A DNA stretch of 64,000 bases from Methanocaldococcus indicus (lineage in GTDB: Archaea; AGJL01; Methanococci; Methanococcales; Methanocaldococcaceae), in NCBI RefSeq assembly GCF_049554935.1, contig NZ_CP186926.1:1184001-1248000 (forward strand), given 5' to 3'. Below the pieces are notes generated by a model. That model saw only the letters and a list, made by a program, of their open reading frames with translations. It ran no database searches and was not told the DNA's origin. The translations under genes and the position numbers were made by a program. Positions 1 through 64,000 of the stretch are shown piece after piece. How positions within the stretch are numbered: position 1 is the first letter of the stretch; each line of letters opens with the position of its first letter.

Positions 1-224
1 AGTTTTAGAGCAATATCGGTATTTACATTTCCTTTTTTATTATGAAAATAAGCACCCAATCCTTTTGTTATTGCAGCATATAACAAATCAGTTCCAATAG
101 CAATTATTGGCTCAACTCCTAAAAATATCAATGATGGGGCCATCAATACTCCACCACCAATACCAGTAAGACCCACAACAACTCCAACTATAAACCCCAA
201 AATAATAAAAATGATCCAATGCAA
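1..224 (-). CDS. TSUP (TauE/SafE) family sulfur-compound transporter, 5' part (runs off window)
   Basis: Manual translation from TTG at 224, preceded by a GGTGA RBS: MHWIIFIILGFIVGVVVGLTGIGGGVLMAPSLIFLGVEPIIAIGTDLLYAAITK, with the GxxGxGGG TSUP signature; not in the ORF track. Confidence 0.85.
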   Translation of the reverse strand, partial: MHWIIFIILGFIVGVVVGLTGIGGGVLMAPSLIFLGVEPIIAIGTDLLYAAITKGLGAYFHNKKGNVNTDIALK

Positions 225-228
225 AAAA

Positions 229-753
229 TCACCCTAAATATCCAAGCTCTCTCGCCTTTTTTATTATTAATTCAACTTCTTCATTAACACTCATTTTTGA
301 AGTATCTACAATAACTTCTGGATTTTCTGGTTCTTCATAGACCCCATCATATCCCGTAAGGCCTTTAATTTCACCTTTTAATGCTTTAGCATAAAGACCT
401 TTTGGGTCTCTTTTAATTCTTTCTTCAAGAGGGGCATAAACATAAACTTCCATAAACTTGCCAATTTCTTTTCTTGCGTATTCCCTAACACTCCTATAAG
501 GTGAAATAAGTGAAACTATTGCAATAGTCCCATTTTTTGAAAGTAATTTAGCTATGTAAATAACTACTCTATTATGCAGTTCCCTTGCTTCTCTACTAAA
601 CCCCAAATTTGGATAAAGTGTTTTTCTGATTTCATCCCCGTCTAAAATCTCAACGTTGTATCCCATTTCATTTAATCTATTTTTTAGTGCTTTTGCTAAA
701 GTTGTTTTTCCTGCTCCACTTGGCCCGGTAAGCCAAATTGTAAATCCTGTCAT
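229..753 (-). CDS. cysC: adenylyl-sulfate (APS) kinase
   Basis: P-loop WLTGPSGAGKTT, LDGDEIR, RDPKGLY, GLTGYDGVYEEP motifs. Confidence 0.95.
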   Translation of the reverse strand: MTGFTIWLTGPSGAGKTTLAKALKNRLNEMGYNVEILDGDEIRKTLYPNLGFSREARELHNRVVIYIAKLLSKNGTIAIVSLISPYRSVREYARKEIGKFMEVYVYAPLEERIKRDPKGLYAKALKGEIKGLTGYDGVYEEPENPEVIVDTSKMSVNEEVELIIKKARELGYLG

Positions 754-763
754 TTTGTCTCCC

Positions 764-1705
764 TTATTTTTTTGAAATATTATTATTTTGAATAATGCTT
801 AAAACTTCATTAATGCTGTCTTTGTTGCAAATACATCCTAAGACATCATTTTTACCACCAACATTAAATCCTTTAGATTTCAATGTTTGAATAATCTCAC
901 TTATTTTTATATCATTCTCCAAATTAGGTGAAATTCTAAAGTATATCTGTGCTTTTCCATGGAAACCTTTATTTACAACTATTGCTCCATCATAACTCAT
1001 TTCCCAAACAACTTTTCTTGCAACTTTTGATATAATATTAAATTTACTCTCAAATTCAATGAAAGCAAATCCTTCTTTAACCTTAATATTTGAAATTGCA
1101 TTCTCTATTGCATCATTGATTTTTTCAAGGTTCTTGTTCCACTTTTCATACTCTAAAATTTCTTTTGGTTCTAATTCTAAAACAACTTTTACAGCATTTT
1201 CTACGCTTTTTCTATCCATAATGATATAGTTAGAATCAATCAATTGAACTAACTTTAAAGTCTCTTCTTTACTAAGATTTTTTTCCTTTAAAAGCTCTAA
1301 AATTTTTGGAATATTATATGCTCTTTCCCCAATATCCCCTACAGCTCCAAGTGCAGATAAGTAATTCCAAAAAGAAAAATATTCAGAAACTACAAAAGAT
1401 GCTGAAGGATAATCTTTTCCAATCAAAACTGGATTTATTTGTTTAACATGAGGGTTTTCAATCTTTTTTTGAATATGATGGTCAATAAATATTGTTTCTT
1501 TTTTTATGTTTTCTACTTCATTTGGAAGATTTAAATCTAAAACATAAATTTTTTCTGATTTTTCAATCCATTCCCAAATTCTTTTATCAAACCTAAATTC
1601 TCCAATTGGTGGAGTTACATTTACAAAATCCTCTAAATTTAATGCTTTAACTGTTAAAGCTGCTGAAGTTATCCCATCAGTATCCCAGTGATGGATAATT
1701 AACAT
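764..1705 (-). CDS. DHH-family phosphoesterase, probable PAP (3'-phosphoadenosine 5'-phosphate) phosphatase
   Basis: HHWDTDG and IDHH motifs; lies between sat and cysC. Confidence 0.8.
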   Translation of the reverse strand: MLIIHHWDTDGITSAALTVKALNLEDFVNVTPPIGEFRFDKRIWEWIEKSEKIYVLDLNLPNEVENIKKETIFIDHHIQKKIENPHVKQINPVLIGKDYPSASFVVSEYFSFWNYLSALGAVGDIGERAYNIPKILELLKEKNLSKEETLKLVQLIDSNYIIMDRKSVENAVKVVLELEPKEILEYEKWNKNLEKINDAIENAISNIKVKEGFAFIEFESKFNIISKVARKVVWEMSYDGAIVVNKGFHGKAQIYFRISPNLENDIKISEIIQTLKSKGFNVGGKNDVLGCICNKDSINEVLSIIQNNNISKK

Positions 1706-2856
1706 TTACTCACCTACAAATGGATTTTTGAAACTTTTTATAACTTCATAAACCTCTTTTCTCATAAAGTGTTCTGGAGGTATCTTTCCATTCATTATCA
1801 TGTTCCTGATTTTTGTTCCACTAAAATATTTCCTATCTTCCATTGGATGAGGACAAATTTTTTCATTTACTATACCTTTACATTTTTTGCAATAGAAAAA
1901 TTCTTTAAAAAACATTGGAGTTATACCCAAATCAGGGAAGTTTTTGAATATCTCTTGTGCTTCGTAAGGCTTATAATAATTTCCTACTCCTGCATGGTCT
2001 CTTCCAACAATAAAGTGAGTACATCCAAAGTTCTTACGCATTATTGCGTGGTGTATGGCTTCTCTCGGTCCAGCATATCTCATTTCATACCTAACAGTTG
2101 CTAAAACTGCGGAATCTTTTGGATAGTAATGTTCAAATAATGTCTCATACGCTTTTAAAATAACTTCATCTTTATAATCTCCTTTCTTTTTCTTTCCGAG
2201 AACTGGATTTATAAAAAGACCATCAACAAAAGTTAAGGCAAATTTTTGTAAATACTCATGTCCTAAGTGAGGAACATTTCTTGTTTGGAATGCAACTATT
2301 GTCTCAAATTTTCTTTTTTTAAATAAAACTCTTGTTTCTGATGGTCTAAGGGTATATTTTTCAAAAGGATTAGGTAACTCATTTAGAAGATAAATTTCTC
2401 CACCAACAAGGTATTCTCCCATATCCATGACTTTAGCAACTCCAGGATGATTTATATCTGTTGTTTTAAAAACCTTCTGGGCAAATTCTTTTTTATCATA
2501 CTTATAGATGTCATCAACATGCATCACTGCTATCAGAATGTCTTTGTAAAAAAGTAGAATTGTATCTTCTACTCCAAAATTGAGCTCTTTTTCGCTAACA
2601 TCCAAAACAATAGGAATACTCCACGGTAAGCCATTCGGTAATCTCATAGTATCTAAAACTGATTGAAATTCTTCCTCTCTTAGAAATCCCTCAAGTGGAG
2701 AATAAACTCCATAAGCAATATTTTCTAAATCAACTGCTATTCCCTCTCTAATTTGGATTTTTTGGTATTCATCCTTTTCATCTAAAATTCTCTCTTTAGT
2801 TTTTTTTTTGATGATAGTTTTCTAACCAATTTTCCTCCATGTGGCTTTGAAACCAA
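1706..2856 (-). pseudogene. sat: sulfate adenylyltransferase (ATP sulfurylase), frameshifted at an A10 run
   Basis: True N-terminus MVSKPHGGKLV starts at TTG 2856 after a GGGGTGA RBS; frame breaks at the T10 run 2800-2809 (+ strand); downstream frame has QTRNVPHLGHEY, MRYAGPREA, VGRDHAGVG. Confidence 0.85.
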
Positions 2857-2968
2857 AATTATCACCCCATACTTCACAAAAATATTTCAAAGGATCGTTT
2901 AGTAAAAAGTAAAATATATAATAAATAATACAAATTATCTATTTTTGAATTTTTTGGAATACTATTCC

Positions 2969-3657
2969 GACACTGTCAAGTTAACGACATCAACCAATTG
3001 TAGAACATCATGAAACTTTTAATCCAGCTAACAACTGTATCGAATTTGCTGTTATTAGGAAACCTATTATAAAATGCTTTAGTTCTTCGTTTGAGTAGTG
3101 AGAAAAAGCTTTCTACACAATTTCTCAGTCCGAATCTGACTCTTTCAAATTCTAAACCCAATCTTTGCAATGCCCACGGATACCATCTTCCACCATCGAC
3201 CAAAATCTTCGGCTTATTAGAGCAAAATTTTAATATACTCTTAACGAATAATATAGTATCGAGGCAGTTTCTTGTTTCAGAAACATAAACTCCCAAGCAC
3301 TCTTTCGATTCAACATCAATAGCAGACCATACGTAAATATTTTCATTTCCAATCTTTAGTTTGGTCTCATCGATTGCAATTGCGTATCTTTCCTTTCTTT
3401 CAGGTTCGTTTAAAACATCTTTAATCTTGTGATAATAAGTCCTAACCGACTCATGGCTTATACTTTCGAATTGGGAACGAAACAAACTTACCTTCCTCAA
3501 CGATAGTCCAAGATAATACAAAATCCCAGCTAAGATTTTAACTTCTATCGACTTCTTATTCCTTTTAAAAATCTTCTCCTCTTCGATTCTCTTATCGTGA
3601 GCTTTATATTTTATTATTTTTTATCAATTATTAATAAAAGCTTAACTTGACACTCTC
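2969..3657 (-). mobile_element. IS6-family insertion sequence (ISMja1-like), about 689 bp, degenerate
   Basis: 16-bp imperfect terminal inverted repeats: GACACTGTCAAGTTAA (2969-2984) and reverse complement of 3642-3657 GAGAGTGTCAAGTTAA, 14/16 match; encloses a DDE transposase; CpG-rich relative to flanks. Confidence 0.88.
2976..3607 (-). pseudogene. IS6-family DDE transposase with damaged 5' end
   Basis: [26 protein letters not shown] triad; the frame extends upstream of 3521 ([22 protein letters not shown]), but the apparent start ATA-AAG-CTC-ACG-ATA is out of frame with it. Confidence 0.8.
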
Positions 3658-4027
3658 TGTTCAACAGCCCAATAAAATTAAATGCAAATTCTGGATGATG
3701 ATATTTAATTCTTTCAATTATGTATTTTACTAACTCCTCTTTTTCCATATTCTTTAATTTATCTATTATTTTGTCTGCATCAATATATTCATTATTTTTA
3801 TAACTTAAGAGAGTTGCAACTCCATGCTTACAGTTATAACCATAAGAACAGGAACATTCTGATTCCAAAGTTTTTAAATTAACAACTACATCATAAACAT
3901 GAGTTCCAATAACTTTACCATATATCTTGTCTCCAAACTTTATTACACTCTTTACTCTTCCTTCTTTGTAATATTCAACTCCTCTTTTATATATCTCATA
4001 TCCATATTTTCTGATGATTTCATCCAT
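3614..4027 (-). pseudogene. SWIM zinc-finger protein, C-terminus interrupted by the IS
   Basis: CSCSYGYNCKH SWIM motif; the last ~14 codons are read from the IS terminal repeat region. Confidence 0.7.
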
Positions 4028-4035
4028 AATATCTC

Positions 4036-4590
4036 TCAAAATAACATCTTCTCAACTTCTTCACATATAACATGATATATGGTTAGATGACATTCTTGAA
4101 TTCTTGCTGTATCATTAGAAGGAACTATTAAAGCTAAATCAACAATATCCTTTAATTTTCCCCCTCCTTTCCCCAATAATCCAATTGTATAAATTCCCAT
4201 TTCTTTTGCTTTATTAACTGCTTTTATAACATTTTCTGAGTTTCCACTTGTAGATATTCCAACTAAAACATCTCCCTCTTTTCCTAATGCCTCTACTTGT
4301 CTTTCAAAAATCTTATCAAATCCATAATCATTCCCAATAGCTGTTAAAATAGATGTATCTGTTGTTAATGCAATAGCTGGCATTCCTTTTCTTTCCAACT
4401 TAAACCTTCCAACTATTTCAGCTGCAAAATGCTGAGCATCAGCAGCTGAACCACCATTTCCACAAATTAAAATTTTATTTCCATTTTTTAATGCATTATA
4501 TATTATATCAATAGCTTTTTTTAACTTATCTTCATTTTCTTCAATAAACTTTAATTTTACATTAGCACTTTCTTTAAAATACTCTTTCAT
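4036..4590 (-). CDS. gmhA: D-sedoheptulose 7-phosphate isomerase
   Basis: [28 protein letters not shown] motifs. Confidence 0.95.
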
Positions 4591-4710
4591 AATTTCACCA
4601 ATATATTATTTATTTATTCTATTATTTATTCTACTAACTTAACTTAATAAATGTTTTATAATAACTAAATTATTATTCTTTTAGTTCAAATTATTAGAGG
4701 ATGATATTAG

Positions 4711-5934
4711 ATGAAAATATGTGTTATTGGTTTAGGTTATATTGGATTACCTACGGCATCTATCTTAGCTGTAAGAGGATATGAAGTAGTTGGAGTAGAT
4801 ATTGATAAAAAGAGGTTGAAGGAGATTAAAAATTTAAGTTTTAAGACAACTGAGAAGGATTTATTAACATTGGTTAGTGGTGCTATAAAATCTGGAAATT
4901 TGGAAGTTAAAGATAAACCAGAAGAGGCAGATGTTTTTATTGTTTGTGTTCCAACTCCTTTAAAAAATAAAAAATGTGATTTAAGCTATATTAAAAATGC
5001 TGTTGAAAGTATAAAACCTCTAATAAAAGATAAAAATCTTGTAATTATTGAAAGTACTGTTCCTCCTGGAACTTGTGAAGAGATTTATAAAATGATTAAT
5101 AAAGATATTTATTTAGCTTATTGTCCAGAGAGAGTTTTGCCAGGAAATATATTACATGAGCTAATAAACAATGATAGAATTATTGGAGGAATTAATAAAG
5201 AATCTGCTATAAAAGCTAAAAAAATATATGAGAGCTTTGTTAAGGGAAATATATATTTAACTGACACAAAAACAGCTGAAACTGTCAAGTTAATGGAAAA
5301 TATTTATAGAGATGTTAATATTGCATTAGCTAATGAGTTTGCTAAAATAGCTGAAGAGCTAAATATTGATGTATGGGAAGCCATAAACTTGGCTAATAAA
5401 CATCCAAGAGTTAATATTCTTAAACCTGGACCAGGTGTTGGAGGGCATTGTATAAGCATAGACCCATGGTTTTTAGTTGAAAAAAGTAAAGAAGCTAAGC
5501 TTATAAAAACTGCAAGAGAAATAAATGATGAAATGCCCATATATGTGGCTAATAAAATTAAAAAATTAGCTAAAAAAACAGTTACTATTTTTGGTGTAAC
5601 TTATAAGGGAAATGTAGATGACACAAGAGAAAGTCCTGCTGAAAAGATAATTGATGAGTTATTAAAGGATAACTATGATGTAAGATGTTATGATAGATAT
5701 GCAAGAGATTTTAAATATCCTCTACTAAATTTGGAGGAGAGTGTCAAAGATAGTGAGTTAATTGTTGTGTTGGCTGACCATGATGAGTATAAAAACTTTA
5801 AGGAAGAGGATATAAAAAGAATTGGAAAATTAATGAAAAGAAGAGTTATTTATGATACAAGAAATATAATCAATAAAGATTTATGGAAAAATGAAGATTT
5901 CAAAATTTATATATTAGGTGGTAAAAATGATTAA
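4711..5934 (+). CDS. wecC: UDP-N-acetyl-D-mannosamine dehydrogenase (nucleotide-sugar dehydrogenase)
   Basis: GLGYIGLP Rossmann fold, [25 protein letters not shown]. Confidence 0.9.
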
Positions 5935-6748
5935 AGTGGCAGTTACAGGTGCATTGGGAAGAATGGGTTCAGGAATAATAAGAACTATTCTACAACAGGA
6001 AGATATGGAATTAGTAGCAGCATTTGAGAGAGTAGGGCATAAAGATAAAGGTAAAGATGTTGGAGAACTAATAGGAGTAGGAAAAATAGGAGTTATTTTA
6101 AATACTGCTGATGAAATGGATAAAGTATTAAAAGAGAAAAAGCCAGATGTATTAGTTGATTTTACAATAGCTGATGCATGTGTTGAAAATGTAAAAACAG
6201 CTGCAAAAAATAAAGTAAAATTGGTTATAGGAACAACAGGATTTACCAAAGAGCAAAAAGAAGAGATTTTAAAAGCAATTAGAGAGAATAAAGTTTCAGC
6301 TGTCATATCTGAGAATTTTGCAATTGGTGTTAATATATTCTTCAAAACATTAGAGTTCTTAGCTAAAAAACTTGGAGATTATGATATTGAGATTATAGAG
6401 ATGCATCATAGATATAAAAAAGATGCTCCTTCTGGAACAGCATTAAAAGCTGCTGAAATAATTAAAGAGAATAGGGGAGGAGGTTATTTTGTTTTTGGTA
6501 GAAAAGGTTTAGTTGGAGAAAGAAAAAAGGACGAGATAGGAATACATGCAGTAAGAGGAGGTGATGTAGTAGGAGAACATACTGTTATATTTGCAGGAGA
6601 TGGAGAAAAGTTAGAATTGACACATAAAGCAAGTAGCAGACAAGCATTTATCAATGGTGTTATCTTAGCTATTAGATTTTTAAAAGATAAAGATGAAGGA
6701 ATTTATGGCACTTTTGATGTCTTAGGATTGAGAGAATTAAGAACATAA
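5927..6748 (+). CDS. dapB: 4-hydroxy-tetrahydrodipicolinate reductase
   Basis: [26 protein letters not shown]; ATG at 5927 follows a GGTGG RBS. Confidence 0.95.
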
Positions 6749-8019
6749 ATTCCAATAAATAAGGATATAATTCCTGCAAAGAAATCTCCTAAACTCCAAC
6801 CAATACATATTCCCAAATAACCTAAAAATAATGCCAAGATATAACTTGATGAAATATGGAAAAATTCTCTAATTATAGAGATTAAAAAGCTACCTTCTCC
6901 TCTACCTAATGCTTGGAATAATGAAGATGTAGAAAAAGTAAAAGGAATAAACAATAAATATATACTAACTATCTTTAATGTTTTTGATAATGGCTCTTTT
7001 AATGATATATCTCCATAACTAAAAATATATGCTAAATAATCAGAAAAAATAACTATTAAAGAAAATATTATAAATTCTAAGATTAATCCATAAATTATAG
7101 TATATAAATAAGCTTCTCTAACTTTTTTGTATAGCTTAGCTCCATATAATGCCCCAATAACAGATACTGCACCACTTGACAATCCAATTAAAGGAACAAA
7201 ACCAAACTCAGTTATTCTTAAAGCCCCTGTAAATACTGCTAAATCTTTATCATTTCCAAACATCATTATTAAATATGTTAAAAAGAAAAAAGTTCCTGCA
7301 ACTATAACATCATTAAAAGATGAAGGTATAGAAACTCTTAATAAATCCTTAATTATCTCAAAATCAATTTTTTTATAAATTTTTAATGGTTTAGTTTTTA
7401 TGTAATAAAATATCAATATTAAAAGTGAGATAAAAATAGAAACAACTGATGCAATTCCTGCTCCTAAGACACCTAATTTTAAAGTATATATAAAAATAGG
7501 GTCTAAAATAATGTTTATTAAACATCCTACTATTGTTGCTATCATAACTATTTTTGTTCTACCAACCCCTCTAAAAACTCCATAAAATACATCAGCTAAA
7601 TTTAAAACAATTGTTCCTAAAATTAGAGTTTTTGAATATAAAACTGCATCTAATAAATTTACATTCATTAAATTTAAAATAAAATCCACATTTGGATAGA
7701 AAATAAATATAACAAATAATGAATATATAATAGCTAAAATAATTGCATTATAAACAGCTTTTTCAGCTTTTTTAATATTATTTTCTCCTAAACTCCTTGA
7801 TATTAGTGAGCTAACAGCTATACTCAATCCCCAGGCAAATGCATAAAAAATTATTAAAATTGGAAAACTTGCACCAACTGATGCCAATGCCTCTGCTCCT
7901 AAACCTGCTACCCAAAAACTATCAGCAAAACTATACAATGACTCAAAAAATGTAGCAAAAATTATAGGTTTGGATATTCTAATGATTGATTTTTTAGGAT
8001 TATCCAAAAGTTCCAACAA
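6703..8019 (-). CDS. MATE family efflux transporter
   Basis: Many hydrophobic segments, DSFWVAGLGAEALASVG and NIILDPIFI motifs; convergent 3' overlap with dapB. Confidence 0.9.
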   Translation of the reverse strand: MLELLDNPKKSIIRISKPIIFATFFESLYSFADSFWVAGLGAEALASVGASFPILIIFYAFAWGLSIAVSSLISRSLGENNIKKAEKAVYNAIILAIIYSLFVIFIFYPNVDFILNLMNVNLLDAVLYSKTLILGTIVLNLADVFYGVFRGVGRTKIVMIATIVGCLINIILDPIFIYTLKLGVLGAGIASVVSIFISLLILIFYYIKTKPLKIYKKIDFEIIKDLLRVSIPSSFNDVIVAGTFFFLTYLIMMFGNDKDLAVFTGALRITEFGFVPLIGLSSGAVSVIGALYGAKLYKKVREAYLYTIIYGLILEFIIFSLIVIFSDYLAYIFSYGDISLKEPLSKTLKIVSIYLLFIPFTFSTSSLFQALGRGEGSFLISIIREFFHISSSYILALFLGYLGICIGWSLGDFFAGIISLFIGIYVLNSLNPKTSKVP

Positions 8020-8066
8020 TATCCCCTCTACAATAAAGAGATAGATTAAAAAAGAGAATTAAATAT

Positions 8067-8366
8067 TTACTTTTGAGATTTTAATTCCTCTAAAACTTTG
8101 TCACACATATTTATAATATCCTTTAAACTTTCTTTTAGCACATCTATTGGATTTACACCCTCTTCTGTCAATATTGTTAATTTTGGATTGGTTATGTATC
8201 TTCCTGTTTCAGGATGAAGGAGTTGATGCTCAATATAGTAAGATGCCATTTTAACACCTTTTTTTGTTAAAAGAACATCTTTTAATAAATTAGGTAATGA
8301 GTGGTCTTCTCCAACTAATTCAATCTCTAATAAATTATCTTTCTTCTCTAATATTTTTATCTCCAT
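8067..8366 (-). CDS. rpoL: DNA-directed RNA polymerase subunit L (Rpo11)
   Basis: GEDHSLPNLLK, ASYYIEH motifs; start chosen from GGTGA spacing. Confidence 0.93.
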   Translation of the reverse strand: MEIKILEKKDNLLEIELVGEDHSLPNLLKDVLLTKKGVKMASYYIEHQLLHPETGRYITNPKLTILTEEGVNPIDVLKESLKDIINMCDKVLEELKSQK

Positions 8367-8961
8367 CATATTCACCTTTTAAAAGTTCTTTCTTAGCTAA
8401 GTTTATATCTTTATTTAATACAATTTTATCCTCTTCTTCTCTTAAAAATCCTTTATCTAATGCCTCTTCTATAACATCTTCAAGAGGTTTATTTTTTAAA
8501 TAAGATACAAGAACCACTAAATTCTTAACAGGTTTTGAGCCAAGTTTTGAGAATCTAAGCTCATTGTATAAGTTATGCAAATCTTCTAAAATCTTGTTAA
8601 ACTCATCAAGAGGCACATCTGTCTTTATAGCTCCTTCATCTTCTAAGTGTATAACTCTATATCCTAACTCCTTCAATGTGTCAATAACTAAATCCTTATT
8701 AACAGGATATTTCAATTCAGATAAGTAGTATTTATAATAACCTTCTTTATCTTTATTATACTTTCTCTTAATTTTTTCTAAAAGAGTTCTTACAGCTCTA
8801 TAATTCTCTGTTAAGGATTCCTTATCATAGCCAAATACATAAACTCTTAAATTCTTATTTTTAGATTTGACAATACAATCGATACCCATCTTTTCCAAAG
8901 CTTTACATATTTCCAATATTTCATCTTCACCACTAACCTTAGTAGCAATAATTCTCTTCAT
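8335..8961 (-). CDS. conserved archaeal protein (DUF2067-like) upstream of rpoL
   Basis: About 208-aa ORF with RBS; position next to rpoL. Confidence 0.6.
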   Translation of the reverse strand: MKRIIATKVSGEDEILEICKALEKMGIDCIVKSKNKNLRVYVFGYDKESLTENYRAVRTLLEKIKRKYNKDKEGYYKYYLSELKYPVNKDLVIDTLKELGYRVIHLEDEGAIKTDVPLDEFNKILEDLHNLYNELRFSKLGSKPVKNLVVLVSYLKNKPLEDVIEEALDKGFLREEEDKIVLNKDINLAKKELLKGEYDGDKNIREER

Positions 8962-9042
8962 AAATTTCACCAATAATTTTAATAAGAAATATTTTTAAAT
9001 AAATACTAATAAATAGAATATAATAATTGTTATTTTGGTGGA

Positions 9043-10878
9043 ATGATGAAAAATTTATTTATAAATTTAAATAATTCAAAAATTGAAATTATTGAGAAAG
9101 ATATCTTTCCAATAGATTGGGGATTATATTGGCACAATAAATTTGAGACATATAAGTATGATGTATATGATTATAGGAATGTATTTACATTTGGAACTGT
9201 TGGACTTCCAGTTTATGGGGGACATAGATTAACATTTTGTTTTAAATCTCCATTAACAGATAATTTCTTTTTTTCATCTATGGGTGGAGCAGGATATCAG
9301 TTTTTAGCAACAGGTTACAACAATGTAGCTATTGTTGGTAGAGCTAAGAAGCCTTCTTTATTAATTATTAGTGATAAAAGTATAGATATTGTTGAGATAA
9401 GGGAAGATTTTAGAACAGTTTATGAAATATACAACCATATAGTTGAGCACTATAAAGAAAGAAATTTGAGGGCTATTGTTGTTGGTGAAGCTTCAAAAAA
9501 GACAGCTTTAGGAGCCTTATTTTCTCAAACTGTCTTAAATAACAAAGTTGTAGAAGGTTCAGAAGATTGGGCTGCAAGAGGTGGTGGTGGCTCTGTTCTA
9601 TATCAAGCTCATAACTTAGCTGGAATTGTATATTTTGGAGACAAAAATGAAGAGAAAGCATTGAAAGATAAAGTTAAGGAGATAGTTGAAGAGTATTATA
9701 AAGAGAGCTATATAAATGTTGTTAAGAAATTTACTAAAAAATATAGATATAATGATGAATCTCAGACAGGAGGGACATTTGGAAACAACTGGTTAATCTA
9801 CAAAGAAAAAGTCCCTATCTTTAATTGGCAAATGCCTTACATATCTAAAGAAGAGAGAAAAAAGCTTCTTAATATTATATTGGAAAATTATTTAAAAATA
9901 TTTAATCAGGAGGCAATTGAAACAAAGAGCTGGAAAAATTGTGGAGAACCTTGTCCAGTAGTATGTAAAAAATATAGGAATAAAAATAAGGTTGATTATG
10001 AACCTTATGCAGCAAATGGGACACTTTTAGGAATATTTGATTTACATGAAGCTGATAAAGTTGTTAAAGAAGTAGATAGTTTAGGATTTGATGCTATTGA
10101 AGTAGGAAATTTAACAGCTTTTGTTTTTGAATCTTTATATAGAGGACTATTAAAGGAGGAAGAACTCAATATTAAAACTCCATACTTCAACTATAAAGAT
10201 ATCTTAGAAGGAGATATAAAAGAGATATCAAGACACAATTCAGAACAAGCTATAAAGTTCTTAAATAATTTAGCAAATAACTACAATAGAGTATATAAAA
10301 TCTTATCATTAGGAACAAGAAAAGCTGTTAAACTCTTAGATGAGATGTACAAGAGCAGAACAAAAGAAATTAAATTTAAAGATATTGCTGTTTATATTGC
10401 CTTAGGAGATTGTTCAAGTATAAATCCAAATCTTTATTGGAGTCCAGGCTTCTTTATGCCATTAGTTATATCTGGGAGGTATTTAACATACTACAAGCCA
10501 GAATTTTTAGAGCCAGAGGAGTTAGCTGAGAAGATTTATGAAAATGTTAAATTAGAGTTGGCATTAGATAATTTAACAATTTGTAGATTCCATAGAAAAT
10601 GGCTAAAACCAGTTATAAACAAAATTGTCAGTGAAATCTTTAATATAGATTTTAATTATGAAAAATATAGCTTAGAACTTTACAAGAAAATATATGAATA
10701 TAACAAAAAATGCATCTATCCGAATAACTTTGAAAGTGAAAGAGTTAAAGATTTATTAGTAGGATTGGCTAAAGAATGTGGAAACAAAAACTGGAACAAG
10801 GAAAATATAGATAATTATTTAAAAAGATTTTTAGATAAATATTCTGAATTATTTAACATTGATTGGAAGATTAAATAA
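9043..10878 (+). CDS. gor: glyceraldehyde-3-phosphate:ferredoxin oxidoreductase (AOR family, W/Mo-pterin)
   Basis: SSMGGAG, DWAARGGGGS, CGEPCPVVC, DYEPY motifs. Confidence 0.88.
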   Translation: MMKNLFINLNNSKIEIIEKDIFPIDWGLYWHNKFETYKYDVYDYRNVFTFGTVGLPVYGGHRLTFCFKSPLTDNFFFSSMGGAGYQFLATGYNNVAIVGRAKKPSLLIISDKSIDIVEIREDFRTVYEIYNHIVEHYKERNLRAIVVGEASKKTALGALFSQTVLNNKVVEGSEDWAARGGGGSVLYQAHNLAGIVYFGDKNEEKALKDKVKEIVEEYYKESYINVVKKFTKKYRYNDESQTGGTFGNNWLIYKEKVPIFNWQMPYISKEERKKLLNIILENYLKIFNQEAIETKSWKNCGEPCPVVCKKYRNKNKVDYEPYAANGTLLGIFDLHEADKVVKEVDSLGFDAIEVGNLTAFVFESLYRGLLKEEELNIKTPYFNYKDILEGDIKEISRHNSEQAIKFLNNLANNYNRVYKILSLGTRKAVKLLDEMYKSRTKEIKFKDIAVYIALGDCSSINPNLYWSPGFFMPLVISGRYLTYYKPEFLEPEELAEKIYENVKLELALDNLTICRFHRKWLKPVINKIVSEIFNIDFNYEKYSLELYKKIYEYNKKCIYPNNFESERVKDLLVGLAKECGNKNWNKENIDNYLKRFLDKYSELFNIDWKIK

Positions 10879-10927
10879 TAAAGTAAAAAGGAAAAAATAA
10901 TAAAAATATAAACAATATAATAAAAAA

Positions 10928-12010
10928 TTAAATTTTTTCAATTGTTAAACAGGAATTTCCTAACAATTTAATCTTATAGTCATATCCTAAACTATCCAAT
11001 GTATTTATAATTTCATTAACTTCATAGTATTTTACAAATCTATCATTTAATTTATTGTAGAAAGTAAATAACTCATTTTTAATTGGGTCAAACTTGTCTG
11101 CAAAGTACTCCTCCATTATAAATAATCTACCTCCTGGGACTAAGGAGTTCATAGATTTTTTTATAAATGTTTTTAATGATGGAAGATATCTCAAAGTGTG
11201 AGAGCATATAATCAAAGAATATTTTTCTTTTGGGGCCATATCATAAAAGTCCATAGCTCTCAAATCATAGGAATCAAAATATCTTCTTTTTACTCTATTT
11301 TTTGCTATCTCTATTAAACCTTTTGATATATCTATTCCTGTGTAATGGCCTATTAGATGAACATGACCAATATAGTAGTAAGGAGACCATGAACCACAAC
11401 CTACATCTAAGATGCAATCATCACATTCTAAGTTTGTGGCTAATGTAGATATCTCCCTACATAGATGATAATATGGACTACTTAAAATCATGTCCCAAAT
11501 ATCTGGGTCTTTTTTAAAGTTTATTGCAATTTTAGGATGCTTACTACTTATTAATGCATACTTAGCTACATGAGTAATATAAGTATATTTCATTACATAG
11601 TCACTAATGATTTTGTCAAATTCAGGCATTTTAATTTTAATTTCAAAATCTTCATTCATAGATAGTTTTCCATCAGAGTAATTAATAATACCTATATTTG
11701 CCCCAGTTTTTACAAACTCTAATATAAATTGTTTGTTAGGATAAGATATCTTGTCCAATAATTCTTTAACATTTGGATGATATTGAGCTATATTTTGGAA
11801 AATACCAAATTCAATTCCCTGTCTAATAAATGTTGTTAATAAATCTTGGCCTAAGTAATCTATGGTTTTATCTGCCATTTCTATTTTCTTTTTTAACCTT
11901 AAACTTTTTGATAGTATATCACTTGAATCATTTTCAGATGGTTGATATTCTGAAAAGATTGATGAAATATCTAAATTGAGCTTATCTAAATTATTGTTGT
12001 TTATAGGCAT
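10928..12010 (-). CDS. class I SAM-dependent methyltransferase with N-terminal helical extension
   Basis: ILDVGCGS, GIDIS, LVPGGRLFI motifs. Confidence 0.8.
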   Translation of the reverse strand: MPINNNNLDKLNLDISSIFSEYQPSENDSSDILSKSLRLKKKIEMADKTIDYLGQDLLTTFIRQGIEFGIFQNIAQYHPNVKELLDKISYPNKQFILEFVKTGANIGIINYSDGKLSMNEDFEIKIKMPEFDKIISDYVMKYTYITHVAKYALISSKHPKIAINFKKDPDIWDMILSSPYYHLCREISTLATNLECDDCILDVGCGSWSPYYYIGHVHLIGHYTGIDISKGLIEIAKNRVKRRYFDSYDLRAMDFYDMAPKEKYSLIICSHTLRYLPSLKTFIKKSMNSLVPGGRLFIMEEYFADKFDPIKNELFTFYNKLNDRFVKYYEVNEIINTLDSLGYDYKIKLLGNSCLTIEKI

Positions 12011-12011
12011 A

Positions 12012-12347
12012 TTACCACCTCATAGAAGATATTATATCACTATCTTGGTCTTTGAGGACTTCAACAACTTTTTTTCCATATTCAGTAAGTTTATATATTT
12101 TTATACCACCTTTTTCTTCACATTCTACTAAACCAAGCTCAATTAATGAAAAATGACCGTTATATCTACCATTTAGTCCTTTTAAACAACCTAATACATT
12201 ACTTGGGTCTGATTTAACGCCACGGGATATTTCTGATAAATAAGTACCATAAGGATATATATTGTACAAGTAATATAATATTTTTTTTCTTAATTTACTT
12301 TTGTTTAGCGACCTAACAATCATAGGGTCTAAAAAGACGATACTCAT
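12012..12347 (-). CDS. earA: archaellum operon transcriptional activator EarA family (winged HTH)
   Basis: DPMIVRSLNKSKLRKKIL..YLSEISR..SDPSNVLGCL..SLIELGLV..YKLTEYG resembles the Methanococcales EarA family. Confidence 0.8.
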   Translation of the reverse strand: MSIVFLDPMIVRSLNKSKLRKKILYYLYNIYPYGTYLSEISRGVKSDPSNVLGCLKGLNGRYNGHFSLIELGLVECEEKGGIKIYKLTEYGKKVVEVLKDQDSDIISSMRW

Positions 12348-12376
12348 AGTATCACCAGAGATTATATAAAAATTTT

Positions 12377-14965
12377 TTAAATAATTTGGAAAACTCTATT
12401 AATTATTCCACTTATTATTGAAGATATAAACCCAAACAATCCATTATTTTCTTCTTTTTGCATATTAGATGTGTTTTGTTGTGTTTCTTTTACCATTGTA
12501 TTTTTTGGGCTTGGATTATTAGTAGTTGGGTTAATAGTGATATTTTCTTTTAAATTGGTAATATTATTATTTGTTGTATTTGTGGTATTAGTGGTTTCAT
12601 TCTCTACTACATTTTCTACTATATTGCTTATATTTTGGAAATCCTTTATTAATATTTCCTTTTTAAGTACAATTGACTTAATAGTGTTATTTAATATAAT
12701 AAATTTATCTACTTTAATGTAAAATTCTACCTTATTAGAGTTTATATTTTTAAGAGGTATTTCAACAACTTTATAGCTATTTGGAGGAATTGATATAGTT
12801 CTTGGAGTTTCATTAAAAGATGTCCAATATTCTGCAGTTATATTTAAAGGGAAATCTTTATTAGATAATTTTACATACATTTTTGAGTTATTTATTGTTA
12901 TATTTTCTATATAAACAGGGGATATAACTTCTGTCAATTTAAATGTCTTTGTTGGGACACTATTTCCTAATAAATCTAATGCAGAATATCTACCAATCTC
13001 ATACTCATTAGGTATTGAAACAGGATGTAATCCTAAACCATTTCCAAATATGATATCAACACCTAAATTTTTTGGAATAATATGGACTACAGTATATCCT
13101 TTAAAGCCTTCTTTAAAGGTTATTGGGAACGTTACCACAGTTGAAGAGTCATTTTCTACTAAAACATCTTTTTTTGGAGAAATATACTCAATTGTTCCAT
13201 TTCTATTAATTACTTCTAAATAAACTTCACAATTTAGGGGAATATTTAATTTATTTGCAAATTTTACCTCTACCTTACAAGGAATTCCAACAACTGGCTT
13301 ATTTACATATATTGAGTTATTATATTTTATTGCATTAATTTTAACTAATGGAGTTATATATTTTAAATATTCAACTCTAATTGGATATATAGCATTAAAA
13401 TGAACTGTTGCATATGAATCTTTAGCTCCTTCATCTGGAACTACTTTAATATATAAATCTCCATTAAACTCTCTATTAAATTTTATACTAATATTGTAAT
13501 CTTTTTTTGTATGAGGAGGAACAATAAAGTATATATTACTTGTATAATTTACAATTCCTTTCTTGTTTAGTTTGTCATAGACAATAATTTTCCCTGTTAA
13601 AGTTTTGTTGTAGATATTGTATAGAGTGATAGTCATATTATAAGTTTTTCCTACTAAAACATAACCACTATTTTTAGAGACTCCTCTAATTATACTTTTT
13701 TCCTGAGGTAGAGATATACTTACTATCTTAATTGGTGAGATTGGTGTAGGATTTGGATTTAAAGTTGTTTCTTTTCTATATATTAATTTTAAGTAATTTA
13801 TATCTGGATAAACCTCAGAATATATTTTCACATTTCCTAATTTAGGATATATTGGAATATATAAAGTTCCAGTAGATGTTTTATTTAATTTAATATCTCT
13901 AACCACAGTATAATTATCATAGCATAAAACAAACTTTGTATTAACATCTTCATTGTATTTATTTTCTAAATCAACTTTTAAAATAGCTAAATATCTATCA
14001 TCATCTTTAACATAGTATCTTGGAATTTCTACATATTTTCTATAGTATTTGTCATTAATTGCCTTTTCTATATCATCATCTATCCAGGCATTGTAGTAGA
14101 AGTTTTTTACAATATTTGAGGTATTATCATCTATTTTATTATAAACCTTAATATTTTTAATGACTACTGGTAGTAAAAATGTCATTGGCTCACTTTTGTA
14201 ATCAAACCATATTCCATTTTTATCTCTTCTCTGAATTGTTTCTTCATATCCATCTACACTATGAGTAACATTTAAAACTTCAACATAAGTAGTAATTTTA
14301 AAATTGTCATCAGTAATATTTATTTCTGGAATTTTAAAATATATTGTTTTTTCTTCACCATATGGAATATATACTGTCTGTGAGTTGTTTATTCCATCAT
14401 ATATAACATTATTTCCAGATTTAGCTACAATCCAAACTTTTGCTATATAGTCACTTGATGCATAAGGATTACTTTTTAATGTAATTTTAAACCAATTAGA
14501 AAAACAAACCTGAGTATTCTTATTTAAATAGTATCCATCAGAGCAAGTTATATTTTTTACATCTATTGGAAAAATAACTTTAATTTTAAATGTTTTTGAA
14601 GCTATTGTCTTTCCTTCATCATCTACTAAAGAAACTTTAACATCATGCTCTTTATCATCAGTTATTGGAACTCTTAACTCTATAACATTTTCTATATGTG
14701 AATTTGGAGCTAAACTAATATATCCATAGTCATATTTTTTTCCATTACATTCAACAACTATCTTTACCCTATGCTCATAATCATCTTTATTGACAATCCC
14801 AATATAGAGAATTTGCTCATCAATCTTTATATGTAACATTGGAGCATTTGGAGGGTCATAAGGAGTTGCTATTTTGTAAATCTCCACATTTCCCCAAGCA
14901 TAACTAAATATTGAGATGCATAATATCAATAACCATAATTTTATACTTTTGCTCATATATCTCAC
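12377..14965 (-). CDS. large secreted/cell-surface protein (beta-rich domains, Thr/Asn-rich linker, C-terminal hydrophobic helix)
   Basis: N-terminal signal peptide, many NxS/T sequons, ENETTNTTNTTNNN linker, terminal GLFGFISSIISGIINRVFQII. Confidence 0.7.
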   Translation of the reverse strand: MRYMSKSIKLWLLILCISIFSYAWGNVEIYKIATPYDPPNAPMLHIKIDEQILYIGIVNKDDYEHRVKIVVECNGKKYDYGYISLAPNSHIENVIELRVPITDDKEHDVKVSLVDDEGKTIASKTFKIKVIFPIDVKNITCSDGYYLNKNTQVCFSNWFKITLKSNPYASSDYIAKVWIVAKSGNNVIYDGINNSQTVYIPYGEEKTIYFKIPEINITDDNFKITTYVEVLNVTHSVDGYEETIQRRDKNGIWFDYKSEPMTFLLPVVIKNIKVYNKIDDNTSNIVKNFYYNAWIDDDIEKAINDKYYRKYVEIPRYYVKDDDRYLAILKVDLENKYNEDVNTKFVLCYDNYTVVRDIKLNKTSTGTLYIPIYPKLGNVKIYSEVYPDINYLKLIYRKETTLNPNPTPISPIKIVSISLPQEKSIIRGVSKNSGYVLVGKTYNMTITLYNIYNKTLTGKIIVYDKLNKKGIVNYTSNIYFIVPPHTKKDYNISIKFNREFNGDLYIKVVPDEGAKDSYATVHFNAIYPIRVEYLKYITPLVKINAIKYNNSIYVNKPVVGIPCKVEVKFANKLNIPLNCEVYLEVINRNGTIEYISPKKDVLVENDSSTVVTFPITFKEGFKGYTVVHIIPKNLGVDIIFGNGLGLHPVSIPNEYEIGRYSALDLLGNSVPTKTFKLTEVISPVYIENITINNSKMYVKLSNKDFPLNITAEYWTSFNETPRTISIPPNSYKVVEIPLKNINSNKVEFYIKVDKFIILNNTIKSIVLKKEILIKDFQNISNIVENVVENETTNTTNTTNNNITNLKENITINPTTNNPSPKNTMVKETQQNTSNMQKEENNGLFGFISSIISGIINRVFQII

Positions 14966-15070
14966 CTTTTGAGATAGGAGAAAATATTATATATGGTGTT
15001 ATGCTTTAAATCTTAATAAATCTATTTTTTATTTTTAGCAGAATTAATAATATATAAACTATTTTTGTAG

Positions 15071-15280
15071 GTGAAAAGAATGATATATATAAATAAAGAG
15101 TTATGTAAAGCTTGCTATATATGCATTGAGTTCTGCCCAAAGAAAGTTTTTACCATATCAAAAGAGCTAAGTAAGAAAGGAGTTTATCCTCCTAAGGTTG
15201 AAGATGAGAGTAAATGCACATATTGTAAAATTTGTGAAATGATGTGTCCTGACCAAGCTATTGCAGTGGTGAAAAAATGA
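15071..15280 (+). CDS. korD: 2-oxoglutarate:ferredoxin oxidoreductase delta subunit (2x[4Fe-4S])
   Basis: Two CxxCxxCxxxCP motifs; overlaps korA. Confidence 0.85.
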   Translation: MKRMIYINKELCKACYICIEFCPKKVFTISKELSKKGVYPPKVEDESKCTYCKICEMMCPDQAIAVVKK

Positions 15281-16425
15281 AATTGGATGAAAAAGGAAGA
15301 TTAAAGCCAGGAGCTTATTTTATGCAAGGAAATGAAGCTTGTGCTGAGGGAGCTATTGTAGCTGGATGTAACTTTTATGCAGGTTATCCAATAACCCCAT
15401 CCTCAGAGATAGCAGAAAGAATGGCATACAGATTACCTCAGTTGGGAAGGACTTATATCCAAATGGAGGATGAGATAGGTTCATTAGCTGCTGTTATAGG
15501 AGCTTCATGGGCTGGATGTAAAGCAATGACAGCTACATCTGGCCCTGGATTTAGTTTAATGCAAGAACATATTGGTTATGCAGTTATGACTGAAACACCA
15601 TTAGTTATTGTCAATGTTCAAAGAGGTTCTCCTTCAACTGGACAGCCAACAATGGCATCTCAGAGTGATATGCAACAAGCTAAGTGGGGAAGTCATGGGG
15701 ACTATCAAATAATTGCACTTTCTCCTTCATCTGTTCAAGAATGTTTTGAATACACAATAATGGCCTTTAATTTAGCTGAAAAATATAGAGTTCCTACTTT
15801 TGTTATGAGTGATGAGATTGTTGGACATATGAGAGAGAAGTTAGTTATTGATAGTTATGATAAATATGAGATTGTAGATAGAGAGGAAGGATTAGATGAA
15901 CTTCCATTTAAGCCAGGGGAGAATTTAGTTCCTAAGTTTCCTACCTTTGGGAAAGGGTATAGAGTTCATGTAACAGGTTTAACTCACAATGAAAAAGGAT
16001 ATCCTGATGTTTCTCCTGAGACACATGATAAGTTGGTTAGAAGATTGAATAACAAAATATTAAAAAATATTGATGATATCTTTTCTTATGAAGGTTGGTA
16101 CTTAGATGACTGTTCTGATTTAGTTATAGTTGCTTATGGAGCTCCATCAAGAAGTGCTGAGGTAGTAGTTAAAGAGTTGAGAGAAGAAGGATTAAGTGTA
16201 GGATATGTTAAGTTAAATACAGTTTGGCCGTTCCATGATGAATTTATCTACAAAGTAGCAAAAGAAACTGAAAAGATATTAGTTCCTGAGATAAACTTAG
16301 GACAGATAGTTAGAGAAGTTCAAAGAGCAAGTAAAGGAGAGTGTGAAGTTCTATCATATACTAAGATAGGTGGAGAAATTCCTACACCAGATGAAATTAA
16401 AAATTATTATTTAAAAAATAAGTAA
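15277..16425 (+). CDS. korA: 2-oxoglutarate:ferredoxin oxidoreductase alpha subunit
   Basis: YAGYPITPSSE, QMEDEI, TATSGPGFSLMQE, QRGSPSTG. Confidence 0.9.
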   Translation: MKLDEKGRLKPGAYFMQGNEACAEGAIVAGCNFYAGYPITPSSEIAERMAYRLPQLGRTYIQMEDEIGSLAAVIGASWAGCKAMTATSGPGFSLMQEHIGYAVMTETPLVIVNVQRGSPSTGQPTMASQSDMQQAKWGSHGDYQIIALSPSSVQECFEYTIMAFNLAEKYRVPTFVMSDEIVGHMREKLVIDSYDKYEIVDREEGLDELPFKPGENLVPKFPTFGKGYRVHVTGLTHNEKGYPDVSPETHDKLVRRLNNKILKNIDDIFSYEGWYLDDCSDLVIVAYGAPSRSAEVVVKELREEGLSVGYVKLNTVWPFHDEFIYKVAKETEKILVPEINLGQIVREVQRASKGECEVLSYTKIGGEIPTPDEIKNYYLKNK

Positions 16426-16434
16426 GGTGAGAAT

Positions 16435-17253
16435 TTGGAACATTTTGCTTTGAAATATTTAAGAAAAGACAGATTACCACATATATTTTGTCCAGGTTGT
16501 GGAATTGGAATTATAATGAACTGTTTCTGTAAAGCAGTTGATGAGCTAAATTTAGATTTAGATAAGTTAGTTTTAACTTCTGGAATAGGATGTTCTTCAA
16601 GAGTTCCAGGATACTTTTTATTAGATTCTCTACATACCACACATGGAAGAAGTTTAGCATTTGCCACAGGAATTAAATTAGCTAATCCTGAATTAACTGT
16701 TGTTAATTTTACAGGAGATGGAGATTTAGCAGCTATTGGAGGAAATCACTTTATACATGCATGTAGAAGAAATATAGATATAACTGTTATTTGTGTGAAT
16801 AACCAAATATATGGTATGACAGGAGGTCAAGTTTCACCAACAACACCAGAAGGTTTTAGAGCTACAACAGCCCCTTATGGGAATATAGAGAATCCTTTTG
16901 ATTTATGTAAGTTGGCAGTGGCAGCAGGAGCAAGTTATGTAGCAAGATGGACAACAGCACATCCTTTCCAATTAGCAAGAGCAATAAAAAAAGGAATTGA
17001 AACAAAAGGACTTGCATTTATAGAAGTTATTTCTCAATGCTATACATACTTTGGAAGAATGAACAATTTTAAATCAAACACAGAACTTTTAAAATATATA
17101 AAAGAGAACTCAGTTGTTAAGGCAAAGGCAGAAAGAATGGATAAAGAGGAATTAAAAGGTAAGATTATAGTTGGAGAATTTGTAAATAGGGAGAGAGAAG
17201 AATATACTGACAAATACTATAAGATGTTAGAAAAATGTAAAGTAATAAGGTGA
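16435..17253 (+). CDS. korB: 2-oxoglutarate:ferredoxin oxidoreductase beta subunit
   Basis: FCPGCG, SGIGCS, GDGD TPP-binding motif, YGMTGGQ. Confidence 0.9.
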   Translation: MEHFALKYLRKDRLPHIFCPGCGIGIIMNCFCKAVDELNLDLDKLVLTSGIGCSSRVPGYFLLDSLHTTHGRSLAFATGIKLANPELTVVNFTGDGDLAAIGGNHFIHACRRNIDITVICVNNQIYGMTGGQVSPTTPEGFRATTAPYGNIENPFDLCKLAVAAGASYVARWTTAHPFQLARAIKKGIETKGLAFIEVISQCYTYFGRMNNFKSNTELLKYIKENSVVKAKAERMDKEELKGKIIVGEFVNREREEYTDKYYKMLEKCKVIR

Positions 17254-17257
17254 ATTT

Positions 17258-17809
17258 ATGAGAAAAGAGCTAAGATTTGCAGGATTTGGAGGGCAGGGAA
17301 TACAATTAGCTGGAATTATTTTAGGAAGGGCTGCTGCTCTATATGAAGATTTGTATGCCTTTCAAACACAATCTATAGGGCCAGAGGCAAGAGGAGGAAA
17401 ATCAAGGTGTGAAGTAGTTATATCAGACAATCCAAGAGATTATCCAAAAGTTAGAAATTTAGATATATTGATAGCTATGTCACAGGAGGCATTAGATAGC
17501 TATATTTCTGATTTAGATAGTGGGAAAATTCTCATATATGACCCAGATATGATGACAAAACATCCTGAGAGAGATGATATTACTATCTACAAAATTCCAG
17601 CAACTAAGGCAGCTTATGAGTTAGGAAATAGGATTGTTGCAAATGTAGTTATGTTAGGGGCATTAGTTGAATTAACAGGAGTAGTATCTAAGGATAGTAT
17701 AAAAAAAGCAGTTGCTGAATCTGTTAAAGAAAAATTCATTGAATTGAATTTAAAAGCTTTGGAAAAAGGATTTGAATTAGGAAAAAAAGCAAAAGGAGAA
17801 GTATGTTAA
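17258..17809 (+). CDS. korC: 2-oxoglutarate:ferredoxin oxidoreductase gamma subunit
   Basis: GFGGQG, GPEARGG, NVVMLGAL. Confidence 0.9.
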   Translation: MRKELRFAGFGGQGIQLAGIILGRAAALYEDLYAFQTQSIGPEARGGKSRCEVVISDNPRDYPKVRNLDILIAMSQEALDSYISDLDSGKILIYDPDMMTKHPERDDITIYKIPATKAAYELGNRIVANVVMLGALVELTGVVSKDSIKKAVAESVKEKFIELNLKALEKGFELGKKAKGEVC

Positions 17810-18795
17810 ATAAAGCTTCAACATCTATAGAGATTTCAAAAGATAGATATGAATTGTTAGAGGAAATAAAAGAGAATAATTATAAAAGAATTTTAATAGT
17901 TGGAAATGTAGATGTTGGGAAAACAACATTAATAAACTTTTTATCAAATAATCTAAATTGTGGAATTTTAGATTTGGATGTTGGACAAAAATCTATTTTA
18001 CCTCCTGCAACAATCTCTTTAAAATACTCTTTTTTAGTAAAGCATTATTTTATAGGTTCTACAACACCAGCTCAATTTATAGGAGAGATGATTGTAGGAG
18101 CCAATAAATTAGCTAATTTAGTTAATGATTTAGTTTTAATAGATACACCAGGATTTATATATGGAATTGGTGGAGAGCTAATAAAACTGTTAATTGAGAG
18201 TTTAAAACCTGATTTAATTGTTGGAATTGAAAGGGATAAAGAACTAAGGAATCTTTTAAGATATGAAAATGTAAAATTTTTAAAGTCATATAGCAACAAA
18301 ACATATTCAAAGGAAGAGAGAAAAAAGATAAGAGAAGAAAAATGGAAAAAATACTTTGAGAATAGTAAAGAAATTATAATCAACTTCAAAGATTTTATTT
18401 TATCAGGAAGTAAATTGTTTTATGGTGTTAAAATAACTGAAAATGAAAAGTATCTAATTGAGAATCTATTAAAATGGAAAATTCTTTATGGAAGTAGAAT
18501 AGATAAGCAGTATATAATTGTTAAGGAAGATTTAGAAAGAATCCATATAAGTTTAGATAGAAATTTTATATTTTATTTAGATAAAGACAGATTTTTAAAC
18601 TTATTAGTTGGATTGATTGATAAAGATGGTTTTTGTGAAGGTTTAGGAATTGTGAAAGAGATTGACTTTGAAAATGAAACTTTAAAAATTTTGACTCCTA
18701 TAAGTTTGGATAATATAAAGGAGATAAGATTTGGTAGAATAAAAATAAATGATGACTTTACAGAAGGAGCTTATTTAGATAGAGAACTAATTTAG
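17803..18795 (+). CDS. Clp1-family polynucleotide 5'-hydroxyl kinase
   Basis: GNVDVGKTT, DLDVGQ, DTPG, ERKKIRE..W..YF motifs. Confidence 0.85.
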   Translation: MLNKASTSIEISKDRYELLEEIKENNYKRILIVGNVDVGKTTLINFLSNNLNCGILDLDVGQKSILPPATISLKYSFLVKHYFIGSTTPAQFIGEMIVGANKLANLVNDLVLIDTPGFIYGIGGELIKLLIESLKPDLIVGIERDKELRNLLRYENVKFLKSYSNKTYSKEERKKIREEKWKKYFENSKEIIINFKDFILSGSKLFYGVKITENEKYLIENLLKWKILYGSRIDKQYIIVKEDLERIHISLDRNFIFYLDKDRFLNLLVGLIDKDGFCEGLGIVKEIDFENETLKILTPISLDNIKEIRFGRIKINDDFTEGAYLDRELI

Positions 18796-18883
18796 TAATA
18801 ATAAATTGCTATTTTTTATTAAATAAGTTTATATTTTTTTGGTTATTTTAGTTTTATCTAATAAAGCTGTTTTTAGGGATAGT

Positions 18884-21121
18884 ATGGTTGTTAAAGAGAT
18901 TATTGAAGGGGCAAAATTAGCATTAAATTTAGCAAGAGATTTAGCAAATAAAGAAGATGACAATCTAAAATTAGAGTATCCTGGGACTTCTTACAACTTA
19001 CCTATAATCTATGGTTTATTAGGAAAAGAAATAAAAACAGTTAAAGATTTAAAAGAGTTATTAAATTCATTGGAAGTTAAAGATGAAGAAACTTTGGAGA
19101 ATGCTTTAAATTCTGGGGTTATAACTTTAATAGCTGCTGAAGCAATTGAAGCTCTAAAATATGCAAAAGGTAATCCTTACACTGATACAACAGGATTTAT
19201 TCCTGATGAAATTTTAAGAGGTTTGGGAGTTCCATTAGTTGAAGGGAAGATTCCAGCTATTTTAGTTGTTATTGGAAAAGTAGGAGATAAAGAAAAGCTA
19301 AAAAAATTAGTTGAAGATATAAGAAAAAGAAATATTTTGGCTTTATTTGTTGGAGAAATAATTGATGAGCTAAAAGATGCAAATATAGATTTGGGGTTAG
19401 ATACTCTTTTAGTGCCTATTGGTAGAGAAATAACTTCTGCTGCTCATGCCGCTAATTTAGCAGTTAGAGCACCTTTAATTTTTGGAAATATTAAACCAGG
19501 AAATACTGAAGAAATTATTAGTTATTTAAAAGATAGAGTGCCAGCAATAGTTATAGCTTTGGGAGATTTAGATAATATAACTCTCTCAGCTGGAGCAGGA
19601 TGTATAAAAGCAGGAATTCCTGTTATAACTAATAATAAAGTCCCAGTTATAGAAAAAGCTTTGGAGTATTCTGATATTGATAATATAGTTGAGAATGCCT
19701 TAAAAATGAAAGATATTGAAGTTAAAGTTAAAGAGTTTAAAATTCCAGTATCAGTAGGACCGATGAATGAAGGGGAGAGGATAAGGAAGCCCGATATGTA
19801 TGTAGAATTAGCTGGACCAAAGAGTTATGGATTTGAGTTAGTGAGAGTAGATAACAACGCAGAGGATAAAGTTGAAATTATAGGGAAAGATTTAGATGAA
19901 TTAGAGGAAGGAAAAGCTCATCCTTTCGCTATTATTGTTAAAGTTAAAGGTAAGGATTTGGAAGAAGATTTAGAAGGAGTTTTAGAGAGAAGAGTCCATG
20001 AATTTTTTAACTATATAGAAGGGGTTATGCATTTAAATCAAAGAGACCAAGTGTGGATAAGGGTTTCAAAAGATGCTTTTAAAAAAGGTTTAAGATTAAA
20101 ACATATTGGTGAAGTTATTAAAGATTTGTTTAAAGAGCATTTCCCAATAATTGAGAGTTGCGAAGTAACTATAATAACTGACCCCGAAAAAGTTAAAGAA
20201 GAATTAGAAAAAGCCAAAGAGATATATAAGAAAAGAGACGAAAAAACCAAATCAATTAGAGAAGAGGATGTAGATGTATTTTATGGTTGTATAATGTGTC
20301 AAAGTTTTGCTCCAACACACGTATGTGTTATAACTCCTGATAGACCTTCATTATGTGGAAGTATAAACTATTTAGATGCGAGAGCAGCTGCAAAGATAGA
20401 CCCTAATGGACCAATATTTGCAATTGAAAAAGAAGAATGTTTAGATGAAAAATTAGGAATTTATTCAGGGGTTAATAAAGTTGTTGAAGAATATAGTCAA
20501 GGAGCTGTTAAACAATTTGCTCTACATTCATGTTTAGAAAGTCCATGCACATCCTGTGGATGTTTTGAGGCGGTAGCGTTTTATATTCCAGAAGTAGATG
20601 GATTTGGGATAGTGCATAGGAACTTTAAAGGAGAGACACCATTAGGAATACCGTTTTCAACATTAGCGGGACAGTGTAGCGGAGGAAACCAAGTTCCTGG
20701 ATTCGTTGGAATATCAATTAGTTATATGCAATCTCCTAAATTCTTACAAGGAGATGGTGGATGGAACAGAGTAGTATGGCTACCGAGGGAATTAAAAGAG
20801 AGAGTTAAAGAAGCGATACCAAAAGAGATATATGATAAGATAGCAACAGAGGAAGATGTAAAAAATACTGATGAACTTAGAAATTTCTTAAAAGAGAAAG
20901 GACATCCAGTAATTAATCTATGGGAAAAAGAAGAAACAAAAGAAGAAGTTGAAGAAAAAGAAGAACCTAAAAAAGAAACTGAAACTAAAAAGGTTGAAGA
21001 GAAAAAAGAAGAAGATAAAACTATGGACTTTGTTAAGTTTGTTGAACTTCTACCTCCTGGAATCAAAATAGAGCTCACTAATGTAATAATAAAAGCTGAT
21101 AAAATTATTATTAAGAAATAG
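18884..21121 (+). CDS. cdhC: acetyl-CoA synthase / ACDS beta subunit, long form with N-terminal domain
   Basis: CIMCQSFAPTHVC and TSCGCFE A-cluster ligands; LRGLGVPLV N-terminal domain; E/K-rich linker; ATG at 18884. Confidence 0.93.
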   Translation: MVVKEIIEGAKLALNLARDLANKEDDNLKLEYPGTSYNLPIIYGLLGKEIKTVKDLKELLNSLEVKDEETLENALNSGVITLIAAEAIEALKYAKGNPYTDTTGFIPDEILRGLGVPLVEGKIPAILVVIGKVGDKEKLKKLVEDIRKRNILALFVGEIIDELKDANIDLGLDTLLVPIGREITSAAHAANLAVRAPLIFGNIKPGNTEEIISYLKDRVPAIVIALGDLDNITLSAGAGCIKAGIPVITNNKVPVIEKALEYSDIDNIVENALKMKDIEVKVKEFKIPVSVGPMNEGERIRKPDMYVELAGPKSYGFELVRVDNNAEDKVEIIGKDLDELEEGKAHPFAIIVKVKGKDLEEDLEGVLERRVHEFFNYIEGVMHLNQRDQVWIRVSKDAFKKGLRLKHIGEVIKDLFKEHFPIIESCEVTIITDPEKVKEELEKAKEIYKKRDEKTKSIREEDVDVFYGCIMCQSFAPTHVCVITPDRPSLCGSINYLDARAAAKIDPNGPIFAIEKEECLDEKLGIYSGVNKVVEEYSQGAVKQFALHSCLESPCTSCGCFEAVAFYIPEVDGFGIVHRNFKGETPLGIPFSTLAGQCSGGNQVPGFVGISISYMQSPKFLQGDGGWNRVVWLPRELKERVKEAIPKEIYDKIATEEDVKNTDELRNFLKEKGHPVINLWEKEETKEEVEEKEEPKKETETKKVEEKKEEDKTMDFVKFVELLPPGIKIELTNVIIKADKIIIKK

Positions 21122-21123
21122 AT

Positions 21124-21158
21124 GAGCATGCCTCCCTATAAAAGGGTTCGGCATGCTC
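21124..21158 (-). promoter_or_regulatory. archaeal SECIS element of selD (3'-UTR)
   Basis: Minus strand GAGCAUGCC-GAA-CCC-UUUUAUA-GGG-A-GGCAUGCUC: 9-bp stem, GAA/A internal loop, 3 C-G pairs; 82 nt after the selD stop. Confidence 0.93.
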
Positions 21159-21225
21159 TCAAACATTAAAATTATTTCTGATTTATTTTATTATTAGATT
21201 TTTAACTTTATTATTAGTTTTTGAT

Positions 21226-21245
21226 TGCCCAGCACCGAGCTTAAA
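21226..21245 (-). repeat. 3' arm of long-range inverted repeat in selD mRNA (overlaps stop codon)
   Basis: + strand TGCCCAGCACCGAGCTT (21226-21242) is the exact reverse complement of 22195-22211. Confidence 0.95.
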
Positions 21246-22257
21246 CTTCTAAAACTTTAACATCTTTACTTAAATAAGCTTTATTCCCTTTTCTTTTTAC
21301 TTCTCCAACTTCAAATGCATAAACTACTTTTTCTAATTCACTAATTAAATCATCCTTATACTCTCTTTTTGTAGATATTAACAAACCTCCTGCAGTTTCA
21401 GCAGAATAACCTTCTAATAATGGATGCCCAAAATTTTTACTTAGTTCTGGTGTCCCTCTAATACATGGTAGAAGATTTATTTCAATATCTACACCACTAA
21501 ATTTAGCAATATCATTTGCATGCCCTAATAAACCAAATCCAGTAACATCAGTTAAAGCATTTGCTATTTTATCTCCAACTTTTTTCTCAGCTTTTCTTAA
21601 AGCCAATAAGGATTTTCTATTAGATGTTGTCATTAACTCAATTGCTTTATTTATTATATATTCAGCTTCTTCTTTTGATATATTTAACATATCTCTAAAT
21701 TCTTCTGGCACTCTACTCAATGCCATTGCCGGCTGTGTTCCTAATGGTTTAGTTAAAATTAAGACATCTCCCACATTAGCTCCTTTTTTTGTTAATAGTT
21801 CTTCCTCACGTCCAACTCCTGTAACTGCTCCACCAATTAATGGCCAGGGATTCAGTATAGTGTGTCCTCCAACAATTGATGTTTTATCTTCTCTACAAAA
21901 ATCTTGGAATCCTTTTAACATATCCTTAGCCATTTGTATAGGCATCTTTTCAGGAATTCCTACAATTGCAAGAACACCAACAACATCTAAAAATCCCATA
22001 GCATAAATATCACTTAAAGAGTTGCAAGCAGCAATTTTTCCCTGAATGTAGGGATTATCTACAATTGGAGTAAAGACATCTACTGTCTTAGCAATTAATA
22101 AATTACCTCTTTTTATAACAGATGCATCATCTCCTAAACCAACAACACAATCTTTTAAATCTTCATCTAAAACTATGCCTTTAACTAAATTTTCAAGCTC
22201 GGTGCTGGGCAGCTTACAAGCTCATCCATGTAGTTTAACCATCTCAGTTAATCTCAT
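21241..22257 (-). CDS. selD: selenophosphate synthetase (selenide, water dikinase), selenoprotein with Sec at codon 12
   Basis: ATG at 22257 after GGTGA; MRLTEMVKLHG-UGA-ACKLPSTEL; UGA at 22224-22222; GDDAS, TVDVFTP, TDVTGFGLLGH, ETAGGLL; 338 aa; the ORF track shows only the C-terminal 252 aa. Confidence 0.96.
22192..22211 (-). repeat. 5' arm of long-range inverted repeat in selD mRNA, starting 11 nt after the Sec UGA
   Basis: + strand AAGCTCGGTGCTGGGCA (22195-22211) is complementary to 21226-21242. Confidence 0.95.
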
Positions 22258-22438
22258 ATTTTATCACCATCTTATAAACTAATTCATAAATCAACTTTAA
22301 AATAATTAACTCAAAAAATAATAAATTTTATCAAAAGATTTTATTTAGCTTGGTATGGATATTAAAGAATTTTATGAAAAATAGAAGATATTAAAAATTC
22401 TAATATGGTTAATTCAATAAAATATAATTTCAAATAAA

Positions 22439-23524
22439 TTAATAAATAATTTTATCTAACATATCAAATTCTAAAGCTAATTTTATTTCTCTTGCTATTC
22501 TTTGACCCATACTCATTGGTTCATTATATAGTATGTAAGAATAAGGAGAACCATTCATAAAGCTGTTTGTTCCTCCATCTATTCTTGCAGACATTTCAAA
22601 GACAACCAACTCTAAATTTTCTGTGCATAAACTTTGTAAGCAGAAAGGACCAACAATTCCAGGAGGAACTAACTCCTTGGCTGATTTAACTAATTTATCT
22701 CCCATATCAAACACTAATGGTAATAAGCTCTCTCTTATCACTACTGGAAAGTTCCCAGTTATTACATAACTTGGTTCCATATCTAACTCTAACTGTTCCT
22801 TAGCAGGAATTCTAACTAATCCATCAATATTGCTCTCATATCTTCTATCTATTCCTAAAAGCTCAACTTCATTTTTTAATGGTGAATAGAAATAATGTAG
22901 GCAATAGTTGGCTCCAACAACATACTCCTCTATATGTGCTCTTTCAATATCTTCATCATCTAAAATTCCTCTTTCTTTTAAAAGATTTGCTTTTTTGTAA
23001 AACTCTTCTTTTGAATTAGCTATGAAATAACCTTTTCCTCCTCTTGCTCCTGGAAATTTTACTATAACTGCTCTATCTATCTCATCAGGAGAATTAAATT
23101 TTTTAGGAATTCTTATATTTCCATTCTCTAAAATTTTTCTTTCTAAATCTCTCTCAGCTTCCCATCTTAATATCTTCCTATTTCCAAACATTGGAACTAA
23201 AAAGTTATTCTCAATATTATCTAAACCACAATATGCAATAAATGAACCATGAGGGACAACTATGGCATTTAACTCTCTTAATTTCTCTTGAACTTCTTCA
23301 TTTTTTATATCTTTAAAGTCATCTATGTAAATAAATTTATCAGCCACTCTAAACCTTTTGTATGGAACATCTCTCCCTTTTACAGTTATACAGACTGTTG
23401 AAAATCCTTCTAACTTAGCTCCTTTTAATATATGGAGAGCTGTATGACTTCCTACTGTTGCAATAGTTATTTCATCCCTATTGTATGTATCTAAAATTTC
23501 AAGAATTTCTTCTTTCTTTATCAT
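22439..23524 (-). CDS. purP: FAICAR synthetase (AICAR-formate ligase, ATP-grasp)
   Basis: GSHTALHIL, PHGSF, GARGGKGYF, GIDRRYESN, FEMSARIDGGTN. Confidence 0.93.
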   Translation of the reverse strand: MIKKEEILEILDTYNRDEITIATVGSHTALHILKGAKLEGFSTVCITVKGRDVPYKRFRVADKFIYIDDFKDIKNEEVQEKLRELNAIVVPHGSFIAYCGLDNIENNFLVPMFGNRKILRWEAERDLERKILENGNIRIPKKFNSPDEIDRAVIVKFPGARGGKGYFIANSKEEFYKKANLLKERGILDDEDIERAHIEEYVVGANYCLHYFYSPLKNEVELLGIDRRYESNIDGLVRIPAKEQLELDMEPSYVITGNFPVVIRESLLPLVFDMGDKLVKSAKELVPPGIVGPFCLQSLCTENLELVVFEMSARIDGGTNSFMNGSPYSYILYNEPMSMGQRIAREIKLALEFDMLDKIIY

Positions 23525-24588
23525 TATTCCACTCTTTTCATTTTCAATCTTGAAATTTTTCTGATTTCATCAAAGTTAATCTTTTCATCAATATGTACAT
23601 ATCCATTATATACAGCTCTCTTGAATAATCCTTCTCCCCATTTATTTCTTATTAGAACTGTTGAGTAGTTCTCTCCACTACCTACGTTACCAATAGAAAT
23701 ATCTGCCTTTTGAGCTGTGAAGTCATTACAAAACTTACAACCTTCTCTCATAGCTTTTTCAATATCAACTAATTTATATTTTTTGGATGTCCCATCAATC
23801 AAGTATATATTTAACTTCCCTTTACTAATCTCCATCTTTTTTATTTCCCAAGGTTCTATATTGTCCTTTTTTAATATCTCAACTAACTTATTATAATCAT
23901 AAATCTCAAAACAAAACAATCCTATTTTAAACTTAATAGCTTTTCTAAATGGTGCTAATAAATCATTATCAGATGCTAAGATTTTAGCAACAGCATCCAT
24001 AACACATGGAGTCCCAACTATTGCTAACCTCTCTAACTTTTCTTCCATAACAGCTCTTTTTAATGCTCTTAATGGTGGTTCTCTCCATAAATATTTACTT
24101 CCTGCTGTTTTTAAAACATCTTCTTTATTTTTAGCTAAATATGAGTAAGGAGAGAGAGTAAATCTGTCTATATTCATTACAATAGCTCCATCTATTAAAT
24201 CCTCTTCAAATGCATTATATAAAATAGATGAAACTACTCCCCCATTTTGAGCATATTTAATATTTAATGTTGATTTTGCAGCATAAGCTTTTAAATAGTT
24301 TCCAATTTCATCACTTACATAATAGTTTCCTACTCTTGGACATGCATCATAACAAGCCCCACAAGGGACATCATAAACAGTAGTTTTACAAAACTCTGCA
24401 GATATTGGATAATGTCTCTCTTCTTCATAAGTAGCTATACAAAAAGAACAGCTATCACACTCAAACTTTACAGGACTCTCCTCTTTAAAATATAAATTAT
24501 CTGCTGGACACACAGATGTGCAAGCTCCACATCCAGAACATCTATGTTTATTCCACACCTCTAACTCTAAATCTTTGTATGTTTTCAT
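23524..24588 (-). CDS. coenzyme F420 hydrogenase beta (FrhB)-family subunit with ferredoxin domain, glutamate synthase-associated
   Basis: CSGCGACTSVCP, QNGGVVS, AGSKY, GTPC, IGLFCFE, CKFCNDF, ADISIG. Confidence 0.88.
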   Translation of the reverse strand: MKTYKDLELEVWNKHRCSGCGACTSVCPADNLYFKEESPVKFECDSCSFCIATYEEERHYPISAEFCKTTVYDVPCGACYDACPRVGNYYVSDEIGNYLKAYAAKSTLNIKYAQNGGVVSSILYNAFEEDLIDGAIVMNIDRFTLSPYSYLAKNKEDVLKTAGSKYLWREPPLRALKRAVMEEKLERLAIVGTPCVMDAVAKILASDNDLLAPFRKAIKFKIGLFCFEIYDYNKLVEILKKDNIEPWEIKKMEISKGKLNIYLIDGTSKKYKLVDIEKAMREGCKFCNDFTAQKADISIGNVGSGENYSTVLIRNKWGEGLFKRAVYNGYVHIDEKINFDEIRKISRLKMKRVE

Positions 24589-24600
24589 GTCCTCACCTTC

Positions 24601-25374
24601 TTAAAATAAATCAGGAGTATATAGCTTACCAAATGGTCTTTTGGATATAGGTGCTATTTTTGTCCATTTTGAATATAGTAAGTCATCAAACTTATCCTCT
24701 AAATTGAAATATTTACAAAAATCTTTAACATCTTCTTCAATATTTTTTAAATCCTCATCAGTGAATTCTTTTATATCAGCTGCAACACCAAGCTGTTTCT
24801 TGTCTATATTTCCTCTTATGTAAATAACTCCTCCATGTATTCCTGTCCCTATCATTCTCCCCTTTATCTTTCCTAAATCATTTCCCTTCTCATCAATATT
24901 TAGAACAATTATTTTTCCTCCAGCCATATACTCTCCTAAGAAATCCTTAGCAGTTCCTCCTATAACAAGAACAGGAACCTTATCTTTATATGCCTTCATA
25001 TGTATTCCACTTCTATAACCAACATCTCCTCTAACAAAAACCTTTCCTCCTCTCATTGAATGAGCAGTAACATCTCCACTGTTTCCATATATTATAATTC
25101 TTCCATCATCCATAGTGTTTCCAGGAGCAAATTCACAGTTTCCATATACATAAATTGTTGGACCACTCATAAACATTCCTAAATCTCCACCAGGTGTTCC
25201 ATATATCTCAATAGTTAAATCTTTTTTTCTTAATCCATTAGCTATAAACCTCTGTCCTAAAACATTCTTTAAAATTATCTTTTTTAAGTCAGAATTTTCC
25301 TCAATAACTTTATGAATTTTTTCATTAAGTTCTCTATAATGTAAATCCTTAGCATCTATTTCAACAACTTCCAT
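24601..25374 (-). CDS. glutamate synthase GXGXG beta-helix subunit (GltB domain 3)
   Basis: GQRFIANG, GTPGGDLG, DFLGEYMAGG, GTGIHGG repeats. Confidence 0.88.
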   Translation of the reverse strand: MEVVEIDAKDLHYRELNEKIHKVIEENSDLKKIILKNVLGQRFIANGLRKKDLTIEIYGTPGGDLGMFMSGPTIYVYGNCEFAPGNTMDDGRIIIYGNSGDVTAHSMRGGKVFVRGDVGYRSGIHMKAYKDKVPVLVIGGTAKDFLGEYMAGGKIIVLNIDEKGNDLGKIKGRMIGTGIHGGVIYIRGNIDKKQLGVAADIKEFTDEDLKNIEEDVKDFCKYFNLEDKFDDLLYSKWTKIAPISKRPFGKLYTPDLF

Positions 25375-25408
25375 AACCTATCCCCTCAAAAAAATAAAAA
25401 AGGTTTTT

Positions 25409-26920
25409 TTATTCACCAGCAGCTTTAATTCCTAATATTTCAAGCTCTTTCTCAGTTAATCCAACTCCTCTTAATCTATCTCTATTACCTCTTAGACTTT
25501 CTATTGCATTAATTCCATTAGCTCCTAAGAGTTCTTTTATTTCATGTGTCCAAGCTTTTATTAAGTTTGCTACTCTTTCAGCTCCTTTTTCTGGGTCTAA
25601 TCTTTTAACTAACTCTGGTCTTTGTGTTGCTATTCCCCATGCACATAATCCTGTGTAACATCTACCACAAACTCTACATCCAAGTGCTACCATTGCAGCT
25701 GTTCCTATATAAACAGCATCTGCTCCCAAAGCAATTGCTTTAAATACATCTGCTGAATTTCTAATTCCACCACTTGCTATAATACTTATCTCATTTCTTA
25801 AACCTTCTTCTCTTAATCTTCTATCCACAGTAGCAATTGCCATCTCTATAGGAATTCCTACATGGTCTCTAAATACCTTTGGAGCTGCTCCTGTTCCTCC
25901 TCTATATCCATCTATAACAACTGCATCAGCATCACTTGTGGCTATACCAACTGCAATTGCAGGAGCATTGTGAACAGCAGATATTTTAACAAACACTGGC
26001 TTTTTCCATCTTGTTGCCTCTTTTAAACTTCTAACTAATTGTGCTAAATCTTCAATTGAATATATATCATGGTGAGGAGCTGGGGATATAGCATCACTTC
26101 CCTCAGGAATCATCCTTGTTGCAGATATCTCTGCTGTAACTTTTTCTCCTGGAAGATGCCCACCAATTCCTGGCTTAGCTCCTTGTCCTATTTTTATCTC
26201 AATAGCTGCTCCTTTTTCTAAATATTCAGGAGTAACTCCAAATCTTCCACTTGCAACTTGTGTAATTATGTTAGATGCATAAGGATATAGTTCTTTTGGC
26301 AATCCTCCTTCCCCTGTTCCCATAAATGTTCCACATTCTTTAACAGCTTTGGCAAAAGATAAATGAGCATTTAATGATAAAGCTCCATAAGACATGTGTG
26401 CAATCATTATAGGAGTATCTAACTTTAAATTAGGGGCTATCTTTGTTTTCAATTTAACTTTTTTGTATTCATCAAATTCTATCTCCAACTGTTTAGGTTT
26501 CTTTCCTATGTATGTCCTTAATTCCATTGGTTCTCTTAGAGGGTCAATAGATGGGTTAGTTACTTGACATGCATCTAATACAATTCTATCAAAATATACA
26601 GGATGTTCCATAGCATTTGCCATTCCACTTAATAATATCTTTCCAGTTTTTGCTTGATTGTAGTTATCTCTCCTTATATCTGCTGTCCATAGTGGATGGC
26701 TCCTCCAATCAACTGGCTCCTCTATTATTGTTATAGCATTTCTTGGACACATTGCTACACATCTATGACATGCTCCACATCTATTGGGGTAGATAACTAT
26801 CCTATCTCTCTCTTTCCTATAAACTCCCCAGGAACATTCTACTGTACATCTACCACATAGCATACATCTACTATAATCAATAACTGGCTGATACTTTGGT
26901 GGCACATAACTTGGAATCAT
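25409..26920 (-). CDS. gltB: archaeal glutamate synthase FMN-binding subunit with N-terminal ferredoxin
   Basis: MSYGALS, TGEGG, QVASGRFGV, KIGQGAKPGIGGHLPG, CRVCGRCYTGLC. Confidence 0.93.
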   Translation of the reverse strand: MIPSYVPPKYQPVIDYSRCMLCGRCTVECSWGVYRKERDRIVIYPNRCGACHRCVAMCPRNAITIIEEPVDWRSHPLWTADIRRDNYNQAKTGKILLSGMANAMEHPVYFDRIVLDACQVTNPSIDPLREPMELRTYIGKKPKQLEIEFDEYKKVKLKTKIAPNLKLDTPIMIAHMSYGALSLNAHLSFAKAVKECGTFMGTGEGGLPKELYPYASNIITQVASGRFGVTPEYLEKGAAIEIKIGQGAKPGIGGHLPGEKVTAEISATRMIPEGSDAISPAPHHDIYSIEDLAQLVRSLKEATRWKKPVFVKISAVHNAPAIAVGIATSDADAVVIDGYRGGTGAAPKVFRDHVGIPIEMAIATVDRRLREEGLRNEISIIASGGIRNSADVFKAIALGADAVYIGTAAMVALGCRVCGRCYTGLCAWGIATQRPELVKRLDPEKGAERVANLIKAWTHEIKELLGANGINAIESLRGNRDRLRGVGLTEKELEILGIKAAGE

Positions 26921-26925
26921 ACTTA

Positions 26926-28014
26926 TCACTTCCAAACTCTTGCTATTACTGGCTCTCCTGCATCAGGCATCCAAACTCTATCTAAGTTAGAGCATATCTT
27001 CCTTATAGCTGATTCTTCACTTGAAACAAATAATAAATCATCTTTTTCAGCTGCAACTAATGGTCTTAGTTTTATTCTATCTGTTAGCCCAAACATTGTT
27101 GTATCTTCTTCTATCTCTCCATTCATAAACAATAGTCCTCCTGGTGTAGCAACTGCAATAGCAAAAGGTCCATTTAACATAGCTCCTCCATAAGTTAATC
27201 TAATAGCTTTGTGCAACTCTCTCTCTTCCTCTGGCATATCATCAATTTCATTCCAGAATCTTGGAGCTAATGCAGTTGTTGCTAATTCCAAAGGTAATCT
27301 ATGCTTTCTTAATAATAAATCTAATATGTAGGTAACAACCTCAGTATCAGTTAATAATCTACACTTATAACCAAACATTTCTACAAATCTTCTATTTGTT
27401 CCATAACTTGTTATCTCACCATTATGGACTACACTCCAATTTAGTAAGTTGAATGGATGTGCTCCTCCCCACCAGGCTTTTGTGTTTGTTGGATATCTTG
27501 CATGAGCTAACCATAAATAACCTTCATACTTATCTATTCTAAAAAATTCAGCTACCTCTTCTGGCCATCCAACAGCTTTAAAAACACCTAAATCTTTACC
27601 ACTTGATATAACATAAGCCCCATCTACATTGTCATTAATTTCCATAACAATATCTACAATAACATCCTCTTCTCTATCTGAATATTTTTCATCAACTTCA
27701 TAAAAGTATCTCCATGGAATATGAACTTTTTCAATTATTCCTTCCTCAGTAGGGATTTCTTCATCCTTAACTATTGTTCCATACTGTTCTAAAACATTTT
27801 CAACAGCAACTTTTATTTTTTCAAATTTTGGGCTGTTATCTATTAATATATGAAAAGCATAGCAATCTTTGTATTTTGTTGGATAAATTCCATAACCAAC
27901 ATATCCAGAACCTTTACCATTACCTCTTTCTTTTAAACTACATAATCCCAAAGCTATTTTTTTTCCATTAATCATCTTTTTTTTTCTACTCATAAAACCA
28001 ATAATTCCACACAT
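26926..28014 (-). CDS. glutamate synthase class II glutamine amidotransferase subunit (GltB domain 1)
   Basis: N-terminal MCGIIG nucleophile Cys, [20 protein letters not shown]. Confidence 0.9.
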
Positions 28015-28133
28015 ATGAGAAACACCTCAATATCAATTAAAAGAGTATTTATAGATATAGAGAGGTAATATTTAAAATATTATTGTATGATATTAAGAAT
28101 ATTTAGTAAGGTTATTAGATGAGGTTATAGGTT

Positions 28134-29009
28134 ATGGAACTAACATTTATTCAGAAGGAGATTCTCCAAGAATTAATAAATATTTATAGAGAAAAAAATT
28201 GTCCAGTTAAAGGGACTGAAATAGCTTTAAGATTAAATAGAAATCCAGGAACTATAAGAAACCAAATGCAGGCTTTAAGAGCTTTGGATTTAGTTGATGG
28301 AGTTCCAGGACCTAAGGGAGGTTATGTTCCTACAAGTAAAGCATATAGAGTTTTGGGATTAGAAGATGAAGGAGAGATTATAGTTCCAATATATAAGAAT
28401 GGAAATAAAGTAGAAGGTGTGAAAGTTGTTAAGATAGAGTTTGATACTGTAAGTTATGAGAAGTGTTGTTTATCTAAAATATACATTGAAGGAGATACTA
28501 AACTCTTTAATATTGGAGATATTATAAAGGTTGGACCTACATATCATAATAAGATTATTATTTATGGAAGAATTATTGGAAGAGATGATATTCATAGAAT
28601 TTTGTTACTGGATGTATTTAGAGTTTGTAGTATTCCAAATGTCAAAGTTGGTGATATTGGTATAAAGAAAGTATATACCATCTCCCCAAATAATAGTTTA
28701 ATAGATGTTGCTAAATTATTTAATGAGAAAGATATTAGTGGAGCTCCTGTAGTTGAAAATAATAAAATTATAGGAATGATAACAATCCATGATTTAATTA
28801 AGAATATTGATAATATTAACAATAAACTTGTTAAAGATGTAATGTCAAAAAGAGTTATAACTATAAATAAAGATGAGAAGGTATATAATGCTTTAAAAAT
28901 TATGAATAAATACAACATTGGGAGATTACCAATAGTGGAAGATGATAAGTTAATTGGTATAATAACAAGGACAGATATTTTAAAATTACTTAGTGGAGAT
29001 ATTAACTAA
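28134..29009 (+). CDS. winged-HTH + CBS-pair transcriptional regulator
   Basis: N-terminal HTH (VKGTEIA..NPGTIRNQMQAL..GPKGGY), two C-terminal CBS domains. Confidence 0.85.
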   Translation: MELTFIQKEILQELINIYREKNCPVKGTEIALRLNRNPGTIRNQMQALRALDLVDGVPGPKGGYVPTSKAYRVLGLEDEGEIIVPIYKNGNKVEGVKVVKIEFDTVSYEKCCLSKIYIEGDTKLFNIGDIIKVGPTYHNKIIIYGRIIGRDDIHRILLLDVFRVCSIPNVKVGDIGIKKVYTISPNNSLIDVAKLFNEKDISGAPVVENNKIIGMITIHDLIKNIDNINNKLVKDVMSKRVITINKDEKVYNALKIMNKYNIGRLPIVEDDKLIGIITRTDILKLLSGDIN

Positions 29010-29030
29010 TAATATTATATATTGGAGATT

Positions 29031-29648
29031 ATGATGACATTCTTAGAGATATTAGGGCTTATAACCTTAATTTTTATTATAATTCTACTATTTTCTTTAA
29101 TACTAATATTAATAATTGGATTTATTTTGATTAAAAAGAAAAAGTTAATATTACCTGAATTAGCTCTTTATATATTTGATACACTCTATTCCTTTATTTT
29201 GAAAATTTTTCTATATTTTGGTTCAGAAGATACATTTTATCATATTGGAGTTGAATTTTATAATAAATACTATGAAGAGAAATATAAACAAACTAAAAAA
29301 AGGATATTAATTTTACCTCATTGTTTAAGAGCACAAAATTGTCCTGCTAAATTGAATAGTAATGGAATTGATTGCATAATGTGTGGAAAATGTAGTATTT
29401 CAACAATTTATAAAGTAGCTATTGAGAAAGGTTATAAAGTTTATATAATTCCTGGCTCAACATTTGTTAAAAGAATTATTAAGTTAGAAAAGCCTGAGGC
29501 AGTTTTTGGAGTAGCTTGTAATAGAGACCTATTTTTTGGAATGAATATGCTATCAAGGAAAAAAATAATTCCTCAAGGACAACCATTATTAAAAGATGGA
29601 TGCATAAATACTATTGTAGATGTAGATGAATTAATTAGGAGATTATAG
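29031..29648 (+). CDS. DUF116 family membrane-anchored Cys-rich protein
   Basis: LPHCLR..CPA..CIMCGKC..PGST..GVAC..DGC motifs. Confidence 0.8.
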   Translation: MMTFLEILGLITLIFIIILLFSLILILIIGFILIKKKKLILPELALYIFDTLYSFILKIFLYFGSEDTFYHIGVEFYNKYYEEKYKQTKKRILILPHCLRAQNCPAKLNSNGIDCIMCGKCSISTIYKVAIEKGYKVYIIPGSTFVKRIIKLEKPEAVFGVACNRDLFFGMNMLSRKKIIPQGQPLLKDGCINTIVDVDELIRRL

Positions 29649-31262
29649 TTCTCTATAATCTATCAACTCTTCATATCTTACTACTTCTTTCATAGCTTTG
29701 ATTTCTATTGGAATTTCATGCTCATTTAACCAAGATAATGGATTTATTCCCCCTAAATATACAATTCCAAACATATCCTTTCCAACATTTATTCCATATA
29801 GTTCATTGTTTGGCTCACCTATATCTAAAACTCCATTCCATTTTAGTTTTTTTAATACAAAATCTAATTTTTCTCTTGAAATTCTGTGAGTTTCTCTAAA
29901 TCCTGCTAAGAATGTTGTTTCACAATCCACCATATTGAAGAATATTTCATGAGGGTCTAAGGATGAGCCAGAGTATCCAATTATGTTTATAAATCTCTTT
30001 TTATCTTCTAAACATTCAATAACTCCTCCATACTTTGGGAGGATTGGTATAGAGTTGTTAATAAAAATTCCATCCAAAGTTAGAGCACATATAGTATATA
30101 TTTTTAATTTATCTTTCTCTTCAACAACTTTTAATCTATCTCCTATGCCTAAATTCTTCTTATATGCTTCTTTTAACAACTCCAAAACATCATTGTAATA
30201 TTTTTTATCAGTGTATCCTACATTTGCAATTACATTTCCAACATCTTCATCAATATCAAAATCTACCTTTGTTATTAAATTTAACATCTTAGATAGTGAG
30301 TTTTTAATCCTTATTTTTGATTTTTTATTTATAATTTCCCTATTTTCTTTTTTAAATTTAGTTAAAGATTCTAATCTTACAATTGATGACATAGGAACTA
30401 TTTCATAGTAGTAACCCATTTCAATAAATGGAGCTATTGGTGTTAATCCTCCTATTAATGCAATTCCTATATAGTCATTTCCAATATCTAAACCTAAAAC
30501 ATTCTCTTCACCATAGCTAATAACACATTTCAAATCTTCTAATTTTAAAATCTCCTCAAATTTAGGTAAATACTCTTTGGCTATTACTCTAAAATTGGCT
30601 GGAACATATCCTTCTCCATTTTCAATAACTCCTAAAACATCTGTTTCTTTCTTTTCTAAAAATGCCAATAGTGGGTCGATAGATGTTGATTTATATTCAA
30701 TAATCTCCTTAAATTCAACTGGCTGATTATCTTCAAATTTAACAATTCCTCCACATATATGGATAGGCATAATTCCATTTTGTAAGAGAATATTATCAAA
30801 ATTTAATGAGCATAAAGTTAATATTTCAGAGTAATTACCTCTATCAATTAATCCAACTCTATTTCCAACAACTAATCCAGCTGAGAATACTTTCCTTATT
30901 GTTTCAACAGCAACATCAAAATCAGCATATATCTTAGCTCTATTTATAACAACATATCCAAATCTATAATTTGATGATATAGTCTTTTCTAAGATATTTG
31001 AGTAAATACTTCCTAATCTATAACTAATATTTGCTTTTTCTAACTCCTCTAAACCTTTTTCAGTTATAATTCTCCCAGAATAGCCCAATTTTTTTGTTAA
31101 TCCTAAGCTATCTAAAATTTTTAAGTGATATCTAACAGCTCTTTCTCCAATCTTATAACCTTTTTTGTTTAGTTCTCTTGCAATGACTTTGGCTCCAACA
31201 GGTTCTTTTGAATTAGCCAATATCTCTAAAATCTCTATTAATTTTCTATCCAAATCAGGCAT
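29643..31262 (-). CDS. nrpR: global nitrogen repressor NrpR (wHTH + two NRD domains)
   Basis: GAKVIAREL..IGERAVRYHL; duplicated LCSLNFD/ICALTLDG and GGLTP/GGINP domains. Confidence 0.92.
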   Translation of the reverse strand: MPDLDRKLIEILEILANSKEPVGAKVIARELNKKGYKIGERAVRYHLKILDSLGLTKKLGYSGRIITEKGLEELEKANISYRLGSIYSNILEKTISSNYRFGYVVINRAKIYADFDVAVETIRKVFSAGLVVGNRVGLIDRGNYSEILTLCSLNFDNILLQNGIMPIHICGGIVKFEDNQPVEFKEIIEYKSTSIDPLLAFLEKKETDVLGVIENGEGYVPANFRVIAKEYLPKFEEILKLEDLKCVISYGEENVLGLDIGNDYIGIALIGGLTPIAPFIEMGYYYEIVPMSSIVRLESLTKFKKENREIINKKSKIRIKNSLSKMLNLITKVDFDIDEDVGNVIANVGYTDKKYYNDVLELLKEAYKKNLGIGDRLKVVEEKDKLKIYTICALTLDGIFINNSIPILPKYGGVIECLEDKKRFINIIGYSGSSLDPHEIFFNMVDCETTFLAGFRETHRISREKLDFVLKKLKWNGVLDIGEPNNELYGINVGKDMFGIVYLGGINPLSWLNEHEIPIEIKAMKEVVRYEELIDYREL

Positions 31263-31282
31263 ATTATATACACCATTAAATT

Positions 31283-34200
31283 TTATTTAACAAATTTTTT
31301 CCAATCTTTTTTAATATATATATTTCCTCCTTGATATTCTCCATAATCCATATTATAATTTTCTTCTAAATCTCCCTCTAACTCTAAATAAATCATTTTT
31401 AACTCATTTATTGTTTCATCATCAGCTTTCCATAAACCTCTTTGATATGCCTCTAACAATCTTCTGCTGATTTCTTCTAAAGCATATATGTTATTTTCTT
31501 TGAAAAATTCTCTGTTTTCTTTGTTTTTTATGAATGTATTAAATATCTCATCATATATCCATTTATCAACTTCTTTTGTTGTAGCACTCCATCCATACAA
31601 CCTACCAATTCTTTTGGCAATATCTCCAGCCCCTTTATAACCATGTCTTTTCATTCCTTCTATCCACTTAGGATTTAATAGTTTAGATAATGTAACTCTT
31701 TCTATTTCTTCCTTTAAAGTTCTGATTTCTACATTGTTTAATTTTCTTGTATCTCCATAATAAACTTTTATATCTTCCCTTTTTAGAGTTTTTACAGCAT
31801 TTGTTAGTCCTCCATGAGTTCCAAAGTAACAACAACATCCTAATAAGTCATACTCATCAGTTACTACTTTATTAAATGATATATCAACACTTTTCAAAAT
31901 TTCTTTAAATGCTCTATCTGCCTTTTTCCCATAAACTCCTTTACCATAGGCATAAGAATTCCAATAAATAAATACATCTTTTAAATCTTCTTCATTCTCC
32001 CAAGCACTTGAATAAATAGCATATTTAACTCCATTTCCATAAGTTCCTGGTGGAGAGCTAAATATTCTATATGTAGCTTCTCTAAATGATAATCCTTTTT
32101 TTAAATTTTCAATTGTATGTTTTTTTATAAAGTTCATCTCTAATGGTTCATCTAACTTAGCTACTTTTAAAATAGCCCTATCTAATAGTTCTATACAATT
32201 TGGAAACATATCCCTTAGAATTCCACTAACTCTAACAGTTACATCTATCCTTGGTCTTCCTAATTCCTCTAATGGAATTATTTCAACATCTACAACTTTT
32301 CCTCCTTTATATCTTGGTTTAACTCCCAATAAGTATAACATCATTCCTAAACCTTCTCCATCAGCCCACATTATATCAGAAGCCATCCAATATAAAGCTA
32401 TATTTTCTGGATATTTGTTTTCTTCTTGTAGATATTTTTCAATTAATTTTTCAGCTAATAATACTCCTACTCTATATGCTGACCTTGTTGGGACTTTATA
32501 TGGGTCTAATGAATAAAAGTTTCTACCAGTAGGGAGAATATCATAATTACCTCTTGTTATTAATCCAGAAGGTCCTGGCTCAATATATTCAGCATTGAGT
32601 CCTCTAAGTAATGATAAAATTTCATCACTTTCTTCAATTCTTTTGTTTATGTCTTTAATTTTGTTAGATAATTCAGCATCTTCAATTTCTTCTCCATCTA
32701 AAACTTTTTTAATACATTCTTTTAGATTTTTATTGTTATATTCAAACTCTAAAATGCTTCTAATATATTCAACTCTATTTTTTGGTTTTTCTCCAAAAAT
32801 ATGCATTCCATCATTACATTTTGTATTTTTTATTAATTCTAAGGTATTTCTAATATCTTCAAAAATTTCACTAAATTTTTCATGTATTTTTCCTTCTCTT
32901 TCTATTTTATTGATTTTATCTTTAATTTTTTTGAAATTTGTCTTTTTTATTTCTTCTATTATTAAATGTTCTAATTGATGTCTTCTTGAGTTATCCATCT
33001 CTTTTAAATACTCCTCTATATAGTTATTTAATGTTTCCAACTCCTCATAAAAGGCATCTACCATTACTGTCTGCATGTGGTCAATAATTACTGCATAACT
33101 TCTTCTTTTTGCTATTGTTCCTTCTGGTGGATTATCTGAATTGTAGATATATAGATGTGGAATATCTCCAATACAAATATCTGGATAGCACTCATCAGAA
33201 AGAGCTACATTTTTTCCTGGGAGGAATTCTAATGTTCCATGTGTTCCTACATGAACTATTACATCTCCAATATCATTAAAATATTTATATGTGGCTAAAT
33301 AATGATGTGTTGGAGGACATTCAGGATTATGTAAGATTTTACAAACTTCTCCATCACATCTTGCTCCAAAGCAACCTCTTTTTGGTTGCACACATACATA
33401 GACATTTCCAAATTTTAAACCAGTTATTACAATTTTTTTCTTGTTGTTGATTTTATAAATCATTCCTTCATTTAGGTTTCCCCAAGTGTCTATAACTTCT
33501 TTTTTAACTTTTTCAGGTAGATTATTGAAAAATTCATAATATTCATTTTCATCCATTAGATAGAGATAACCTCCTTTTGCAACTATCTCATTTACAGTAG
33601 TCCATCTAAACTCTGATATTGCTTTTTTCTCTAAAATTAGATTAATGAGCTCTTTTCCATCTTTTGGGATGTTCTCTACATAGTATCCATTTTCTTTTAG
33701 TTTTTTCATAATTCTAATTACACTCTCTAAACTATCTAAATGTGCAGCACTACCTATTGTTACCTCTAATGATGAACATGCAGAACTGTGTAAAACAAAA
33801 ATAACCTTTCTATCCTTTTTAGGTTTGTATTTTAATTCTATCCATCTTTTAATTCTTCTTACAACTTTATCAATTCTTTCATCAATAGCTCTCTTTTTTT
33901 CTAATCCATTTAAATTTTCTGTTGTTCCTATAATTATAGGATCTATAATTCCTTCTAATTCTGGCATTGATATAGTCCAACCTATCTCATAAGATAAAGC
34001 TTCTTTATTCTCTTTCCAAGATTTGTAGTTGTTATAATAGCTAACAACTGGATGGAAAATAGGAACATTTAATTTCTTTAATATTTCTACTCCTGAATTC
34101 TTATTTAATCCTGAGTTGTCTTTAACTGTATTTAAAGGAAATGATAATAAATTTATTAGAGCATCAATAAGTGGTTTTCCATCTTTAAAGAAGTATTTTA

Positions 34201-34813
34201 GAATAGATTCTCCACTACCTAATGCATTTAGCTCTTCACACTTAGCTCCATAAGTAAAGACAGGAATTACATTAAACTCTTTTTCTAACCTTTTAATTAA
34301 TTTTTTAATAACATCCATATCTTCATTAACTAAATAGTGCCTTGAAAATAAAACTCCAACTGTATATTTTTTTGTAAATTTATATTTACTTAAAAATTCT
34401 TCTAACTCTTCAAAAACTTCCCCTTTATAGTAAATTCCTTGAAAAGGTTTTTTTACTACATCTACATCATAACCCAATAAATATAAAACTAAATTTTTAA
34501 AGTTTTCAATTCCTCCATATGTTGTAAATAGATAGCATTTCTTTGATTTTTCAGAATTCCAAAATTCAGGATATTGTGAAGTAATAATTACATTTTTGTT
34601 TATTTTCTCTATTTTAGACAGAGGAATATCATCAGAAGATGTCTTATAAATAAAAACTAAATCAGCATCTTTAATATCATCTAAAAATTTTTCATCAATT
34701 GGTTCTCTGTTTGAGTATATTTTATATTCAATATCAATGTCTTTTTTTAACTCCTCTAATGCTTTATTTAATATAGAACAGTAAGAAGCCCACATATAGA
34801 AGACAATTTTCAT
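31283..34813 (-). CDS. cobN: cobaltochelatase CobN family subunit
   Basis: HVGTHGTLEFLPGK, EGTIAKRR, LPTGRNFY, RPRIDV, LLNPKWIEGM; ATG at 34813. Confidence 0.9.
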   Translation of the reverse strand: MKIVFYMWASYCSILNKALEELKKDIDIEYKIYSNREPIDEKFLDDIKDADLVFIYKTSSDDIPLSKIEKINKNVIITSQYPEFWNSEKSKKCYLFTTYGGIENFKNLVLYLLGYDVDVVKKPFQGIYYKGEVFEELEEFLSKYKFTKKYTVGVLFSRHYLVNEDMDVIKKLIKRLEKEFNVIPVFTYGAKCEELNALGSGESILKYFFKDGKPLIDALINLLSFPLNTVKDNSGLNKNSGVEILKKLNVPIFHPVVSYYNNYKSWKENKEALSYEIGWTISMPELEGIIDPIIIGTTENLNGLEKKRAIDERIDKVVRRIKRWIELKYKPKKDRKVIFVLHSSACSSLEVTIGSAAHLDSLESVIRIMKKLKENGYYVENIPKDGKELINLILEKKAISEFRWTTVNEIVAKGGYLYLMDENEYYEFFNNLPEKVKKEVIDTWGNLNEGMIYKINNKKKIVITGLKFGNVYVCVQPKRGCFGARCDGEVCKILHNPECPPTHHYLATYKYFNDIGDVIVHVGTHGTLEFLPGKNVALSDECYPDICIGDIPHLYIYNSDNPPEGTIAKRRSYAVIIDHMQTVMVDAFYEELETLNNYIEEYLKEMDNSRRHQLEHLIIEEIKKTNFKKIKDKINKIEREGKIHEKFSEIFEDIRNTLELIKNTKCNDGMHIFGEKPKNRVEYIRSILEFEYNNKNLKECIKKVLDGEEIEDAELSNKIKDINKRIEESDEILSLLRGLNAEYIEPGPSGLITRGNYDILPTGRNFYSLDPYKVPTRSAYRVGVLLAEKLIEKYLQEENKYPENIALYWMASDIMWADGEGLGMMLYLLGVKPRYKGGKVVDVEIIPLEELGRPRIDVTVRVSGILRDMFPNCIELLDRAILKVAKLDEPLEMNFIKKHTIENLKKGLSFREATYRIFSSPPGTYGNGVKYAIYSSAWENEEDLKDVFIYWNSYAYGKGVYGKKADRAFKEILKSVDISFNKVVTDEYDLLGCCCYFGTHGGLTNAVKTLKREDIKVYYGDTRKLNNVEIRTLKEEIERVTLSKLLNPKWIEGMKRHGYKGAGDIAKRIGRLYGWSATTKEVDKWIYDEIFNTFIKNKENREFFKENNIYALEEISRRLLEAYQRGLWKADDETINELKMIYLELEGDLEENYNMDYGEYQGGNIYIKKDWKKFVK

Positions 34814-34989
34814 ATTCTCACTTTTAGATATTATAAAAAACATCTTCATTAGGGTAATAATAATACATAATATTAAATATTTTATTATTATATGTAATAA
34901 AAAGATTTCATCATTTATTAATAATTAATTGTTTATAATAATTAATATTAGTAAAAAATTCATTAAAATAAGTTAGAGAGCTTTTAGTA

Positions 34990-36131
34990 TCAACATATAT
35001 TTAGTAATCTCTTTATAGCAATCCAAATTAGGAAGGATTGAGGTTTAAGGATTCCATTGACAGGATTTAGGAAGAGAATATTCTTTTTAACTAAATAGAT
35101 ATAAATAGGAGTAGGAATTTCTTTTTTATCAATTATATATTTATCTTTAAACAATTTTAGGGCTTTAATTATATCCTCTTTTTTATTTCAATAACATCAT
35201 CTCCAATACTTACTTTTGGTTTTGAATAATCTAAGACCTCTAAAAACATATCCAACTTCTGAATAGCATCTTTAAGTAAATAATCTAAAACTTCTTTTAA
35301 CTCCTTAAATTCAAGCTCTTCAACAACATATTTAATATCCTTTGGCTTTCCACCAACATAAGAATAAATAAGTTCTTTCTCATCATTAGAGAGTTTTTTA
35401 TTTAAAATCTCTTCAGATAGAAAATCTATAAATTTTAAAGCAGTTTTTTTATCAAAATCATCTACTAAGATATATTTGGCTCTACCATCCAACATAGCTT
35501 CATTATAAACCTTCTCAATAAACAAGCTATCAGAGGATAAACAAAAAACATGGCATAGGTGTTTATGCTTAGTTAAGGAAATAAAATAATTAAATAGTTC
35601 ATAAATCAAAAATCCATTTATTTTTAAATCTCCTATTTTTTGCAATTCATCTAATATTATTATTGGTTGCTTTCCTTCTTTTTTAACTTCTAAAAAAATT
35701 TTAGTTAGATAATTAAAAACATCATCTGAATTTTTATCTTTTAATAATTGGTTTAATAGATTTTTAGGTATTGGTATGCCTGTTAAAACATTAGATGTTA
35801 TTGAAGCAATGGAAGGAATATCTATAAAGTCAGGGCTATCTTTAATTAATGGTTTTAAAAGATTTTTTAACCAGTCAAAAAAAGATTTTTTCGGAGTGTA
35901 TGTTTTAAACAAGATTCTTATGAAATCATCATATCTTGATATAAATATCTCCCTCAAATCAAAATAAAAAATAACATACTTATCCTTATCTAACCTATTA
36001 TTAATTATCTCATTTATTAAAGCCGTCTTCCCAGAGTTTATTGGTCCATATATAAAATATATAAAACTTGGCTCACTCTCTATTATTGAGAGTATCTCTC
36101 TTATCTCTTCCTCCCTATTAAAAAATTTCAT
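34990..36131 (-). pseudogene. archaeal ATPase (ATPase_2, MJ-type), frameshifted near the 3' end
   Basis: [30 protein letters not shown]; frame breaks at the T6 run 35179-35184; continuation [28 protein letters not shown] ends at 34990. Confidence 0.82.
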
Positions 36132-36263
36132 AATTCCCCACCAAAACAAATTTTGAAACAGTTTCAATATAGTTGTTTTTAATTTTATTATTAATTAGAA
36201 CCAAAAAGATTATTTATTTTAAGAATATAAAATAACTTTAAAATACTATATTGAGGTGAAATA

Positions 36264-37460
36264 TTGATAAAAAAGCTATTTATAATAACTATTCTTACAA
36301 TATTACCATCTGTTTTAGCAATGTCTAATCCTATAATTGTAGTTAATAAATCAACTGTTGATTATATAAACTCTCAACCTCTTTTAGATGATTTTTATTC
36401 ATATATAAAGTATAATTCATCAAATAACACTCTTTATTTATTTAGGCATAATGTAGATTATATTTTTGCTGATGATATACTATACTTAGATAATTCAAAA
36501 ATAACATTTGAAAGAGATAACAACTCAGTAGTTTTTAAATATTTATATGTTAATGTTTCAAATCCAATAATTCTTGGAAATTATAAACTTTACAAAATAG
36601 AAGATGATTATATTATATTAAAATCAAATAATTCAGAGGAATTTATAACAAACAGCTCTTTTAGTTATAAAGAATATAATATAAGTATTGTTTTAGTTTC
36701 ATTAGATTATTCAAATGTTATAGTAAATATATCAAAAAATAGTTCTTCTGAATCTATAAAATTGAATCTAGGAAAGCCTTATTATTACAAAGATTTTGAG
36801 ATAATATATTCCAATTACTCAAAATATTCTAAAAAATTACAATTTAAAGTCTATGATATTAAAAAAATATCTGTTGGGAATTATATTGATGGATATAAAG
36901 TAGTTGATATAAATAGTAAGTATGTGGAATTGGAAGTAAATAAAACCAATAAAATTAAATTTTTGAATTATTTAATTGAATATATAAAATCTGTTGGAAA
37001 CTACTCAATGTTTAAAGTTATTTATAACAAAACTGAGGTTTATAATCTAACTAATAAAGAACTTTTAGAGATAGATAACAATTTATATGCAATTAATAAC
37101 AATGGAACTATTTATTTATATTACAAAGACAGAAAAATAGATGAAAATAAAAAATTACATTTTGGTTTAGAAGATATTTATGGCATTAATTTATTAAAAA
37201 TAGACAGAGATATTATTTTAATTGGAGGTCCAGTAGTTAATAAATATGTAAGGTATTTAATTGATGAAGGTTATTTAAAAGTAAATATTACTAACAACTA
37301 TCCAGGAAAAGGTAAAGGGGTTATTGCAAAAATAAAGAATCCTTACAATAATAAATATTATATTTATGTTCTTGCTGGAAGTGATAGGGTTGGGACTAAA
37401 AAAGCAATTGAATATTTTATAAGTAATAGAATTAACAAAAACATAATATTTGTAAATTAG
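36264..37460 (+). CDS. secreted S-layer-domain protein
   Basis: Signal peptide; C-terminal IILIGGPVVNKYV..GKG..VLAGSDRVGT typical of Methanococcales S-layer C-domains. Confidence 0.75.
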   Translation: MIKKLFIITILTILPSVLAMSNPIIVVNKSTVDYINSQPLLDDFYSYIKYNSSNNTLYLFRHNVDYIFADDILYLDNSKITFERDNNSVVFKYLYVNVSNPIILGNYKLYKIEDDYIILKSNNSEEFITNSSFSYKEYNISIVLVSLDYSNVIVNISKNSSSESIKLNLGKPYYYKDFEIIYSNYSKYSKKLQFKVYDIKKISVGNYIDGYKVVDINSKYVELEVNKTNKIKFLNYLIEYIKSVGNYSMFKVIYNKTEVYNLTNKELLEIDNNLYAINNNGTIYLYYKDRKIDENKKLHFGLEDIYGINLLKIDRDIILIGGPVVNKYVRYLIDEGYLKVNITNNYPGKGKGVIAKIKNPYNNKYYIYVLAGSDRVGTKKAIEYFISNRINKNIIFVN

Positions 37461-37496
37461 ATACCACATCATTAACCCAAATAATGGTGTAGATAT

Positions 37497-38465
37497 ATGG
37501 AAGCTGAAAAGTTAAAATTACTATTAGAAGCTATTACACTAGCAGAAAAAAACAAAATTGAAGAGGCAATTGATTATTTAGATGAAATCCTAAAAAAAGA
37601 TGAAGCTAACAAATATGCAATATTTCTAAAAGGTTTATGTTATGAATGTTTAGGAAAACTAAAAGAATCAATTACTGAATATGAAAAACTAAATTTAATA
37701 TATAATAAACAAAATGCCATTATTTTAAATAAATTAATGAATCTTTATTTTGTATATGGGGATTTTGATAACTGTATTGAATGTATCAACAACTTTTCAA
37801 AAATTCTTGGAGAAACTATAACTACACAACTCTTAGAGGCTATAATATATGTTGAGATAGGGGAGTATGATAAAGCTCTCAAAGTTTTAGATAAAATCCT
37901 AAAAAAAGATGATAAACATGCCCATGCACTTAGATTAAAAGCTACATTACTTCATTCCTTTGGAAAAGTAGAAGAAGCTATTAAAATTATTGATAAACTG
38001 TTAGAGATTGATAAGGATGATGGATATGCATGGTATCTAAAAGGTAAGTGGCTAAAAGAAATTGGCAATTTTGAAGAGGCTTTAAAATGTCTTTATGTAG
38101 CTATGGAGCTAAAAAAGGATTTGTTCCATGTTCATAAAGATTTAGGTCATTTAGAGCTAATAATTGGAGATGTAAAAGAAGCTATAAACCATTTGGAAGA
38201 ATACTTAAAGAAATATCCTAATGATTTAGAAGCAATTTTATATTTAGCTATGGCTTATGAAAAAGCCAAAAAATATGAAAAAGCTTTAGAGTTATATAAT
38301 AAAATTATATCAACTAAAGAAAAACATATGAACTATACTGTATATTTAGCTATGCTACATAAGGCTGGTGTTTTAGAAAGATTAGGAAAATATGAAGAAG
38401 CTTTAGATATATACAATCAACTATTTGAAGCTGATAATCATGGCGAAAGTGAAAATAAACAATAA
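37497..38465 (+). CDS. tetratricopeptide repeat protein
   Basis: Repeated 34-aa TPR patterns (e.g. [19 protein letters not shown]). Confidence 0.88.
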
Positions 38466-39924
38466 AGAAAAAGAAGGGAAGTATTTAAGAGATGTAGTTA
38501 AGGGAGAGTTTTATAAAGAAGGTGCAAATATAGTTATAATTAAAGGAATTAAAAAAGAATCTGAAGAAGGTAGAAGATTCTTAATTAAGACAAATAAAGG
38601 GAATATAACTATTGCTATAACAGAAGATAATGAAACTGCTAATTTCTTTTTAAATAATTATAAGAATTTTGTTAAAAAATTAAGATGGGTTAGTGGAGTT
38701 GATATTGCCTTTGGACCTACAAGAATAGATTTAGAGATTTCAGATGAAGAGAAAAAATTTGAAAAATGGGATGTTCTTTTATCTCTTAGTGGTTTAGATA
38801 TAGATGAAGGACACTTAATTTTTATAACTAAAAAAACATCTGGGATTTATGGATTAAAAGAGCCAAAGATTGGAAGAGTTGTTGGAGGAAAATGGGTTTT
38901 GTCTAACTTAGAGTTAGGGGATTATATAATAGATATAGAACCAATAAGAGAAGAAAAAGAAGCAGTTGATTATATTACAACTACAAACTTAGATTTAGAG
39001 TTGGAGGATGGTTGGGAAATATATACATACTTTACAGCTGAATTTGATGGACCAGCTGAAAGTGTAGAGCACTGTTTAGCAGTGATGGAAGATAATATTT
39101 TTGAAGTATCAGATAGTACAAATACATACATAGCTGATTCAAGATTACAAACTTTAAAGATAGAGGAAGGTAATCTAATTGATAGAGATAGGGGAACCAT
39201 AACAGTTAGGAACTTTGGAGTTGGTGAAGGAAAAGTTTATATCTACAAAGAAAGTAGAACTTCCTCCTTATCTCACACTGTTGTAGGAAAAGTTAAAGAA
39301 GGTTTAGAGTTAGTTGATTTCTCAGATTCTGGAATATTAACTGTTAAAACAATTCCTGAAAGGTTATGTGTCATAGGATTGGAGTTAGATGAAGCATTAG
39401 AGAAATTAAAAAAATACAATATTGAGGTAGATGTTGAAGGAAATGGGATAGTTGTTGAGCAAGAGCCAAAATATACATTAGATGTATTAAAAACTAAAAA
39501 AGTTAAATTAAAATGTTTAGATAAAAGCAAGATATTGGTTATTGAGTTGTATGAAGATAAAGCCCCAATAACATCATGGTATTTTAGAAAGACAACAGGT
39601 TTAACAACAATAAGAGTAGGAAAACTTCATGTATATTTCAAACATAAAGATGTTGTTATGTTTAAAGGAAATCCTGAATATGCAAAAGGTCTCCTTCCAG
39701 AAAATACTCCAAAAGATGTAGTTAAAGCTTATGAAATTGGAGTTACAAACATGGTTAGTAGATATAAGGGAATGATTGGAGTTAGGTTAAGTGATAGTGA
39801 TAAGTTTGGGCCAACAGGGGAAAGTTTTGAAAAGACAAATATTGTGGGTAGAGTTGTAGAAAATTATGAGATATTAAATAAAGTTAGAACAGGAGATGAG
39901 GTTTATATCTTACTAAAAAAATAA
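38440..39924 (+). CDS. mmp3: methanogenesis marker protein 3 (UPF0288, cyclophilin-like folds)
   Basis: [37 protein letters not shown] motifs; ATG at 38440. Confidence 0.88.
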
Positions 39925-39962
39925 ACTTTTTACAATAAAACTTTTTACTTTGAGGGAGTAGA

Positions 39963-40871
39963 ATGAAAAAGATATATATACTTATCCTTATTTTGTTTCT
40001 TTTAACAGTATCTATTTTTGCTGCAGGAATTTATTTTTTAGGAGATTTTAGTTTTGGAAATAAAATAGCTATTGTTTATCTAAATGGTCCTATTTATTAT
40101 GATTACTCAGAAGATAATTCAATATTCCCAACAGAAAAGAAAGATGCAAGATATTACATAAAGTTATTAAACAAATTGAGAGAAGATAACTCTGTTAAAG
40201 GAGTTTTATTAGTAGTTAATTCCCCTGGAGGAGAAGTAGTAGCAAGTGAAGATTTAGCTAATGCTGTTAAAAAACTTAGAGAAAAAAAGCCAGTAGTTGT
40301 CTATGTTGAAACATTAGATGCTTCAGGAGCATATATGGTTTCAGCTCCAGCCAATTATATAGTTGCTCATAGGGACTCTATAGTTGGAAGTATAGGAGTT
40401 AGGATGGATATTGTTCATTATTATGGTTTGATGAAAAAGCTTGGAATTAATGTAACTGTAATAAAAGCTGGAAAATATAAAGATATTGGCTCACCATATA
40501 GACCAATGACACCAGAGGAAAAAAGATATCTACAAAAGCTAATAAATGAAACATACATATATTTTGTTAAATGGGTTGCTGAAAATAGAAATTTATCCTT
40601 AAATTATACATTTGAAATAGCAGATGGAAAGATATATAGTGGAGAAGATGCTGTAAAAGTTGGATTAGTAGATGAAGTAGGAGATAAAGAAAAAGCTTTA
40701 AAAATTCTTGAGAAGTTGGCAAATGTATCAAATCCATCAATTGAAGAATATGGATTAGAAAGTAGTTCAGGATTGTTTGGTTTAAAAACATTAATGTATT
40801 ATTTAGGTTTAGGAATTGGAAATGGTATTGGAGAGGTTTTAGTGAAAAATGAAAAGATAAGGTTATATTAA
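39963..40871 (+). CDS. sppA: signal peptide peptidase SppA (S49)
   Basis: NSPGG, ASGAY, GSIGV, GKYKDIG. Confidence 0.92.
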   Translation: MKKIYILILILFLLTVSIFAAGIYFLGDFSFGNKIAIVYLNGPIYYDYSEDNSIFPTEKKDARYYIKLLNKLREDNSVKGVLLVVNSPGGEVVASEDLANAVKKLREKKPVVVYVETLDASGAYMVSAPANYIVAHRDSIVGSIGVRMDIVHYYGLMKKLGINVTVIKAGKYKDIGSPYRPMTPEEKRYLQKLINETYIYFVKWVAENRNLSLNYTFEIADGKIYSGEDAVKVGLVDEVGDKEKALKILEKLANVSNPSIEEYGLESSSGLFGLKTLMYYLGLGIGNGIGEVLVKNEKIRLY

Positions 40872-40904
40872 GTATAAAATTTAATTATTTGGATTAGGGG
40901 AAAT

Positions 40905-42056
40905 ATGGATGAATATTACTATATCTTTTTTATAGTTTTATCTATCATTTTTATAGTGCCTAATATCCTAAAAAGGTTTAATATTCCTGCTATAACATCT
41001 ATAATGCTTGCTGGGATGATTATAGGGCCTTATGGTTTTAAAATTCTTCAAATAGATACAACTTTAAAAGTTTTAGCAGATTTTGGAGCAATAATGTTAA
41101 TGTTCTTAGCAGGTTTAGAAGTGGATAATGAAACATTAAAAAAAGAGTTTAAAAACTCAATATTATTATCAATATTTTCTCTTGTTATTCCTGGAATAGT
41201 AGGTTTCTATATTGGAACTCTTTTAAAATTAAATTTAATAGGAAATTTATTAATGTCTGTTATATTTGCTTCTCACTCTGTGGCTATTGTTTATAGTATA
41301 TTAGAAGAACTAAAATTAGTTAAAAGTAGATTAGGAACTATTTTGTTAAGTTCCACTATAACAATTGATTTATTAACTCTACTTTTACTTTCCGTTGTGA
41401 TAAAATTAAGCACAAATTCATCAGATATATGGTTATTTATAACTGAGAGTTTAATATATATTGCCATTTTAGTTCTCTTTTTACCAATTATCTCAAAATA
41501 TGCCTTTAAACTTTTAGAGAAGTTACATATTCAAAGGATTCATTATGTTCTATTTATTATTTTTATAGCAATAATTTTAGGGGAAGTTATAGGAATTCAT
41601 CCAATAGTTGCTGCTTTTATTTGTGGAGTAGCTATAAGTGAAGCTTTAACAAAAGAAGAGCATGATGAACTTTTAAATAAAAATTTAAATGCTATTGGAT
41701 ATGGATTTTTTATACCTATATTCTTTTTAGTATTGGGAATGGAAACTAATTTCTGGGTTTTATTTGATATAAATAATTTAAAGCTAATATTTATAATTAT
41801 TATAACAGCAATTCTTTCTAAATATTTATCAGGATATATTGCCCTTAGATTTCTAAAATTTGATAACATTAAGGCTAAATTAGGAGCTATATTGACAGTC
41901 CCAAAAATTTCTGCCTCATTAGTAGCTGCTAATATTGGAGTGGAATTAGGAATTATAGATAATAATTTATTTTTTGCTATTGTTGCTTTATCTGTTGTTA
42001 GTTCAACATTAGTACCAATAGTTTTTAAAAATATATATTTGAATGTTAAGAAATAG
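40905..42056 (+). CDS. cation:proton antiporter (CPA2 family)
   Basis: GMIIGP, LMFLAGLE, FFIPIFF; many transmembrane segments. Confidence 0.88.
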   Translation: MDEYYYIFFIVLSIIFIVPNILKRFNIPAITSIMLAGMIIGPYGFKILQIDTTLKVLADFGAIMLMFLAGLEVDNETLKKEFKNSILLSIFSLVIPGIVGFYIGTLLKLNLIGNLLMSVIFASHSVAIVYSILEELKLVKSRLGTILLSSTITIDLLTLLLLSVVIKLSTNSSDIWLFITESLIYIAILVLFLPIISKYAFKLLEKLHIQRIHYVLFIIFIAIILGEVIGIHPIVAAFICGVAISEALTKEEHDELLNKNLNAIGYGFFIPIFFLVLGMETNFWVLFDINNLKLIFIIIITAILSKYLSGYIALRFLKFDNIKAKLGAILTVPKISASLVAANIGVELGIIDNNLFFAIVALSVVSSTLVPIVFKNIYLNVKK

Positions 42057-42194
42057 TGTTTAAAACAATATTAATATAAATTTTTACATATATATAAATA
42101 TATTAAAATCTTTTAGTATAATTTAAACAAACATAACATTTATATAATCCAAATATTAATTTGTCATTATTAATAATGATAGATTGTGAAGGTT

Positions 42195-42548
42195 ATGGAC
42201 TTTCAAACAGTTTCATTTATAACCTCAGGAATATTAATAGTTATAGGATTGTATGGTGTTTTTTTTGTTGATAATATTTTAAAGAAAGTTATTGCATTAG
42301 AAATTTTAGGTAATGGAGTAAATTTAGTTTTAATTACTATGGGATATAGGAATACTATCCCCATAAAACTTCCAGGTGTTTCTGAAGAATTTTTTATTAA
42401 AAATGCTTCTTATCCTTTAACTCAGGCATTAGTTTTAACAAACATAGTAATTGAAGCTTCAATGTTGGCTATAATATTAGGTGTTTCAATAATTCTCTAT
42501 AAAAAATATAAGACATTAAAAGCATCAGTTATCTTAAAAGAGGATTGA
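42195..42548 (+). CDS. ehbE: energy-converting hydrogenase Ehb, MrpC-like subunit
   Basis: GLYG, KKVIALE, QALVLTNIVI. Confidence 0.75.
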   Translation: MDFQTVSFITSGILIVIGLYGVFFVDNILKKVIALEILGNGVNLVLITMGYRNTIPIKLPGVSEEFFIKNASYPLTQALVLTNIVIEASMLAIILGVSIILYKKYKTLKASVILKED

Positions 42549-42552
42549 TAAA

Positions 42553-43953
42553 ATGAATCTTCTACCAATAATAGTTCTTTTTCCAATAACTATGGCATTG
42601 ATTTTAAATCTTCTACATGGAAAGGAGAGAGTTGTTAAGTATTTAACATACTTTTTAGCAATATCTTTAATTATTCTACCATTTATTGGAAACTATGGAT
42701 ATTACTATTTTGGTGGGCATGGAGTAGTTGATGGATATACAACAGGAATAGCCTATCTATACAACTCAGGAAAACAAGCTTTATTGATAATTCTGTCATT
42801 GATTGTTTCTCTCTCTTTAATAACTGGGATGTCTGAAAGATTAAAAAATAATATGTTTGTTGTCTTAACTTTAATGGGATTTGCAGGAGTTGCAGCAATA
42901 ATATTAAGTGATGATTTATTTAACTTATATGTATTTTTTGAAATTGTTTCTATGGTTCAAGCAGGATTAGTATTTTTATCTGGGACAGAGGAGAGTTATA
43001 AAGCTGGTTTAAGATACACAATAATTGGAGTAGTTGCTGGAAGCTTTATGTTGTTAGGAATAGCTTTCTTATTAGCTGTAACTGGCTCTTTAAACATATC
43101 TGATATTAAGAACTATATTGTAGATAATCCTGTTGTTTATGCAGGATTAATGTTGTTAATTGTTGGTTTAGCATACAGCTCAGGATTGCCTCCATTTCAT
43201 ATAATAAAAGCTGATTTATATAGTAGAGCAAAAGGATTTATATCATCTATTTTACAAATGTATTCAAAATTTGTTTTAGTAGGAGTATTTTTAGTTATTA
43301 TTAAAATATTTAGTGGATTAGCTGTTTATTCAATAACACAAGGAATTTTAATATTCCTATCTGTTTTAGCTATTGTTTTTGGAACTGTTTTGGCATTAGT
43401 ATCAAAAGATTTAAAAAGACTTTTAGCATATTCCTCTATAAGTCATGTTGGATTTGCATCTATTGGATTAGCATTAGGAACACCATTAGCTATTGTAGCA
43501 GGAATATTTCATATTATAAATAGTGTCATCTTCAAAGCAGGACTGTTTATTATGGCTTATGTTATTAGTTCAATAAGATGTCCTAATTTAGAAAAATTGG
43601 GAGGATTAATAGACAAAACACCATTATTAGCATTATTGACACTAATTCTAATGTTATCAGCTGCTGGAATTCCATTTTTAGGAGGATTTCAAAGTAAGCT
43701 CTTAATAATTAAAGAAGTAATTATATACTATCCTGAAATAGCAATAATAATGATTTTAGCAAGTATTGGTAGTTTTATTTATATGACAAAAGCATTCTAC
43801 TTAATATTTTTAAGACCTACAAATTATGAATATGATAAAATTAAAGTTCCAAAAAGTGCCATATTTTCAATGATAGTTTTAGTTATTTTAACTATACTAT
43901 TTGGAGTATATCCTGATATAATTTTAAAATATCTCATAAATTTGGTGGATTAA
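42553..43953 (+). CDS. ehbF: energy-converting hydrogenase Ehb, MrpD-like ion-translocating subunit
   Basis: DLFNLYVFFE, LPPFH, KRLLAYSSISH, GFQSK. Confidence 0.8.
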   Translation: MNLLPIIVLFPITMALILNLLHGKERVVKYLTYFLAISLIILPFIGNYGYYYFGGHGVVDGYTTGIAYLYNSGKQALLIILSLIVSLSLITGMSERLKNNMFVVLTLMGFAGVAAIILSDDLFNLYVFFEIVSMVQAGLVFLSGTEESYKAGLRYTIIGVVAGSFMLLGIAFLLAVTGSLNISDIKNYIVDNPVVYAGLMLLIVGLAYSSGLPPFHIIKADLYSRAKGFISSILQMYSKFVLVGVFLVIIKIFSGLAVYSITQGILIFLSVLAIVFGTVLALVSKDLKRLLAYSSISHVGFASIGLALGTPLAIVAGIFHIINSVIFKAGLFIMAYVISSIRCPNLEKLGGLIDKTPLLALLTLILMLSAAGIPFLGGFQSKLLIIKEVIIYYPEIAIIMILASIGSFIYMTKAFYLIFLRPTNYEYDKIKVPKSAIFSMIVLVILTILFGVYPDIILKYLINLVD

Positions 43954-44214
43954 ATGAACAATGAGGAAGAAACTGGAAACTATCTTCTATATATCTTGTT
44001 TATATTTGGGGCATTATCTATTGGAAAAATCTATGGAATTAGCTTAGCTATATTTATTGGTTTAATTGTTGTTGGAATCTCACTATCATATAAACCAATA
44101 GTAAAAATATTTAAGAAAGAGAATAACAACTCTCTAAATAATCAATTATTTTGGATATCAATATTTTTAGGAGTAATTGCATTTATCTTATTTATAATTA
44201 AAGGGATAAGATGA
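43954..44214 (+). CDS. small membrane subunit of the Ehb cluster (EhbG-like)
   Basis: Hydrophobic 86-aa ORF abutting ehbF and overlapping the next gene. Confidence 0.55.
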   Translation: MNNEEETGNYLLYILFIFGALSIGKIYGISLAIFIGLIVVGISLSYKPIVKIFKKENNNSLNNQLFWISIFLGVIAFILFIIKGIR

Positions 44215-44990
44215 CAGCAAAAAGAGATTTAATGGTAGGAATATCATTTTTAGTTTTTGGAGCTTCAATAATCAATACATTAGCCAATATAAAAGTAAAT
44301 CCAGGAGTTAATATAATATATTTAAAGGACTACATTGTCCCAAATTATGTAACAGCTATACTATTTGATTGGAGGGGATATGATACATTAGGAGAATGTT
44401 TAGTTTTAATAGTTGCAGTTATGGTATCTTGGACAATTTTTGGAAAATCTTTGTATGATTATAGATATTTAAAAGAGTTATTTAAAGCTCCAACATCAGA
44501 TGATTATATAACTCTCCAAAGATGGGGAGAATTCACTCTAATGATTAAATATTTAGCTTATCCGCTATCAATATTTTTAGTTGCCTTGGGAATATTGACT
44601 ATATTAGGTGGGCATATAACACCAGGAGGAGGTTTCCAGGGAGGTGCTTTAATAGCATCAGCTTTTATTGTATCAATAGTTGCCTTTGGTTCCAACTCTC
44701 CTCTCTGGTTTGACCATCATTTTTTAGAGAAGTTAGAAACATTTGGAGCATTAGCATATATTTTTATTGGATTTATAGGAATGTTTTTATTTGGAATATA
44801 TTTAATAAACTTTAAAACATTATTTGGAGTTGATATATTCCCAGGACCTATTGCAGCTGGAATTATTCCATATTTAAATATTGCAGTTGGATTAAAGGTT
44901 TTAGCAAGCTTATCAACAGCAATATTCCTATTATCTTGCGAGAAGGTAATTATAGAGAAAATAGAAGAACCAGAAGAACATCTAAAATAA
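44211..44990 (+). CDS. Ehb MrpB-like subunit (EhbH/EhbI-type fusion)
   Basis: PNYVTAILFDWRGYDTLGE and GHITPGGGFQGG. Confidence 0.8.
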   Translation: MTAKRDLMVGISFLVFGASIINTLANIKVNPGVNIIYLKDYIVPNYVTAILFDWRGYDTLGECLVLIVAVMVSWTIFGKSLYDYRYLKELFKAPTSDDYITLQRWGEFTLMIKYLAYPLSIFLVALGILTILGGHITPGGGFQGGALIASAFIVSIVAFGSNSPLWFDHHFLEKLETFGALAYIFIGFIGMFLFGIYLINFKTLFGVDIFPGPIAAGIIPYLNIAVGLKVLASLSTAIFLLSCEKVIIEKIEEPEEHLK

Positions 44991-45004
44991 TATAAGGGAT
45001 TTAA

Positions 45005-45880
45005 TTGAAAAAATTCAAAGAGTATATTTTAATTTATTTTAAAGGATTTTTAATGGGCACTGCAGATATTATTCCAGGAATTTCAGGAGGGACAATTGCT
45101 TTAATAGTTGGAATTTATAAAAGATTGATTAAGGGGATATATAAGTTGAGTAAGAATATAAAGAGTGCAATATATTGGACTATTAAAGGAGATACAAAAA
45201 AAGTGTTTAATTGTATTAAAGATAATGACTATTCTTTGTTTATTCCCCTATTTTTAGGAATTTTATCAGCAATTTTTTTAATGTCAAACATCATCCATTA
45301 TCTATTAGCTAATTATCCTGCTTATTTATATTCTTTCTTTGTAGGTTTAATTTTAAGCTCTTCTTTAATAATTGTTAAAGAGATAGAGGATATATGTTTA
45401 GAGAATATTTTTTCATTCATTTTTGGGTTTGTATTAGCTATTTTTATATCAAGTTATAGCTTATTAAGCTTAGATAACTCTCTATTATCAATTTTTATCT
45501 CAGGAGCTTTGGCTGTGTGTGCTATGATTCTTCCAGGAATATCTGGCTCATATATTTTAGTATTTTTAAATAAGTATGATTATCTAATATCAGCCGTTAA
45601 AAACCTTGATTTTGTAGTTTTATTTGTATTTTCCTTAGGTGGTTTTGTTGGATTAATGAGCTTTTCGAGGATTATATATTATTTACTAAAAAACTTCAAA
45701 TCTTTGACAGTATCTTTTTTATTAGGACTGATGCTTGGAGCTTTAAAAGTGCCAATTGATAAAATATTATCAGAGAATGGAGATATTTTTTTATGCATAA
45801 TTCTTCTAATTTTTGGAATTATTACTGTTAGTGTTTTAAATTATCTATCTAAATACAAACTCCCAAAATCCTATAACTAA
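45005..45880 (+). CDS. DUF368 family polyprenyl-phosphate transporter-like membrane protein
   Basis: MGTADIIPGISGGTIA and AMILPGISGS repeats. Confidence 0.85.
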   Translation: MKKFKEYILIYFKGFLMGTADIIPGISGGTIALIVGIYKRLIKGIYKLSKNIKSAIYWTIKGDTKKVFNCIKDNDYSLFIPLFLGILSAIFLMSNIIHYLLANYPAYLYSFFVGLILSSSLIIVKEIEDICLENIFSFIFGFVLAIFISSYSLLSLDNSLLSIFISGALAVCAMILPGISGSYILVFLNKYDYLISAVKNLDFVVLFVFSLGGFVGLMSFSRIIYYLLKNFKSLTVSFLLGLMLGALKVPIDKILSENGDIFLCIILLIFGIITVSVLNYLSKYKLPKSYN

Positions 45881-46756
45881 GAAAGATGTTAAAGTTGTTA
45901 TAAAAATAGCAGAAGATATTAATTTAATATTAAGGTTGTAAATACTTCCTAAAACAAAAGACATCATAGCTGAGGGCATTGAACTCTCAACCAATAAAAC
46001 TTTTTTCTCTAATCCAGTAATATTAAATATACTTGATAATATATAGGCTGATGTAGGAGATAATATAAACCTAAATATACAAACTATAAAACTCAAAACT
46101 ATTGAATATTTTATAGCCCTTGGAGATAAAGATAAACCAAGAGAGAGCATAATTAAAGGAACTGTTGCAGAAGAAAGATACTCTAAACTCTTTAAAAAGA
46201 ACTTAGGCAAATAGTTTAAATCAAAATTAAATAAAACTAAGATAATACTTAAAATACCTACGACTAATGGAGGAAACTTTATCATCTCAACAATTATGTT
46301 TTTTCCTTCTCCACAACCAAACTTTATTCCCACATAACTACCTAACAACATAGTAACAAAAACACTACCTAAATCACAAAATATAGCTCTTACCAATCCC
46401 TCAGTATTAAATAATCCTAAGATAACAGGATATCCCAAAAATCCAGTGTTAGCTAACATACAAACTAAAATAAATCCTCCCAAACTTTCTCTATCTAATT
46501 TTAAAAGATAATTTCCAACTATATAAGCAAGTAATCCACAGAAAGAGAATGTAATTATTATAACAATTGGCAATTTTAAGAAAGTGAATATTTCAGAACT
46601 ATTTAAATTTTTAAGAATAGTTAAAAAAATAGTTGCTGGCATTGTTAGATGAACTACTATCCTACTAAGTATTTTTGAATGTTCTTCCTCTACAATATTA
46701 AAAAATTTTAGTAAATACCCAAATAAAACCAAAGTAATTATTGTTAATATTATCAT
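45845..46756 (-). CDS. AEC (auxin efflux carrier) family transporter
   Basis: NTGFLGYP, PLIMLSLG, MPSA motifs. Confidence 0.85.
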   Translation of the reverse strand: MIILTIITLVLFGYLLKFFNIVEEEHSKILSRIVVHLTMPATIFLTILKNLNSSEIFTFLKLPIVIIITFSFCGLLAYIVGNYLLKLDRESLGGFILVCMLANTGFLGYPVILGLFNTEGLVRAIFCDLGSVFVTMLLGSYVGIKFGCGEGKNIIVEMIKFPPLVVGILSIILVLFNFDLNYLPKFFLKSLEYLSSATVPLIMLSLGLSLSPRAIKYSIVLSFIVCIFRFILSPTSAYILSSIFNITGLEKKVLLVESSMPSAMMSFVLGSIYNLNIKLISSAIFITTLTSFLVIGFWEFVFR

Positions 46757-48031
46757 TTATACATCTCTTGGGTCTGTTAGTTCTCCTTTAACTGCACATG
46801 CTGCTGCTGTTATTGGAGATGCTAAATAAATCTCTGCTTTTAAGGAACCTTGTCTTCCTTTAAAGTTTCTATTAGATGTTGAAACACAAACTTCTCCATC
46901 TCCTAAAACTCCATACAATGAACCCATACAAGCAGAACATGAAGGATTTGTAACAACACATCCATATTTTATAAATTTCTCAATAATTCCAGCTTTTAAT
47001 GCTTTTAAATATTCTTCTCTTGAAGCAGGAGTTACAATAACTCTAACATCATCAGCAATTCCACCAGCTTTTTCTATAATTTTTATTGCCATTTGTAAAT
47101 CTTCAAATCTACCATTTGTGCAACTTCCAATAAATACTTGGTCTATTGGCTTTCCAGCCACTTCTCTACATTGTTTTACATTATCTACATTGTGAGGACA
47201 TGAAAATACAGGTTCTATTTTATCTGCCTCTATTTCATAAACTTCTTCAAATTCTGCATCTTCATCTCCTTTTATAGGTTTAAATTCTCTCTCAGTATTG
47301 TGTTTTTTCATAGCTTCCTTTACATATTGAATAGTTTTTTCATCTGGCTCAATAATTCCTGTTTTTCCTCCCATTTCAATAGCCATATTAGTCATAGTCA
47401 TTCTTGAAGCTATGGAGAGGTTTTTTACTGTTTCTCCACCAAATTGACAAGCTTTGTAAGTAGCTCCATCAACTCCAACCTCTCCAATTATTGAAAGGAT
47501 TATATCTTTTGAAGTAACATAATCCTTTAACTCACCATTTATATTGAAATAGAGTGTTTCAGGAACTTTAAACCAAAGTTCTCCTGTTGTAAATACATAA
47601 GCCATATCTGTTGAACCAATTCCAGTAGAGAATGCTCCCAAAGCCCCATGTGTGCAAGTGTGAGAATCAGCTCCAACTAAAACCTCTCCAGGAGCTACAT
47701 GCCCCTTCTCTGGTAGAACTTGATGACAAACACCCTCTCTTATATCATAGAAATACTTTATATTATGTTTTTTTACAAATTTTCTCATTAAAATATGGTT
47801 ATTTGCTGAGATTATAGAATCTGCTGGAACTTGATGGTCAAATAAAATAACTATCTTCTCATTATCCCAAACTTTATCTATTCCATACTTTTCTAAAACT
47901 TTAACAGTTAATGGACCTGTTATATCATGCACCATAGCTCTATCTATTTTAGCCATTACTATATCTCCAGGAGAAACTTCTTTTTTTCCTGATGCTCTTG
48001 CTAATATCTTCTCAACAATAGTCATTCCCAT
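46757..48031 (-). CDS. leuC: isopropylmalate/citramalate isomerase large subunit
   Basis: [35 protein letters not shown]. Confidence 0.9.
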
Positions 48032-48138
48032 ATCATCACCAAGTTATAAAATTTAATAACCCAAATTTATATCTAATTATAAAAAATTTTCTTACAAGAT
48101 ATAAGATGTAAAATAAATTTAGAAAATATTAAAAAATT

Positions 48139-49716
48139 TTAAAGTTTAATAACAGATATATCTTTGATATATGGTAGTTCTTTTATCTTCTTTAAAGCTT
48201 CTTCTGGAATTGGATTGTCTAATGAGAGAATCATTACTGCCTCTCCTCCTGGTTCTTTTCTACCCACTTGCATTCCAGCAATATTTACTCCATACTCTCC
48301 TAATATTATTCCTACTTTACCTACAACTCCTGGTCTATCTATATGATTAGTTATTGCTAAAACACCTTCAGGAATAAAATTGACTGGATAATTGTTTATT
48401 TCCAAAATTACTGGTTTGTTGTTAATTATTGTCCCTGAAATTGAAAAACTTTTCTTATCTCCTTCAGCTTCAATTTTAATATAATTTTTATCCTCTGATG
48501 TCTTTAATTCTATAACCTCAATTCCTCTATTTTTAGCTAAAATTTCAGCATTTACTAAATTGACTCCTGCCAATAGTATTGGAGACAATAATCCTTTTAA
48601 AAAACTTCTTTTTAAAAGATTTGTATTTTCTTTTGCTAAATCTCCTGAATATATTATTTTTATTTTTTTTACTGTTCCATCTAAAACCTGCATAACTATA
48701 TTCCCTAATATCTCTGAAAGAACTAAATAAGGTTTTAACTTACCTAATTTTTCTTTTGGTAGATTTGGTAAATTTACAATATTTTCTGCTAACTCACCAT
48801 TAACTATCTTTTTTATTTGTTCAGCAACAATTGTCCCAGCTGATTTTTGTGCCTCTTCTGTTGATGCTCCTAAATGAGGAGTACATATTAAATTATCTAA
48901 CTCTAACAATGGGTTGTTTTTAGGTGGTTCTTCTTCAAATACATCCAAAGCAGCTGCTCTAATTCTTTTTTCTTTTAAAGCTTTGTATAGAGCTTTTTCA
49001 TCAATTATTCCTCCTCTTGCACAATTAACCACAATAGCATTTTTTTTCATTAGATTAAATTCTTCTTCTCCAATCAATCCTTTTGTTTTTGGAGTTAGTG
49101 GAACATGAACAGTTATAATATCAGCTTCTCTACATACATCTTGCACACTATCTAACAATCTAACTCCTAACTCATTAGCTACTTCTTTTGAAATATATGG
49201 GTCATATCCAACAATATCCATTCCAAATGCCTTAGCTCTCTTTACTACTTGCTGTCCTATTCTTCCCAATCCAATAACTCCTAAGGTTTTTCCATACAAC
49301 TCAATACCTTTAAATCTCTTCCTGTCCCATTCTCCTCTTTTAACTGATTCATTTGCTTGAGGTATATTTCTTGCAGCTGAAAGAATTAAACCTAATGTTA
49401 GTTCTGCAACAGAAATAGAAGAGGCGTCAGGAGCATTTACAACAATAATTCCCTTCTCTGTTGCTTTCTCAACATCTATATTATCCACTCCAACTCCTGC
49501 TCTACCAATAATTTTTAGCTTCTTAGCTCTATCTATAACCTCACTATCAACTTTTGTTCCACTTCTCACAACTAAAATATCTGCATCTTCAATTTTTTTT
49601 AAAAGTTCCTCTTTTGTTAAGTTTGTAGCAACTTCTACCTCTCCAATCTCTCTCAAAATCTTTATAGCATCTTCATGTATTGGGTCAGTAACTAATATCT
49701 TCACAATTTCCACCAT
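48139..49716 (-). CDS. serA: D-3-phosphoglycerate dehydrogenase
   Basis: [23 protein letters not shown]-terminal ACT domain; start may be GTG at 49704. Confidence 0.95.
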
Positions 49717-49719
49717 TTT

Positions 49720-50949
49720 TTATATTTTGCATCCATAAGCTTCAAACAACTCTCCATTAACAACAGTATATACTGGGAATCCTTTCACTTCCAAACCTTC
49801 AAATGGGGAAAATTTTGCTCTACTCTCAAATAATTCAGGATTTATTTTTCCTTCTTTTTTTATATCTATAACTGTTAGATTTGCAACATTTCCCTCTTTT
49901 ATCTCATTATCTATATTAAAAATTTTAGCTGGGTTTAAGGATATTAAAGAGATAGCTTTTTCTAAGCTAATTAAATTTTTGTTTGCTAAATTTATAGTTA
50001 GTGGAACTAATGTTTCCAATCCAGGAATTCCAGAAGGACATTCATTTACATCTTTTAATTTTTCCTCTATTAAATGAGGAGCATGGTCAGAGGCAATAAT
50101 ATCCACTACTCCATTATTAATTCCATTAATCAATGAAATTATATCTTCTTTATCTCTTAAAGGAGGATTAACTTTCCCAAAACCTTTTAACATCTCTGCT
50201 TTATCCTTTGTTAAATATAGATGATGAGGAGTAACTTCAACAGTTATCTTAAAATTTTTCTTAGCATCTTTCAAAATATTTATTGATTCTTTTGTAGAAA
50301 TATGGCAAAAATGGACTTTTGCATTTGTTAAATTTTTAATGATTTCTTTTACTGCTTCATATTCAGCTCTATTATCTCTAATCAAACAGTGAGATAACCA
50401 GCTATTATAAGAGTATTTTTTTAAGTTCTCATTTATTATATCTTTATGTTCTGCATGTACACAGTAAAATTTATTTAAAGATAAAATATCTTTTAGGAGA
50501 GTATAGTCATTAATATAGAGTTCTCCAACAGATTTTACCATAAAAATTTTATATGCCTTGGCATCTTCAACATTCTCTTTATAGTTTTTTTCAGTAACTC
50601 CATAATTTAAATATATATTTAATTTCTCTTTTTTAGCATCATCCAATTTTTTATAAAAAAGATTTTTGTTTGTTATTGGAGGAGAGTCATTAGGCATATC
50701 TATAACAAAACATACTCCCCCATTAATGCCTGCTAAACTACCACTTTTAAAACCTTCTTTTTTACTTCTCCATCTTAAATGCACATGAGCATCAATAACT
50801 CCTGGAACAACTAAATTATTCTTTAAATCTACCTTTTTGTCATCTTCATTAATAATTTTAGCAATTCTTTTTATTTTTCCATCTTCAATTTTTATCTCTC
50901 CACTAACAAAATTATTATTTAAATAAATCCTACAGTTTTTTAATATCAT
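49720..50949 (-). CDS. pyrC: dihydroorotase
   Basis: DAHVHLR, DMPN, EVTPHHL, KVNPPLR, SDHAPH. Confidence 0.93.
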
Positions 50950-50955
50950 GCCTAT

Positions 50956-51729
50956 CTAACCAATATATCTTAAATCATCATCATGAGCAGGTTTCTTTTG
51001 CTGTTGTAAGTTTTTAATCATCTCTTCCTCAAACTTTCTAATCTTGTCAAAGAACTCCTCCATACCTTTTGCTCTCTTCTCTAACTCCTCTAAGTTAATC
51101 TCAATATTTTCTATTTTACCAAATTTCTCTAAAACTGCCTTAGCTGCATTAGGGTCTATAAAGTATCCAGGAGTTTCTCCCATTAAACAAATTCCAGGAA
51201 TATTATTCAAATCAGCAAACAACAACATTAATCCAGCAGCTCCAACTATTCCTCCTCCATCAGTTCTAAATACGATACCATACTCTTTTATTTTCTCTGC
51301 AAGTTCTTTTTTAGTTGTAGCTCCATAAACTTTAATTTCCTCAGATATTTTTCCAGTTCCAAAACCTCCAAATGTATATACAAAGTTGGCTCCATACTCT
51401 ATTCCAATCTTGACAATTTCCTCTGAAAGATGATACTGTCCTATTGGAGACAGTGCTTGTGTATTACCTACAACAATTATCATAGGTTTTGGCTCTTCTA
51501 TTCTATAAAAACTTGCACACATATACTCAATAGTTCCATCATCTTTAACCAATACTTGTGGTGGAAAATCATAACAAAACAGTTCTAAAAACTTCTCTCC
51601 ATTAAATTCATGAACTAAATGCTCAGCAGCTAATCTACCAACATGCCCAATTCCAGGAAGCTCTTCTATTAAAAGAGCATTTTCTAATTTTTCAACATCC
51701 TTTATTTTTCTTGTTATTATTTTAACCAT
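50956..51729 (-). CDS. proteasome assembly chaperone (PAC2) family protein
   Basis: LPGIGHVG, FPPQV, CLMGETPGY, C-terminal YIG. Confidence 0.85.
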   Translation of the reverse strand: MVKIITRKIKDVEKLENALLIEELPGIGHVGRLAAEHLVHEFNGEKFLELFCYDFPPQVLVKDDGTIEYMCASFYRIEEPKPMIIVVGNTQALSPIGQYHLSEEIVKIGIEYGANFVYTFGGFGTGKISEEIKVYGATTKKELAEKIKEYGIVFRTDGGGIVGAAGLMLLFADLNNIPGICLMGETPGYFIDPNAAKAVLEKFGKIENIEINLEELEKRAKGMEEFFDKIRKFEEEMIKNLQQQKKPAHDDDLRYIG

Positions 51730-52065
51730 ATTTGCTCACCTAAATAATTTATTGTCATTAATAGCTTTTTATATGTTTTTACAAACTTCCTTATAAATTT
51801 TATTTTATCAATTCTAATAGTTAATTTTTTTCTTAAATTTTTTATTAATTTATTTTTCTTAATTTATATTGTTACTTTCTTTCTAATTTTCTTTTAATTG
51901 CTATAAATAAACTACCAAAATCTTTAATTATAACATTTCTCTCAAAACATACAATATCTCTAACTAACTTAAAATATAATCTCTTCCTTAAACTTACAAA
52001 CTCTGTAAAGTCCTTATTTGCTATAAATCCTAACATTCTCAACTCTCACGACTAAGTTTTATTAT

Positions 52066-52368
52066 TTAATACAATATCTTTCCCTCTTTTAAAACATTCC
52101 TATGGAATGACCAATTTATTTTTTTGTTAAACTGCTCTTCACTCTCAATAATTGCATTTATAACTACTCCATATTTTAACAACAATTTAGTGCATAAATC
52201 AATAACATAATCAAAATCCACATCTCCAACTATCAAAATATCAATATCGCTCTCTTCAGTGTAATCTCCCCTTGCATAACTACCAAATAATATAATTTTT
52301 TTAATTCTACCTTTATATTTTGATTTTAATGCATTCACAAACTCTTTTATTGCTTTTTCTTCATTCAT
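52066..52368 (-). CDS. minimal nucleotidyltransferase (MNT) antitoxin
   Basis: LFGSYARGD..ESDIDILIV; ATGA overlap with the upstream HEPN gene. Confidence 0.9.
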   Translation of the reverse strand: MNEEKAIKEFVNALKSKYKGRIKKIILFGSYARGDYTEESDIDILIVGDVDFDYVIDLCTKLLLKYGVVINAIIESEEQFNKKINWSFHRNVLKEGKILY

Positions 52369-52769
52369 AATATCTCCTCTAATGCTTTTTTTATTCTTTC
52401 AACAAACATCTCTGCTTCATATACCATTGACTCTGTTTCTTCTTCAGTTGGATTATAAATAGTATAATCTGCTTTCCATCTTAAACTATAACCTTTTGTT
52501 ATTATTCTCCCATAAATTTCTTCAATATATCCTTCATTAACAAATTACAGTCCAAACATTTTTATGACTCCAGCATGCTTTTTTGGATTAATGTTTTTAG
52601 TCAGTAACAATGCTTTTGCAGAATGGAATATTGCATAATAAGCCCTTGCTATTGCATCCCTATATAATTTATTTTCAAATAAAATTTTTGAAGCAGATAA
52701 ATTTTCCTCTGCAATTTCCATAAGTGCTTGAATCTCTTCCTTTGTATCTTTATTAAGCAAAATTTTCAC
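52365..52769 (-). pseudogene. HEPN-domain protein with internal in-frame TAA
   Basis: AYYAIFHSAKALL..KKHAGV; TAA at 52547-52545; the same frame continues FVNEGYIEE..LRWKADY..EAEMFVERIKKALEEIL to TGA at 52365. Confidence 0.87.
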
Positions 52770-53015
52770 CGTTTAATAATTGTTGCCATTTAGAATTATT
52801 GTTATTTTCTTTCTAATCTTAGGATAAACTAATGATATTATTTCTTATGAGCCATTTCCAATGATATTAAGTTAGTTGCTGAAAATGCTTTTAATTTTTA
52901 GGTATTTATAGTGGTGAATCTTCGACCATAATACAATAGTAAAAATAGATAACAATGACATAAACTAATTCCAGAATTTTATCTAGTGTCAGGATATTTT
53001 TATTATAAAAAAGAG

Positions 53016-53630
53016 CTACCTAAATAATTTTTTATAAAACTTCCCAAACTCTCTAATAAAGTTGTCATCAACTTCTATTTTTTCTTTAACTATCTTGGCA
53101 ATATAGCCATCTACAAACAACATAGATAAAGCAGATGTAAAATTTTTAAATGTTCTTTTTTCCTTGGCTTTTTCAAAATCTATAATATATACTTTGTCCC
53201 CAATTAAAAAATGTCTTCCTCCTTGTATTTCCTTATGTTCTATCCCTTCTAAATCCAATATTAATGTTATTTTCAATATATCTTTAACAACTTTTATTAA
53301 TTCTTCTTTATTAAGCTTATCAACAATCTTTTTTAGTTCTTCTCCATTTATGTATTCCATTATTATATAATTTTTTCCATATGCATAAACCTTAGGAGAA
53401 AAATTAAACTTCTCAATCTTTTTTAATATTAAAGCTTCATTTAGTAGATTGTTTTTTGGTGCATCTCTTCTTGGAATCTTTATAGCTACTTCTTTATTTT
53501 TATATATTCCTTTTAAAACAACACCCCTATGCCCTTTACCAATAACTCCTAATATTTTTACATTTAGTTTTTTTAACTCTTCAAGAGCACTCTCATCTAA
53601 GATATTTTCTATCATTTTTAGCTTTTCCAT
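53016..53630 (-). CDS. atypical serine/threonine protein kinase
   Basis: IGKGHRGVV, VAIK, MEYING, HKEIQ, IIDFE. Confidence 0.8.
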   Translation of the reverse strand: MEKLKMIENILDESALEELKKLNVKILGVIGKGHRGVVLKGIYKNKEVAIKIPRRDAPKNNLLNEALILKKIEKFNFSPKVYAYGKNYIIMEYINGEELKKIVDKLNKEELIKVVKDILKITLILDLEGIEHKEIQGGRHFLIGDKVYIIDFEKAKEKRTFKNFTSALSMLFVDGYIAKIVKEKIEVDDNFIREFGKFYKKLFR

Positions 53631-53714
53631 AGTATCAACTGGAAATATTATATATACACAAAATAACTATTTATTAGTAGTTTTATACTCAAAATATGAA
53701 ATTGGGTGATAGGT

Positions 53715-54560
53715 ATGTTAAGAGGAAAAGATGCAACATTAGCAGGAATTATAAGAGTAATTATTGAAGAAGAACCAGAAACACAGGATGAGATAGCTGA
53801 AAAGTTAGGGATAAGTAGAAGATATGTTGCAAGATTATTAAAGCCATTGATTGATGAGAAGATTGTTAAACATCCTTATGTTGTAGATATGAACAAATTA
53901 CATAAAACTAATTTAAAATTTGATGATGAACTTCTTTTAAAAGAAATTTTAGGAATTTTTGAAAATATGAAAAATTTTCTAATGAACAACTTAAATTTAG
54001 TATATAAAGCTTTAATAGAGAACAACACAAAAATAGCTGAAGAAATCATTTTAAAAGATTACTCTATAAATAAGATGGAAGAAGAAATTAAACTTTTATT
54101 AAATACTAATGTACTCAAATATTTGCCAATATCTTATGCAAATACCTACTTAGTTATTGCTTCTAACTTGGAAAGATTAGGGGATTACTTAGCTAATATT
54201 GCTGAGGAAATAGTAAAAGGACTTTATATAGATGGAGAATTAAAAATTTTCATAGATAAAATTTTTAAAATCCTAAAAGATATGCTAAATGAAGCTGTTG
54301 ATATTGTAATAACTAAAAGAAAAGAAACAAAAATTTATGAGTTAGAAGAGGAGTTACACAAAATTTTAAATGAAATGTTAGAATATACACTAAAAAATAA
54401 GAGAGATGATTTAAATTTTTATGTTCAGTTGGGAATGTTTTTGAAGGATGTTGAAAGATTTGGAGATAGATGTGTTAATATAGTTGAAGCTGCTTTAGAG
54501 CTCTATCATAACATCCCAAGAAATCCTATTCCAGAAAGATTAAAAAGAGGTTTATTATGA
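53715..54560 (+). CDS. PhoU-domain protein with N-terminal HTH
   Basis: [19 protein letters not shown]; LERLGDY and VERFGDR PhoU repeats. Confidence 0.82.
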
Positions 54561-55168
54561 GAGAATTTATATTTAAAGCAAATAAAACTATAACATCTCC
54601 AAATATAAATTTAAAAGATTTAGCTGGAAGTTGTGGAAGGTTGGATTTATTGTGTAGATGTGTAAGTGATGCCTTCTTTCTTTCTCATGATATTAGAAGA
54701 GATGTTATTTTTTATGCTGTCCTTTGTGGGGAACCAAATCCTCCTGTATGTATAAAGTTTGTAGGAAGTGAGCTAAAAAAAGTTTCTCCAGATGAGAGAA
54801 ATATTGCAATATTTATAAAAAAAGCACTTAAAAAATTTTTAGAGAATGATAATAAAGATGATTGGATTGAATCAACTCCTGGGATATATGTTAAGAGATT
54901 AGATTTTAAAAATTTAGTTTTAGAAAAATTAAATGAGGGTAAAGAACTAATCTATCTCCACAAAAATGGAGAAAATATAGAAAATATAAAAGATATAAAA
55001 AATCCTGTTTTTATCTTAGGAGACCATATTGGTTTATTAGAAGAGGATGAAGAATTTTTAGAAAATTTAAAAGTTAAGAAAGTATCTGTTTCTCCTTTAG
55101 AACTACATGCAAATCATTGTATAACTATAATACACAACTATTTAGATAAACTTACTCAATCAAAATAG
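54557..55168 (+). CDS. trmY: tRNA (pseudouridine54-N1)-methyltransferase
   Basis: [38 protein letters not shown] (SPOUT fold). Confidence 0.92.
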
Positions 55169-56009
55169 AAGCATAACCAACAACAGCAGAGTAATCTCCT
55201 GTTATATCCCCAGAGGTTGCATAAGCCAACAACTTAGATTCCTTAGCACCTAAAAGTTTCATAGCTCTAATCATAGCTATTGTTGGACCATAACCACACA
55301 TAGATATGTTGTATCTATGGACATCTTCATAAAGTTTTTTTTCATCAAAGTTTAATATATCCTTAATAACTAAGCTATCTTTTTCATTTGCAATTTCTTG
55401 AGGTTCATAGTGAGATAAATCTGTTGAAGCAATAATAAATACTTTTCTACCTAATTCCTTAGCTATCTTGGCTATAAAATGTCCTACTTCAATAGCTATA
55501 TCAAAATCTTGGAACATCATAGATATAGGAACTATTTTAAATTTAGCTATTTCTAAGAGCTCTAAATGCTTTAAAAATGGTAGTTGAACCTCAATAGAAT
55601 GCTCTTTTAAATGGGCTAATTCATCTAAATCAACAATTTCACACTCTTTCCATAACATCTCTATAAATTCCAAATCTGGCTCAATATCCCCCAATGGTGT
55701 TCTCCATATAGCATCAGTTACACTTACAGCTGAACCTAAACCTGTATGATTAGGACCTAAAATAATAACAGTTATCTCATCAAAATCTGCTCTTTTAGAT
55801 AGTTCATAATATGAATGTGCAGCTATTGGTCCAGAGTAAATGTATCCTGCATGAGGACAAACATATCCAGATATTTTATATTTTCCTCCTTTTGTAGGTA
55901 GTGAATTAGGTCCTAATTTGTGTAAATAACAGTTCTCTATTAATTCAATTAATTCCTCAGCATCAGAAGGATAGAAGAATCCAGCAACAGCAGGATATCT
56001 TATCTTCAT
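55152..56009 (-). CDS. MEMO1 family protein (AmmeMemoRadiSam protein B)
   Basis: [49 protein letters not shown]. Confidence 0.9.
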
Positions 56010-56030
56010 AATTATCACTTATTTAAATTT

Positions 56031-56366
56031 TTAAAAGTCAATATCTCCAAAGTCATCGGCTATATCACTTACTTCATCTTCAACATAATCAATAGCATTA
56101 TTAATATCTTCATCTATCTCATTAATTACATTTCCTCCATCTTCAACAACATCCTCAATTGCATCAGCTATTAGCTCCCCTGCTACAACACCAGCAGCTA
56201 CTCCAGCAGCAGTTTCTAAAAACCTACTATTACCATTACCTCTATCAATATAAGCTCCTCCATGATAACCTCTACCAACCATTTGATATCTCTTTTTTCT
56301 TCCAAATAATAAGTATCCTATAAATAATCCAATAATAAATATTGCCATAAGCTCTAATATCATCAA
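56031..56366 (-). CDS. small membrane-anchored protein with Gly/Ala zipper and acidic tail
   Basis: N-terminal TM helix, FLETAAGVAAGVVAGELIADAI, D/E-rich C-terminus; GGAGGGG upstream. Confidence 0.7.
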   Translation of the reverse strand: MMILELMAIFIIGLFIGYLLFGRKKRYQMVGRGYHGGAYIDRGNGNSRFLETAAGVAAGVVAGELIADAIEDVVEDGGNVINEIDEDINNAIDYVEDEVSDIADDFGDIDF

Positions 56367-56553
56367 TACCCCTCCATTGAGATTATTGCTCTAAATTTAT
56401 ATATTACCTTTTACAATATTTAATAATTTGCATTATCTTAATAAAAAATCTTATATAAAAATTAAATAATGTAAATTAACTTAATAACATTTGATGATTT
56501 TTATACTACCTAATTTAAAATTTAATTAAAAAAATAAATTTTTGGTGTTATGT

Positions 56554-57141
56554 ATGGAAGAGCAAAGATTGGACTGTCCAATTTGTGGAGCTAAAAATAG
56601 CTTTAAGATAATTTCCAATAAAATAGAAATTCCATATTTTGGGCCAGTATTAGAAACTACTATGATTTGTGAAAAGTGTAATTATAGAAGGAGTGATGTA
56701 ATTCCTTTAGAAGTTAGAGAGCCAAAGAGATACTCTTTAAAAATTAAAGGAGAGGAAGATTTAAATAAAAGAGTTATTAGAAGTTCCTCAGGATATATAT
56801 TAATTCCTGAGTTGGGAGTAGAGATAACTCCAGGACCATTAGCAGAGAGCTTTATAAGTAATGTTGAAGGAGTTTTAAATAGAGTAGATAATGTTTTACA
56901 AACACTAATAAGATGGGCTGAGACAGAAGAACAAAAAGAAAAGGCTGAAAAATTAAGAGAGAAAATAAAAGATATAAAAGAAGGTAAAGATGAAGCTACA
57001 CTCATAATTTTAGACCCATTGGGGCATAGTGCTATTATAGGGGAAGGTGTTGAAGAAGAACTTTTAAGTGAGGAAGAGATAGAAAAACTAAAAGAAGGAA
57101 TTAATATAAATATTATTGACAAAGAAAAAGAGAAAAAATAA
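56554..57141 (+). CDS. ZPR1-type zinc finger protein
   Basis: CPICG..IPYFG..CEKC, SNVEGVL, DPLGHS. Confidence 0.9.
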   Translation: MEEQRLDCPICGAKNSFKIISNKIEIPYFGPVLETTMICEKCNYRRSDVIPLEVREPKRYSLKIKGEEDLNKRVIRSSSGYILIPELGVEITPGPLAESFISNVEGVLNRVDNVLQTLIRWAETEEQKEKAEKLREKIKDIKEGKDEATLIILDPLGHSAIIGEGVEEELLSEEEIEKLKEGININIIDKEKEKK

Positions 57142-57195
57142 TTTAAAATTTTTTTATTTATTTTTTAATATTTAAAATTTAGAGGATGAAGGTTT

Positions 57196-57960
57196 ATGAT
57201 TATTGCTATTAGTGGTAAAGGTGGTGTAGGAAAAACTGCATTTACAACATTGTTAATTAAAGCACTCTCTAAAAAGACAAACAATATTTTAGTTGTAGAT
57301 GCTGACCCTGATTCAAATCTTCCAGACACCTTAGGAGTGGAGGTAGATAAAACTGTTGGTGATATTAGAGAAGAGCTAAAAAAGATGGTAGAAGAAGATA
57401 AACCTCTTCCAGGAGGAATGAGTAAGTTAGATTTTTTAAAGAGTAAGATATTTGAGATTTTAGTTGAAACAGATAATTATGATTTATTAGTTATGGGAAG
57501 ACCAGAGGGTAGTGGGTGTTATTGTAGTGTAAATAATTGGCTTAGGCAAATTATTGACAATCTTTCCTCTTACTATGATTATGTTATTATTGACACTGAG
57601 GCAGGTTTAGAGCATTTAAGTAGAAGAACTACTCAAAATGTAGATAAGATGATTGTTGTTACTGACCCTACAAAGAGAGGGTTAAAAACAGCTGAAAGAA
57701 TAAAAAAATTAGCTAATGAGTTAGAGGTAAAATTTAAAGATATATATGTAGTTGCTAATAAAGTAAAACCTGAAGATAGGGAGTTAATAAAAAAATATGC
57801 TGAAGAATTAGGACTAAATCTTTTAGGAATCTTACCATACAATAAGGAGATAGCTGAATATGACTTAAAAGGTATTCCCCTTTGGAATCTACCAGAAGAT
57901 AATGAAGTATATAAGGAAGTTGAAAAAATAGCTAATAAGTTAATAAAAAATTCCAATTGA
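57196..57960 (+). CDS. CooC/AcsF-type nickel-insertion ATPase
   Basis: GKGGVGKT, DADP, GSGCYC, DTEAGLEHLSR. Confidence 0.88.
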   Translation: MIIAISGKGGVGKTAFTTLLIKALSKKTNNILVVDADPDSNLPDTLGVEVDKTVGDIREELKKMVEEDKPLPGGMSKLDFLKSKIFEILVETDNYDLLVMGRPEGSGCYCSVNNWLRQIIDNLSSYYDYVIIDTEAGLEHLSRRTTQNVDKMIVVTDPTKRGLKTAERIKKLANELEVKFKDIYVVANKVKPEDRELIKKYAEELGLNLLGILPYNKEIAEYDLKGIPLWNLPEDNEVYKEVEKIANKLIKNSN

Positions 57961-57967
57961 TGAAATC

Positions 57968-58843
57968 ATGGAGATTGATAAAATTATAGAAGCTGGGAAA
58001 ATAGCTGCTAAGGTTAGAGAAGAAACAAAAAAATTAATTAAACCAGGGGTTAAACTATTAGATGTTGCTGAATTTGCAGAATCTTTAATAAAAGAGCTTG
58101 GTGGTGAGCCAGCTTTTCCTTGTAATATTTCAATAAATGAGATAGCTGCTCATTATACTCCTAAGTTAAATGATGACTTAGTTTTTAGTGATGAAGATAT
58201 AGTAAAGTTAGATTTAGGAGTTCATATTGATGGATATATAGCTGATACAGCAGTAACTGTTGATTTATCAGGGAAGTATAAAGATTTAGTTAAAGCTTCA
58301 GAAGATGCTCTATATACTGTTATCAATGAAATAGAGATTCCTATGAATATTGGTGAGATGGGAAGAATTATCCAAGAAGTTATAGAAAGCTATGGATATA
58401 AACCAATATCTAACTTATCTGGACATGTTATGTATAGATATGAACTCCATACAGGAACAAGTATTCCCAATATATATGAAAGAACCAACAAGGTTATAGA
58501 TGTTGGAGATTTAGTAGCTATTGAGCCATTTGCAACAGATGGTTTTGGAATGGTTAAAGATGGAAATTTAGGAAATATTTATAAGTTTTTAGCTAAAAGA
58601 CCTATAAGATTACCAACAGCAAAAAAACTTTTAGAAAAAATAGAAAGTAAATATAAGTATTTACCTTTTGCTGAAAGATGGGTTATAAATAATGAAAAAG
58701 AGAAATCTGCTTTAAATTCTTTGTTAAGAGCATCAGCTATTTATGGATATCCTATATTAGTTGAAAGAAATAAGGGGATGGTTAGCCAGGCAGAACATAC
58801 TATATACATAACTGAAAATGATGTTATAATAACTACAAAATAG
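57968..58843 (+). CDS. map: methionine aminopeptidase type II
   Basis: AFPCNIS..AAHYTP, DLGVHIDGYIAD, NLSGH, AIEPF, QAEHT. Confidence 0.95.
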   Translation: MEIDKIIEAGKIAAKVREETKKLIKPGVKLLDVAEFAESLIKELGGEPAFPCNISINEIAAHYTPKLNDDLVFSDEDIVKLDLGVHIDGYIADTAVTVDLSGKYKDLVKASEDALYTVINEIEIPMNIGEMGRIIQEVIESYGYKPISNLSGHVMYRYELHTGTSIPNIYERTNKVIDVGDLVAIEPFATDGFGMVKDGNLGNIYKFLAKRPIRLPTAKKLLEKIESKYKYLPFAERWVINNEKEKSALNSLLRASAIYGYPILVERNKGMVSQAEHTIYITENDVIITTK

Positions 58844-58859
58844 ATTTTAGGAGAGTTAT

Positions 58860-59891
58860 ATGAAAATAAAATTTTATAATCGTGAAAGAGAATTAAATTA
58901 TTTAAAAACTTATGTGCAGTTAGAACCAAATTCTATTTTGTTTGTTTATGGACCTAAATCATCTGGAAAAACAACTGTTATCCTTAGAGTTATTGAAGAG
59001 CTATCTAAAAGAGATGATTTGATATTTTTTTATTATGATTTAAGAGAATATGCCACTCCCACAAAAGAAGAGTTTTTAAAGATATTCTTTGAAAAAGGGG
59101 ATAAAAAATATCTTCTAAATAAATTAGAGATTAATTTAGGAGTGTTTAAGTTTGGAGTTGAGGAAAATATTAATTTTAATAACTTATCTTTAAATGATGT
59201 CTTTACTAAAATGAAAGAAAGCATTAAAGAAGTTATTAAAGATGGGAAGAAACCAATTTTAATTATTGATGAACTTCAAAAATTAAAGAATATTTACTTT
59301 AATGGAGGTAAATCCCTACTAAATGAGTTGTTTAACTTATTTATCCATTTAACAAAAGTTAGACATCTTTGTCATGTTATTTGTTTGACCTCTGACACAT
59401 TATTTATTGAGGAAATTTACAGAAATTCAACATTAAAAAATGCCTCAGAATATTATTTAATTGATTGGTTAGAGAAAAAAACAATAAAGGAGATTTTAAA
59501 AGAAGAAGGTTTTAATGAGGATGAAATAAACTATTGCTTAAACTATCTTTCTTTACCTTATGAAATCTCTCAACTGATAAATAACAAAAAACTTGGCTTA
59601 TCTGTTAAAGAAACAATAAAGCAGTGGATTAATATTGAGAAAGATGGATTAATGTTTTTAATTGCAAATATGCCAGATGAATTAGATGAAAATAAAATAT
59701 ATGAAATTTTAAATAAATTTAGAGATAAAATTAAAGTTGAGGACTATGAAATTATTAAAAGAGAGTTAATTAAAGAATTTAAATTTTTAGTGGAAAATGA
59801 AATTTTGTTTTATGATGTTGTTAATGGTATAATCAAACCTACCTCAATAATTGAGTGGCATGCTATTAATGAAATAATTGAAAGGGCGTAG
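58860..59891 (+). CDS. archaeal ATPase (ATPase_2, MJ-type), intact paralogue
   Basis: FYNRERE, GPKSSGKT, IIDELQ, TSDTLF. Confidence 0.88.
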   Translation: MKIKFYNRERELNYLKTYVQLEPNSILFVYGPKSSGKTTVILRVIEELSKRDDLIFFYYDLREYATPTKEEFLKIFFEKGDKKYLLNKLEINLGVFKFGVEENINFNNLSLNDVFTKMKESIKEVIKDGKKPILIIDELQKLKNIYFNGGKSLLNELFNLFIHLTKVRHLCHVICLTSDTLFIEEIYRNSTLKNASEYYLIDWLEKKTIKEILKEEGFNEDEINYCLNYLSLPYEISQLINNKKLGLSVKETIKQWINIEKDGLMFLIANMPDELDENKIYEILNKFRDKIKVEDYEIIKRELIKEFKFLVENEILFYDVVNGIIKPTSIIEWHAINEIIERA

Positions 59892-59895
59892 CCCT
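59883..59895. repeat. GC-rich mini-hairpin AGGGC-GTA-GCCCT overlapping the ATPase stop codon
   Basis: Perfect 5-bp stem with GTA loop in otherwise AT-rich DNA. Confidence 0.55.
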
Positions 59896-59965
59896 AATGC
59901 TTATAAACTAACTTCTATTAAAAAATGGAGTGCAATAAGAGAAGTTATTATAAAAAAGATAATAA

Positions 59966-61465
59966 CTACTCTATAAACCAATACTTCTCTTTTAAAAATT
60001 CTAAGAACTTATTTATGTTCTTTTTTGAAAAACCATATTTTTTAGCTACTTTATATATCATCTTTTCAGATTTTGTACCATATTGAGCAGCTTTTTTTGG
60101 TCTTAAAGCAATATCTTCTGGAAGATATTTTTTAGCTACATCTCTTAAAATTTTTTTTCTTAACTCTCCTTTTAAGTAACTTTCTGGGAGTGATAAAGAG
60201 AAATCTACAAGCTCAGAATCTAAAAAAGGAACTCTTAGTTCAATAGTATTTGCCATACTACAATGGTCATCTCTCTCTAAATTGACCTTATATAAGTTTT
60301 TTATATCTTTTATTAGCTCTTCTTTTAAATTTTCTGAATTTTCATGTCTTTTATATCCTCCAAAAATTTCATCTGCTCCCTGTCCTGATAAGACAACCTT
60401 TAATTTATCTTCTTTAGCCAACTTAGTAGATAGATAAATAGGAATTCCAACAGATAAGTTCAATAAATTTATGTCATCCAAAGCTTTAACAACTTTAAAT
60501 AAATGTTCCTCAAATTCATTCTCATTAATTATATATGTTTTTAGCTCTAAATTTAAATAATTAGCAAGTTTTTGAGCATATTTTAAATCTTCACTATCCT
60601 CTGTTCCTACTGCATAAAGTGTAGTATTAACATACTTAGAAGAATAATAAGCTATTAAAGAGCTATCTAAACCTCCTGAGCAAATAACTCCTACTCTATC
60701 TAAACCTCTAACCCTCTTATATACAGCTTTTTTTAGTATTTTATCTAAATAATCAACAGCTTTATTGTAAGAAATATTCAATTCAGGAGAATTTTTTACA
60801 ATCTCTTTTTCAATAATTTCATACCTTAAATTATCTAAATAGTAAATTAAATAGCTATTTGGCTTTAATCTTTTTATTTTTGAATTTAAATAATCTAAAT
60901 CTTTTTTTTCTTTATTTATATTTATTAAGAGATGGTAAAGAGCCTTTCTCTCAGAAGAGAAGGCAAAATATTTATCTGTATCAACATAAAATAGAGGTTT
61001 TACACCAAATCTATCTCTACCTAAGATTAAAATATTCTTTTTTTTGTCATATATTGCATATGCATAGTCTCCATCCAATCTATACAATGCTTTATCTTCA
61101 TAAAGATGTAAAATAACTTCACTATCTGAGTCAGTTTTAAATGTGTGCTCTTTTAGCTCATTCATTATCTCTATGTAGTTATAAATCTCTCCATTACATA
61201 TAACCCATAAGCTCTCATCTTCATTTGATATAGGTTGTAAATATCTTCCTACTATTGCTAATCTATTATGACCAAAAGAAATAAAAAATGTTTTATCTAA
61301 CTTTAAATTATCTTTATCCAAACCTTCTTTAAAATAATAGACGTCATCATCAACATATAATCCTGAGCCATCTTTACCTCTATGCTTTAAAATCTTCATC
61401 ATATCTAAGGAATATCTAACATCTAAACAGCAACCTTTTGCAATAATCCCTGATATTGAGCACAT
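59966..61465 (-). CDS. asnB: asparagine synthetase (glutamine-hydrolysing)
   Basis: MCSISG, HRG, NGEIYN, RDRFGVKPL, SGGLDSS, SGQGADE. Confidence 0.9.
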   Translation of the reverse strand: MCSISGIIAKGCCLDVRYSLDMMKILKHRGKDGSGLYVDDDVYYFKEGLDKDNLKLDKTFFISFGHNRLAIVGRYLQPISNEDESLWVICNGEIYNYIEIMNELKEHTFKTDSDSEVILHLYEDKALYRLDGDYAYAIYDKKKNILILGRDRFGVKPLFYVDTDKYFAFSSERKALYHLLININKEKKDLDYLNSKIKRLKPNSYLIYYLDNLRYEIIEKEIVKNSPELNISYNKAVDYLDKILKKAVYKRVRGLDRVGVICSGGLDSSLIAYYSSKYVNTTLYAVGTEDSEDLKYAQKLANYLNLELKTYIINENEFEEHLFKVVKALDDINLLNLSVGIPIYLSTKLAKEDKLKVVLSGQGADEIFGGYKRHENSENLKEELIKDIKNLYKVNLERDDHCSMANTIELRVPFLDSELVDFSLSLPESYLKGELRKKILRDVAKKYLPEDIALRPKKAAQYGTKSEKMIYKVAKKYGFSKKNINKFLEFLKEKYWFIE

Positions 61466-61485
61466 AATTAATCAGCTGATGATTT

Positions 61486-62046
61486 ATGGATGCTTTAGTT
61501 ATGGCTGGTGGAAAAGGTAGTAGATTAGGCTATGTAGAAAAGCCATTAATAAAAATTGATAATAAGTATTTAATTGATATTGTAATTAATTCTTTATTAA
61601 ATAGTAGGGAGATAGATAAAATATTTATTGCAACCTCACCTTATACTAAAAACACAAAAAAATATTTACTCTCAAAATATAAAAACTATGACAATATTTT
61701 TTTAGTTGATACTTATGGCTTTGGTTTTATTGTAGATATTAACTACTGCTTTAAATATTTTAATAATCCTTTTTTAGTTGTATCTTCTGATATAATTGTA
61801 GATAGTGAGACTATCAACAACATTATTAGCTATTTTAAAGGTCTAAATGTTGAAGCTCTTTCTGTGTATATTCCAAAAGATAAATATGTAGGCTCAACTA
61901 AACCATATAAAAACTTAGTTCCTGCTGGAATAAATATTCTTTCTCCAAAATGTGGGTATCAAAAGGAGGAAGTATATATATTAGATAGATTAATATTGAA
62001 CATTAATACAAAATATGATTTAGATTTAGTAAAGTTGGTGATATAA
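61486..62046 (+). CDS. cobY: adenosylcobinamide-phosphate guanylyltransferase
   Basis: MAGGKGSRL..EKP, PAGIN, NINT NTP-transferase motifs. Confidence 0.82.
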   Translation: MDALVMAGGKGSRLGYVEKPLIKIDNKYLIDIVINSLLNSREIDKIFIATSPYTKNTKKYLLSKYKNYDNIFLVDTYGFGFIVDINYCFKYFNNPFLVVSSDIIVDSETINNIISYFKGLNVEALSVYIPKDKYVGSTKPYKNLVPAGINILSPKCGYQKEEVYILDRLILNINTKYDLDLVKLVI

Positions 62047-62318
62047 TGAAAAAGATGCCTGGAAAATTAATAATTGGGAAGGCAGTTATAGGGGATAAAG
62101 GTTCATCATTGGGAGAGTTGAAAGATATTATTTTTGATGAAAAAACTGGAAAAATTGTATCTATTGAAGTTATGCCTTATGAAGGAAGTATTTTAAAAGA
62201 ACTGTATCCAGAGAGTGAGAAAGTTTTAATTTTATTTAAAGCTGTTAAGTCAATAAAAGATTTTGTTTCAGTATATGAGAAAGAATTAAAACCAGAGAAT
62301 ATTAAGGTGATAGAATAG
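62046..62318 (+). CDS. PRC-barrel domain protein
   Basis: IIGKAVIGDKGSSLGELKDIIFDEKTGKI..AVKSIKDFV. Confidence 0.85.
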   Translation: MKKMPGKLIIGKAVIGDKGSSLGELKDIIFDEKTGKIVSIEVMPYEGSILKELYPESEKVLILFKAVKSIKDFVSVYEKELKPENIKVIE

Positions 62319-63148
62319 AATTCACAAAAATGCATAGTTTAGGAAATGATTATGTAGTTGTTAATGAGTTCAAAGAGAAAAAAGTAGATGATAAAGAAAA
62401 TTTCTCTAAGAGAGTTTGTAGAAGAAAATTCTCTGTTGGAGCTGATGGAGTTATATTTGTTGAAAAATCTGATAAGTATGATGTAAAATTTAGAATTTTT
62501 AATGCAGATGGTTCTGAAGCTGAGATGTGTGGTAATGGAATTAGATGCTTTGCTAAATATGTATATGAAAGAGTATTAAAAAAGAATCCTTTATATGTTG
62601 AAACAAAAGCAGGTTTAAGAGTTTGTGAGTTGGAGATAGAAGATGATAAAGTAAAGAAAATTAGAGTTTATATGGGAAAAGCTTCATTTAAACCTGAAGA
62701 TATTCCTCTCTCAATAAATAAAGAGTTGATAAATGAGAAAATAGAAATAAATGGTAGAAAATTTATAGGAACTGCTGTAAGTGTAGGTAATCCACATCTT
62801 ATAATTTTTGTAGATGACTTAGAAAGTATTAGAAAAGATTTAGATAAAATTGGAAAAGAGTTGGAGAATCATCCTTTATTCCCAAATAGAATAAATGTGC
62901 ATTTTGTTAAAGTTCTAAATAGGAGAGAGATTAGAATATTAACATGGGAGAGGGGAGTTGGCTATACAATGGCATGTGGAACAGGAGCTACAGCATCAGC
63001 TTATGTTTCTCACTATCTAAATAAGACAGATAATAAAGTTGTTGCTCACTTAGATGGAGGAAATTTAGAGATAGAGATAGAAGAAGATGGGATATATATT
63101 AAAGGAGATGCACATACTGTCTTTGATGGAAAATTGTTAGATTATTAA
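62315..63148 (+). CDS. dapF: diaminopimelate epimerase (probable ATA start at 62315; first ATG at 62330)
   Basis: FTKMHSLGND, GADG, NADGSEAEMCGNG, GNPH, ERGVGYTMACGTG. Confidence 0.93.
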   Translation: MEFTKMHSLGNDYVVVNEFKEKKVDDKENFSKRVCRRKFSVGADGVIFVEKSDKYDVKFRIFNADGSEAEMCGNGIRCFAKYVYERVLKKNPLYVETKAGLRVCELEIEDDKVKKIRVYMGKASFKPEDIPLSINKELINEKIEINGRKFIGTAVSVGNPHLIIFVDDLESIRKDLDKIGKELENHPLFPNRINVHFVKVLNRREIRILTWERGVGYTMACGTGATASAYVSHYLNKTDNKVVAHLDGGNLEIEIEEDGIYIKGDAHTVFDGKLLDY

Positions 63149-63205
63149 AATGTCTAATCAAATTAATTTATTTGTTTATGCTAATGTTCTATAGATAGAT
63201 TTTTA

Positions 63206-63218
63206 TAGAATTATATAA
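63206..63218 (+). promoter_or_regulatory. putative BRE/TATA promoter of tRNA-Sec
   Basis: TAGAA-TTATATAA about 26-38 nt upstream of the mature tRNA 5' end; a second TTTATAA follows. Confidence 0.5.
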
Positions 63219-63243
63219 TTTATAATTTTCTTGGATTTTATGT

Positions 63244-63332
63244 GGCGCGGGGTACCGGGCTTGGTAGCCCGGGGCGGACTTCAGATCCGTCGAGGGCGAG
63301 AGCCCTCGGGGTTCGATTCCCCCCCTGCGCCG
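63244..63332 (+). tRNA. selC: tRNA-Sec (anticodon UCA)
   Basis: 9-bp acceptor stem GGCGCGGGG/CCCTGCGCC, 7-bp D stem CCGGGCT/AGCCCGG, 6-bp anticodon stem with CT-TCA-GA loop, long variable arm GAGGGC-GAGA-GCCCTC, 4-bp T stem, G discriminator, CCA not encoded. Confidence 0.97.
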
Positions 63333-63357
63333 TCTAAAATTATTTTTGGAATCGTTT

Positions 63358-64000
63358 ATGGAAAAGTTATATTCTAAAGTTGGAGATATATCTAAACTTA
63401 AAGAAATTATTAATTCTTTAGAAAATTTTACTGGAATAATTAGGTTAGATAATGCTTTTTTATTTTATAAAAATTCCAAGTTAATAGCCTCTAAATTAAA
63501 TGATAAAGATGAATCTTTGGAGTATATTATTTCTATTTTGCCAGAAAAGTTTTTAATAGAAGTTTATAAGGTTGATGATGTAGATAATTATTTAAATAAC
63601 TTTAAAGCTGATGACTTTTTTATTGAAGTATCTAAAATTCCCATTGTAAGGAATAATTCTATTATTATAAATAAATATTCTGACATATATAAATTTATAA
63701 ATGATAGTAAAGTTATCTTTTATCCAAAGAGATTTAAAAATGAGAAATTTATAGTCATCTATAAAAATAAAAAAGAAATATTTTGTGCATTTTTTGGTAA
63801 AAAGGAAATTTTTGGTAGAAGAGCATTATCTAAATTAAAGACAACATTTGCAGTAAGTGAGTTTTTAGTAAAAATAGATAATATAGATGATGAGCAGATT
63901 AAAAAACTTAGAGAAGAATTTAATAATAAGGGATTTTTATTTATTGAAGATGATTTTAATAGCTTAATAAAAAAGATAACTCAAAAAGAACCAATAGTTT
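63358..64000 (+). CDS. hypothetical protein, possibly DUF2226-like, 5' part (runs off window)
   Basis: Open frame from ATG 63358 to the window end: MEKLYSKVGDISKLKEIINSLENFTGIIRLDNAFLFYKN.. Confidence 0.65.
   Translation, partial: MEKLYSKVGDISKLKEIINSLENFTGIIRLDNAFLFYKNSKLIASKLNDKDESLEYIISILPEKFLIEVYKVDDVDNYLNNFKADDFFIEVSKIPIVRNNSIIINKYSDIYKFINDSKVIFYPKRFKNEKFIVIYKNKKEIFCAFFGKKEIFGRRALSKLKTTFAVSEFLVKIDNIDDEQIKKLREEFNNKGFLFIEDDFNSLIKKITQKEPIV

What the first reader, a model, noticed from the sequence alone, without database searches (positions are those of the whole stretch)
21124..22224. Long-range RNA duplex that could tether the 3'-UTR SECIS to the selenocysteine UGA of selD
Seen: in the selD mRNA (minus strand) the Sec UGA (22224-22222) is followed by a 10-nt spacer and then UGCCCAGCACCGAGCUUGAA (22211-22192). 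About 950 nt later, across the stop codon and first 3'-UTR bases, the mRNA reads UUUAAGCUCGGUGCUGGGCA (21245-21226). These form 17 consecutive Watson-Crick pairs (11 G-C), extendable to 20 with one G-U. The 3' arm is a GC island in an almost purely AU UTR, and the SECIS begins 67 nt beyond it. Established: archaeal SECIS elements act from UTRs; how they reach the UGA in Methanococcales is unresolved because archaeal SelB lacks the bacterial SECIS-binding domains; the minimal E. coli fdhF SECIS lies about 11 nt after the UGA. Inference: the duplex loops out the ORF, sits at the ribosome mRNA entry site when UGA is being decoded, may pause the ribosome, and brings the SECIS to a bacteria-like distance. 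Ribosomes translating through either arm would melt it, allowing feedback. I know of no description of such an element in archaea, but cannot check the literature.
Basis: partly seen in the sequence, partly recalled or inferred. Interest (0 to 1): 0.95.

Follow-up and report, generated by a model that had tools for sequence, protein, structure and literature searches.

The report
Long-range helix linking selD UGA and SECIS
In the mRNA for selenophosphate synthetase of heat-loving methanogens, the stretch just after the selenocysteine UGA codon base-pairs with a stretch about 950 bases away, next to the signal that directs selenocysteine insertion; this pairing has been kept through many matched mutations, which suggests how the distant signal may reach its codon.

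Summary

Evidence that the helix is real:
- In this 1.44-Mb genome, the only other GC-rich inverted repeats of this length and spacing flank the 16S rRNA genes.
- All 18 complete selD loci of Methanocaldococcus and a sister genus keep the helix. 6 of 17 pairs changed on both sides and none on one side only.
- In 12 of 12 loci of Methanothermococcus and one further genus, the same 5' arm pairs with a different partner. That partner lies inside the ORF, about 50 nt before the stop, and also shows compensatory changes.
- Both partners lie 14-95 nt 5' of the SECIS.

The kind is already in print. Peiter et al. 2025 (PMC11881835) described ORF-complementary flanks of the fdhA 5'-UTR SECIS, which I reproduced in 10 of 10 loci. 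A similar 13-bp helix occurs in vhuD.

Tethering is the best-supported role, at about 0.5. Pausing and feedback are untested. In this genome hesB-like, fruA, vhuU, hdrA and fwdB show no such pairing.

Verdict: a new variant of a known kind.

The parts
21241..22257 (-). selD (selenophosphate synthetase) coding sequence, 338 codons plus stop, with Sec at codon 12
   Evidence: translation with TGA=U. One search found orthologues with one in-frame TGA in 38 of 40 Methanococcales genomes (own included); one further locus is cut 5' of the codon and one genome had no selD-level match.
22222..22224 (-). Sec UGA codon
   Evidence: The context is H-G-U-A-C-K.
22212..22221 (-). 10-nt spacer between the UGA and the 5' arm. 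It is 6-10 nt across the 18 loci of g1 and g5.
22192..22211 (-). 5' arm of the long-range helix. The Watson-Crick core is 22211-22195, covering the codons for L-P-S-T-E-L.
   Evidence: GC3 is 5 of 5 in the arm codons against 0.13 for the rest of the gene.
21226..21245 (-). 3' arm of the long-range helix. The Watson-Crick core is 21242-21226. It overlaps the stop codon and the first 15 nt of the 3' UTR.
   Evidence: It is the only alignable part of the 3' UTR besides the SECIS.
21159..21225 (-). AU-rich linker between the 3' arm and the SECIS. It is 67 nt here and 14-95 nt in relatives, and cannot be aligned between them.
   Evidence: Close strains carry a 14-nt and a 1-nt deletion and single-base differences here, but none in the arms.
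21124..21158 (-). Archaeal SECIS hairpin: 9-bp basal stem, GAA/A internal loop, CCC/GGG clamp and a 7-nt loop
   Evidence: It is folded in the MFE and centroid of the whole mRNA.

Best explanation
The selD mRNA of thermophilic Methanococcales carries a selected long-range RNA helix.

Anatomy:
- The 5' arm begins 6-10 nt after the Sec UGA at codon 12.
- The 3' arm lies about 950 nt downstream and 14-95 nt 5' of the SECIS.
- In Methanocaldococcus and its sister genus g5 the 3' arm overlaps or follows the stop codon.
- In Methanothermococcus and g4 the 3' arm is the G-V-G-K codons about 50 nt before the stop.
- The helix loops out nearly the whole ORF. The UGA and the SECIS emerge from the same end of the helix, a few tens of nucleotides apart.

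Most likely role (inferred): the helix holds the 3'-UTR SECIS, with whatever factor binds it, next to the ribosome that has the UGA in its A site. This would raise the efficiency or priority of Sec insertion into SelD at high temperature.

Status of each step:
- Shown: the helix exists in the sequence, is conserved, covaries, is favoured on the sense strand and is predicted to survive 85 C.
- Inferred: that it acts as a tether, and that this improves recoding.
- My odds: a real, selected RNA helix, about 0.9; a function in SECIS-to-UGA positioning or recoding efficiency, about 0.5.
For: Conservation and covariation
-, on 18 of the 19 g1+g5 loci (L016 is truncated and was left out): 17 core pairs, 99.3% of cells paired, 6 pairs changed on both sides (20 cells), none changed on one side only. 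0 of 500 shuffles reached the observed percentage paired, the number of cells changed on both sides, or the covariation score. Controls with the partner slid by 1-3 columns gave 20.6-43.3% paired.
- Read against the SelD tree, these amount to at least 8 separate double changes. They include a Thr-to-Ala and a Glu-to-Asp codon change that the non-coding arm followed.
- duplex energy at 37 C is -36 to -52 kcal/mol (-11 to -18 at 85 C), with z of -4.5 to -8.8, in 18 of 18 loci.

A second partner for the same 5' arm
- in 12 of 12 g3+g4 loci the same 5' arm has a 10-13-nt exact complement at stop-48 to stop-52.
- 98.6% of cells paired and 2 of 12 pairs changed on both sides (7 cells). One of these is a Val-to-Ile change matching a synonymous change in the other arm.
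- Both partner sites lie 14-95 nt 5' of the SECIS.

Sense-strand RNA
- the sense duplex is more stable than the antisense duplex in 14 of 18 loci, equal in 1 and less stable in 3, with a mean difference of -3.2 kcal/mol. The loci are related, so this is not an independent count.

Other support
- GC3 of the arm codons is 5 of 5 in 11 of 18 loci, against 0.13-0.26 for the rest of those 11 genes.
- the helix is in the MFE and centroid of the 1191-nt mRNA. Its mean pair probability is 0.95 at 85 C, where only 21% of the bases are predicted to pair.
- only the 16S rRNA flanking stems match it in this genome.
- both arms are unchanged in contigs from independent runs, while the linker varies.

Family resemblance
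- PMC11881835 (passages read) reports flank pairing for the fdhA SECIS. I reproduced it in 10 of 10 Methanocaldococcus loci, with covariation.
- vhuD has a 12-13-bp helix between UGA+48 and the last codons, just 5' of its SECIS, in 16 of 17 g1+g5 loci.
Against: - In the M. maripaludis reporter of PMC11881835 (passages read), adding ORF-complementary flanks to a 5'-UTR SECIS did not change Bla activity significantly. mRNA fell about threefold, and only the normalised activity rose twofold.
- PMC9622424 (passages read) found no strict limit on UGA-SECIS distance at 520-679 nt, so no tether is required in that mesophile.
- In g2, 4 of 7 selD loci keep only an interrupted 10-11-bp version that does not stand out from background (z -0.4 to -1.3). 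The other 3 of 7 have nothing clear.
- In this genome hesB-like, fruA, vhuU, hdrA and fwdB show no comparable complement. hdrA and fwdB have long UGA-to-stop distances of 1431 and 945 nt, so a general tether rule would predict one there. My scans did not even locate their SECIS.
- Positions are confounded. The UGA is only 33 nt from the start codon and the SECIS is next to the stop. 'Near UGA and SECIS' therefore cannot be separated from 'near start and stop' within selD alone.
- There are no RNA data. No RNA-seq holder was listed.
- Energies above 37 C are extrapolations of the nearest-neighbour model.
Confidence: 0.55

Rival explanations
1. Roadblock only. The helix matters as a stable structure at the mRNA entry of a ribosome that has the UGA in its A site. 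It would slow the ribosome or disfavour release-factor action so that Sec-tRNA can be delivered, like a eukaryotic Sec redefinition element or a frameshift stimulator. Closeness of the partner to the SECIS would be incidental.
For: - The spacer from the UGA to the first pair is 6-10 nt in 18 of 18 g1+g5 loci and 9 nt in 12 of 12 g3+g4 loci. I recall this as the range of spacers for recoding stimulators.
- The helix is very stable.
Against: - A roadblock is most easily made by a local hairpin. Yet two lineages each use a partner about 915-990 nt away, and both partners lie within 95 nt of the SECIS.
- The related helices begin 25-26 nt (fdhA) and 48 nt (vhuD) after the UGA, too far to touch a ribosome decoding it.
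Confidence: 0.15
2. End-to-end closure of the ORF, unrelated to the SECIS. Pairing a site 45 nt after the start codon with a site at the stop codon would serve one of three purposes:
- mRNA stability;
- recycling of terminating ribosomes to the start;
- a selD-specific translational switch that senses ribosome traffic past the UGA, giving autoregulation of the Sec pathway.
For: - Both alternative 3' arms lie within 52 nt of the stop codon, and the 5' arm is 45 nt from the AUG.
- In most g1+g5 loci the arm includes the stop codon itself.
- SelD is itself needed to make Sec-tRNA, so a special control is plausible (established biochemistry, recalled).
- PMC11881835 saw an effect of added flanks on mRNA level, a threefold drop.
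Against: - The analogous helices of fdhA (UGA near codon 135, SECIS in the 5' UTR) and vhuD (5' arm about 240 nt into the ORF) do not join start and stop. They do join the region 3' of the UGA to the SECIS flank.
- A single helix does not protect a 950-nt loop.
Confidence: 0.15
3. A DNA-level inverted repeat. The two arms would be sites of recombination (an invertible segment) or be kept identical by gene conversion. The matched changes would then reflect copying rather than RNA pairing.
For: All matched changes in the core are exact complements, with no G-U intermediates. Copying would also give this pattern.
Against: - All 38 selD loci that span the Sec codon read intact and in the same orientation.
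- No strand-changing joint appears in contigs of 4 runs (contigs only, so rare forms could be missed).
- The helix extensions contain G-U pairs that favour the sense strand in 14 of 18 loci.
- The arms are only 10-22 bp long.
- Two different partner sites evolved for one 5' arm, and one partner is protein-coding and changed an amino acid to keep pairing. That needs selection for pairing, not mere copying.
Confidence: 0.03
4. Chance complementarity, or conservation that merely follows from conserved amino acids and codon usage.
For: The 5' arm encodes the conserved K-L-P-x-T-E-L motif, so part of its sequence is constrained by the protein.
Against: - Genome-wide rarity.
- z of -4.5 to -8.8 in 18 of 18 loci.
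- A non-coding 3' arm that follows every synonymous and non-synonymous change of the 5' arm.
- GC-ending codons that are atypical for the gene.
Confidence: 0.01

Closest known systems
ORF-complementary flanks of the fdhA1 5'-UTR SECIS in Methanococcales (Peiter et al. 2025, RNA Biol, PMC11881835; passages read)
   Same: - Base pairing between a sequence beside the SECIS and the ORF shortly 3' of the Sec UGA would place the SECIS next to the recoding site.
- It is conserved across Methanococcales.
- It is longer in the thermophilic genera.
- It covaries. I reproduced it in 10 of 10 Methanocaldococcus fdhA loci: the 3' flank has 11-17 nt complementary to UGA+25..42, and in 7 of the 10 the listing also shows 8-12 nt of the 5' flank complementary from UGA+43.
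   Different: - In selD the SECIS is in the 3' UTR, not the 5' UTR.
- Only one side of the SECIS is involved.
- The arm is separated from the SECIS by a variable 14-95-nt linker, whereas in fdhA it abuts the SECIS after about 6 A.
- The helix starts 6-10 nt after the UGA, not 25-43 nt.
- The 3' arm overlaps the stop codon or lies inside the ORF.
- The partner site differs between lineages.
- The paper's text does not mention selD/sps pairing ('seld' 0 occurrences; the 10 'sps' occurrences concern SECIS strength and plasmid names). Its supplements could not be read.
Bacterial SECIS (for example E. coli fdhF); features recalled, not tested here
   Same: A stable helix starts about 10 nt after the UGA, so the ribosome meets it while decoding the UGA. 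The net arrangement is UGA, short spacer, helix, then SECIS nearby.
   Different: The bacterial element is a local hairpin whose apical loop is bound by the C-terminal domains of SelB. Here the helix is closed over about 950 nt, and the recognition element is a separate GAA/A hairpin outside the helix.
Eukaryotic Sec redefinition element (SRE) next to the UGA of SEPN1 and others (recalled)
   Same: A second cis structure close to the UGA that acts together with a distant 3'-UTR SECIS.
   Different: The SRE is a local stem-loop and has no pairing to the SECIS region.
Long-distance RNA-RNA interactions needed for readthrough or frameshifting in plant RNA viruses, such as tombusvirid proximal/distal readthrough elements and the BYDV frameshift (recalled)
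   Same: A recoding site whose downstream sequence pairs with a 3'-UTR sequence kilobases away. They work alike in principle.
   Different: Those are viral, eukaryotic ribosomes, a bulge or loop pairing of 5-6 nt rather than a 17-22-bp helix, and no SECIS.
Processing stems flanking archaeal 16S rRNA
   Same: They are the only other GC-rich inverted repeats of 17 nt or more, 100-2000 nt apart, in this genome.
   Different: They flank a stable RNA and serve endonucleolytic processing (recalled). The selD helix is a perfect duplex in an mRNA, and nothing here suggests cleavage.

Membership tests
SECIS-positioning complementarity (fdhA1 type, PMC11881835) | A sequence beside the SECIS is complementary to the ORF shortly 3' of the Sec UGA | tested here: met
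   - g1+g5: 17-22 nt perfect complement in 18 of 18 loci.
- g3+g4: 10-13 nt in 12 of 12 loci.
- The 5' arm starts 6-10 nt after the UGA, and the 3' arm ends 14-95 nt 5' of the SECIS stem.

SECIS-positioning complementarity (fdhA1 type, PMC11881835) | Conserved across Methanococcales with compensatory changes | tested here: met
   - 6 of 17 pairs changed on both sides.
- 2 of 12 pairs changed on both sides.
- g2: 4 of 7 loci keep an interrupted version and 3 of 7 have none.
SECIS-positioning complementarity (fdhA1 type, PMC11881835) | Longer complementarity in genera with higher growth temperature | tested here: met
   - 17-22 nt in Methanocaldococcus and g5.
- 10-13 nt in Methanothermococcus and g4.
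- 10-11 bp, interrupted, in part of g2.

Genus names for g1 and g3 come from record titles. Growth temperatures are recalled, not from a call.
SECIS-positioning complementarity (fdhA1 type, PMC11881835) | Both flanks pair and abut the SECIS, forming a three-way junction on the ORF | tested here: not met
   In selD only the 5' side pairs, and a variable linker that cannot be aligned separates the arm from the SECIS. In fdhA the 3' flank pairs in 10 of 10 loci and the 5' flank also in 7 of the 10 listings.
SECIS-positioning complementarity (fdhA1 type, PMC11881835) | SECIS located in the 5' UTR | tested here: not met
   The selD SECIS is 2-122 nt 3' of the stop codon in the 32 loci where my scan found one.
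SECIS-positioning complementarity (fdhA1 type, PMC11881835) | The pairing affects recoding efficiency or mRNA level | not testable with these tools
   Only the published reporter data for artificial flanks exist (PMC11881835, passages read).
Archaeal (methanogen) SECIS element | Basal stem, GAA/A internal loop, 2-3 G-C clamp pairs and a 3-8-nt loop, in the UTR of a gene with an in-frame UGA | tested here: met
   Window 21158-21124. It applies to the SECIS hairpin, not to the long-range helix.
Bacterial SECIS | A local hairpin directly 3' of the UGA that SelB binds | tested here: not met
   The helix is closed over 912-987 nt. Only the spacing resembles the bacterial element. SelB binding was not tested.
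Invertible DNA segment bounded by inverted repeats | Both orientations of the segment occur among genomes or reads | tested here: not met
   One orientation in all 38 loci that span the Sec codon. No strand-changing joint in contigs of 4 runs. Raw reads were not available.

The most novel reading that the evidence does not exclude
In thermophilic Methanococcales the SECIS does not act purely 'from a distance'. For genes whose UGA is far from the SECIS, an RNA helix docks the SECIS region onto the mRNA just 3' of the UGA. This is seen in selD (shown here), in fdhA (published and reproduced here) and, more weakly, in vhuD. The result is a split, bacterial-like recoding module.

In selD the helix starts right at the ribosome's mRNA entry. 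It would therefore both pause the ribosome and present the SECIS. That would give SelD first call on scarce Sec-tRNA, a base-paired form of selenoprotein hierarchy and autoregulation.

The change of partner site between lineages would be an example of a long-range mRNA helix being re-invented under selection.
Probability: 0.35. Interest if true: 0.85.

Novelty: new variant of a known kind. Interest (0 to 1): 0.72.

Why it matters
How the archaeal SECIS reaches the ribosome is an open question. Reviews and papers read here (PMC8211752, PMC11881835) state that no SECIS-binding factor is known and that archaeal SelB does not bind the SECIS.

What this finding adds:
- The selD helix is a strong comparative case that RNA-RNA pairing brings the SECIS to the UGA. 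It rests on at least 10 matched double changes and two alternative partner sites.
- It extends a phenomenon so far described only for the unusual 5'-UTR SECIS of fdhA to an ordinary 3'-UTR SECIS, and probably to vhuD.

Why it is testable:
- In Methanocaldococcus the 3' arm is non-coding and the 5' arm can be changed synonymously, so clean disrupt-and-restore experiments are possible.

It also concerns the one enzyme that the whole selenoprotein pathway depends on.

Tried and rejected
Tried without result, or rejected:
- First scan for a 3' partner. It started at stop-25 and so missed the in-ORF partner in g3 and g4. Taken alone it wrongly suggested that these genera lack the helix. Searches corrected this.
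- Other selenoprotein mRNAs of this genome. The hits for hesB-like, fruA, vhuU, hdrA and fwdB were AT-rich or lay in unrelated genes. For example, the fwdB 11-mer partner lies in a gene I read as pyrE-like from its translation. I took these as chance.
- SECIS of fwdB and hdrA. Neither was found with a strict or a relaxed pattern, so no tether test was possible for them.
- fdhA in this genome. It is absent. The PF00384 hit without a stop codon follows an upstream reading frame and has no SECIS; I read it as another molybdopterin oxidoreductase.
- Methanopyrus and other Sec-using archaea. They were not reached. 'phylum' returned the same 40 genomes, and the one genome-contig scan returned only Methanocaldococcus and Methanothermococcus records.
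- RNA evidence. No RNA holder was listed, so expression, 3' end and structure are untested. Only contigs were available, not raw reads.
- A local 4-bp hairpin (AGCU/AGCU) directly after the UGA in this genome. It is not conserved in relatives and I dropped it.
- The 8-nt complement between UGA+29 and the SECIS loop in three g2 loci. It is a palindromic AT-rich word and I took it as chance.
- Supplements of PMC11881835 (Tables S1-S4, Fig. S1) could not be read. They may hold sps data that bear on novelty.

Literature searches behind the claim that the selD pairing is not in print: and passages read. Only the held library was searched.
Full report
**The observation**

The window's minus strand carries selD at 22257-21241, with Sec TGA at 22224-22222 in codon 12 (context H-G-U-A-C-K).
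- Ten nucleotides after the UGA, the mRNA segment 22211-22192 is the reverse complement of 21245-21226, which spans the stop codon and the first 15 nt of the 3' UTR.
- The pairing is 17 consecutive Watson-Crick pairs with 11 G-C, or 20 with one G-U (pair I4).
- A canonical methanogen SECIS hairpin (stem, GAA, CCC, loop, GGG, A, stem) lies at 21158-21124, 67 nt further on.

**Is it more than chance?**

- Against 200 random windows of the genome, the duplex energy has z = -5.7. The longest exact complement is 17 nt against a background maximum of 13.
- In the whole 1.44-Mb genome (28% G+C) there are 15 inverted-repeat pairs of 17 nt or more that lie 100-2000 nt apart.
- Only 5 of these have at least 50% G+C. 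Four are the stems that flank the two 16S rRNA genes; one was verified with Rfam and the other has the same sequence. The fifth is the selD pair.
- Contigs from two further sequencing runs of another study cover both arms with no difference in either arm. They do carry single-base differences in the ORF and linker, and a 14-nt and a 1-nt deletion in the linker.

So the 3' arm is not an assembly artefact. Among near-identical strains, variation avoids the arms.

**Relatives with the arm at the stop codon**

I fetched selD from all 40 Methanococcales genomes held. All 38 loci that span codon 12 have the in-frame TGA there.

In genus g1 the record titles name Methanocaldococcus. I take g5 to be its sister, because the two form a 100/100 clade in the SelD tree. 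In both, the sequence at or just after the stop codon is the reverse complement of the segment after the UGA. This holds in 18 of 18 complete loci; L016 is cut before the stop and was left out.
- The perfect stretch is 17-22 nt.
- The spacer from the UGA is 6-10 nt.
- The 3' arm starts at stop-2 to stop+24.
- The SECIS stem follows 14-95 nt later.
- The rest of the 3' UTR cannot be aligned.

On the alignment, the 17 core pairs behave as follows:
- 99.3% of cells are paired.
- 6 pairs changed on both sides (20 cells) and none changed on one side only.
- No shuffle of 500 reached the observed percentage paired, the number of doubly changed cells or the covariation score.
- For the count of pairs changed on both sides, 1 of 500 shuffles did.
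- For further pair types, 324 of 500 did, so that measure says nothing.
- Sliding the partner by 1-3 columns gives 20.6-43.3% paired.

Read against the tree, the changes amount to at least 8 separate double substitutions. They include ACC to GCU (Thr to Ala) and GAG to GAU (Glu to Asp) in the coding arm, each followed by the non-coding arm.

Duplex energies are -36 to -52 kcal/mol at 37 C and -11 to -18 at 85 C, with z of -4.5 to -8.8 against other windows of the same locus.

**A second partner in other genera**

My first scan began 25 nt before the stop and found nothing in the other genera. A scan of the whole locus corrected this.

In g3 the record titles name Methanothermococcus. In g3 and in g4, 12 of 12 loci have the same 5' arm, 9 nt after the UGA. 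It has a 10-13-nt exact complement inside the ORF at stop-48 to stop-52, in the codons for G-V-G-K. The SECIS stem follows 41-86 nt downstream of it. This distance was measured in 11 of the 12, because L026 ends before its SECIS.

On these 12 sequences:
- 98.6% of cells pair.
- 2 of 12 pairs changed on both sides (7 cells): ACC to GCC with GGU to GGC, and AAC to AAU with GUU to AUU, a Val-to-Ile change.
- 0 of 500 shuffles reached the percentage paired or the covariation score.
- 107 of 500 reached the count of pairs changed on both sides, so that count alone is weak here.

In g2, which I take to be Methanococcus (no call names it), 4 of 7 loci keep an interrupted 4+6 or 5+5-bp version at the same columns. 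It does not stand out from background (z -0.4 to -1.3). The other 3 of 7 show nothing clear.

So one 5' arm has two different partners in two clades, and both partners sit just 5' of the SECIS. This is the strongest single argument that pairing itself is under selection, and that closeness to the SECIS or stop region is part of what is selected.

**RNA or DNA?**

- The matched changes in the core are all exact complements, which copying at the DNA level would also give.
- The helix extensions, however, contain G-U pairs. These make the sense-strand duplex more stable than the antisense one in 14 of 18 loci, equal in 1 and less stable in 3, with a mean difference of -3.2 kcal/mol. The loci are related, so the Wilcoxon P of 0.002 overstates the case.
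- All 38 loci that span codon 12 have selD intact and in one orientation, and no strand-changing joint appeared in the contigs.
- The arm codons end in G or C in 5 of 5 positions in 11 of 18 loci, against 0.13-0.26 for the rest of those 11 genes.
- The helix is in the MFE and the centroid of the 1191-nt transcript model. It keeps a mean pair probability of 0.95 at 85 C, where only 21% of bases are predicted to pair. This extrapolates the energy model.

I therefore take it to be a helix of the sense mRNA, with odds of about 0.9.

**What is known**

Four literature searches and passages of five papers were read.
- PMC11881835 (Peiter et al. 2025) reports that the fdhA1 SECIS, which lies in the 5' UTR, is flanked by 7 and 10 nt complementary to the ORF.
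- That pairing would place the SECIS 43 nt 3' of the UGA. The paper says it is conserved in Methanococcales and longer in the thermophilic genera.
- In their M. maripaludis reporter, such flanks did not change activity significantly. They lowered mRNA threefold and raised normalised activity twofold.
- The text does not mention any such pairing for selD/sps.
- PMC9622424 found no strict limit on distance.
- A 2021 and a 2026 review do not mention flank pairing.

I reproduced the fdhA case in 10 of 10 Methanocaldococcus loci examined:
- The 3' flank of the SECIS has 11-17 nt complementary to UGA+25..42.
- In 7 of the 10 listings, 8-12 nt of the 5' flank are also complementary from UGA+43.
- Four different covarying sequence versions occur.

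The selD case differs in several ways: a 3'-UTR SECIS, one arm only, a variable linker, a start 6-10 nt after the UGA, and a partner that moved between lineages.

**Other selenoprotein mRNAs of this genome**

A pattern scan found six SECIS-like hairpins: hesB-like, fruA, selD, vhuD, vhuU and one orphan.
- Only selD stood out in the test of the UGA-downstream region against the 3' region. The others had z of -1.3 to +1.3.
- A wider exact-complement scan added one case. In vhuD, 13 nt (7 G+C) at 48 nt after the second UGA pair with the last codons, ending 3 nt before the stop and about 35 nt 5' of the SECIS.
- This 12-13-nt pairing is present in 16 of 17 g1+g5 loci, with z of -3.2 to -6.6. One locus has a compensated change.
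- The one locus without the pairing has Cys instead of Sec at that codon. Another locus with Cys keeps the pairing.
- In g3 and g2 the pairing is short or absent. 28 of 30 loci were processed before the script stopped.
- hdrA and fwdB, whose UGAs are far from the stop, show nothing convincing. I could not find their SECIS. That is a gap in the tether reading.

**Mechanism**

Shown:
- A selected sense-strand helix closes the ORF.
- The UGA (6-10 nt 5' of the helix) and the SECIS (14-95 nt 3' of it) leave the helix from the same end.

Inferred:
- The helix raises the local concentration of the SECIS and its unknown binding factor at the ribosome decoding the UGA.
- Because it starts at about the mRNA entry of a ribosome with the UGA in the A site, it may also slow that ribosome.

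Translating ribosomes must open it at both arms. It would therefore form mainly on mRNAs with few ribosomes past the UGA. This allows, but does not show, feedback on selD.

The rivals are:
- a pure roadblock;
- ORF closure for stability, recycling or control unrelated to the SECIS;
- a DNA-level repeat.

The fdhA and vhuD helices argue against the first two. Both join the region 3' of the UGA to the SECIS flank without lying near the start codon or at the ribosome entry. Within selD alone, however, 'near UGA and SECIS' and 'near start and stop' are confounded. The published reporter result also shows at most a modest effect in a mesophile.

**Verdict**

- The kind is known since 2025 for fdhA, so this is a new variant rather than a new category.
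- Its value lies in the quality of the comparative evidence, in extending the principle to 3'-UTR SECIS elements, and in offering a clean genetic test.

Noticed in passing
window 63244-63331 (+): A tRNA-Sec gene (Rfam RF01852, 72.5 bits) lies 41 kb from selD in the same window.
   Followed up: no
L039:2875-2887 (-) with L039:2732-2744 (-); own genome, outside the window: vhuD mRNA has a 13-nt G+C-rich segment 48 nt after the second Sec UGA that pairs with the last codons just 5' of the vhuD SECIS. The pairing is kept in 16 of 17 loci of g1+g5. The one locus that lacks it has Cys at that codon.
   Followed up: partly
L070-L079 (fdhA loci of ten Methanocaldococcus genomes): The published pairing of the fdhA 5'-UTR SECIS flanks with UGA+25..54 is present in 10 of 10 loci. 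Four covarying sequence versions occur. This genome itself has no fdhA.
   Followed up: yes
L039 about 3150-3200 (-), the hdrA-vhuD spacer of the own genome: A hairpin GGGGCAU/AUGCCC is flanked on both sides by GAUGA (tandem G-A, k-turn-like). It sits in the hdrA 3' spacer, where no GAA/A SECIS was found. Whether it serves hdrA Sec insertion is open.
   Followed up: no
G000:C1:978133-978170 (-): An orphan hairpin fits the SECIS pattern (10-bp stem, GAA, CCC, loop, GGG, A). No UGA-containing ORF lies upstream. It sits just before a gene whose product reads like a PII nitrogen regulator.
   Followed up: partly
G000:C1:1018265-1019570 (-): fwdB has an in-frame TGA, but no recognisable SECIS within 800 nt upstream or 1500 nt downstream. 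A mobB-like gene starts 60 nt after its stop.
   Followed up: partly
G000:C1:145050/146668 and 707233/708851: These are the only other G+C-rich inverted repeats of 17 nt or more at 100-2000 nt spacing in the genome. They flank the two 16S rRNA genes.
   Followed up: yes
window 21178-21204: In contigs of two other runs, the AU-rich linker between the 3' arm and the SECIS carries a 14-nt deletion, a 1-nt deletion and single-base differences. Both arms and most of the SECIS are unchanged.
   Followed up: no
L010 (G004) 3' UTR: One Methanocaldococcus genome has a 24-nt AT-rich insertion between the stop codon and the 3' arm. The arm itself is intact at 21 nt perfect. This shows that overlap with the stop codon is not essential.
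   Followed up: no
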